Positions 1 through 64,000 of a stretch of 64,000 bases of DNA are shown piece after piece. A model generated the notes under the pieces. That model searched no databases and had not been told where the DNA came from. It saw nothing but the letters and a program-made list of their open reading frames with translations. The first letter of the stretch is position 1. Every line of letters begins with the position of its first letter. Source of the DNA: Tubulanus polymorphus (lineage: Eukaryota > Animalia > Nemertea); the NCBI RefSeq assembly GCF_964204645.1, contig NC_134033.1:13772655-13836654 (forward strand). Reading direction: 5' to 3'. Made by a program: the position numbers and the translations under genes.

Positions 1-63
1 TTCATTTTCTATTATCTCGGGTCAATCTTCAAATATTTACAGTACGGAATTGTTTTGTCTTAC

Positions 64-365
64 ATTTTTCGACATTGGTCATTGGAGGTGGAGGTGGCAT
101 CGGCATTCGGGGTGGACCACCTGGCCAACCGCCGCCTGAAAACGGGAATCCAAATCCAAATCCTGAAAATAAGATAGATCGATCCGTTTTTACGTATTTT
201 TACAATATTTGAGTTTGTAATTGGAGACAGGCAAAATGTGCCAAGCGAGGAGGTAGTCATTCTTTGTGATAAAGTTGATAAGATTAGATTGCAGGCTCGC
301 TCGGATCGAAACTTACCATTGACAGAACCGGTAAAGAAACCGATCAACACTACACACAATAACAT
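64..365 (-). CDS. 5' coding exons of an unidentified secreted, Pro/Gly-rich protein (partial; continues off left edge)
   Basis: Exon 374..317 (CAG acceptor, ATG at 365, MLLCVVLIGFFTGSVN-G, signal-peptide-like, phase-1 GTAAG donor) joins exon 135..64 (TTTTCAG acceptor, GGWPGGPPRMPMPPPPPMTNVEK, phase-1 GTAAG donor). A 42-nt exon-like segment at 1187..1146 may be a 5' exon. Confidence 0.55.
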
Positions 366-2430
366 CGTTGAAACCTGTGTCGGTGAAAAATTTCGAAATG
401 AAGATTCGCTCAAAGTGACAAATATATAGATGAACTTTATGTACTTCCTTAAGTCCAAACAAAATGACACCTTGTTTCTCTTCACACCCAGCGTCGAAAA
501 AATAACGTTCTAAAACGTAAAAAAAAAACAGAATCGCCCACCCGCGTGATATGTTAAGAAACAAATAAAATTTACATGTGTGATCCGATCCTCAACGGGT
601 TTGATAATCATTCCGTTTATAATTGGTGTGGCATAATATACGTGGCGTAATAATATATCAAGGATTCACAAACTTAGAGTTTAGTGTTGATTCAATATCT
701 GCATCATCCCTGTTGCAATCAGAAATACCTCCCGAGAAATCTGACAATCGAGCACTATCTTTGTTGTTTTTTTTTCTAATTTCAAAATCTTTTTCAAATT
801 TCATATTTAGGTTCATTTCCTTTCAAATTCATAATCTCACCATTCATTTTACTTTGAAGTTGTTTAAAATGGTTTGGCGTATCTCTTGGAAACAAGTGAA
901 TACCGATGTAAAATAAAAAATGAAAATCCCCCAAAGGCATTTACTCATTATAAAAATGTATCCTCGCGAAAAGTTTTTATTTCTACATTTTTTTAAACCA
1001 AAATGAAAATAAAAACCTCATTTCAAAAATCTGCTCAAAAACTTCGTATCAGAATGGAATGGGTAATGGTGGATTTAGTGTTTGCGTATAGGATCGAATA
1101 AATCGATGTGAAATTATATTTTTTTATTGTGAAACTGCGACTTACCTGTTGATCTAAGGATGCGACGTCTGAATGTCTTAAAAACGTCTGAAACAAGTAT
1201 TTCACAGACGTTCTCCGAACATTGATATATCTCCACCATACAGCTGTGACCCTGGTCAGGTGACATACCAGTCTCAATTCATCCATCTCCGCCAACAGTT
1301 ACAATAAACCCCTACGCCACAGACACCATATTGCCAACAACAATTTTTTTCATATTTCTTTGATATTGCACATTGTGGATTTAATTGTTTTCAACTCCAA
1401 TCAATCCAAGCTAGTCATCTCCCGTGTTATTCTAGTCGGGCATGTAGCCTTTTCGTACTCTTCCACGATCTTATGCTTTACCTGTTTTTCTGTTGTTGTT
1501 GTGTTTTTAATCTTTTACTTAATCAATCGTCGCAATTAGGTTTTTAGTTTTAAATGAAACCTTCCGTTCGCCACTGCACCATCCTCCTTTGGCAGGGATT
1601 CGAACCTGATGGTATCGAGACTGCAACGTGACTCCAGTCTAAAACCCATCTGTTCATCGAAGCTTTGAATTAAAACATCTTGAATTCTCTCTTTTCTCTT
1701 ATCATTTTTCTAGTAAGTTAAGCCAATGAGCATATTTCATGCATATTCGTTTAGGCTCAATTAACTATAAACTATCATATATTAGAATGATAGGTTGACA
1801 CGTTGTTTCTCCGTTGTGCCGAGCCCCGGCTGGCCGAGTATCTACCCCGTACATAACTTTTTTGAAAATCATGATCAAGCTGACAATAACAGAACCGGCA
1901 GCAATAGAAATGAATCGAAATGGATTTAACGCCGTAAGCTAATCGGGAACCTTCGACCTTCTTTGGCAATCGAGGATTCCACTTAAGGCAGGCGAGGATC
2001 CGCCAAATTCGCTAGTAGTTACTCCGTTTTCGCGTTCGGTTTCTTCAAAATTTCAATAAAAACCGAATGAACTTTTTCTTAAAAAAAATCTATTATTAAT
2101 GAAAACTATACCTATATCTGAGCAGAAAAACATGAATTCATTCTATATTTTTGGTGGGTGCTGTGATAATGAGCCTAAAAATTCAGTTAAAAGTTAATTG
2201 AAAATGAACTAATTTTGATAAGATATATAATTTTATTTCTCTCCAACCATTTTCATGGTACGTGGAGGGAAAAATAATTTTGTTTATAAATATTTACATA
2301 TCAAGAAAAAATTTATAAAGATTTTAAAAACATAACAACATTATTTACAATATATACAAATACAGTGTACTATTTACAATCGACAGACTACAGGAGGGGA
2401 TCTAAGTACATCTAAACTATCTTCAATAAA

Positions 2431-2673
2431 TTATGCTAATTGAAAATTTGGAGTTCTTAATATATCAAAGTTTCTAAATGTGTCTAAATTTGGTATGGTT
2501 TCGCGAAGTTCGGTAAGAAGGGTACAATCAAAGAGAACATGTAATTCATCCTCAAAAAACATTGCAGATTGGGCACATTCTTTCGTTTCTATGTAGATGG
2601 AGATTAGAAACCTATGCACAGGTGATAGGTGAGACCCAATTCTAAATTGTACGTTCTCGTATAAGGATATCAT
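2431..2673 (-). mobile_element. Degenerate 3' fragment of a non-LTR retrotransposon (CR1/L2-like ORF2 C-terminus)
   Basis: Translation contains C..EDELHVLFDC..LR, resembling the C-terminal Cys/His motif of LINE ORF2; no RT core present. Confidence 0.45.
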
Positions 2674-3032
2674 AAATAGATTTTAATTTGCGGAAATGAA
2701 CATTTTGCGGAACAAAAAAACATGAAAAAACACTTATGCGCATTCATAGGGATTCATCGAAATCCCCGGACGGATAAAGCATGGAGACAGTACCTAAAGG
2801 CTGGCTTAAGTCAGCCTTAACTGGAACATCATGATTTCAATCATTGGGTTCGAGTCACTGCAACAGGACCTTACCAAGCTGAGGGCAGGGGGCCGCCTCG
2901 ACCGAGAGATTTTGGAAAAGAGCCCTTTTTGCATCTATGATTGTTATGTGCAATAAAAAGGCCACTTTTCAGGTTTATCTGCCCCCTCTCAAGAATCAAT
3001 TCAAGGTACGGCCCTGAAAAAAGCTGAAATAT

Positions 3033-4178
3033 CTACGGAATTTTGATCCACCACGGCATGAAATATTGTTCGTAACTGAATAGACGAGCGGCCCAAGTGC
3101 CGGGTGCCCTGGCGCTGCCGAAATAAGTCGTCGTGCCGTTGGCTAAAAACGCGCCCCAGAATCCAAACGATCCGATCGTTAGAATCGAGTGGTTTGATTT
3201 CGATAAGATCGCCAGATCGACAAGACGATCCGTGCAGGGACAAAACGCCGTGTTCGGCATCGAGCCGAATTTCTCGCGGCACCATTTCAAATCGTCACTG
3301 CATATCACGTATAAAACGTTATCGTATAATCTTTCCATAATTGCCATCGCTTTATTGAAATAATCCATCGTCGGTTGCCGCATACCCAGTTTGTCATGAT
3401 TATGTGTGTTCGTAATGTCCCCACGACGAACATGAATGCCCACGTATGTCACTTTTGTACTATGTCTTTTTGTTCGATGTTTTCGTGTATAATTTGCCGT
3501 TGCATTCGCCAGGAAGGATTCGGCTGCGTCTGTAACCGGCTTCCTGAACGTGAACTCTCGTCGCAGCTGATCGGACGCGTGCGGATGGAAATAGCGCCAA
3601 TTCTGAAAAAATCCCCACAGCACAAAATTGCCTTTGATCTTGACAGTTTTCATCAACTTCGGGTCGAAAAAGCAACAATTCTCATTGTAGCGATTTGAAT
3701 TTTTCGTGACTCGGGATTGGTATTCACTGTCCGGGTATTTTTCAGCACTTATGTCGAATATTTTCCGCAAACCGTTTCCTTCGTTGAGGTAGATGGGCAC
3801 GTTACCCCTTGCCAACGCTACTCCAACAAGAGCGGCGTACTGAAACATATTATTGCCCAGCCTTCCCTGTGTAAAGACCGTCATGCTGGAATTAGCGGCG
3901 ACGTTCTTATCGATTTTTTTCGGTGTAGGTTTAGGTGTTGTTCGTTTTGTCTGCGGACGCTGTTTCTCAGTTAACGTCTGCGGACGCTGTTTATCAGTTA
4001 TAATCAGAAGTTGTTGTTTATTGGTCATTGCTGTCGTTTGATACACAAAATAGACAGTAGAAATGACGAATAACATCATGCATAAAATAGCTAAGAAATG
4101 CCGCCTCGTAGGGTTCATCAATCCGATCAATGTACGGATAAACATCATTATTACTGAAATAATAAAATAAACGACCAT
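3033..4178 (-). CDS. Galactoside alpha-1,2-fucosyltransferase (GT11, FUT1/FUT2-like), type A copy 1
   Basis: Intronless 381-aa ORF; N-terminal TM anchor, Thr/Lys/Pro stem, GRLGNNMFQYA, GFFQNWRYF, VGIHVRRGD, SDD, DLAILSKSNHSILTIGSFGFWGAFL motifs of GT11. Confidence 0.93.
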   Translation of the reverse strand: MVVYFIISVIMMFIRTLIGLMNPTRRHFLAILCMMLFVISTVYFVYQTTAMTNKQQLLIITDKQRPQTLTEKQRPQTKRTTPKPTPKKIDKNVAANSSMTVFTQGRLGNNMFQYAALVGVALARGNVPIYLNEGNGLRKIFDISAEKYPDSEYQSRVTKNSNRYNENCCFFDPKLMKTVKIKGNFVLWGFFQNWRYFHPHASDQLRREFTFRKPVTDAAESFLANATANYTRKHRTKRHSTKVTYVGIHVRRGDITNTHNHDKLGMRQPTMDYFNKAMAIMERLYDNVLYVICSDDLKWCREKFGSMPNTAFCPCTDRLVDLAILSKSNHSILTIGSFGFWGAFLANGTTTYFGSARAPGTWAARLFSYEQYFMPWWIKIP

Positions 4179-5298
4179 TTAGTGATTCAATTATCCTTAA
4201 TCAAATCCTAATAAAATGAGGAATATATTTAGGTAAACCTCCCTGCCCAGGCCTCCCTGACTTCTGCCCAGAGGATTTCAACGTGCATTGATCTGGCATA
4301 ATTAGATTGGCCAAGAGATCGAAGCCACGGTTCCAAACCGCAACTTGAAGTTGAACCTTGATTTCATATTTCTCTTTACAAGAAACAGTTAGATGTAGAA
4401 GTATGTTACAATCGTGAAAAAACTCACAAATGGAGACGCAGTAGTGAAAGCAGTTCAGCCACTTGCATGTAGTCGTCTCTCTACGCTTTCCAACATGACT
4501 TCTCTCGAAATAGTTACTTATATAACAATTTCATGAGAGAAGTCAGCGTTAGATATTAGTGATTTAAACTTAGGATGATGATTTCATCTTCTAAACTTAC
4601 TTGAACTCTATAGATATTTGCTGTAAAATACTTCTGCAAGTAGCTGCCTAGTTGAGTATTCATGCGAAGTAATGTACCGGGTAAAGACTTACATAGGGCT
4701 GAACATTACATCTTATGGAAAACCGGTTATCATTGAACGTGAAATATATTCTGATAAATACAAATTTTTCAATGCCTTGACCTACTCGACTTGTAATGCC
4801 GAAGAAAGCAATTCTATGGGATTATACGAATGATTTGGATTCCATTGACAATTCCATATGATACGTGTATTTACATGTTGCTAGTCTCAGAGTAGTTTTT
4901 TGTTGTTTTATTTTTTGTTTTTTTTTTGTAGTAGGTTTGCCAATGCACTTCTTGTACCGGGAGTCTCTTTTACAAGGTTTAGAAATGGTTCTCCATATAG
5001 TTGAAAGGAGATTTTAACTTCACTATAAGGAGGTATCCACTATAAGAGAAGGTTAAAATCTCTAGGACCTCCAATTAAAAATAAAATTTTCCTTTTAAGG
5101 CTATTACTGAAACATTGTAAGACGGAAGCCTGTTGGATCCTCTAGTTATCGAAAGGTCTTTTAGTTAGAAATTCATCAGTAATTGTTTGATACATGAAAT
5201 ATAGTTAGAATTAAATTCTTTTCAAAAGATAACCATTATAAATTTCCGGAAATATCTAGAAGCACAGCATGTTCCAGATTGCAGTAAAAACCGATAGA

Positions 5299-6496
5299 CT
5301 ACGGAATTTTGATCCATTCCGGCATGAAATATTGATCGTAACTAAAGACAATATCGGCATCTGAACCGAGTGCCCTGGCGCTGCCGAAATAAGTCGTTGT
5401 ACCGTTGGCTAAAAACGCGCCCCAGAATCCAAACGATCCGATCGTTAGAATCGAGTGGTTTGATTTCGATAAGATCGCCAGATCGACCAGACGATCCGTG
5501 CCGGGACAAAACGCCGTGTTCGGCATCGAGCCGAATTTCTCGCGGCACCATTTCAAATCATCACTACAGATCACGTAAAACACGTAATGATATAAACTTT
5601 CCATAATTGTCATCGCTTTTTTGAAATAATCCATCGTCGGTTGCCGCATACCCATTATTCTATAGCCGATGGTTGTAATGTCGCCACGACGAACATGAAT
5701 GCCCACGTATGTCAATTTTGTACTATGTCTTTTTGTCCGATGTTTTCGTGTATAATTTGCCGTTGCATTCGCCAGGAAGGATTCGGCTGCGTCTGTGACC
5801 GGCTTCCTGAACGTGAATTCACGTCGCAGCTGATCGGACGCGTGCGGATGGAAATAACGCCAATTCTGAAAAAAAACCATTCAGCACAAAATTCCCTGCG
5901 ATCTTGACAGTTTTCATCAACTTCGGGTCGAAAAGGCAACAAGTCTCGTTGTAGCGATTGGTATTATTTTCGACTCGAGATTTGTATTCACTGTCCGGGT
6001 ATTTTTCAGCACTTATGTTGAATATTTTCCTCAAACCGTTTCCTTCGTTGAGGTAGATGGGCACGTGACCTCTAGCTAACGCGACCCCAACAAGAGCGGC
6101 GTACTGAAACATATTATTGCCCAATCGCGCCAGTGTAATGACCGTCATGCTAGAATTAGCGGCAACATTCTTATCGATTTTTTTCGGTGTAGGTTTAGGT
6201 GTTGTTCGTTTCGTTTGCGGACGCTGTTTCTCAGTTAACGTCTGCGGACGCTTTTTCTCAGTTAACGTCTGCGGACGCTGTTTCTCAGTTGTCGTCTGTC
6301 GACGTAGTTTCTTAGTTGAAGTCGTAGGTTGTTGTTTACTGGTCATTGCTTTCGTATCAAACAAAAAATAAACGGTCGAAATTACGAATAACATCCCGCA
6401 AATACTAACTAAGAGATGCCGCCTCGTAGGGTCCATCAAACTGAACAATGTACGGATAAACATCATTACAACTTAAATAATGAAATTGAAGACCAT
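5299..6496 (-). pseudogene. GT11 alpha-1,2-fucosyltransferase type B copy 1, disrupted
   Basis: Near-identical to 12317..13513 but has TCA>TAA at codon 8 (6475..6473) and an extra base in a poly-A run at 5869..5876 (8 vs 7 A) that splits the ORF (5819..6466 and 5299..5880). Confidence 0.75.
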
Positions 6497-9400
6497 TTAG
6501 TGATCCAATTATCCTTAATGAAATCCTAATAAAATGAGGAATAGATATAGGTAAACTTCCCAACTTCTGCCCAGAGGATTTCAACGTGCATTGATCTGGC
6601 ATAATTAGATTGGCCAAGAGATCGAAGCCACGGTTCGAAACGGCAATTTGAAGTTGAACCTTGATTTCATATTTATATTTCTCTTTACAAAAAACAATTA
6701 GAAAGTTAAAGCAGTTCAGCCACTTGCATGTAGTCGTCTCTCTACGCCTTCCAACATGACTTCTCTTGAAATAGTTACTTACCGTAAAAACCGGCGTATA
6801 AGTCTACGCGGCGTATAAGTCGAGGTCGATTTTTAGACTTACATTTCATGATTTTAACATATATCTGGCTTATAAGTCGAGTCCCTTCTCTTAGAAGAAT
6901 AATTACTAGTATCATTATATTGAATAGTTTGTTTTGATAACGATGTGTGCCTTCACGCACGTCACCACGCGTCAGCCTGATTGCTAATACATAAATTGAA
7001 CTATAGAAAAAATGAAGACCGTGGGAACGGGACAGTATCCGATATCAATCTACAAAATCTTCTCTCTTTGATTTGAATGTAACTGAAGTGAATTCGTCTT
7101 AGGAACCGTCACGATTAATTAAAAACACCTACCTATACCCTACTCATAACCACGCCCAAGTTCGCGTTTATCATGCATTAACACTCACCGAAACACCGTA
7201 TGAAATCATTTGAAATTCCACTAACATTGCCGTTATCGTGTGTGGGTGTTCTTGATAAGCGGTACAACGAGTAAGCATCGTTCTATTTATGCTTCAAGGA
7301 ATTACGCATTACTATTTCCCGATGGGTTTTCCCGAACGAAAAAAGTTACTTGCTGGAAGAATAGTTCCGAAGACTATCTATCTGGTATTTCAGCAATTTA
7401 GATAATCGTCACTTACTGAAAGAATATTGTTATTTCGACAGTTCCGATGACTTTCTATCAATCTGGTATTTTAGCAATTTAGCTACCCGTTAAGCGACAA
7501 CGTTGACAGTACGAAATTTAATTTGCTGGGTCATTACAAAAAAACGTATGGAAACGTATGTTACGCTAGTTAACCAGGCACATAACTCATTTTAAGTCGT
7601 GACTATACTAATCGTAATCGGAATAAAGATATCACCCTTTGACATAAACAACCGCGACATTTTGTATATTCAGGCATCCTAAATGATATCGGATCTTAAG
7701 ATGTAAGTATCTAAAATATATGTTTCTATCTGTTATAATCGAAATGAAAAATAGATATTATGGTCATTAACGAGGAATATCAAAACTGATAACTCTCAGA
7801 AATGAAGATCATTCTGATGCAAAATCGAAGCACGTTTTTCAACGTTTGAACCTTTAGAAGAGAATAAAATCTTAATGCCCGTGCCAGCAGCTATAGTAGA
7901 GCTCAACGCGTGTTTGTCAAGGCTAAACTCACAACCCTATGGAACTGGGTCCCGGATCTTCTAAGTCCGACAGGAATCCACCTGCGGAAAGTTCCACCGA
8001 CAGGAATCCATCTCGTAAGCGGCTTCATTCGTCAACAGTGACGTGTTAGCTCGACACGACGTGGGCTCGTCTGCAGACGGAACGCAGCAATGTCATCATA
8101 TACAAAATCAATTCCCGCTCGCACTTGCACGAATACGCATATATTATTTTGCTCCGTATTATAATCTATATCACTTCGGCATATTTCATATCTACGTCGA
8201 TATTACTGTATATAATTATGTTAAACACCGCATTGCCGAACAGGGAAAAATACCTTCAAACTTCAAAATACAAAACACGAAAAACAAACTCAAGAGATAA
8301 AAGAGAACAGCAGCAATATGAAAAACAAAGTTCAAACCGGTAACTTAACAAGAAAAATTATAATTGAGAAGTAAATTAACAAAAGTATTAATTATACTTA
8401 CCTGGGTTGGTGTAGATACGCATAGTGACTGATGGCGGGTATGTCGGCTATGTATTTCTGCCCGCGCACGTTTGGGTTTTCGATCGTCGAATACGGTCGT
8501 CTGATCGCGCCGTCATTGCCATCAGGACTTTATAAGACATCCGGATCGGGCGGCCTGAAAATAAAGTAAGCCCGATTCCTTTTCGGGCGTTGATTGGTCG
8601 CCGGCGTCGCGGGGACGCGTCATCAGCGGGCTGATTTTGCGGCAAATATAACAATAGATCGTCAAGCGATGAGCGAATTACTCGAAAAAGTTCTTCTTCA
8701 AAAGCCCCATTTAGAGAAACAGTAAGAGGTAATGAATTAGCCAAGTCGCGTTACCTTTCGAATTCTTAAAACACTTACTCTGACCTGGGTCCTCCATGTT
8801 CGCTGAACGCAACAGAGTTGGTCGATTGCCCTGGGAAAGTTGTGTTTGAATGTTAAAGCTGTGCACAACGATAGTTTCATATTTTCAAGTACGTGCAGAT
8901 ATGCTTTCCATTATTTTTCCCGTTCAAGTGGGCCGCCTATTGCCGAAGCTCGAAGCTCGAATGATCTATATACTATTGTTGAAAAATATATGTATCCGTA
9001 TACGAAACGTAGCCAACGCCCTAGCGCAGTCACGTGGCCGATGAAGTGGTCAGTAACCATGGCACCGGATTTGATTGACGGCTACAAGTAGTTTTTCAAT
9101 TGAAGTTTTTTTTCGAGTAAAAAAAAAAATTTCGAAACGACCATGACCCTTCATATGTGTCAGAAACTGATATCGCAAAGCGTACAAGCGCGGCGAATAG
9201 TCTAAAACGCTGAACAATACCTTAACCGAAATATCGACAAGTTATCCCAATTGAGGGAGGCAAACTGGGAACGCAAAACATCCATTTGTAAAAACTCATC
9301 CTTTATATAGAATTTCGCCTCGGTTATTCACGCATATCTAATTGAACCTGTCGATAAACAAAAGTTACACCGACGTCAAGCATGCGCGGAGTGAAATGAT

Positions 9401-10196
9401 CTGTCAGACTGTTACACACACACTCGGGTATAATACACTAAAGGGGGGCTCAGATCGACCTTACGACGCGACTCAACTGGTCGGCGACTGGTTTTCCGGC
9501 GACTACCGCCGATCGTCGCACGATTTTCGTCGCCGATTCTAGTCGATCAGTTTTTCACGATCGGCGACTGAATCGCAGGAGTTGAACATGTTCTACTTCT
9601 ACGACGCGACGGAACCAGTCGCCGACTCGTCGTCGTCGATGTGCGTGTTTCTGCGATGAGTTGCCGACTCCACAACTAATTTCAGCCAATTACGGCGGTG
9701 TTGTACCGCTATGATAATAAATAACGAGTAATAATTACATAACGAGTAAGTTCAAAAAACGAATAGAGGTAAAAGTGCAGATCCGCACCTCTCCGCGTTC
9801 AATCAATTACGTTAAATATCATTGTTTCAGATTCAAAATGTCATCAGCAATCAGTCAGGAACACTTTCCAAAAACGGCTTATTCTGCCAATTTCGGCGTT
9901 TTCCGCCAATAACGGCAGAATCAGCCGTTTATGGATCACTCAGTTTTGAAACTTTTACAGTCGTTTATGGCTTAATCAGCCAGTTTCATGATTTCAATCA
10001 TTGGGTTCGAGTCACTGCAACAGGACCTTACCAAGCTGAGGGCAGGGGGCAGTCTCCCGCCTCGACCGAGAGATTTTGGAAAAGAGCCCTTTTTGCATCT
10101 ATGATTGTTATGTGCAATAAAAAGGCCACTTTTCAGGTTTATCTGCCCCCTCTCAAGAATCAATTCAAGGTACGGCCCTGAAAAAAGCTGAAATAT

Positions 10197-11315
10197 CTAC
10201 GGAATTTTGATCCACCACGGCATGAAATATTGTTCGTAACTAAATAGACGAGCGGCCCAAGTGCCGGGTGCCCTGGCGCTGCCGAAATAAGTCGTCGTGC
10301 CGTTGGCTAAAAACGCGCCCCAGAATCCAAACGATCCGATCGTTAGAATCGAGTGGTTTGATTTCGATAAGATCGCCAGATCGACAAGACGATCCGTGCC
10401 GGGACAAAACGCCGTGTTCGGCATCGAGCCGAATTTCTCGCGGCACCATTTCAAATCGTCACTGCATATCACGTATAAAACGTTATCGTATAATCTTTCC
10501 ATAATTGCCATCGCTTTATTGAAATAATCTATCGTCGGTTGCCGCATACCCAGTTTGTCATGATTATGTGCGTTCGTAATGTCCCCACGACGAACATGAA
10601 TGCCCACGTATGTCACTTTTGTACTATGTCTTTTTGTCCGATGTTTTCGTGTATAATTTGCCGTTGCATTCGCCAGGAAGGATTCGGCTGCGTCTGTAAC
10701 CGGCTTCCTGAACGTGAACTCTCGTCGCAGCTGATCGGACGCGTGCGGATGGAAATAGCGCCAATTCTGAAAAAATCCCCACAGCACAAAATTGCCTTTG
10801 ATCTTGACAGTTTTCATCAACTTCGGGTCGAAAAAGCAACAATTCTCATTGTAGCGATTTGAATTTTTCGTGACTCGGGATTGGTATTCACTGTCCGGGT
10901 ATTTTTCAGCACTTATGTCGAATATTTTCCGCAAACCGTTTCCTTCGTTGAGGTAGATGGGCACGTTACCCCTTGCTAACGCTACTCCAACAAGAGCGGC
11001 GTACTGAAACATATTATTGCCCAGCCTTCCCTGTGTAAAGACCGTCATGCTAGAATTAGCGGCGACGTTCTTATCGATTTTTTTCGGTGTAGGTTTAGGT
11101 GTTGTTCGTTTCGTCTGCGGACGCTGTTTATCAGTTATAATCTGAAGTTGTTGTTTATTGGTCATTGCTGTCGTTTGATACACAATATAGACAGTAGAAA
11201 TGACGAATAACATCATGCATAAAATAGCTAAGAAATGCCGCCTCGTAGGGTCCATCAATCCGATCAATGTACGGATAAACATCATTATTACTGAAATAAT
11301 GAAATAAACGACCAT
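10197..11315 (-). CDS. GT11 alpha-1,2-fucosyltransferase, type A copy 2
   Basis: 372-aa ORF nearly identical to 3033..4178, lacking one 27-bp stem repeat. Confidence 0.93.
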   Translation of the reverse strand: MVVYFIISVIMMFIRTLIGLMDPTRRHFLAILCMMLFVISTVYIVYQTTAMTNKQQLQIITDKQRPQTKRTTPKPTPKKIDKNVAANSSMTVFTQGRLGNNMFQYAALVGVALARGNVPIYLNEGNGLRKIFDISAEKYPDSEYQSRVTKNSNRYNENCCFFDPKLMKTVKIKGNFVLWGFFQNWRYFHPHASDQLRREFTFRKPVTDAAESFLANATANYTRKHRTKRHSTKVTYVGIHVRRGDITNAHNHDKLGMRQPTIDYFNKAMAIMERLYDNVLYVICSDDLKWCREKFGSMPNTAFCPGTDRLVDLAILSKSNHSILTIGSFGFWGAFLANGTTTYFGSARAPGTWAARLFSYEQYFMPWWIKIP

Positions 11316-12316
11316 TTAGTGATTCAATTATCCTTAATCAAATCCTAATAAAATGAGGGATTTATTTAGGTAAACCTCCCTGCCCAGGCCTCCCTGACTT
11401 CTGCCCAGAGGATTTCAACGTGCATTGATCTGGCATAATTAGATTGGCCAAGAGATCGAAGCCACGGTTCCAAACCGCAACTTGAAGTTGAACCTTGATT
11501 TCATATTTCTCTTTACAAGAAACAGTTAGATGGAGAAGTATGTTACAATCGTGACAAAACTCACAAATGGAGACGCAGTAGTGAAAGCAGTTCAGCCACT
11601 TGCATGTAGTCGTCTCTCAACGCCTTCCAACATGACTTCTCTCGAAATAGTTACTTATATAACAATTTCATGAGAAGTCAGCGTTAGATATTAGTGATTT
11701 AAACTTAGGATGATGATTTCATCTTCTAAACTTACTTGAACTCTATAGATATTTGCTGTAAAATACTTCTGCAAGTAGCTGCCTAGTTGAGTATTCACGC
11801 GAAGTAATGTACCGGGTAAAGACTTACATAGGGCTGAACATTACATCTTATGGAAAACCGGTTATCATTGAACGTGAAATATATTCTGATAAATATAAAT
11901 TTTTCAATGCCTTGACCTACTCGACTTGTAATGCCGAAGAAAGCAATTCTATGGGATTATACGAATGATTTGGATTCCATTGACAATTCCATATGATACG
12001 TGTATTTACATGTTGCTAGTCTCAGAGTAGTTTTTTGTTGTTTTATTTTTTGTTTTTTTTTTGTAGTAGGTTTGCCAATGCACTTCTTGTACCGGGAGTC
12101 TCTTTTACAAGGTTTAGAAATGGTTCTCCATATAGTTGAAAGGAAGCCTGTTGGATCCTCTAGTTATCGAAAGATCTTTTAGTTAGAAATTTATCAGTAA
12201 TTGTTTGATACATGAAATATAGTTAGAATTAAATTCTTTTCAAAAGATAACCATTATAAATTTCCGGAAATATCTAGAAGCACAGCATGTTCCAGATTGC
12301 AGTAAAAACCGATAGA

Positions 12317-13513
12317 CTACGGAATTTTGATCCATTCCGGCATGAAATATTGATCGTAACTAAAGACAATATCGGCATCTGAACCGAGTGCCCTGGCGCT
12401 GCCGAAATAAGTCGTTGTACCGTTGGCTAAAAACGCGCCCCAGAATCCAAACGATCCGATCGTTAGAATCGAGTGGTTTGATTTCGATAAGATCGCCAGA
12501 TCGACCAGACGATCCGTGCCGGGACAAAACGCCGTGTTCGGCATCGAGCCGAATTTCTCGCGGCACCATTTCAAATCATCACTACAGATCACGTATAAAA
12601 CGTTATCGTATAAACTTTCCATAATTGTCATCGCTTTTTTGAAATAATCCATCGTCGGTTGCCGCATACCCATTATTCTATAGCCGATGGTTGTAATGTC
12701 GCCACGACGAACATGAATGCCCACGTATGTCAATTTTGTACTATGTCTTTTTGTCCGATGTTTTCGTGTATAATTTGCCGTTGCATTCGCCAGGAAGGAT
12801 TCGGCTGCGTCTGTGACCGGCTTCCTGAACGTGAATTCACGACGCAGCTGATCGGACGCGTGCGGATGGAAATAACGCCAATTCTGAAAAAAACCATTAA
12901 GCACAAAATTCCCTGCGATCTTGACAGTTTTCATCAACTTCGGGTCGAAAAGGCAACAAGTCTCGTTGTAGCGATTGGTATTATTTTCGACTCGAGATTT
13001 GTATTCACTGTCCGGGTATTTTTCAGCACTTATGTTGAATATTTTCCTCAAACCGTTTCCTTCGTTGAGGTAGATGGGCACGTGACCTCTAGCTAACGCG
13101 ACCCCAACAAGAGCGGCGTACTGAAACATATTATTGCCCAATCGCGCCAGTGTAATGACCGTCATGCTAGAATTAGCGGCAACATTCTTATCGATTTTTT
13201 TCGGTGTAGGTTTAGGTGTTGTTCGTTTCGTCTGCGGACGCTGTTTCTCAGTTAACGTCTGCGGACGCTGTTTCTCAGTTAACGTCTGCGGACGCTGTTT
13301 CTCAGTTGTCGTCTGTCGACGTAGTTTCTTAGTTGAAGTCGTAGGTTGTTGTTTACTGGTCATTGCTTTCGTATCAAACAAAAAATAAACGGTCGAAATT
13401 ACGAATAACATCCCGCAAATACTAACTAAGAGATGCCGCCTCGTAGGGTCCATCAAACTGAACAATGTACGGATAAACATCATTACAACTGAAATAATGA
13501 AATTGAAGACCAT
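12317..13513 (-). CDS. GT11 alpha-1,2-fucosyltransferase, type B copy 2 (intact)
   Basis: 398-aa intronless ORF with TM anchor, TEKQRPQT stem repeats, HVRRGD and GSFGFWGA motifs. Confidence 0.93.
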   Translation of the reverse strand: MVFNFIISVVMMFIRTLFSLMDPTRRHLLVSICGMLFVISTVYFLFDTKAMTSKQQPTTSTKKLRRQTTTEKQRPQTLTEKQRPQTLTEKQRPQTKRTTPKPTPKKIDKNVAANSSMTVITLARLGNNMFQYAALVGVALARGHVPIYLNEGNGLRKIFNISAEKYPDSEYKSRVENNTNRYNETCCLFDPKLMKTVKIAGNFVLNGFFQNWRYFHPHASDQLRREFTFRKPVTDAAESFLANATANYTRKHRTKRHSTKLTYVGIHVRRGDITTIGYRIMGMRQPTMDYFKKAMTIMESLYDNVLYVICSDDLKWCREKFGSMPNTAFCPGTDRLVDLAILSKSNHSILTIGSFGFWGAFLANGTTTYFGSARALGSDADIVFSYDQYFMPEWIKIP

Positions 13514-13960
13514 TTAGTGATCCAATTATCCTTAATGAAATCCTAATAAAATGAGGAATAGATATAGGTAAACTTCCCAACTTCTGCCCAGAGGATTTCA
13601 ACGTGCATTGATCTGGCATAATTAGATTGGCTAAGGGATCGAAGCCACGGTTCGAAACGGCAATTTGAAGTTGAACCTTGATTTCATATTTATATTTCTC
13701 TTTACAAAAAACAATTAGATGGAAAATTATGTTACAATCGTGACAAAACTCAAAAATGGAGACGCAGTAGTAAATATGGTGGCTGATAAGGGCCAAATGC
13801 ATCAATTTTTACACGACCTCGATTATAGAAAAACGCAAAACGAAACCTATTGAGCAAAAACGAAGTTTTCGTTTTTGCTCTAAGTTAAAGCAGTTCAGCC
13901 ACTTGCATGTTGTCGTCTCTCTACACCTTCCAACATGACTTCTCTTGAAATAGTTACTTA

Positions 13961-14500
13961 CCGTAAAAACCGGCGTATAAGTCTACGCGGCGTATAAGTC
14001 GAGGTCGATTTTTAGACCTACATTTCATGATTTTAACATATATATCTGGCTTATAAGTCGAGTCCCTTCTCTTAGAAGAATAATTACTAGTATCATTATA
14101 TTGAATAGTTTGTTTTGATAACGATGTGTGCCTTCACGCACGTCACCACGCGTCAGCCTGATTGCTGCATGCTGTGTGTTAACAATAGACTGTTACACAC
14201 ACACTCGGGTATAGTACACTAAAAGTGATACAGTAGTGTGAGTCACACGACGCGCATATATGAATACATCGTTTTAAATAAAGCTGTGTCAAAATGAAAG
14301 AAGTTTTTTTCATTAAATAACTTTATTTATCATGAATAATTATTCAAACTGTTATAGCAGTAAGAAGATGAACACTGTCTTTTTTGTCTGGTAGAATCAA
14401 TATTTCTTGTGAGAAAATACTTCGTAGAAAACTGTACTCGGCGTATAAGTCGAGGTCAATAATTTAGTGGTAAAATCGACTTATACGCCGGTTTTTACGG
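13961..14500. mobile_element. Tc1/mariner-pogo (Tc2-like) MITE, 540 bp
   Basis: TIRs CCGTAAAAACCGGCGTATAAGTC / GACTTATACGCCGGTTTTTACGG with TA duplication; empty site AGTTACTTATATAACAATT seen upstream of the type A copies (~4512, ~11649). Truncated copy at 6782..6985. Confidence 0.9.
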
Positions 14501-15297
14501 TATATAACAATTTCATGAGAAGTCAACGTTAGATATTAGTAATTAAAACTTAGGATGCTACTAAACTTACTTGTACTGTATAGATATATTGATGTAAAAT
14601 ACTTCTGCTAGTAGCGGCCTTAATCAGACGGTTGAGTCACGCGAAGTAATGTACCGGTTATAGTATATACTTATACATCTTATGGAAAACCGGTTATCAT
14701 TGGACGTGAAAAAAACATTGACAGACTTTTCAATGCGACTTGTTGCGCCGAAGAAAGCATTTCTATATTGGATTAATATACGAATAATTTGGGTTCCATG
14801 ACAATTCTATATGATACGTGTATTCACATGTTGCGAGTCTCAGAGTGGTTTTTTGTTGTTTCATTTTTTGTTAATTTTCACATTTTTCCCACTTTCATTT
14901 AGTTTTCCTTGCGTTTGAATAACATCTTCCATAGATAATGCTTTGACGCGTGGCCAGTATAATTGTATTTGACGATGAAATCCATCTATGAACTACTTTT
15001 TGATATATAAAAAAGAAATCTGGTACAGCCTGTACTACGTTTATAACCTACGTTCAAATTCAAATTGTTTATACGTGTACGTCTACCACAACTGTTTCTC
15101 TTTTACTAGGTTTACTTTGGCACTGCATCGGGTTTGATCATCTACTCGATTTTTGATTCATTTTAGTAACAATATATATGTTTATTGAGTATGAGAGTTG
15201 AGGGCAAAAATCTAAACGCCGATAAGATAACGGAAAACAACCATTCAGCAACTGACCTCTGTACCTTGGAACATGTATTCAAACACTGGTCAATTTA

Positions 15298-15517
15298 GGC
15301 TAAACAAAAATGATACCTTGTTTCTCCGCAGCGGCCGGGTCATTTTTGTAAAATTTGATAAAATTTGTAAACAGTTCATTTCTATAGCGGCCGGGTCTAT
15401 TATGGTAAAATTGATCACGATTTTAAAAAAAGTAATGTATAGGGTAGATAGGCGGCCGGCCGGGTCAACATTTAAGCTCAGCAGAGCGGAGAAACAAGGT
15501 ATCAATTTTTTTTAGCC
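15298..15517. mobile_element. PIF/Harbinger (Tourist-like) MITE, 220 bp
   Basis: TIRs GGCTAAA..ATACCTTGTTTCTC / GAGAAACAAGGTAT..TTTAGCC, TTA TSD; sister copy 24646..24865 (TAA TSD); partial copies near 452, 1755-1935 and 59814. Confidence 0.85.
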
Positions 15518-16100
15518 TTAGACAAATTCTAAGATCGCGGAAACTGGAATTCCCATCTTTTCAAGTAAAGTTCGGATTCATGTGAAGTATCGGGTTCTAA
15601 AGTTTCGACCAAATGCACCATTTGAAAAGTTACGTGTGTAAACAAAACATTTGCCTAGCATGTATAATATAAGGAATATCCAGTAACCAGGCGCCATTTT
15701 GAGGCGGTCCCACGGGTCCCGCATTGTTGGACAGAATTTTACATTTTTCATACTTAAAACCTTTTGCGCGATTTATTGTCGTCCGTCTCCCTTTTGCTAC
15801 AAAAATTAAAGTTATATATCGTTAGAAACGTGGCAATTTGTATTTTCTGGTGATGTTTGTTTCATTTTTCCCGGCTGTAAAAATCGGACTCGGTTACTTT
15901 ACTGAACATAGAAATTTATATGAGGATTCTGTGAATATATTGCAGTGATTATCTGTAATTTTTTGTAATCGCATGTATGGACAAATCAGGGAATTTGTAA
16001 AACTTGAAAATAAAGACGCAGCGTTGGCCTCTTGAAATAGTTATCAAGTGTACGCCTACAATCAGCAATTAAAACTAAGAATATTTCATCTACTAAACTT

Positions 16101-16257
16101 AGGGATCATTCATTTATTACGTACGCATTAAATTCGAATTTTTCAACCCCCTCTGTACGCAAAATCGGCCATTTTTTCATATATAAGCATTACAGTACGC
16201 AATTGCACTGACCACTCCCCCTCCCCCAATGCGTACGCAATAAAAATCGGACCCCTG
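16101..16257. mobile_element. MITE with AGGG..TTACGTACGCA termini
   Basis: Imperfect TIRs AGGGATCATTCATTTATTACGTACGCA / TGCGTACGCAATAAAAATCGGACCCCT; related end at ~38148..38176. Confidence 0.6.
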
Positions 16258-16630
16258 ACTATCGATACGTGAGCGGTAGAATACTTCTGCTTGAACCCAA
16301 ATGAGATATAGATGAGAAATCATGAAATCGACGGGGTTCCATTTCTATTTACAATTCTATATGATACGTGTATTTACATGTTTTATACACTTTGGTGTCG
16401 TATACCGGTTTGACGTCCGTATAATTGTGCCCGTTATCAGAAAATAATTGTCGTTAGGCGGGAGTGGTACTCTTTTGGGAGGTAATTTATCCGGGGCTGA
16501 CTGTGAGAAAAGAAAACCGGAAAAAAACAACAAATAAACAACTTCATGAATTCATTTTACAAATATCAATGTACTTCACGTACATGTATTGTTATCATTA
16601 TCAAACGGTAGTCATGCAGCAAAATACAGC

Positions 16631-16718
16631 ATATATACATATACATATATACATACATATATACATACATATATACATACATATATACATACATATATAC
16701 ATACATATATACATACAT
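16631..16718. repeat. (ATATACATACAT)n microsatellite
   Basis: Direct observation. Confidence 0.9.
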
Positions 16719-16826
16719 AAATGCAACAAAAATGATAATTGTGAAAAAATTTGAATATTGTCTTATTCAATAAATGAATGTCTCTTAAAATAGCATTGTG
16801 TGCATTCTATTATATATTCTAAACTG

Positions 16827-19800
16827 CTATTTCGATTTGGGAGAGAAAAAATTCGTCAGAGATTTCATTCCTTTTGTATCGACCTGGTTGAGTTTTTTCT
16901 GCGCTCTCGACTGTTTCATATTCGTCTGTATGGAAAGCGAAAAAAAGCGATTTTTTTAAAACACGAATCCAGGAAAAAATCTACCAGGCCAATAATAATT
17001 CAGTGCGATGAACTGCCTTCTTACGCACCTTTTTGGCGTCCTTAGGAAGCTGCTGTGAGTAGTCTTCCTTTGGACCATTTTCTTTTTCCATTTTCAATTT
17101 CTGCAAAGAGAATAAATTCTTAATTCGGCGAACAGCATTCAAGGCATTATTAGCGGGTTTGGAGGTTTCATTTTCACTTTGGGGCCCGTGCATAAAGTAC
17201 GTACGTCCGTAGGGGGTGGGGGTGGGGGGTTCTTAAAATCCGTACAAAAGCGTACAGGGGGAGGGGAGGGGTCAGCTAAAAGCGTACATACTTTCCAAGG
17301 GGGGAGGGTTAATATTAATAGTACGTACTTTGTGCAAGAAACATATGTCTGTGGGTAAACCTGTCTTCCTTTAATGTATAGCAAACACTGCCTTAATTGC
17401 GAAACCGGTCTCCCTGGGTTTGTTGCATTCAATATATTATATTTGGATCTCGGGAATTCCCCACTTTCCGTCTTTCATTTCGTCGCCATGGAAGATCGTT
17501 GATCAACGTCAGCAGGAACTCTGTTGAATCAGGGTGGATTTTGCCTTCTTCAAACCATTATTCCTGAAAATTATGTTTTACTGGGGGGGGGGGGGTTACC
17601 CCTAAAAGTATGTACGCAAGGGGGGTTATAAAAAAACGTACAATGAGCGTACAAGGGGGAGGGGGGGTTAAAAATACCCGGAAGTCAAGCGTACGTACTT
17701 TATGCACGGCCCCTTTCCCCTCGACCCGCTAAAGCGCCACTCACGTTTTCATTAGCAGGTTTGATTTTCTCCCTATTGATGAGAGGCCAGAGAAGAACCC
17801 TTGACCCAGAAAGACCCTCTGCTATCATCTCCCACGAACCCAGCATTGATCAGTGAAATACTGACTTACTAATTAACTGTGTCGCCACCGGAGTTCAAAC
17901 AGAAATGCTCATACCTTTAAAGGCGGTTCTTCATTTGATTCTTCTTGAAGTTTTACTGGCGTCGGACATTCGATTTCAGGATCTTTCAAACTAAAAATAT
18001 ATTCACAACCTCAATCAGTGCACCTGTTCGTACTACAGTGGAACCTCGTTATAACCACCTCGGCTCGGATTTATCGGTTATTACAAACCTAGAATTCTGT
18101 CCCAAATAGGACTAGTTTAACCCTTTAAATGCTGACTAATTAATACCCTATAGTGCTGGAGATAATTTGAAAATTTTTAAAAATTCCACCCTAGTGTGTT
18201 GAATAACGGGAATACCACTATAGTGCGTCTATACCGCGGCGCGGTGTATCGTTAGTTACTAGTATTTCACTATGTTTGACGGCGCTGCCATCTTTCAACA
18301 GAGATAATTAGTAATTACTAATTAAATCACCGCAGTGCGGTGTACTAGCAAAATCCATCACTGATTCGTACACCGCACTGCGGTGTAGACGCACAGAAAG
18401 GGTAATAATTTCATACCGGATATATTAATGAACTATCAGTCATAACGAACAGGTTTTCTGGTCCCGAAGTTCGTTGTAAAGTGTTTCCAAATTTTTGGAC
18501 ATCGGAACATCATTATAACGTCCTCGGATTTACAGAATTAGCAGTTATTATTACAAACCTAGAATTTCATCCCAAATTGGAAAATTTCAATCATTTTATA
18601 CTGGATATAACGAACTATCCGTTATAACAAATAGATTTTCTGGTCTCCGAAGTTCATCGAACGAGGTTCCACTGTAGCAACTAATCTGATCGAGAGTTTT
18701 ATTTCGAGTTTTATTTATTCGATGTAGTGACCCTGTTTGATAACAAATCCATATGAGAATTGCCTGTTTATACACCTACCCCATGTAATCTTTTAATTTC
18801 TGAGACAAATCATCGGGCAAATAATCAGATATGATTCCGTGCGAATATAACAGATATTCCTCTGCAAAAATAGAACACGTGCGATGTACATAATACCAAC
18901 TTCGAAGGTTTGAAACTAAGATCGATTTCCTTTTTAAAAATGCTCGAAATAACATAAAACCGACCTATATTCGACTCATTCTGTTTCATAGATTTAATAA
19001 AGACGTCTGATTGGCCGCTATCGATGATGAATCGTCTCTTTTTCAGATTATCGGCGAGTCTGCGAACCTGAAGAGCATAAAAGACCGAAATGCGGCTGAA
19101 AATTTCGAAGTTGAGAAAAATACCACTGAATCCTTCCGAATCCATGCGCGTTTAATATTCGGGATCCGGTTCCACAGTTGTGAGTTAGGATTTGACTCAA
19201 GAGTTAACTCATCGGAAAAGGAACTGACTTTATCTCAGAGTTAACATATGACTGTGGAACTGGATCCAGGATTTTAAGCAATATTCTACCTTGAAGATAA
19301 ACCCGAAATATTAAGAAAACACCACAAGAAATATTTGGCGCTCAAAGTTTCGAATGACTCATAGACTTTGGTTGAGATGTCAAATGCTTTTGTAGTTCTG
19401 TCATCATATTGTGGGTTTCAATTAGACAGTTATTTATCCATTATTTTACCTTGGTTTTTAACCAAGTTAGCGTCTTCTCTTGATTGTATCTATAAGCCAT
19501 TAAATCATCATCCACACCTACAATAGAAATAAAGTGCTATAAAATCCCTCAGGGGTTCAGCTTGCCAGGGTTTGATTGCCTTCTGCCAAAAGCTCACGCC
19601 AACACAACCCTGGCCACATACCGGTATTCGTCTTTAACACTGACCAAGTTCTTGGGCGGACAGGTTGCCGCTAAGCCGACACCAGTCTGTCCATCTAGCC
19701 AATCACATGCATTGTTTTGATAGAGCATATCTGCTAATGAAAACAACGCATCTGATCGGCTAAATACATAAACTGGCGGCTGCCGAGCGAGGACAAAGCG

Positions 19801-22129
19801 AGGATGCCGGGAGTTAATTCATCCCTCATCCATGCAACTAAACCTTGTTCTTACCTCGAGTGTCAGCGATTAGGTCCAGCTGCTCCATACCTAGGCAGTT
19901 TTTGATTCGGTATAAGTCGCTGTAGGTTGAATCGGTGAGGATATCTTCTAATGGTACCGAGCGATTGTCCTAAAGATCGAAACGAAATAGATAACATACC
20001 TGCTTACCCCATATCAACCAAATGTGTAGTGCAATTTGGAAAAAGTCATAGCATATTCAATACTCTGCGTTTAACCCTTTCAGTGCGTCTACACCGCAGT
20101 GCGGTGTATAAATCAGTGATGGATTTTGCTAGTACACCGCACTACGGTGTATTGATGTGATTAGTAATTAGTAATTATCTCTATTGAAAAATGGCAGCAA
20201 GTGTCAAACAGAGTGAAATACTAGTAACTAATGATACACCGCACTGCGGTGTAGACGCACTATAGTGGTATTCCCATTGTTCAATACACTAGGGTGGAAT
20301 TTTTTTAGAATTTTCAAATTTTCTCTAGCACTATAGGGTATTAATTAGTCAGCACTGAAAGGGTTAAGGGACATTCGTAGGGCCTTTTTTAACTACTCGG
20401 AGTACGGATCCAATATTCAAATATGCCTCAATGATATCCAATGAAAATACAATCATCCATCATGCCAAATTCGTTAAACTGCATATTTTCTCGATCCCGA
20501 TGGTGGCATTACCACAGACCTTGACTGTATACTTTACAAGCGCCCCCAAACATCGCTTAAAGGTCCTCATTTTTACTTGAGATCGAAAGTAATTGAAATG
20601 TGTTCGACGGGATAAGCCTCGTGCTAGATGAATACGATGAATTTACCTTGAGAGACTTTTGAAGGTACGGCAATAGTAAGAATATCGGATCCATCGGAGT
20701 AACCAGATATAAACCACCATCTAGATGTAATAAACACACAAAATAAATCATCTCGATGAAACCTTGTCAGAAACTAACCCAAATATAATACGCCGAGTGT
20801 GGCTTTTGGCAGTCAGTAACCGGACCCCGTCAAGTGAGGACAGGGAGAATGGTCTATGATCTATTTACTGAATACACTAGAACTTGGTTAATTCTGATTT
20901 TTCTATCCGGATTTTCACTTAAACTTCCGATGATATATTCGGTCTATTGACGTACGAACCATTTAAACTACATGGGAGTCGGAAGTATAAGCAGTCAAGA
21001 GTCCCTTGTCATCCAAATGAAGTTAGTTCTACTGATATTTTCATGTTTCTTTTCTTGAATCTGACAGCGTCTGTCAATCTGACGGTGTCTGTCAATCTCA
21101 CAGCGTCTGTCAATCTGACGGTGTAACACATATTACAAAGATCAATTATCTTATAACAATCAGATACAGTGTAACATATCGATACCTTGTTGAACATGAT
21201 TTCCGATGAACCACGAACGATAGCTTTCATCAAATTTGATCACTTCGTGCAGCCGAGTTCCTCCATTGCTAATCATGAATAAACACGATTCCCCTGGAAA
21301 AAAAATTAACGCAAAATTAAAACATCGCGTTCGTTACCTCCTGTCCCCCTATGACATCATCGAATTGCAAGCGATATTATCTATAGACCGATGCGGACAG
21401 TCTGAACGAGAACTGACCTGTTTTGGGATGTCTGATTTGATAGAAATTCTGACCATTTTCTGTATCTTGAGCGCTGAGAGACGTTTCTAGAATGATTCAA
21501 AAAAATAAAAATTCTCGAATCAATTGAAGAGTTGAAAGGAGTTGCATAGAATAAAGAGAAGTGACGAGTCGTGATTTAAATGTTTAGCAATGGGTTTAAG
21601 TTTCCTTACAATATACCAAAATCTTTGATAATTTGAAAGAACTTCAGTTGCAGAGACGGATTCAGAAATGATAGCAGAGTTCAAGTGCAGTGTTTTCCCA
21701 GGTGTCAACGCCCCCTGGTGGCCATATACAAAAACCAATGACCTTGATACTCACCAAAATCATAAAACACGTTATGGGCTACAACTTTCTAATTGAATGT
21801 GGTAACAAATCATGCTTAGGTATCAATATAATGTGGAAAAACTTTTTCCCATCTACGAATCAGTACTGTCTACTGATGACACCAAGATGGCCGCCAATTG
21901 CGCCATAATTGGCTGATAAAAAATACCTATCTCAGGTTTAAAATAACCCTTGCCAAAGAATACCCATCACAAATTTCAAGGAGAAATGGCAAACAAGTAG
22001 GAAGCTACAGGACCGACTCAGAATTCGGTTCGGCCAGGTGTGTGTAGTAGGCCTCTGAGTCTGACTAAAATTACCAGGTAAAATGAGGATGCATTGATTC
22101 TGTTTTACTCTTCCTAGCTCTTCTGCCAT
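16827..22129 (-). CDS. RNASEH2B: Ribonuclease H2 subunit B (11 coding exons)
   Basis: Exons 22129-22075, 21486-21418, 21293-21186, 20720-20647, 19969-19855, 19517-19450, 19067-18965, 18861-18780, 17990-17915, 17100-17029, 16925-16827, all GT-AG and frame-compatible; motifs YRSWFI, DGGLYLVTPMDPIFLLLPYL, YNQEKTLTWLK, YSHGIISDYLP and C-terminal PIP box GMKSLTNFF. Confidence 0.95.
17181..17713. mobile_element. MITE in RNASEH2B intron
   Basis: TIRs GGGGC(C)CGTGCATAAAGTACGTACG / CGTACGTACTTTATGCACGGCCCC with internal G-rich CGTACA subterminal repeats. Confidence 0.8.
18036..18674. mobile_element. Tigger/pogo-like MITE (CAGTGGAACCTCGTT TIR) containing a nested piggyBac-like MITE (18121..18402)
   Basis: TA-CAGTGGAACCTCGTT ... 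AACGAGGTTCCACTG-TA; nested element begins TTAA-CCCTTT; family copies at 26013.. and ~35930..36270. Confidence 0.75.
19162..19267. mobile_element. Short palindromic MITE family (GGATCCAGTTCCACAGTTG TIR)
   Basis: TIR pair; related copies at ~30537-30648, ~41445-41675, ~47755-47860, ~52390-52600 (tandemised ends), ~60830-60985. Confidence 0.65.
20076..20363. mobile_element. piggyBac-like MITE
   Basis: TTAA-CCCTTTCAGTGC ... GCACTGAAAGGG-TTAA; internal TACACCGCAGTGCGGTGTA palindromes; other copies at 18121, ~23326, 29342..29592, ~47571-47662, ~58995-59193. Confidence 0.88.
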
Positions 22130-23062
22130 CCTCCAACTTCGGGAGGAATTTCTATCTATAGTGAAAAAGTGAAATTATTGAAATAAACCGCGCCAGAAAA
22201 ATCGTAAATTAACAAAATAAAGATGCGCGTAACGACCTTGAGACTGACAATTCAATTCAATTAAATTCAATTCTTTATTGGTCCTCACTTTAAACATTAC
22301 ATATAAGATTTCCACATTCAATAAAGTTACAAATTTTAAAATAACAAAATGCAAAATAGACATTTTAAAAATTTGACAGTAAGCGTACCGGTAGTGATTC
22401 ATACTCAAGGTCGTTGAGCACCGTACGCGGGTTCATTTAGACTGGTTGCCTGTCCCGATAGAGACCGGTAACCATTACCAGACCGTTTCTCATTTTTTGC
22501 ATTACGGCGGTGTTGTACCGCTATGATAATAAATAACGAGTAATAATTGCATAACGGGTAAGCTCAAAAAACGAATAGAGGTAAAAGTGCAGATCCGCAC
22601 CTCTCCGCGTTCAATCAATTACGTTAAATATCATTGTTTCAGATTCAAAATGTCATCACGACATCAGTGACGACAGTGACAGACAGTGTCATCAGCAATT
22701 CAGTACGTACATTGCCATTGGTAAATTTTAAGATATCTTCACTAGAGAGTAGAATGATTTTAGCCAGGATTCTGGCATTCAGTAGATTGCGTCAATCACG
22801 AGAGGTGTGGATCTGCACTTTTACCCGAATAGAAATTGGAGTAAGTTGGTGAGATATCTAACATGCCCCCCCCCCCCCCCCCCCCGGCACACACGTAGTA
22901 GTGGAATTTTGCGTGTTGGACATGGTCATGGAAAATTCGGGGGGGGGGGGACTCGGGGAATTTGTAAATGGGCAAAAACTGGCGCCACCCTGTTACATAC
23001 TACCCGATGATAGACTATCCCAATGATATTGATCGTTTTCATTCAACAGGTTATCAAACATC
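22130..23062. promoter_or_regulatory. Probable bidirectional promoter region RNASEH2B / RPP38
   Basis: Divergent start codons 933 bp apart; RPP38 ATG is preceded by an acceptor (TTCAACAG at 23049), implying a 5'UTR exon within this interval. Confidence 0.5.
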
Positions 23063-25498
23063 ATGATGCAGGAGACAGAAGAACCCGCTGACCATCGTCT
23101 AGAAACCACGGTCGAGAAGAAAAACGCGCCGAAAATAGACGCGAAACAACTGCGAAAATCGTTGAACAGCCGAAAGTTGAAAGCTCAGAAAAAGAAACAA
23201 CAGGCGAAGAAGACCACGTTACTCGACCCGTACGAGGAGGCGACGTGGCCTGACGTTCCCAGAACTGAACAGACGAATATTCTACAAACTTTGAAACGGT
23301 ATTAGATAAGTTTGTTTTTCGTTAACCCTTTCAGTGCTGACTAATCATTACATGAAAACGTTGGAGGTAAACATTTAAAGAAATTCCACCCCAGTGTGTT
23401 GAATAACGGTCATAGCATTTTAGTGCGTCTACGCCGCAGGCGCATTGTATCGTTAATTACTAATTTTGAACTTTGTTTGCCAAGTGCTGCAATCTTTCAA
23501 TAGAGATAAAACTAGATAACTTTATATTATTAAAACTTAAGTCTATTGCACCGTGATGCAGTGAACTAGCTAGTCTATTGCATTGTTATGCGGTGTGTGT
23601 ACTAGCTAGGTAAAACAGCTATTCATACACCGCGCTGCGGTGTAGATCAGATATTTTCAACAAGAAATATATCTACCCATCAGAAAATAAGAGTTGTACC
23701 ATTTTTACTATTATGAATTTTTTTCCTGTACCATAGCTCATTGAAATTCAAGAATATAGAATCTAAATGAACAAGTTTTAGACATCAGAATGAAATCAAA
23801 ACTCGACTGAAACGTACGATATGACCACAGTTTATTTTGTTTGTGTAAATTTTTCCAGTCATTTTATCGATCTACGATTGGATCAGCATTACGCGGTCGA
23901 TGGTAAAACGAAGAACGAAAGAATTACGGAACGAAACTCGTTTAATCAGAAACATCCGGATATCATCGAACTGAGGTACGTTGTTATAGGATTCATACAG
24001 ACCTCGATCAATCTGAGGCATTGTTAGTATCTCCTGCAGACAAAATGAAAAATGCGAATTCCAGTTCTTCTAATTGGAAAATTGATGACATAATGAGATT
24101 GACGCCGGATCCAGGCTAAAGAGGTGCCTCCAGGCTTAGGGGATCCAGGTTCTAGTCCAAAGGGGTGGCTCCGGGTGATGGAATTCTGGTTCTCCAAGAT
24201 TGGTGGTAGCTCCACTCAGGGATTCTAGTTCTGGTCTGAAGGGGAAGCTCCAAGCTAAAGGGGGTAGCTCCATTTTGAAGGGATTCCAGTTCTGGTCTGA
24301 AGGGGTGGCTCCAGGCTGAGGGATTCTGGCTCCAAGCTAAAGTAGGTAGCTCCATGCTCCGGGTTTGTATCTGCATCAATCGATCTCTCGCGCTTGATTT
24401 CAGGTGTCAGTTCGTGTGCGGAATGAACGAAGTTATGAAACATTTAGAACGAGACAATCTACGCTGCGTGATGATCTGTCGATCGTCGCCTGTTCAACTG
24501 ACTAAGATGTTAATTCCATTACTCGCCACCAGAGGGTGCCCAGCTGTCTGTATGCACGATTTCAGCGCGATATTCGGCGAGTTATTACGGCGGAAATGTT
24601 TGACAACCTTAGGAATAAAGGCAAGCGAAGTTCCGCGTCAATTAAGGCTAAAAATAGAATACCTTGTTTCTCATAATCCGTCGGGTCATACTATAAACTG
24701 CGAGGAAATTTGTAATCAGTTGTTCTCTATAACTGCCGGGTCTGTAATGGTAAGCTTGATCATGATTTTTAAAAAAAGTAATGTACAGGTTAGATAGGTG
24801 GCTGGCTGGGTCAACTTTTTTCAAGCTTAGCAGAAATGAAAAACAAGGTATCAATTGTATAAGCCTAAGTATCATTTTCTCTTTAAAACTCTTGTCGCAA
24901 ATTGTTCATTTCCTTTCTGCATAATATCTTATAGAAACGCGGTGAAAATGAAAATGCGGGTTTGGACTCCATCGTGGATTATGTGAACGAAGTTAGCAAA
25001 CCGATAGAATTCATGGGATTATCAAACGCGGCGTCTAGTATCGACGAGGAGACATTAGAGGAAAATTGTGATGAGGAAAGTGATGATGATAGCGAGGTCG
25101 ACGAAATAGTTAGTTGCCATGGCGATGAGTCATCAGCAGGCGGGACTGATTTTAATGATTTGTACGTAATGCGGAAAGATTGGAAAACCGATTTCAAAAC
25201 TAACGCGGATTTCATTAAAATAGACACGACGGACTCGGATTCAGACATGTCTGATCGGGAAACTAAGACGAAGTTCGAAGCGGAAAATAAACCACTCGTT
25301 ATGGACGGGATCTTAGGATTCGCGTCAAAGTCAGAATCGGACTCGAAATCTGGCATTAAACGCAAACCGGTGAAAAAGAAATTCGTTTCAGACAATTCGC
25401 GCCAAAAACCGGATTATAAAGCAGCTAAAATTCAAAAGATGGCGCCACGTCCCGATAAAACGCGTAAACCTAAAGAAGAGAAAAAAAGTCTGAAGTGA
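23063..25498 (+). CDS. RPP38: Ribonuclease P/MRP protein subunit p38 (L7Ae family), 4 coding exons
   Basis: Exons 23063-23298, 23859-23975, 24404-24620, 24935-25498; L7Ae-type segment GMNEVMKHLERDNLRCVMICRS..LLATRGCPAV..TTLGIK; basic N-terminus, acidic/basic tail with KIQKMAPRPDK; third intron is GC-AG. Confidence 0.8.
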
Positions 25499-26012
25499 AA
25501 TAGAAATAATTCCTTTAAAATCTTGAAAAAAATTTCTGTGTTTCTTTTATGTATGGTGAGTGTGGTACACTCTGTCCTTACGATTTAGCATTACTCATAG
25601 ATAATGAAGGCAAAAATAACACAAAGAATGGATTCGTTTTATTACAATAAAATTGTTGAATTTTATTATCAACGAACAAACAATAGACATTACACATTAA
25701 ACGACGACATATTTAAGATTTCAAATGGTTTTAAACGCAATAGTACATCTACAAATAGTAGACTGGTGCCCATCCCAGCATTTGGACTGGTTCCTATGCA
25801 TGCATTCTGTTGAGGTTTTTTAATTTCATAATGTCCCCTAATCCCGAGTTTTTTGTTATGTCGGTACCAAAACTCGGCCTGAACAATGCACCCCTTTGAC
25901 CTCGACATTTAGTCATCGCCACAATGTACATGTGTTCACAAGGGTCGTACCTAGCATTTGATTGTTGGGGGGGGACCAAAAAAGGTGTTGCCTATCAAGT
26001 CAAAAACCGATA

Positions 26013-26902
26013 CAGTGGAACCTCGTTTTATAACGAACTCTGCTACAACGATTCATCGGATATAACAAATATAGAATTGTGTCCCCGAGTTGAGTAAGAA
26101 AATTTCATTATTTTCATACTGGATAATAACGAACTATCGGTTATAACGAACAGATTTTCTGGTCTCCTGAAGTTCGTTGTAACGAGGTTCCACTGTATAT
26201 AGAACTATCGGTTATAACGAACAGATTTTCTGGTCTCCTGAAGTTCGCTGTAACGAGGTTCCACTGTATATAGAACTATCGGTTATAACGAACAGATTTT
26301 CTGGTCTCCTGAAGTTCGCTGTAACAAGGTTCCGCTGTATATAGAACTATCGGTTATAACGAACAGATTTTCTGGTCTCCTGAAGTTCGCTGTAACGAGG
26401 TTCCGCTGTATATAGAACTATCGGTTATAACGAACAGATTTTCTGGTCTCCTGAAGTTCGTTGTAACGAGGTTCCGCTGTATATAGAACTATCGGTTATA
26501 ACGAACAGATTTTCTGGTCTCCTGAAGTTCGCTGTAACGAGGTTCCACTGTATATAGAACTATCGGTTATAACGAACAGATTTTCTGGTCTCCTGAAGTT
26601 CGTTGTACAAGGTTCCACTGTATATAGAACTATCGGTTATAACGAACAGATTTTCTGGTCTCCTGAAGTTCGCTGTAACGAGGTTCCACTGTATATAGAA
26701 CTATCGGTTATAACGAACAGATTTTCTGGTCTCCTGAAGTTCGCTGTAACGAGGTTCCACTGTATATAGAACTATCGGTTATAACGAACAGATTTTCTGG
26801 TCTCCTGAAGTTCGTTGTACAAGGTTCCACTGTATATAGAACTATCGGTTATAACGAACAGATTTTCTGGTCCTGTGAAAATCGTTGTTAGAGATTCCAC
26901 TG
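26013..26902. repeat. MITE (26013..26195) followed by ~10 tandem 71-bp copies of its right end
   Basis: Period 71 (AGAACTATCGG at 26201, 26272, 26343...); each unit ends AACGAGGTTCCACTG-TA, the MITE TIR. Confidence 0.9.
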
Positions 26903-27095
26903 TTTAACAATTCTTATATGCCCAAACAAAAACAATGTTAGGTCTGGATAACAAAATGCTTGTAAATCCCGAGCGAAGGGTTCTACATTAAATTTCTATT
27001 CTACAGCAGACTCTGCCCAAGTCGGACTCGGATAACTGTTCAACTCTCCGATGTTTGTTGCAATATTTTTGTGACAGGTTACATGAAAAACATAA

Positions 27096-27487
27096 GGCGC
27101 TTTTACGAAATTGAATCTGATTCGGTTTAGCTAAATCCGATTCGATGTCGGAAAAGGTTTAGTAAATCGAATCGGTTTTCGTAAATGAGTCTAATCAATT
27201 TAAAGGTCGCGATTCAAACGAAAATGGGCGTCAATGGTGACCGAACTATTGATAGATGATGGTCTGCGATAGATGTCTTAAGCCCGCGGTCGAAGAGGAC
27301 ACCATGTTGGATTTCACTGACTAAATCGCCACTAACTTGCTCGGCGAGCAAGTTAGTCGATTTAATAAATCAGTTTACTAAACCGCTTCCATAAACGAGT
27401 TGATTTACCAAATCGGATTCACTTAACCGCGTGCCGTAAACGTGAAACTTAAATCGATTTACAAAGATTCAGTTTCGTAAAAGCGCC
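27096..27487. mobile_element. Harbinger-like MITE
   Basis: TIRs GGCGCTTTTACGAAATTGAATCT / AGATTCAGTTTCGTAAAAGCGCC, flanked by TAA/TAT. Confidence 0.75.
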
Positions 27488-29982
27488 TATAACATTCAAG
27501 TCGGATACATTTTTACGGTCCCAAAAGGTCTGACTTGAGCGAAGTCTATTGTATATAATAATGGTTGCCTTGCTGGTATCCCATTGAAAATGAACTACAA
27601 ACACCATACATTGTCTCTATTTTGTTAGCACATTCAAACAGAAAGTGCTCATCCATACTTGATACACTTACAATACATTGTACTTTGCGGTGTGAATTTT
27701 TAAGTGGGTGGCTTCAGGCTGCAGATTGCTACCAACATAAACAGAAAACCTCGCGATTTCAATATCGTACATTTCGTTCAAACCCCGAATATAAGAGGTA
27801 AAATTTCCATGAATTCATAACGTGACAAGACCAATGCTACGATGAACCACTGCGAGAGGCCAAGTCACGAGTCGAAATCGAATTAAGTTTTTTTCGGCCG
27901 CCGATAAATAGTTAAATTTGATTGGTTTGCTCTTCCATATAAATTACATAAACCAGTGTAAAACAAACAAACGCGCACGCGATAAAATATTCTCAATACT
28001 CTCTAATCAATAATATCAGTTTTTACACGATCAAAAATGACAATTTTTGTCTTTTCTAACAAAAAGAAAAATTGCCTAAATCCGAAAGACACCAACTCTC
28101 AATCAGTTAAGACTAGTAGCACGCACAGGTTTCATACATTGCACTAAAACAAGAAACACAGTTTTGAGAAACCGACTGAGAAAATTGTTTCTGTTGAGTT
28201 CGATATCACGGAATAGCTAAACAAGAAATACCAACATAATAAACAACTAGTGACGAAGATCGGATCGTATGACTGATCGAAATCATTAACCATTTCATAC
28301 AATTACTACTTTCTCATCACTTAGCGACGCTGTAGGTACGTTTCTTGTTTCACTATGTGCAATAGCGGGTAAACTACACATGCACGAACACAAATGTTTC
28401 TTGTTTCGATGTTTTACTCGCTATGCGCGCGCGCTAGATTTGACGCAATTTTTGAGAAAACGTAATAATTAAATACTTAATTCTATTACTGCGTTGAATG
28501 AAAATCGGTATTTTCTAAGTTTTCGATTCGAACATTTTCGACTCTATTTCTATATAACATATTTACATACGTATAATAATTTACATAAATTCACTTTTAA
28601 TAAATTAAAGATTTGACCACCCACCCCTCCCTTCCTCCCCATCCTCTGAGTAAGCTATTTCGTTATTCTGCGGCTGACGTGAGTGAAGATGAATGATGAA
28701 CACAATTCAGTAGATCTTTCCATCATAAGATCATTGATGAGAGTGAGACGTCATGATTATTTTAATGATTCGAAACAAACACGCTTCGGAATTTCCGGCG
28801 TCGAAGCCGAACGAAAACCAGGAGTTCGAACACAAATTTGGCACTTTTAAAACATTAATGCCACTCCGCTAATACCAAAGAAAGTTCCGACTTTATTTTA
28901 ACGTTCGGAAGAAGCTCTTCGTCATCGGGAATCACAGGTTGTACTAATTAAACAGATATCGCCACATGACAACATCTTCGCATGGCTTGGATGAAACATC
29001 GAATGTAGTCACCAGATTTTTACCAGTCAAAACTAAAATCATCATGTTTAACTGATCAAATATGAAGAATACAACTATCAAAACAAATTGCCATCATAGA
29101 CTGTCAAAATGTTTCTCTTCTAAAATAAGAAAGTCTGCTGATTAAAATTCAATGTTTAGAAGGTTATAACATGATAAAATTGATGGGTAAGCCTCACCGT
29201 GTAGTTGTAATTTTGACAGTTTAATCTAGGGTATCTTTATGCATCAAATATGATATTTTGAGTATATAATGTGCGTAGATTATACGAGTAAATTTGATGT
29301 TTTAGTTGTGACCGGTAAAATATGACACTTTGACGGATTAACCCTTTCAGTACGGAGTATAAATCGTGATGGACTTAGCTAGTACACTGCACTGCGTGGT
29401 GTATTGTAGTTATCGGAAATTAGTTTTTATCTTTATTGAAAGATGGCAGTACCTGTCAAACTAAGTTAAATATTCGTAACTAACAATACACCGCACTGCG
29501 ATGTAGACGCACTTCAGCCGTATGCTCGTTATTCAACACAGAAGGGTGGAATTTTTTAAAATTTTCAAATAAATTAGTCGGCACTGAAAGGGTTAATTCG
29601 ATGTTTCGTTTTGTCAGTATGCCATATGTTTGAACTCATCTGCCTGAATCAGGTGCCTGCAGATAAAAGACTAAGTACCTAAATGGAGGAAATTGGAGTA
29701 TCAATTTTCCCTGGAGACAGCCGTGGTGGCTGTGACTACCCGTCATAGCTGAAAAACGTTGCAGGCGAAACTATCGTCGTCGTTGTTTTTGTAGCAGCTG
29801 CTGAGATTCGTTGGTTTTCGTTTTGTCATGAGATTTCGCCACCTCAGATCCTCATCCGCCCCCGAACGAATACGTCCCGGCGATAAATTCAAAAGTTTAA
29901 AATGCAAAATATAACGTCGTGTCCACCGTTCGCACACATCGCGTTGAATGTTTGCTGACTGACTGACAGACGGACCGTGTCG

Positions 29983-31770
29983 CTATCCGTCCAGCGGTTG
30001 ACCTAAGTACACCATTGATACTTCTGTATTGCCGTAAACTGCTGATACTGAAGGGTAAAGATGAGTATCTGGTAATCCTCTAAATGCAACTCCTACAAAT
30101 AGAACATTTTTACGCAATTATATTCCAGTGTTTTCGATAAGAAATTAACAAGCCAGGTCCCTTAGAAAAGCAGGAGGGTTCCCCCTAGCCTATGTCACAG
30201 TCCCTGAAACAAAAGCTAGTTTGAAAAACCAGGCGGGTCCTTTACAAACAACAGACAGACCTGGGACCTGGCTGTTATTGAAAACACAGTATTTGAATCC
30301 ATAGCAGTCTTTTACAGCTCGGCCACTATCACTTGAACATAGCTGTCCACAAGGAATTTACCCGGGGCCAACTATCAGGCCTGATCACTATTGGCCCTAG
30401 CTGTCCACTACATGTAACTCACCTAAAAATTCGTAATTTTTTTCAAATGCAAGAGTATTGTCTTCACAGTCTAGTATAACCCGTATTCGTTCACCAACCT
30501 ACAATATGGATACATAAACCTTAAAATACTACATCAGGATCCAGCTCCACAGTTATGAGTTTAGAGTTAACTCCGAGTTAAAATTAGTTCATTTTCAATG
30601 AGTTAACTCTCGAGTCAAATCTTAAATCACAACTGTCGAACTGGGTTCTGGAGCATACTGGAGGAGTGATAGCTCACAATGTAGCACTCTCACTGCTGGA
30701 GGAGTGATGTCTCACAATGGAGCACTCCTCATTGCTGGAGGAGTGATATCTCACACTGCTGAAGGAGTGATATCTCACACTGCTGGAGGAGTGATATCTC
30801 ACAATGGAGCACTCCTCATTGCTGGAGGAGTGATATCTCACAATGGAGCACTCCTCATTGCTGGAGGAGTGATATCTCAGACTACTGGAGGAGTGATATC
30901 TCACAATGGAGCACACTCAGTGCTGGAGGAGTGATATCCCACAATGGAGCACACTCAGAGCTGGAGGAGTGATATCTCACAATGGAGCACACTCAGTGCT
31001 GGAGGAGTGATATCTCACACTGCTGGAGTGCTGGAGGAGTGATATCTCACACTGCTGGAGTGCTGGAAGAGTGATAGCTCACAATGGAGCACTCTCACTG
31101 CTGAAGGGGTGATATCATAGCACTCCATCTGGAGCACATTGCACTGGAGGAGTCGTTTCTCACATTGGAGGAGTACAGTACTGTCTCTTACCTGATATTT
31201 CGGAGCATTGTTTAATTGAGGGTAGTTGCCCTGACAATCTCCGTTATGTAATAAATTATTATCGACCAGATTCCAACCCCAACTCTGATCATCGCTGCCT
31301 AGTAACGCTACGTATCCGTGGCACTGATTCGGCGCTTTTTTCGTCGCGATGCCGATCACGGCGACCGTACCGAGCGGTCCTTCCCACCAAATTTCCCAAC
31401 AATGTCGGCCGTTTTTGAAACCGATTTTGCCGCGTGAGCCGTCCGTGCTTTGCGCGACCGGATTGCGATGGATCGTAAATCCGTTGTCTTTAATGTACAT
31501 ATTGCGCGAACAGTCGTTCGGGTTCCAGGCGTGGAAAAAGGATTTTAATTTCGCCTTGTAAGTGGGTACATTGCTGAGAATGTTCGATTTCAGGGCCACT
31601 TCGGCGAGTTTCCTGACGCAGTGAAAGCGCCAAACGTCGTTATTCTCGTCGTTCAGGATTCGATACCAGGACTTGCAGGTCAGCGCGCAGTTTCTCAGGT
31701 CCTCCAGCTCCAAATAGCTGAAAATTATCTCCAAAATTCCCGATGAGAATTTCATGACAGCAGAAGCCAT
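29983..31770 (-). CDS. FBXO45: F-box/SPRY domain protein 45 (FSN-1 orthologue), 3 exons
   Basis: Exons 31770-31192, 30498-30423, 30092-29983; F-box then SPRY: [66 protein letters not shown]. Confidence 0.97.
30655..31172. repeat. Minisatellite (CTGGAGGAGTGATATCTCACA core; 24/39-bp variants) in FBXO45 intron 1
   Basis: Direct tandem repetition. Confidence 0.9.
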
Positions 31771-32215
31771 GATGATTCAATTTCAATTCAATTCAATTGT
31801 TGACTTTATTTCATTGAATTCAATCAAATTTAGAATTTATTTACCAATATAGTTTTGTTTTGTACATCATAACGGTCTTTTAAGAAAACAATAAACAAAC
31901 TGACAGAAGATCACTTAGATTTATAATTAGTGGATAAATAGGTAGATTTAAGTCAAACTTATTGTTGAATGAAAATGATATAAAATTCTACCATGTCTTC
32001 TCCCGTGATATTAAAAACAGCTGAATTGATTTTAATTTTGATGGCTTTTCGAAGCCATAAACAATTCTAACAAATTATGATATTTCATCAGCCGCAAATG
32101 TAATTCAAATTCTCAAAAATGCTTGATAGGCGGCGACACCGGTGAAAAATGGCGAATTCGTGACTGGAAGATTTTTAGGTACGAACGCAGAAATTCTGGC
32201 GCTAATTTGACAGTA
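31771..32215. promoter_or_regulatory. Bidirectional promoter FBXO45 / MMGT1
   Basis: Divergent ATGs 445 bp apart; YY1-like AAAATGGCG at ~32146. Confidence 0.6.
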
Positions 32216-33718
32216 ATGGCATCGACTTTACAGAAACTTTGTGTTGTTTTCGGACTGTTGTCTTTATTGCACGCTGCCTACTCGGCTACTCAACGTAAGT
32301 TACGCTTTTAAATTGTAAAAAATGGCTAAAATATGTCGATAATTTTGGTATAGTTCGAACGAGGTGGCAGCACCTGACGGTCATTATTTTTTTTTTTACA
32401 GATCGCACGTACATACGTTTAACAGAACAAGAATTCACCCGTTTACCTATCGATGTAAGTTCAACGATTTTAAATTTATGAATTGTTGGCTGATTTGTCT
32501 TGAAAGAATACTTGTCAGCGATCGCCAACATATCATGACACGTGAATGAAGAAGGTTGGATGATATCGCCGCCAGCCTAGTCCGCTGCGCTGTTCCAGCT
32601 TTTTTTTAGCCACATCTATAACGTCCCCTTAAACTGATCAGATAAGATACATAGAACCTTCGTTTGATAACAAAATGTCACTTAGGATTTCTTTTTAGGC
32701 CTAGGGACCTTCAAATTTAGGGGGTTGGACCCCCTCTAAATCCTGATACATAGAACCTTCGGTTGATATCGTCTAGAATCAGAAATAAATGAATTACGTA
32801 GATTAGTTTATGTTTGACAAGCAGAAAAAGTCAGTAACCTGTCTGTTGTTTAGTTTCACGATCGGATAAGCTCGTCTGATTATCAAAACTTACCACCAAC
32901 GATTAGGTAACTAACTACTGTGGCAGTACCTACTCCATGAAAGGGCCTTAACAAGGTCCGTCAACTGTGTGTTGTATTTGAAGGATATTTCTGATGTAAT
33001 TTCGTTCAGATATTGGTGCAGTGTTTGTTTGGATTGATTATAACGTGTTACGGCGTTGTAAATGTCGCCGGAGACCTACGAGAAATCAGAGCTACTGAAG
33101 AATTAGAAAACAAGTAAGTCCCCCTATGACATCATTAAATCAGAAACAAGATATCGGAATATCTTTGCTGTTAGCGGTGCATCCAGGAATTGACTCGGTA
33201 GTGCCAATAAAGCAGGGGCCGGTTTCATTGGTAAGACGCGGGAGTCCGCTAGATACATTTTTACAAGTATCTCGATGTTTTTAGACTCAATGCTCTGGAA
33301 AGGTTGGTGCACAACATTTAGGGGATGTACCCTAGGGGCTGCACAATGTCTCGGTGACCCTCTCCCCCTAAATCCATCACTAGTTGTTTATTACTATTGA
33401 GGTTAGTGTTGTGAATGTCAGAGCCGACATGATTGGCTCAGAGAAACAATCTCTCCGATTCGACCCATGAGAACTAACAGTTCCAACATTCCTTATTTAT
33501 AGCAATCCTGAAAAAGTATTCCGATTTCGTCTATTTATTTGATTATTTTATTTAATATTTGCCATCTTATCTGAAAAAAGAAGGGCCGTCATTGATTATT
33601 GTATGGATTGTATATTAATTTTAGAACGTGGGAAACTATCGGGAATCGTACATCGTTTTATACGTTCAATCATCGCGGTAAAGTTTTATTCGGAAGAGAC
33701 AGCAGACGTGAGGCTTAA
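32216..33718 (+). CDS. MMGT1: ER membrane complex subunit 5 / membrane magnesium transporter 1, 4 exons
   Basis: Exons 32216-32294, 32402-32454, 33010-33113, 33625-33718 give MASTLQKLCVVFGLLSLLHAAYSATQHRTYIRLTEQEFTRLPIDILVQCLFG...TWETIGNRTSFYTFNHRGKVLFGRDSRREA*. Confidence 0.95.
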
Positions 33719-33859
33719 AGAGATTCATACTTCACCCGAGGTACGTTTAAAACCGATTTGAATCCCGAAAACAGTCAGAAATATTGACGTTTTGCGATTA
33801 TCAGGACGGCTGCTTTATCCGGCTTGTTAAATATTTGTTGTTAGATCGTCCAAACAATC

Positions 33860-34200
33860 AATCAGTTTTTCGTCTATGTCCGGACTATTTTCCAGATTCC
33901 CTACAACTCTTGATTCCTTAGAATTTCCTTATGGAAATTGCTTTTAAAGGTGCTTGAAACTCCTTTAATTTGAGCAAAATTCCAAAAACTCTCACTTCAA
34001 GAAATAGGCAATTAGAATAGGTTATTTCAGCCTAACATCAGTTTTCCGTCTATGTCTGGACTGTTTTCCAGGGTCCATACAACCTACAACTCTTGGTTCC
34101 TTAGAAACTTCTACGGAAAATGCTTTTTAAGGTGCTTGAAACTCCTTTGATTTGAAGACAATGCCCAAAACTCTCACTTTGAGAAATAGGCAATTAGAAA
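33860..34200. repeat. Two direct copies (~170 bp) of a dispersed repeat; third copy ~35415..35545
   Basis: Shared CTACAACTCTTG..CCTTAG..GGTGCTTGAAACTCCTTT..GGCAATTAG blocks. Confidence 0.7.
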
Positions 34201-34358
34201 TGTTTGCAGTTGTACAAATCTTTCAGTCGCCCGAATTCAGATAAAATCTAATATTCAAATGTCTGTTATATTTTCTAGGTGTTCAATAATTGGTTTATAC
34301 GTAATTTTTTTCCGCACGTTGTATCTAAAACTGTGTCGATCGATGTTGTAAAATAAAT

Positions 34359-35381
34359 ATGGCCGCCGTAAAGTTCGATGTCGGGCACCTGTCTACGGTC
34401 TTGTGCGTCGACGCCGCCGACAAAATGGCCGCCTCGGGCGACGAGGATTCGTCGTTGATTCTGTGGACGCCCGACGGCGTCGCGACCGGTAAAATAACGG
34501 CGGGCACGGGCGGAGTGAACGCCGTACGACTCGCGCGTTCTAAACCGGAGATTTACGCCGCGGCCGGCGACCAGATTTATAACTACGACTCGCGCAATTT
34601 AAAAACGCCGCTGTTCGTCTATTCGGTGAACGCCGACGAAGTGAACGATCTGCGTATAGGTGGCGCCAGCGCGGAGCAGTATTTATCGGCGGCGGACGAT
34701 TCGGGCGCGATTCGCGTCGTCGATTTGAAGAATCGGCGACTGTTCAAAACGCTGCGGAAACACGATAACATCTGCACGACGGCGGCGTTCCGACCGGACC
34801 GACCGACCGAGATCATCACCGGCGGAATGGACTGCAACGTCGTGCGCTGGGATTTTAAACGCGCGCGACCGCTGCGTCGATTCGATATGAACGAACTCGT
34901 CGATAAAACCGACGAATCGCGATTCGTGCTGAATCCGCCGTTAGTTCATTCGGTGTGTATATCGGCAGACGGCGCCGTTCTCGCCGCCGGATTGGACAAC
35001 GCGCAGATTAAACTGTTCGACACGTCGGGTAAAGGCGTGTTTTATAAGAAGTCGTTGAACGCGCATCGTCAGGGCGTCGCGTGCGTTCACTTCGCCGCAT
35101 TCGGATCGCACGTTCTCATCTCCGGCGCCAACGATTCGACGGTCGCTGTTTGGAAGAACGTCGCCGAGATTTTAACGCCGCCGAAGAAGAAGAAGGAATC
35201 GTTGGATGACGCCGCCGGTACAAGCGCGACGGACACCGGCGCCGCCGATAGCGCAGACGACGCGGTGAAGATTTTCGAACACGGGAGTAAAGTGAACGGT
35301 TTGTCGAGTTGGAAACAAAACGGAAATCAAATTCTAGTCGTTGATCAATCAAAACTAATCAGCGCGTATACTTTGAGTTAG
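34359..35381 (+). CDS. WDR53: WD repeat-containing protein 53 (single coding exon)
   Basis: 340-aa WD40 ORF: GHLSTVLC, AADDSGAIRVVDL, RKHDNIC, GMDC, NPPLVHSV, EHGSKVN; adjacency to FBXO45 supports the orthology call. Confidence 0.88.
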   Translation: MAAVKFDVGHLSTVLCVDAADKMAASGDEDSSLILWTPDGVATGKITAGTGGVNAVRLARSKPEIYAAAGDQIYNYDSRNLKTPLFVYSVNADEVNDLRIGGASAEQYLSAADDSGAIRVVDLKNRRLFKTLRKHDNICTTAAFRPDRPTEIITGGMDCNVVRWDFKRARPLRRFDMNELVDKTDESRFVLNPPLVHSVCISADGAVLAAGLDNAQIKLFDTSGKGVFYKKSLNAHRQGVACVHFAAFGSHVLISGANDSTVAVWKNVAEILTPPKKKKESLDDAAGTSATDTGAADSADDAVKIFEHGSKVNGLSSWKQNGNQILVVDQSKLISAYTLS

Positions 35382-36300
35382 ATGAATTTTATCCCCCCCC
35401 CTTATTTCTAACAGGCTCCTTTCTACTTCTTGATTCCTTAAGAAACTCCTACAAAACAGGATATGGTGCTTGAAACTCCTTTGATTTTAACAAGGCCTAG
35501 AACTCCTTTTAGACTGTTTCAATTTTGAGAAAGGCAATTAGTAATTTTTGTCTAGTCTTATAGTAAACTATCCCTCAATCGATACAGTTGGGACCTGAAT
35601 TTTTTACCCGATTAAGCAGTTACCAAATTAGAAACCAAGTTTAGAAATGTTAAGGGTAACAATTTGTAGGGATTCTGTTTTATTCCTCTCCCCTATTACC
35701 GGGTATTTCGAATCTAAATTCTGCATTCTGTTTTGTATAGTCAGTTGTCATCGCTTTAGTTTAATCCGTACATCTGCTCTGTTTAAATATTGCAGATGCA
35801 CTTCTCTTATGTTTATTCTACGATGTGTTGTGTTGATTTTGAAGATCGATGTTTAAAAATGTTCACATTACAAATCTATGTTGTACGAACCAACGCAGCC
35901 AGACGTGTCCGAAACAGTTCTTAGAGTACACAGAGGAACCTCGTTATAATAACGATTAATCAGTTATTACAAACTTAGAATTTTATACTATGTAGATAAA
36001 TGTTGATTCACCTGATGAAGCTATTATTTGTAATGAAAGCTTGTGCGTCGAGTAAACAAGTTAAAACCTATATAGTACTACTCTATATAGTATTACCTCT
36101 CACTAATAATGAACAAATGGTTTCCTGAGCCCTAGGGCCTATTTTATAGACTATCAATATCAACCTTAACAGGGAAATGTTGATAATTTCATGCTGGATA
36201 TAAAGAACTATCAGATATAACAAACATATTTTTCAGGTCCCCTGAAGTTCGTTGTAACGAGGTTCCGCTGTACAGTCCCCTCTCAGTTACTATGTACAAC

Positions 36301-36332
36301 CTTGGAGTGATCATTGAAATGATTACTCCAAG
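36301..36332. mobile_element. 32-bp palindromic micro-element with 7-bp TSD (GTACAAC)
   Basis: GTACAAC-CTTGGAGTGATCATTGAAATGATTACTCCAAG-GTACAAC. Confidence 0.75.
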
Positions 36333-36361
36333 GTACAACAAAGAATAGAACTGGGGCTGGT

Positions 36362-36430
36362 TAGTCTAGTACCTAGTCGTCGTTCCACAGTTGTTCGAGG
36401 GAACCGTAACCACGACTGGTATTCAGACTA
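36362..36430. mobile_element. 69-bp MITE with TAG..CTA termini and 9-bp TSD (GGGGCTGGT)
   Basis: GGGGCTGGT-TAGTCTAGTACC...GGTATTCAGACTA-GGGGCTGGT. Confidence 0.7.
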
Positions 36431-36889
36431 GGGGCTGGTTTGATAGTTTTCTAATTTCATGGATGTAAAAAATTGATATCAACATAAAACAGCGCAAACT
36501 ATGCAAAAATGGATAGAATATCCTTAATTTATTCTCGAGTTTTTTTCTCATAATTTGTGGATAATTGTGTGGTGAGTGATTGAATGTATCTATGATGAGG
36601 TCGGAATTTTTCTCAAAATTTGGTGTTTAAAGTGTATACTATTAATGATAGAACAATGTACGTGTAAATAATGAATAAATCTTCATATCACCCAATTTCA
36701 ATGAGTCAATATTAGATATCTTATCTAGGATCTGAATCACGAGTTCGTCCTGTTATAACTCATCGAGATGATAAGAGGAGGCTAGAATAGAGTAGGGTCA
36801 GATCTAGAGGAGAATATTTGAAGGACGTGTCACATTCCAGAAGGACACTGATATCCCCTTAGGCAATATTACTCAAAAAAGATTTATGG

Positions 36890-37036
36890 ACTTGTACAAG
36901 TTACCTCTCCCCAGGGTGAGATGACTGATACATGGAATAGAGTTATAGGCTGGGGGTAATAATACCAAGTTTGGAGCGCATTTGAACAAGACTAGTTAGG
37001 ATACCTGCGCTATATAAATGTCAATTATTATTATTA
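36890..37036 (+). mobile_element. SINE/L2-type 3' tail fragment
   Basis: Ends GCGCTATATAAATGTCAATTATTATTATTA, a typical L2/SINE 3' end. Confidence 0.45.
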
Positions 37037-38474
37037 CAAGTCCCCTTGGATTCGCCCCTGCAGAATATGGCGCTCTGCTAACGAGGAAGAAGAGTACAGT
37101 ATGCGGTGAACAAGCCATTTTAGTGATGGAAGCAGTATCTGCATACCACTTGGGCAAAGGGACAAGGGTTTTCATTTTTCTTGTCAATTGGGATCACAGG
37201 GAGATGTGCGCGGCCCTTGTCTGTCTCCTACACAGAATCATGATACCACCATGGGGGTTTACAGGGGGGTCCCTATCCTGTATAAACGTTGCCAGCCATC
37301 CTTACGACTAAGTATTACGTAACGTCCTGATTTGTGCGCCTGACTTTCACAAAAACTGCTGAAAAGTCCTACCTTTTGACTTTAAAAAAAAGTAAATGAG
37401 AGAAAAGTGGCAAATTCTAATGAATGTCATTTTATCATCGCAAGCTGAATTTACACGTTAATGTCGCTATAATTCATAGCAATAATTACAAGCTCTGTGT
37501 ATATATATATATACCTCACTAGATATAGAAATACATACGTGTATACAAATATACAGCTAAATCTTAGTTCAATTTGCCACCACATCGCGAATCGGGTTTC
37601 ACGGCAAAGCAAAATATGAGCCAGTTGAATCTACAAGATTTAGTTCATTGAATTTCAGCCCATAACTGTCTAACAGCTCCCGGCTGAGTTCATAGCGGTT
37701 GTTGAAAGTCCTTAAATGGGAATTTGTCAATTCAAGGCCTTGAATATATTGGAACGGGCTCTAAAATCCTTAAAATCATTGTCATGGGCCTTGGATGGCA
37801 TCGCCTCAACAGCTATGGTGCACACGATCAGTATTGTTAGATCTAGTAGCCTACACTAGTCTGATGAATGGACCAAATGTATATTGGAAATTTTATGAAC
37901 TATCAAAAAAGCCCTGAGAAGGGGGTCCTTGAAAGTCCTTAAATGAAATTGGTCATGGGAACTATGAACCTTGTCCTGTTCTATTGGAAATTATAGAAGG
38001 TGGCAAATAACTAGAATTCATATCATCAACAGGTAATAAAAGCACACGAATCATAGCACGCAAAATTTCAACTGGTTTGAAAATAAAATCTCCAGTACCG
38101 GTATGTATCATGTCTGAGCGTATTATATTTACTTTTATAACGAACTAATGCGTACGTAATAAATGAATGACCCCTTAGTAGTTAACGGCATATCACATTT
38201 TCTGCAACACTGAAAAGTTTTTAAGAAAAAAATCTTTAAATTCAAACTTTTGTACTAATCGAAAAACTATTTTCCGATTGAACTCTATATGAATTAAGCA
38301 TTAAATAAATATAAATTACAAATTGCTCATCAAATAAACTTCATTAACCACGCACAAACTGATTAGAAAAACGCGTTACTTCAATAACAAAATGCAGCTT
38401 ATTTTGACTCGATCTCAATCAGGAAACTATGAAGAAATTGTCATTGTTCAAATGATCTTTGTCTACGCAAGGTA

Positions 38475-39082
38475 TTCATCTCTGATACAGATTTGATACT
38501 TGGGTTGAATCATTCATCTCCGATACAGATTTGATACTTAGGTTGAATCATTCATCTCCGATACAGATTTGATACTTGGGTTGAATCATTCATATCTGAT
38601 ACAGATTTGATACTTGGGTTGAATCATTCATCTCCGATACAGATTTGATACTTGGGTTGAATCATTAATCTCCGATACAGATTTGATACTTGGGTTAAAT
38701 CATTCATCTCCGATACAGATTTGATACTTGGGTTGTATCATTCATATCTGATACAGATTTGATACTTGGGTTGAATCATTCATATCTGATACAGATTTGA
38801 TACTTGGGTTGAATCATTCATGTCTGATACAGATTTGATACTTGGGTTGAATCATTCATATTTGATACAGATTTGATACTTGGGTTGAATCATTCATATC
38901 TGATACAGATTTGATACTTGGGTTGAATCATTCATGCCTGATACAGATTTGATACTTGGGTTGAATCATTCATATCTGATACAGATTTGATACTTGGGTT
39001 GAATCATTCATCTCCGATACAGATTTGATACTTAGGTTGAATCATTCATGTCTGATACAGATTTGATACTTGGGTTGAATCA
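38475..39082. repeat. 38-bp minisatellite (~16 copies)
   Basis: Unit TTCATCTCCGATACAGATTTGATACTTGGGTTGAATCA, period 38. Confidence 0.92.
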
Positions 39083-40499
39083 ACTAATGACCTTACGACG
39101 CGTGTATCAATCAGCAACCTGGACCTAACCCCTCAGACATTCAAACCTTCGTTGCAATTTTCCGAGAAATCTCGCAATCACGACCTGGTACTCAATATTG
39201 CTCAATACGATTCATCTATAGTTTCCCCGACTAGTTTATTGAAACAGAAGGTGTCATTTCAAGATAGGCAATGGAAGACAGATTCAAATAGTTGAAAATC
39301 CGTAATAGCAAAAAAACACTACTAATCTCATATTCTAATCAGTAAGTACCTGGTATCGTAGCAAACGTTTACTGTAAATTATGTAACTCCCAAAAACGTT
39401 GGCAACAATAAATATATTTACTCATTAGAAAATGAGATTTGTACTGTTTTTGCGGTTACGGATTTTCATCATCATTTAGAAATATATTCTGCAGCATCGA
39501 TAACTTAAGTATAGATAGATGATTGTTTATCACAAGTTACTCTAGAAGGACTTGAATTCTTCGATCGGTTGTCGGAAGAAAATCAGCTGGTTTTATCTGA
39601 AGTGTAGACTGGTTCTTTGGATGATTACACGTATGACACACTGTTAACAGCGGTAACTAATCTCTCTTTCTCAATTTTTACACTGGCAATTAACAACAAT
39701 GGGCGTTGTCACCAGAGGGGGTCAGGGATGTGGACAACCCCCCTTTTGTAAATCCAAGTCCCGCATATTTTAGATCTGAATTTTGTTTTTTCACATACCA
39801 GCAATTTCATAAATATGTTGCCTTAAAAGTTGTTAGAATTTGGCGGATACAGTGCAAAGTGTGGCGAATAGTTCCGCTTGTATTAATTCTGACCCCCTGA
39901 TTTAGAAAATCCTAGTGACGTCCCCGACAACAGGAATGTTAAAATCATATACCCGAAAATACAAATATTCTTACAACTGCCTAATAAACATCAACGTTTC
40001 AAGCCTAAACAATCATTTATATCATAATTTAATATATAAGCAATATACAATATACGTTAACGATTAACAATTTCTAAAATAAGCCTACAAAACATTTACG
40101 CCGGAGATCTACTACGTACGTCCAAACCTGCCTACCCTACAACCGCCAACGCACCTACCACACAGTTTAAAGTGGTTTTCGCACGAAAAGCAAGTCAACT
40201 AACCGACGCCCAAAAGACCGAAGCTTAAATCAACTGGATTAGAATTTGATGTGTAGGTTTTCAACTGTCTTTATTCGTGTCCTTACTCGAAAAAAAATGA
40301 AGCAACTTATGTATAGGAGAATACACAATTATCAACAAACCACTTTTAACTCGAACCAGTAGGGGTAGGCAGGCTTTACGGTGCAAGCTATGGCCCCATG
40401 TACAGAAAAATCCACGTGGAAATATCTAAACATAAAAAGCGCGAAATTACACATATGTTGAAACCCCACATATAAATTTGTTAAGCCACAGCAGCAGCA

Positions 40500-40612
<113 letters not shown>

Positions 40613-41019
40613 GGAAAGACTATACCGTAATCACTTCGCTCAAACAACGAGAGCACACGCGATGAATCCCATCAAACCGTTTCAAAACATGGAACGACGC
40701 AAACGAATATTTCTAATTACGAAATTCAGTTTTTTTTTTTTCGTCCTATAAAAGCGATCTAATCTTTTCCGACGTTTATCATGGCGGGACTTGCGAGACT
40801 TGCACAAGTCCATCAACTTGTTTTGAGTGTACCTTTTCCATTTCGGAAAAAATTGGTGCACTTTTTTCAGTGCCTACACCTAATACAATATGCATCCGGA
40901 TCCGACCCTGCATTGCGCGGTTTGTTTGCGTCTTGCTTAAATTACTGATACGAGAATGAATTTGATCTAGGTTTCGATCGGATAAAATTTTGCGCATCGT
41001 TTTTAAAAGATCTCGTCGA

Positions 41020-53570
<12,551 letters not shown>

Positions 53571-54378
53571 TTTCGTTTCTATCTCAGCGTAGTGTACCGG
53601 GCTACTGCATCAAAATGAGTCAGGCGTCTTACACTCAGTGTTTCGATTGACTTTTTCTCAAAATGCGTTGCACTTTTCTCTCACCCAGGAAAGGGCCTGT
53701 AATACGAGAAGAACAGTTAACACAAACTTATTTGACAGAATGACGACTGATGTACTCTCAAGTCAAGTTGAAACAGACATTAGTTCGATATCTCCGCAGC
53801 GACTGAAAGAGAAACTAGGTCACTAGTAGTAGCAGTAATAAATACAACAACTGTCAACTACTGTCAATTTACGACTTGTTGAGACGAGTTGAGACTTGAG
53901 TTGCACGTACGCTTACGTTTCATTTGATTCTCTCGTATTTCAGCTCCGAGTAGTAGCAGCGCTTGTCACTGTAACGTGCCACCGCCGCCGCTGCTGTTGT
54001 TACTGCTCTTGAAATCCAGACACTTCTTCCTATAACTGAACTAAGTAAAACAGCTGTTGTAGCGTCAAATATCCGTAAATATTCCCATTCTTCCAAACCC
54101 GGAAATAAACAGCCCGTGTTGAATACGTCATCAATATCGGTGTACTCCAATTCAATTCAAATTTAGCCTCGCATGCCATAGCTGGATTAAATTCAATTTA
54201 TTTATTTATATTATACTAAGCGTGACGAAGGGGTCAGGGGTGGCTACAACAGAAGCCTGGCCTATCTTAGCAATAATTTGATTAAAAAAATCTGAACAGC
54301 GAGCGGTTGAACGTTAATTTTTCCGGGGCTATGGAAATCTTCGAAAAAAAATCGTTGCATCGGCCGGAAAAAAATCGT

Positions 54379-54449
54379 TGCATCGGCCGGGAATCGAACC
54401 CGGGCCCCCCGCGTGGCAGGCGAGAATTCTACCACTGAACCACCGATGC
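54379..54449 (-). tRNA. tRNA-Gly (GCC)
   Basis: GCATCGGTGGTTCAGTGGTAGAATTCTCGCCTGCCACGCGGGGGGCCCGGGTTCGATTCCCGGCCGATGCA; full cloverleaf, followed by an oligo-T Pol III terminator. Confidence 0.97.
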
Positions 54450-57400
54450 TTCTGGCATTGATTGGATTTCTCTCATATTTGAATAATAAAGTAAGCGTTG
54501 CAACCCGGAAGTTATTTTGACACCCGGAAGCTTTTGATTTGTAGCTTCAAAACACTGAATACTGATAATACACCAGGATAGATACAGTGGGAATATACTG
54601 AACAGATAACTGCTCACTGTGAACGTAAGTTACAATCGTTTCTTATTCTGTGGTTCACTTTTGATATTTTTGTGCAGTAATCATCAGGTGACAGTTGAGT
54701 GCTGCTCTTCTACTCAGAAAGGGGTCAACAACAAGGATCAACTGCCCGGCCTGCCTTGCCCTAGTCGAGAAATATTGCCTTTTTTATCTGAAATTAGGGA
54801 TTGACCCTGTTATTTATTTGATTGGTAGATTTCGTTTGATTTTCTGTTTTGGTGTCCCTTACAAACCCACCACACCTGCCGGGAGCGAAACAGGGGGTTT
54901 GAGTTGGAAATCGGAAATCGAAGTACAGTACAGATATAGTTGAGTGATCGACAGTCGTCAAGATTACAAATGTTGCCTCGTTGGCATAGGCCTAGGCCTG
55001 GGTCTAGATTATAGGCAGTTCTACAAAAAATGGCCAAAAAGATTTAGGCCTAGGCCTAGCCCTAGGCCCTATTTGTGTTTGAAAATTGCAAGTGAGAATG
55101 ATATTTCAATTGTAGCGAATTTCGATATTGTGGTGTTTTTGGAAATTACAAGTCAATGGTTTTTGATAGGACTATTGTGGCATGTAATTTTGTGATGAGT
55201 ATGAGAGATGGTGGTAAATGCGTGTTGACCTGTTGGTCGATTGACGTGGTGCCACAGTTTGTTCCGCGATGTTCCTTACACCCCATATCTTCACCAAGAC
55301 CCTTCGTGTCTGATCTACTGCAAACACTAATGAACGACTTTGTTTCTTAATACTTTTAAGGAAGTGCCGATATGTTGCTAATGTCTAATTATAAGACAAT
55401 CGCCTTTTTTAGTAAACTCAGTTTTTATGGTAAGGAACGATTATTTGGTGACTTTGCAGAGAACAATATTGTCTGAAGGCAGTCCATTTATGGAGAATGG
55501 ATCGAAATCATGGTTTTTTTCTAATTTTCTGACGTAGAATATTGAATTTCTGTGACCATTTTACATTCAAACCCATTTAAACTTGCATTTTTTTGTATCT
55601 GTAATATTTCATCTGGTTAAAAAGTAACTGCAGGGGAAGTGTCTCAGGCCTTATACCTGAAATTAGATTCTGACAGTCCACAGCAGACATAGATAGGCTT
55701 TGTACCTGACAGAACCCCTCCCTCTTACCCTCCCCCAATGTTCCAGAAAGAAAATGATTCCGAAGCAATCTTAAGCCATAGTGTTAGTGGGTCATGTTGG
55801 ATCAGTACTCAACAAAACAACCACAGTGTCTAAGAATTAGAAGGGCTGTCAAAGATAGTCTGAACACCAGATGATGTATGAACCTACAGGGTTCCGTTGT
55901 TCGGGAACAACAGATAAATACTGACTAGAAAGATTGTTGAAAATGGATGTTTGTGTACACGATACTCATATACCAAAGGCTTGGAAGAGCTTGACGTAAG
56001 GAAGGTAGCCTACTACAACGTAGATTTGCAATTCGATATAATCAGTCCACTCATTCGGTTAACTGCCTTCAACCACTGAATTAGTCTTGTCTAATTCGGT
56101 TAATCGATGAAGAAAAATGTAGCCGTCTTTTGACATTTACAAACGAGCGCAACAGGGTCCCGCAATAATCAGCTGGTCTCGGAGGCTAATTTACTCGACT
56201 ACACCTAGCTGCTCGGAGCATCGAGGTATGTTTGGGAAATAGTGAGCTCTGAAATATCAATAAATTCTCTATTACTCTACCTTATACTGTCGAGAAGCTG
56301 TGTGTGCGGAGAGACTGGAGGTAGAGCGGTTCAACGACAACAACGACATTCATCACCGCAGACAGCCGAGGTATGATTCTCTCTTCTGATATTCACTGAT
56401 AGAAATATTCTTCTGAAAACTGCTTGATAGAACAAGATCTTCAGGGGCCAGTTTTACGATTTGGCTTGGATTTAAGACCGTCTGGGGGCAGTTCTATAGT
56501 TTAGACTTAAAACCAAAAGTCGTCTTTAATCTTAAGACTGGTTTTAAGTTGTTAGATTGGCTTTAGAACTAGGATAGTCTTAGACTAGTCTTAAATCTAA
56601 GCTATGACTATGGAACTGGCCCCTAGCTAATCGTATGACTGAAGACCAGTCTTAAGTTATAAAGACCATTTTTGGATTCGGACCCTATGCGACTGAGGCC
56701 TGGTTCTTGTAGGGCTGTATTTAAGAATGCAAACTAAAAATTTATTTGGCTGAGGAGCCACAAATCAGTGTTCAGTGTAGCATCTATTGGTATTTCAGAA
56801 TTTCTTCTCTGCATCATGCATTCGCCAAGAATCTAAAGGGTCAAGTTCAATTTTGAGCTAGAATCCTCTTGAATGTACCTATAATCGAGGTTAGGCATAA
56901 TTATGTCCTTGATATCGATATGATAACTGATTGAGTTCAGGCCTGTAATCAAAGTAAGGACCTAGTTTTACTCACTGAGTTTTGTTCGTCGCAGGAAATG
57001 TCGCAATCCAAATATTTGAAATAAAGATTTCCTCGAAGCCCTCTTACTGAAACCAGTGAAATTCGAACCCTTTGGCAGTGTTCTCCATATGCTGGGATTT
57101 TAAATGGGCCGCATTCATTGTGAAGTGTTTTGTACCACATCGAGACTGCTGAAGAAGCAAGGCTTTCGATCACGCAAAAAATACTTAAGCTTAATTTTGG
57201 TGGAATCTTCTATTTTTCACATAAGCTCAAATGTATTTCCGAGCAAATATCAGCATTGATAACAATATTGACATCCGTTCTGGTAGGGGCAGCAGATATT
57301 TTATAAGGAGTGGCGGATTTTCAGAGGGAGGGATGGATGTAAAGATGAAAGAGGTGGCCGCCCTCCTGAAACCTGTTGCTGAGAACACTGCCTGGGAATT

Positions 57401-57881
57401 CTCTTGCTACCACAGACCGTGTTCTTAAACATATATGAATATCGGGATTCAGTTAGTGAAGATATCGTATCGTCGAGTATCGATGTCTGTCGCGTTCCGC
57501 GTCACGACATTTCGTCGATATTAAATTTCCAGTCGTCGGAAAGTATTGATTTATGTTTTGAGACGATCGCGGCTAATTTGACACTGACTACGATTTTCAT
57601 TAAAATTCACGGTCACGTATAGAGTTCGTGTTGACACGAGGACCCCTGTTCGACAGTATCGCATTCATTCTCTATCTGTAGCCTTTAATGACAGTCTTTG
57701 TTCGCGGCTCTAGCGCATCTGTGACAATATCCAGGGATAGGAGGAATGCCACCCTCGGATTTCTGCTTTTGTTTCTTTTAGTTTCTTAGAAGAAAAAATC
57801 AAGCTTTACTGTGTAGGTTTTTTTGCTGAATGAGGCGAACATGAGGCTATGCAGAAAGTAGTGTTAACTCCAGCCATCGCT

Positions 57882-58572
57882 TGGGGTAACCCGTTAGATC
57901 AGCTGGTATTCACACTGTTCTAGGGGTAACCCGTTAGATCAGCTGGTATTCACACTGTTCTAGGGGTAACCCGTAAGATCAGCTGGTATTCACACTGTTC
58001 TTGGGGTAACCTGTAAGATCAGCTGGTATTCACACTGTTCTAGGGGTAACCCGTTAGATCAGCTGATATTCACACTGTTCTAGGGGTAACCCGTAAGATC
58101 AGCTGATATTCACACTGTTCTAGGGGTAACCCGTAAGATCAGCTGATATTCACACTGTTCTAGGGGTAACCCGTTAGATCAGCTGGTATTCACACTGTTC
58201 TAGGGGTAACCCGTAAGATCAGCTGATATTCACACTGTTCTAGGGGTAACCCGTAAGATCAGCTGGTATTCACACTGTTCTAGGGGTAACCCGTAAGATC
58301 AGCTGATATTCACACTGTTCTAGGGGTAACCCGTAAGATCAGCTGGTATTCACACTGTTCTAGGGGTAACCAGTAAGATCAGCTGGTATTCACACTGTTC
58401 TAGGGGTAACCCGTAAGATCAGCTGGTATTCACACTGTACTAGGGGTAACCCGTAAGATCAGCTGATATTCACACTGTTCTAGGGGTAACCCGTAAGATC
58501 AGCTGGTATTCACACTGTTCTAGGGGTAACCCGTAATATCAGCTGGTATTCACACTGTTCTAGGAATAACCC
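57882..58572. repeat. 40-bp minisatellite (~17 copies)
   Basis: Unit GGGGTAACCCGTAAGATCAGCTGGTATTCACACTGTTCTA. Confidence 0.93.
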
Positions 58573-59477
58573 AAAGCCGGTATTCAGATTACAGCTTTCA
58601 GATAGTTGTCGAGTTGGTCATTAATTTCTACTCTATAAACTATGATTAATGAAAGCGAACTTGATTATTACGAAATATCCATAATGAACGACTCTCCTCG
58701 CTCTCTCCACTCTCTCCTCGCTTTCCCTGCTCTCGGGTCTAATCTGCAGCTGACTTGATTTGTGATGTATTTTTGATTGCTCAATCCCAACATCAAATTC
58801 ACAGCACTTCGTTATACGCTGTATAAAATGGCGTGGTTTTGATCATGAATTTGAATACATATCAGGTCCCAGTTTTCCACGGTTCCGGTTCATTTAGAAT
58901 TTCACTCAATTCAACTAATTGAAAGTGAATGAATTTCTAAAAACTGTGCAACCAACCGTGCTGTGAGGATAATGCTTCAAATCCCACACTTAATCCTTTC
59001 AGTGCTGATTAACTAGGTAATAGGTACCCGCATGGCTGGGAATAAAAGCGCGGCGTATCGTTAGTTACAAATATTTCACTGCTGCCATCTTAAAAACTCA
59101 TCACTTACAACATTAATACACCGCGATGCGGTGAACTTGCGAAGTACGTCATCGATTTTTTCATCGCTCTGTGATGTAGACACCATGAAAGGGTTAATGA
59201 AGAATAGAGTCGATAGTTAAAAGTCAGGGATAAAGCGAGTCAAATAAAAGCGTCAATCCTGATAATGATTAAGATCACGTAGATTGCGGAGTACTAAATG
59301 AACCGTCCCTGAATCGATAACGTTTTTTATGATGTCTCCTATATACGTATAGAAACACTTAGGCCTATGTTTTACTGATATCTGAACTGTTTAATTTCGA
59401 ACATTTTCACTTGTCCGTATATTTTCAGATCCGTTCACGCTCGAAAAATTGGCGCATTTCCGTAGCGACGACCAACA

Positions 59478-62400
59478 ATGAACGGCGAAATGTTGTTACA
59501 TCATCGCGACCTGTTCACGGAACACGTCGACCACAATTTCATTCCGACTCCGGCTCCGACGTCGTCGGCTGCGTCGCTCGCCACCGACACGGAGCTGAAC
59601 GCGATGCTCGCGGCGGGCGATCATAAAAAGTTGAAGTTGTTCCTGCGCGATCAGGCGTGGCCCGTTAATCACGATATTCGTAAAGTTCTCTGGTCGACGT
59701 TGTGTAAACATTGCTATAAAGATTCCGGCAGTATTTATCAAGAGATGTTGGACTCGTTGTTCGGACACGGTAAGTTTTATCTCCTCGTGGTTCATAGTTT
59801 GTAACAGGGTCCTGGCTAAACAAAATTTTACCTTGTTTCTCCTAATTGGCCGGGTCGTTTTGTAAATTGCGATGAAATTTGTGATTGTAAATTTGTAAAA
59901 GCACCGAATAACTGGTTTACCGAGATAAAGATTGTGATGTAGACGCCCTGAGAGGGTTAATGAAAAATAGGGTTGATAGTTAATCACACCGTTTTGACTA
60001 TATCCTGATAGATAGTCAACTTCGTGGTTCATAGTTTTTAACAGGGTCCTGATTTAGCAGGAGTCTGCTATAATTGTGATATCAAAGTGATGCAGGTGCT
60101 TCCTTGAAATTTTAGATTTCTTCCTTGAAAACTCCTTATATCCTGGAATGACTGATCTGTAGGGACCCTGTAGTTTCTCAAAGAAACTACAGAAACAAAG
60201 ACTTTGCATCACTCTGGAAAAACCTACTCGGAAGTTAGGCCTATTTTGTACATGTATCGATGTATGGATCTTATTTCGTTGTAGGTCACGACGACAGCCA
60301 CCAGGTGTCGCTACCGTCATTCGTCGACCCGTCGTTCATGTGTCACTATCACTTGAACAACCGAGGCGTTCACGTCGTCAAGAAAATCATCTGCATCATC
60401 GGTCAAACGAATCCCGATATCACGTTCAGTCCGTCGTTGTTCGCCACGGCCAGTTTATTCCTGCACTATATGTCGGACGAGGACTGCTTCAACTGCGTAT
60501 ACGGACTCGTGCGCAATACCAAAGGCGATTTCCTGACGCAGACGAAATTATCGTACGAAGCGTCCGCGTTAGTCTTACGTGATTTAGCTAAAAAATACGC
60601 CGTAAGTTTTCACTAAAAATCGACGGGAAACGTTGGACTCGTTGAGATGAATTTTGATGATCTGATATTTTATGGAAATTTCGATAATTTCAGCGTTCCA
60701 CATATTCTTATATTTGTAAACAAACGAATGAATCGGATCAACCTCCGTGGACTCACTGGATGTGGTGGATTCTCAGAGACTTACCATTCGCTTATCTGGT
60801 AAGTTACACTTATCTTATTGTCATTGATGCCCAGTTCCGCAGTTATGTTAACTTGCCTCTCAATCCAGTTCCACTGTTGTGCCAGTTTGAATGGACTCTG
60901 GATCCAGTTCCACTTGCGTTTAATTATTTGTCTAGTTCCACAGTTGTGTGGGTTTAATATGAATCCAGTAGTTCCACAGTTGGGTGGATTTGAATATGAA
61001 GCAAAAACCTAAAATCACAATTAAAACTGCTACTGTCTGCATCGACGGTCGGGAATGGCGTGTTGTTACCCTGGCGAGTGAGTATAGTTGTTATCTATGT
61101 TGTATTTCTAGGTTCGTATTATGGATTGTTACCTGTTCGAAGGAATGAAAGTATTTTATCGGATCGCGTTGGCCATTCTTATATTATACAACAAACATGT
61201 GGGTAAGTTCGCACCAGGAGAACGGCTCCGGTTTGCTGACACCCGGAGCAGTCCCTGAAAGTAATATCCCCAATCCTGGCAATCCTGTGTCCCTGGTTGG
61301 TCGGAACCCGTTGATAAGTTTACGACATAATTGTCACGGAGTTAGGCCCCTGGGCACTCGTTTTGTAGACTGGTATTAATTTCAACCTGGGGACGAAACT
61401 CCATAATTCATTTTCAATCGAGTTAAAGCCCCGGTTTAGGATGATACCACTATATAAAACCAGCCCCCTGGTTTTGAGCTGCTTAGAATTTAAAAACGAA
61501 GTATTTGCCGGTTTATGTAAATTTTCTGGATGAAATTTCACGCATGGTTCATGAGTGATCAATAAAACTAGTTTAAAAGTGCACATATTTTTAGGCAAAC
61601 GACATATAACTGAACATCCTCTCACTCGTCATTATTTTAGAATTTTTCAAGCACTATGTATGTATGCTTTTAGGCTATTAGCTTGCATGACGCACGCATT
61701 ATATCTATATATACCCGGTACTAATATTTTTTTTCATTTTTACTGTAAAACACCATTTGAATAGGTTTTAAAACATCTTTGCTTCAAATCTACGTAACTT
61801 TCTCTTTTTTCACGTTTAAGAAAAGTTTCTTTCAAACGGGGTATCGGTACTGCTACCGTGGCAAGTGAGGATTGGCAAGGTTCACTAGTAGTTACTCGGT
61901 CTTTCACGCTTCAATTCCGTCAACGTTTCTTATTTGAAATTGGATGAACTTTTTCTCTTTTGGGAATCAATCGTCGATGAAAACTATACTAAATACGGAC
62001 AGGAATAGTCGGGGGAAAAGCAAGTAAAAAAGTGACCACCCTGAAAGTGCTTACTTTTGCGTCGGCCTTCCTGCTATGAACACTGATATTGAACTAATCT
62101 GAACTACTACTTAAAACGGACTGTTAGTCATGCCATCTGGTGGTGTACCAGTACCCTATCTCTCTCGTTGCCCGTAGGTGTTGGTTAACGGTCTCACGGT
62201 CCGCGTAGGTTTCACTATTTTCATTAACGCTCTCACAAAGCTTGCACGCTCGGACATTTTTTTAGGTAAACATCGTCGTCGGAGGCGTGTTTTATCACCT
62301 CTGATATCGTGCGTTGCATTTCCAGTGAAACAGTCTCCGCAGCGTAAACCGACCCTCGGCATTAGCTCGTCGATCAGCCAGTTCTGCGAAGAGATTCCTG

Positions 62401-64000
62401 TCACCAGGGAAAAATTGTTCAAGGTATTATACAAATTCGATTCATTCCGTTGATCTCAAAATTGTGTTTGATAAGTTTGAATCTTTTATCAAAACTTGCG
62501 GAAAGATTTTTGATATCGAAAAAAAATGTTGCCCTCGGACTGGATTTGAACCAGCGACCTAAGGAAGTCAGCTATGGCGATGCCTCTACAGTCCTCCGCT
62601 CTACCAACTGAGCTACCGAGGGCAGATATTATAATTGTAACGTCTTGAGACTAAGTATTTTACTGTCTCTGATGCCAGGTGTGGGTAATGGAGTCATTGG
62701 ATTCACCTGTTAGAAAAAAAAACATCCTGACAATAATTGATACAAATCGTATTTCCTATTTCAACAGGTTGCGTTTCGAAATCTTCGCGGCTTCACGAAA
62801 AAAGAAATCCACAAACTACAAGTCAAAAATGAGATGTACTTGAACAGCGTGCGCCACCTGCAGGTGCCTCATTTAACTAAATCGGCGTCGTGCGAATCGC
62901 TCGATTTGAAAGTTTCGAAATCGGCCAGCGAAATAAACGATGTGCACTCAGTTTGCGTACCTAGCGGTTCACTGTTGTCTCACGATCAGGTCAGTTAGTC
63001 TGCTACATATAGAGGGCGTTAGTTGTCGGACAGATTTATAGTAGACTCCTTCTAACTCGAATCAATTTGCTCCAATTTACTCACATTTGTATAAACTATA
63101 TCTGTGAATTCGAACCTGATAGGTCTAAAAAAACAAACGATAAAATTTCTGCTTAAAACTAAATCTTGCGATGTTTTCCGATTCTGTACACTTCGCTGCG
63201 TTGCAGTTCGCCAGCTGTCCTCGTTCGAGGTCAAGGTCGCTCGGCGTCATCGCCCTGGCAGACGTTAAATCTGCCATATTGACGTTACAAGATGTAAGTT
63301 CTTCGATGTCTGGTATAATTTCAATGTCTCCAGAAATACGTAGGACCTCGTTTTTAGTTTTACTGCCTTGAAATGATTTCAACGCCCAAGCGTCTGCCTC
63401 CAGATCGGTTGTATTATTAAATGTTAGAGCGGATTTTTCTTCCAGGCTTCTACGCATGGTGCATCTTATAATTTTCCTAAATTCAATTGAATTTTATGTT
63501 AGCCCTTAACTTTTTTCGCGAGAAAAATGCATGTAAGAATAATAGGTAAATAGCTCTATGTATTTAGGTGTTTAAAAGGTTGTTCAATAACCTGAAATAT
63601 TGCCGCCTGAACTAGCTTGTTAGCCCGAGGTAAAGGCTTGAATTTTGTTATTAGAAGTTTAACCTTCTTGTCGTTCGTTTGGCCGCATGTACTGGGCATG
63701 TAGATTTGACCTAGTTTTTAGTTGAGTTTCCAAATTCTGCTGTAGTCGAGCCATTAACTGTATATTATAAAACGAATTGAAATTGGTAATTTTTTGTAAT
63801 GGGTTGATTCTGAATGTGCATAAGATGAATTACGCGGAATCTGAATAGAAAATTGAATCTGTAATAGTTTTTGAATTGGCGTTACAGTGGCAGATGTTAT
63901 GGCAGTGGGTACCGACTAGGATGACGGTTTATCAGCCGACGTTACTGTACACGACCCAGGAACACGGAACAAGCATTAAAACACTGTACAGTCGATGTGA
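59478..64000 (+). CDS. TBC1D24: TBC1 domain family member 24 / skywalker (TBC + TLDc), partial
   Basis: Exons 59478-59769, 60285-60601, 60694-60798, 61112-61202, 62326-62423, 62768-62989, 63888->64000; motifs WPVNHDIRKVLW, LPSFVDP, PDITFSP, VRIMDCYLFEGMKVFYRIALAIL, and TLDc start LWQWVP..LLYTTQEHGTSIKTLY. Confidence 0.92.
62531..62622 (-). tRNA. tRNA-Tyr (GTA), intron-containing, antisense in a TBC1D24 intron
   Basis: CCCTCGGTAGCTCAGTTGGTAGAGCGGAGGACTGTAG-[19-nt intron 62585..62567]-TTCCTTAGGTCGCTGGTTCAAATCCAGTCCGAGGGC, then T7 terminator; atypical C73 and U38. Confidence 0.85.
63125..63457 (-). CDS. Hypothetical 110-aa ORF nested antisense in a TBC1D24 intron
   Basis: CACC-ATG context, non-repetitive protein-like composition; no family recognised. 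Confidence 0.3.
   Translation of the reverse strand: MRRSLEEKSALTFNNTTDLEADAWALKSFQGSKTKNEVLRISGDIEIIPDIEELTSCNVNMADLTSARAMTPSDLDLERGQLANCNAAKCTESENIARFSFKQKFYRLFF

Follow-up and report, generated by a model that had tools for sequence, protein, structure and literature searches.

Genes and features of the locus

The window, a stretch of 64,000 nucleotides of Tubulanus polymorphus DNA, carries FBXO45 on the reverse strand and, in tandem on the forward strand, MMGT1 (EMC5) and WDR53 (Table 1). MMGT1 encodes a small ER-membrane protein and WDR53 a WD-repeat protein. The MMGT1 ORF comprises 109 codons in four exons that match, in order, residues 1-100 of the MMGT1 proteins of Lineus, Haliotis and a nemertean-like RNA contig (L007, see below). 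This exon-by-exon comparison with tblastn confirmed the identity of the gene. A PF10270 profile search of the animal's own genome gave no match, single MMGT1 exons being too short for Pfam; a protein search with exon 3 instead showed MMGT1 to be single copy in the genome. The last exon reads ..TWETIGNRTSFYTFNHRGKVLFGRDSRREA up to its TAA stop codon.

Table 1. Coordinates of the features at the FBXO45-MMGT1-WDR53 locus, in positions of the window.
Feature	Position	Strand	Details
FBXO45 first coding exon (F-box and start of SPRY)	31192..31770	-	Pfam F-box-like 4e-11, SPRY
FBXO45-MMGT1 inter-start interval	31771..32215	.	AT-rich, 26-34% GC
MMGT1/EMC5 exon 1	32216..32294	+	ATG and 26 codons, phase 1; donor AAC/GTAAGT; tblastn residues 1-28
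MMGT1 exon 2 (HRTYIRLTEQEFTRLPID)	32402..32454	+	Acceptor ..ttacAG, donor GAT/GTAAGT; tblastn 78-83% identity
MMGT1 exon 3	33010..33113	+	tblastn; holds the sole internal ATG of the MMGT1 CDS (33062)
MMGT1 last exon	33625..33740	+	After tttAG; CDS, TAA 33716-33718, 22-nt spacer, 5' splice site GAG/GTACGT
Predicted inter-ORF intron	33741..34278	+	538 nt; donor GAG/GTACGT, acceptor ttttctAG/G (AG 34277-34278)
Spacer on the WDR53 exon	34279..34358	+	80 nt; mini-uORF and AATAAA
WDR53 ORF	34359..35381	+	340 aa, one coding exon; Pfam WD40; single copy in genome
Third, partial copy of the dispersed repeat	35454..35550	+	Families D2, D3, D6; just past the WDR53 stop

The best named matches of the WDR53 ORF are the WDR53-like protein of Lineus (5.6e-77), followed by WDR53 of Lingula, of Glandiceps and of a fish, and in a phylogenetic tree it is sister to the Lineus protein (support 88/92). 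Its identity is thereby confirmed through named orthologues. In composition, the ORF has a GC3 of 0.69 and a CpG o/e of 2.0; the GC3 of MMGT1 is about 0.38. Being intronless, GC-rich and with repeats on either side, WDR53 was considered as a retrogene, an idea that we rejected because the gene is single copy and because Lineus, Lingula and Glandiceps likewise encode the protein in one exon.

The first coding exon of FBXO45 terminates in ..APKYQ, followed on the minus strand by GTAAGA. FBXO45 and MMGT1 are arranged head-to-head, with start codons 445 nt apart, and the interval between them is presumed, from its sequence and composition, to comprise a shared bidirectional promoter and the 5' UTRs of both genes. 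Human FBXO45 and WDR53 are a neighbouring head-to-head pair at 3q29, with the WDR53 protein encoded in one exon and a 5'-UTR intron upstream of it, and human MMGT1 lies elsewhere, on the X chromosome. A literature search retrieved no paper on an FBXO45/WDR53 bidirectional promoter.

The interval between the MMGT1 and WDR53 ORFs

The initial annotation had joined the two ORFs in one candidate transcript through an intron behind the MMGT1 stop codon, and all coordinates on which it built (stop at 33718, donor at 33741, acceptor at 34278, a mini-uORF at 34343-34351 and an AATAAA at 34352-34357) are correct. The donor starts 22 nt past the stop. By score it ranks in the top 0.3% among the 3685 plus-strand GTs of the window, a frequency of about 0.00017 per nt; the chance that an equally good donor falls no more than 25 nt past the MMGT1 stop is small (P about 0.004). 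Use of the predicted intron would leave a spacer of 102 nt between the MMGT1 stop and the WDR53 ATG. Under the 50-55-nt rule, by which a junction close behind a stop codon escapes nonsense-mediated decay (NMD), the inter-cistronic junction, 22 nt past the MMGT1 stop, would be compatible with NMD escape. The spacer contains the mini-uORF (ATG TTG TAA) and the AATAAA, which abuts the WDR53 ATG. An AG-free stretch of 95 nt after 34278 (no AG at 34279-34371) ranks 31st among 3332 such gaps and is unremarkable.

Most of the interval, as first described, consists of two repeat copies: positions 33861-34206 (346 nt) hold two tandem copies of a repeat of about 180 nt, a dispersed family with, at a first look, at least 738 candidate copies in the genome. 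An Rfam search of 31700-36200 gave no family match. It is also true that no AATAAA separates the MMGT1 stop from the acceptor, and ATTAAA is equally missing from 33719 to 34278, but this absence is no better than chance. AATAAA occurs at about 1.06 per kb per strand, so that its absence over 560 nt has P about 0.55, and WDR53 itself lacks an AATAAA for 1.3 kb downstream of its stop; the missing signal is hence uninformative.

Counted against a dicistronic mRNA were the AATAAA next to the WDR53 ATG, which would, if efficient, cut dicistronic RNA, and the sharply differing GC3 values of the two ORFs. That difference in codon composition would suit a pair of independent genes held in mere conserved synteny, with a WDR53 promoter somewhere within 33741-34358, perhaps supplied by the repeat copies, and a non-canonical poly(A) site for MMGT1. 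The gap of 640 nt could fit a promoter, and the lack of AATAAA does not speak to the matter.

Pairing of MMGT1 and WDR53 in related animals

In Lineus longissimus, MMgT (7466-9323, plus strand) is followed by a single-exon WDR53 (10001-10981, plus strand). Behind the TGA stop come 17 nt, a donor ACT/GTAAGT, an interval filled with a tandem repeat and the acceptor ttccAG, 6 nt ahead of the WDR53 ATG. The tandem repeat is unrelated to the repeat at the Tubulanus locus, where the interval consists of dispersed repeat rather than conserved sequence. The Lineus proteins XP_064639351.1 ('WDR53-like isoform X1') and XP_064639352.1 ('EMC5-like isoform X2') carry consecutive accessions and a common isoform numbering, which under the NCBI naming convention indicates one annotated gene. 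The Lineus interval contains a single AATAAA (9975), 20 nt before the acceptor and 26 nt before the WDR53 ATG. It is a weak parallel to the proposal, made for the window, that alternative polyadenylation could switch between MMGT1-only and dicistronic mRNA.

Two RNA contigs carry the pairing in a more compact form. L007, a contig from the Laurencia pacifica metatranscriptome SRR25726911, derives from a nemertean-like animal. In it, a complete, intron-free MMGT1 CDS (91-411; PF10270 3e-11; 78% identity to the Lineus protein) is separated by 29 nt from a complete WDR53 CDS (441-1373). In L044, the MMGT1 stop is followed after 5 nt by the WDR53 ATG, and its WDR53 groups with the flatworm WDR53 proteins in a clade supported at 100/100. 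Furthermore, the 'WDR53' models of the monogeneans Cichlidogyrus and Protopolystoma open with sequence from the C-terminal half of MMGT1, residues ~41-100 (E 7e-12 and 2e-22, respectively). A local scan of about 200 retrieved proteins for MMGT1-WDR53 fusions returned only P0048 and P0097/P0192, and a search for further fused models with the MMGT1 part of P0097 retrieved P0097 alone.

A check of adjacency in other invertebrates, which the initial annotation had proposed, thus found the pairing in Lineus, L007, L044 and two monogenean models. It is missing in Lingula, Glandiceps, Haliotis and 36 other MMGT1 contigs, which argues for a specific trait rather than a general artefact; the WDR53 loci L001-L005, L008 and L009 have no MMGT1 nearby. 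From these sequences, the pairing appears to have been held across the deepest ribbon worm split and in flatworms.

The comparison with relatives speaks against two independent genes. The gaps of 29 and 5 nt in L007 and L044 are too small for a promoter or terminator, and L007 is RNA. The interval that would have to house the promoter is filled by a dispersed repeat in the window and by a tandem repeat of no relation to it in Lineus. The donor behind the MMGT1 stop is conserved. The gene table of the Lineus locus does give two CDSs, as expected of separate genes, but the pair stands under one X1/X2 numbering. We consider two independent genes to be distinctly improbable.

AUG codons upstream of WDR53

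In L007, the stretch from the MMGT1 start to the WDR53 start is free of ATGs, and in L044 none occurs in the 322 nt preceding the WDR53 start. Control MMGT1 CDSs (n=30) average 3.8 internal ATGs, and none of the 29 full-length ones is free of them; the only ATG-free control is a 195-nt partial CDS (L050). Relative to synonymous shuffles, the absence has P = 0.02 in L007 and 0.18 in L044. Two ATGs lie between the ORF starts in the window, both in weak context: 33062, out of frame within MMGT1 exon 3 and opening an ORF of 14 codons, and 34343, the start of the 2-codon mini-uORF. Lineus likewise has two between the MMGT1 and WDR53 starts.

Reinitiation had been suggested as one route to WDR53. 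It now seems less favoured than leaky scanning, to which the ATG-free upstream ORFs of L007 and L044 point. In Lineus and L007 as in the window, a purine at -3 and a G at +4 give the MMGT1 ATG a strong context, which does little to favour leaky scanning on a large scale. Also counted against leaky scanning were the one or two internal ATGs kept by the window and Lineus, and the uORF of the window.

An acceptor next to the WDR53 start codon

In seven of eight loci from several phyla, an acceptor motif closely precedes the WDR53 ATG. It is present in all four linked loci, and it lies 1-21 nt from the ATG also where WDR53 is not paired with MMGT1 (Lingula, Glandiceps, L001 and L009). Its occurrence across bilaterians suggests that the inter-ORF intron is probably the ancestral 5'-UTR intron of WDR53.

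Within the L007 and L044 contigs the acceptor is unspliced, and its retention in this RNA means that another isoform may use it. Together with its presence beside the WDR53 ATG in unpaired animals, this would accommodate a shared promoter with separate mRNAs, in which an upstream exon (MMGT1 exon 1 or a non-coding leader) is spliced to the acceptor at 34278 and the MMGT1 coding exons are skipped; the dicistronic form would then be minor or serve as a template for MMGT1 only. In Lineus, the annotation treats the two products as separate isoforms, and joining the phase 1 donor of exon 1 to 34279 by hand yields a uORF that reaches its stop after 3 codons. Such splicing is compatible with a single transcription unit; however, it leaves unexplained both the strong donor 17-22 nt past the MMGT1 stop in the two nemertean genomes and the ATG-free MMGT1 ORFs of L007 and L044. 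As the main source of WDR53 we regard it as unlikely.

An acceptor ahead of the downstream ATG in all the linked loci could also receive a spliced leader (SL), with trans-splicing at 34279 resolving an operon into a monocistronic WDR53 mRNA and contigs of the L007/L044 type being precursors. The intercistronic distances of L007 and L044 are very short, as this would require, and L044 belongs to the flatworms, a phylum in which SL trans-splicing and operons are present. Against it, an ordinary 5'-UTR intron fits the acceptor in unpaired taxa, a good cis donor stands directly behind the MMGT1 stop, no MMGT1 poly(A) signal precedes the acceptor in the window, and depletion of ATGs from the upstream ORF would be pointless if the operon were resolved. 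A full-text literature search on nemertean SL trans-splicing found nothing relevant, its one match being a paper on chaetognaths. An SL operon thus seems to us highly improbable.

A candidate dicistronic transcription unit

MMGT1 and WDR53 probably form one transcription unit with a spliced dicistronic mRNA, from which WDR53 would be translated mostly by leaky scanning. The single unit is supported by the donor and acceptor layout of Lineus, the L007 and L044 RNA contigs, the fused monogenean models and the X1/X2 naming of the Lineus proteins. The earlier proposal of one MMGT1-WDR53 transcript with an inter-ORF intron has thereby gained strong comparative support from Lineus, L007, L044 and the monogeneans, its component of reinitiation having lost ground.

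Transcription of the unit would start at the promoter region presumably held in common with the head-to-head FBXO45. Removal of 33741-34278, as predicted for the Tubulanus genome, would join 33740 to 34279, so that the mature mRNA would consist of the MMGT1 ORF, the spacer of ~102 nt and the WDR53 ORF. The intron itself is probably the old WDR53 5'-UTR intron, with its donor now on the 3' end of MMGT1. Most likely, scanning ribosomes would reach WDR53 by passing over the AUG of MMGT1 and the weak-context AUGs at 33062 and 34343, and reinitiation after the 14- and 2-codon ORFs may add to its translation.

We speculate further that the dicistron is more than 500 million years old and a synapomorphy-grade character of Nemertea and Platyhelminthes ('Parenchymia'), having arisen when MMGT1 became placed within the WDR53 leader and took over the donor of its 5'-UTR intron, with leaky scanning across an EMC5 ORF poor in AUGs producing WDR53 since then. 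This extension is tentative, and we hold it to be rather doubtful. If it is true, the dosage of WDR53, and perhaps its function, would be tied to the ER membrane complex.

Comparison with known systems

The literature search retrieved no paper containing both WDR53 and MMGT1, and nothing relevant on bicistronic WDR53. The human FBXO45/WDR53 locus is similar in that FBXO45 lies head-to-head with a unit ending in WDR53, which has a single coding exon, and differs in that, in Tubulanus, MMGT1 separates the WDR53 exon from the promoter region presumed to be shared. SL operons of flatworms, nematodes and tunicates resemble the locus in their tandem same-strand genes, very short gaps and a 3' splice site near the downstream start. 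Unlike these, MMGT1-WDR53 has no known spliced leader but a cis donor behind the upstream stop, and in relatives the upstream ORF is depleted of ATGs, as would suit a dicistronic RNA that is itself translated.

Conserved bicistronic loci of green algae are backed by long reads, Ribo-seq and reporters (PMC11892635, PNAS 2025). They share with MMGT1-WDR53 the deep-time pairing of ORFs, short spacers (5-102 nt for MMGT1-WDR53) and, most clearly in L007 and L044, scarce AUGs before the second ORF; the starts of the algal first ORFs are, however, weak in Kozak-like context, whereas that of MMGT1 is strong, and MMGT1-WDR53 rests on short-read contigs and synteny in place of long reads, Ribo-seq and reporters (PMC11892635). 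The Drosophila genes stoned (stnA/stnB) and Snapin, as far as the account in PMC11892635 goes, are dicistronic and use leaky scanning, with two unrelated conserved proteins per mRNA, an AUG-poor upstream ORF and scanning to the downstream ORF, as proposed here. Measured against that same account, MMGT1-WDR53 differs in the gene pair itself, its distribution in Nemertea and Platyhelminthes, the strong context of its upstream AUG and an inter-cistronic intron in two nemertean genomes.

Stable two-protein mRNAs of animals are still tallied singly, and MMGT1-WDR53 would join two conserved, single-copy genes of housekeeping type, by a route in which the old 5'-UTR intron of WDR53 turned into an inter-cistronic intron. 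As a rare genomic change, the pairing offers spiralian phylogeny a character that can be tested, and it hints at a functional link for WDR53, the role of which is poorly known. A dicistron would also explain the mis-fused 'WDR53' models in helminth databases.

The MMGT1-WDR53 locus of Tubulanus polymorphus

The initial annotation had proposed that MMGT1 and WDR53 are joined in a single transcript by a spliced intron between the two ORFs. Inspection of the sequence of window 32400-36000 confirmed all of its coordinates, and a dicistronic spliced MMGT1-WDR53 mRNA probably exists in Tubulanus polymorphus, judging from the sequence comparisons described here. The MMGT1 exons were identified one by one by tblastn with the MMGT1 proteins of a relative, Lineus and Haliotis. 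The closest named relatives of the downstream ORF are the WDR53 proteins of Lineus longissimus, Lingula, Glandiceps and a fish, and it groups with Lineus WDR53 in the tree (support 88/92). Both genes are single copy in this genome.

Features of the MMGT1-WDR53 locus in the window (local coordinates)
Feature	Position	Strand	Detail or basis
FBXO45 exon 1	31770-31192	-	445 nt to MMGT1 ATG
MMGT1 exons, four, collinear	32216-32294, 32402-32454, 33010-33113, 33625-33718	+	cover residues 1-100
MMGT1 last exon	start 33625, after tttAG acceptor	+	encodes ..TWETIGNRTSFYTFNHRGKVLFGRDSRREA; TAA stop 33716-33718
Candidate 5' splice site GAG/GTACGT	33741	+	22 nt past MMGT1 stop
Candidate acceptor ttttctAG	end 34278	+	sequence
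Mini-uORF ATG TTG TAA	34343-34351	+	sequence
AATAAA	34352-34357	+	sequence
WDR53 ORF, 340 codons	34359-35381	+	WD40/propeller only (Pfam)

Of all plus-strand GTs in the window (n = 3685), the candidate donor ranks within the best 0.3%, and the chance of an equally good donor within 25 nt past the MMGT1 stop is P ~0.004. The absence of AATAAA between this stop and the acceptor, which had been offered as an argument for a shared transcript, is correct as a fact and uninformative as an argument, because the hexamer occurs at ~1.06 per kb per strand and 560 nt would lack it with P ~0.55; WDR53 itself has no AATAAA for 1.3 kb past its own stop. Repeat comparison bore out that two copies of a ~180-nt repeat make up most of the interval; this dispersed repeat occurs on many contigs of the genome, where a first look gave at least 738 candidates. 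Copies of the family at 33861-34206 and 35454-35550 lie on either side of the WDR53 ORF as direct repeats, and the family, whose members are ~80-88% identical genome-wide, resembles a SINE or MITE.

Base composition sets the WDR53 ORF apart: it is strikingly rich in GC and CpG (GC 0.57, GC3 0.69, CpG o/e 2.0), against a GC3 of 0.35-0.42 in the MMGT1 exons on the same proposed transcript and ~36% GC in the flanks. This high GC3 is not shared by WDR53 orthologues (Lineus 0.55; the RNA contigs L007 and L044, described below, 0.38 and 0.37). A minisatellite at ~30650-31060, apparently within the first intron of FBXO45 and adjoining the end of its exon 1, gives rise to long ORFs on both strands (e.g. 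..VRYHSSSS..).

The same layout in Lineus longissimus

A full HMMER search returned many WDR53 orthologues, with the WDR53-like protein of Lineus as the top match. Adjacency in other invertebrates had been suggested as a check, and the Lineus locus (L006) has the same layout, with a four-exon MMgT gene (7466-9323) followed directly by a single-exon WDR53 (10001-10981) on the same strand. Between them lie the TGA stop, 17 nt, a donor (ACT/GTAAGT), a repeat-filled interval and a ttccAG 6 nt 5' of the WDR53 ATG. Since the hypothesis came from the window alone, this was an independent test of a shared transcript, and Lineus passed it. The Lineus proteins are named 'WDR53-like isoform X1' (XP_064639351.1) and 'EMC5-like isoform X2' (XP_064639352.1); under NCBI convention, consecutive accessions with common isoform numbering denote two transcript variants of one annotated gene, and we therefore read them as such.

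Each of the two nemertean genomes has just one AATAAA between the ORFs, no more than 26 nt from the WDR53 ATG, which is a weak parallel for the proposed poly(A) switch between MMGT1-only and dicistronic mRNAs. The inter-ORF interval of Lineus is a tandem repeat unrelated to that of the window. Long tandem repeats, with units of ~120 nt and ~30-60 nt, fill both the last MMGT1 intron (L006:8560-9160) and this interval (9345-9680).

Dicistronic RNA and fused gene models

The second-best WDR53 match was L007, a 1476-nt Logan contig of SRR25726911, a Laurencia pacifica metatranscriptome (preprint). It holds a complete, intron-free MMGT1 CDS (91-411; PF10270; 78% identical to Lineus MMGT1), a 29-nt spacer and a complete WDR53 CDS (441-1373), and is direct evidence that a nemertean-like animal carries MMGT1 and WDR53 on one mature, dicistronic RNA. 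An MMGT1 alignment used to scan JGI contigs picked out 40 loci, of which L044 alone also encodes WDR53; there the MMGT1 stop and the WDR53 ATG are 5 nt apart, and the WDR53 groups at 100/100 support with those of Macrostomum and monogeneans. An independent WDR53 promoter inside the interval is hard to reconcile with the spacers of 5 and 29 nt in these relatives.

The 'WDR53' models of the monogeneans Cichlidogyrus casuarinus (P0048, KAL3312202.1) and Protopolystoma xenopodis (P0097, VEL43069.1) start with the C-terminal half of MMGT1 in their first ~55-65 residues (E 7e-12 and 2e-22). By their sequences, these are fused gene models that betray the same adjacency, the chimera being either an annotation artefact of a dicistron or a real fusion.

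Translation of WDR53

Between nt 25 and 441, L007 has no ATGs besides the two start codons, and L044 has none in the 322 nt preceding the WDR53 start. Internal ATGs average 3.8 across 30 control MMGT1 CDSs; all 29 full-length controls contain at least one, and the single ATG-free control is a partial CDS of 195 nt (L050). For the L007 and L044 MMGT1 sequences, such scarcity had P = 0.02 and 0.18 in synonymous-codon shuffles and P = 0.004 each in mononucleotide shuffles. Leaky-scanning dicistrons, such as stoned/Snapin of Drosophila and those of green algae, are known to be marked by AUG-poor upstream ORFs (PMC11892635), as seen in both contigs. The window has an internal MMGT1 ATG (33062) and that of the mini-uORF (34343), both in weak context and opening ORFs of 14 and 2 codons. 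For the proposed dicistron, leaky scanning accompanied by some reinitiation is our preferred mode, at roughly even odds, because the MMGT1 AUG context is good in the window, Lineus and L007, which counts against strong leakiness. Spliced-leader trans-splicing at the WDR53 acceptor is an unlikely alternative and would make the ATG depletion pointless; a full-text literature search for this process in nemerteans yielded only work on chaetognaths.

Possible origin of the predicted inter-ORF intron

An acceptor-like motif lies 1-21 nt 5' of the WDR53 ATG in Lineus, L007, L044, Glandiceps and two WDR53 loci with no MMGT1 nearby (L001, L009), and visibly in Lingula; in the window it lies 80 nt away. 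By chance, some 0.1 such motifs would be expected in 30 nt. Because the motif recurs across WDR53 loci, a 5'-UTR intron ending just 5' of the ATG is an old feature of WDR53. Both nemertean genomes have a donor 17-22 nt past the MMGT1 stop. We interpret the predicted inter-ORF intron as this old intron, with the 3' end of MMGT1 acting as the first exon of WDR53. MMGT1 would have come to sit ahead of the WDR53 exon, downstream of a bidirectional promoter serving FBXO45 and WDR53, and the head-to-head position of FBXO45 fits; we take human FBXO45 and WDR53 to be arranged head-to-head, and our literature search found no paper on that arrangement. Nonsense-mediated decay follows an established 50-55-nt rule for the distance from stop to junction; if nemerteans obey it too, the short predicted distance past the MMGT1 stop fits.

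The most serious rival has an upstream exon alternatively spliced to 34279. In its favour, both RNA contigs, L007 and L044, retain the acceptor motif unspliced, and two variants are annotated in Lineus; yet it leaves unexplained both the conserved donor past the MMGT1 stop and the ATG depletion of the MMGT1 ORFs. Such splicing can coexist with a dicistronic mRNA.

Dicistronic animal mRNAs are already known as a class, and in our literature search MMGT1 and WDR53 were not found named together in any paper. The added interest of the proposed dicistron lies in an inter-cistronic intron that would derive from a 5'-UTR intron, in a pairing kept across Nemertea and Platyhelminthes, and in an explanation for fused helminth gene models.

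At L009:1-420 (Logan SRR31167957), about three tandem ~100-nt units precede a WDR53-like ORF, each ending ..ttctgtttcag/ATGTGGTATGG.. and resembling duplicated alternative first coding segments.

Loci without the pairing

No MMGT1 pairing was seen around WDR53 at the Lingula and Glandiceps loci inspected, and no WDR53 downstream of MMGT1 at the Haliotis locus, in mollusc-like MMGT1 transcripts with long 3' UTRs or in the remaining MMGT1 contigs. In Glandiceps (L012), WDR53 has a multicopper oxidase gene as its neighbour and a Mito_carr gene after it; a Mito_carr gene also follows MMGT1 in Haliotis (L013). This neighbourhood may be an old microsynteny block.
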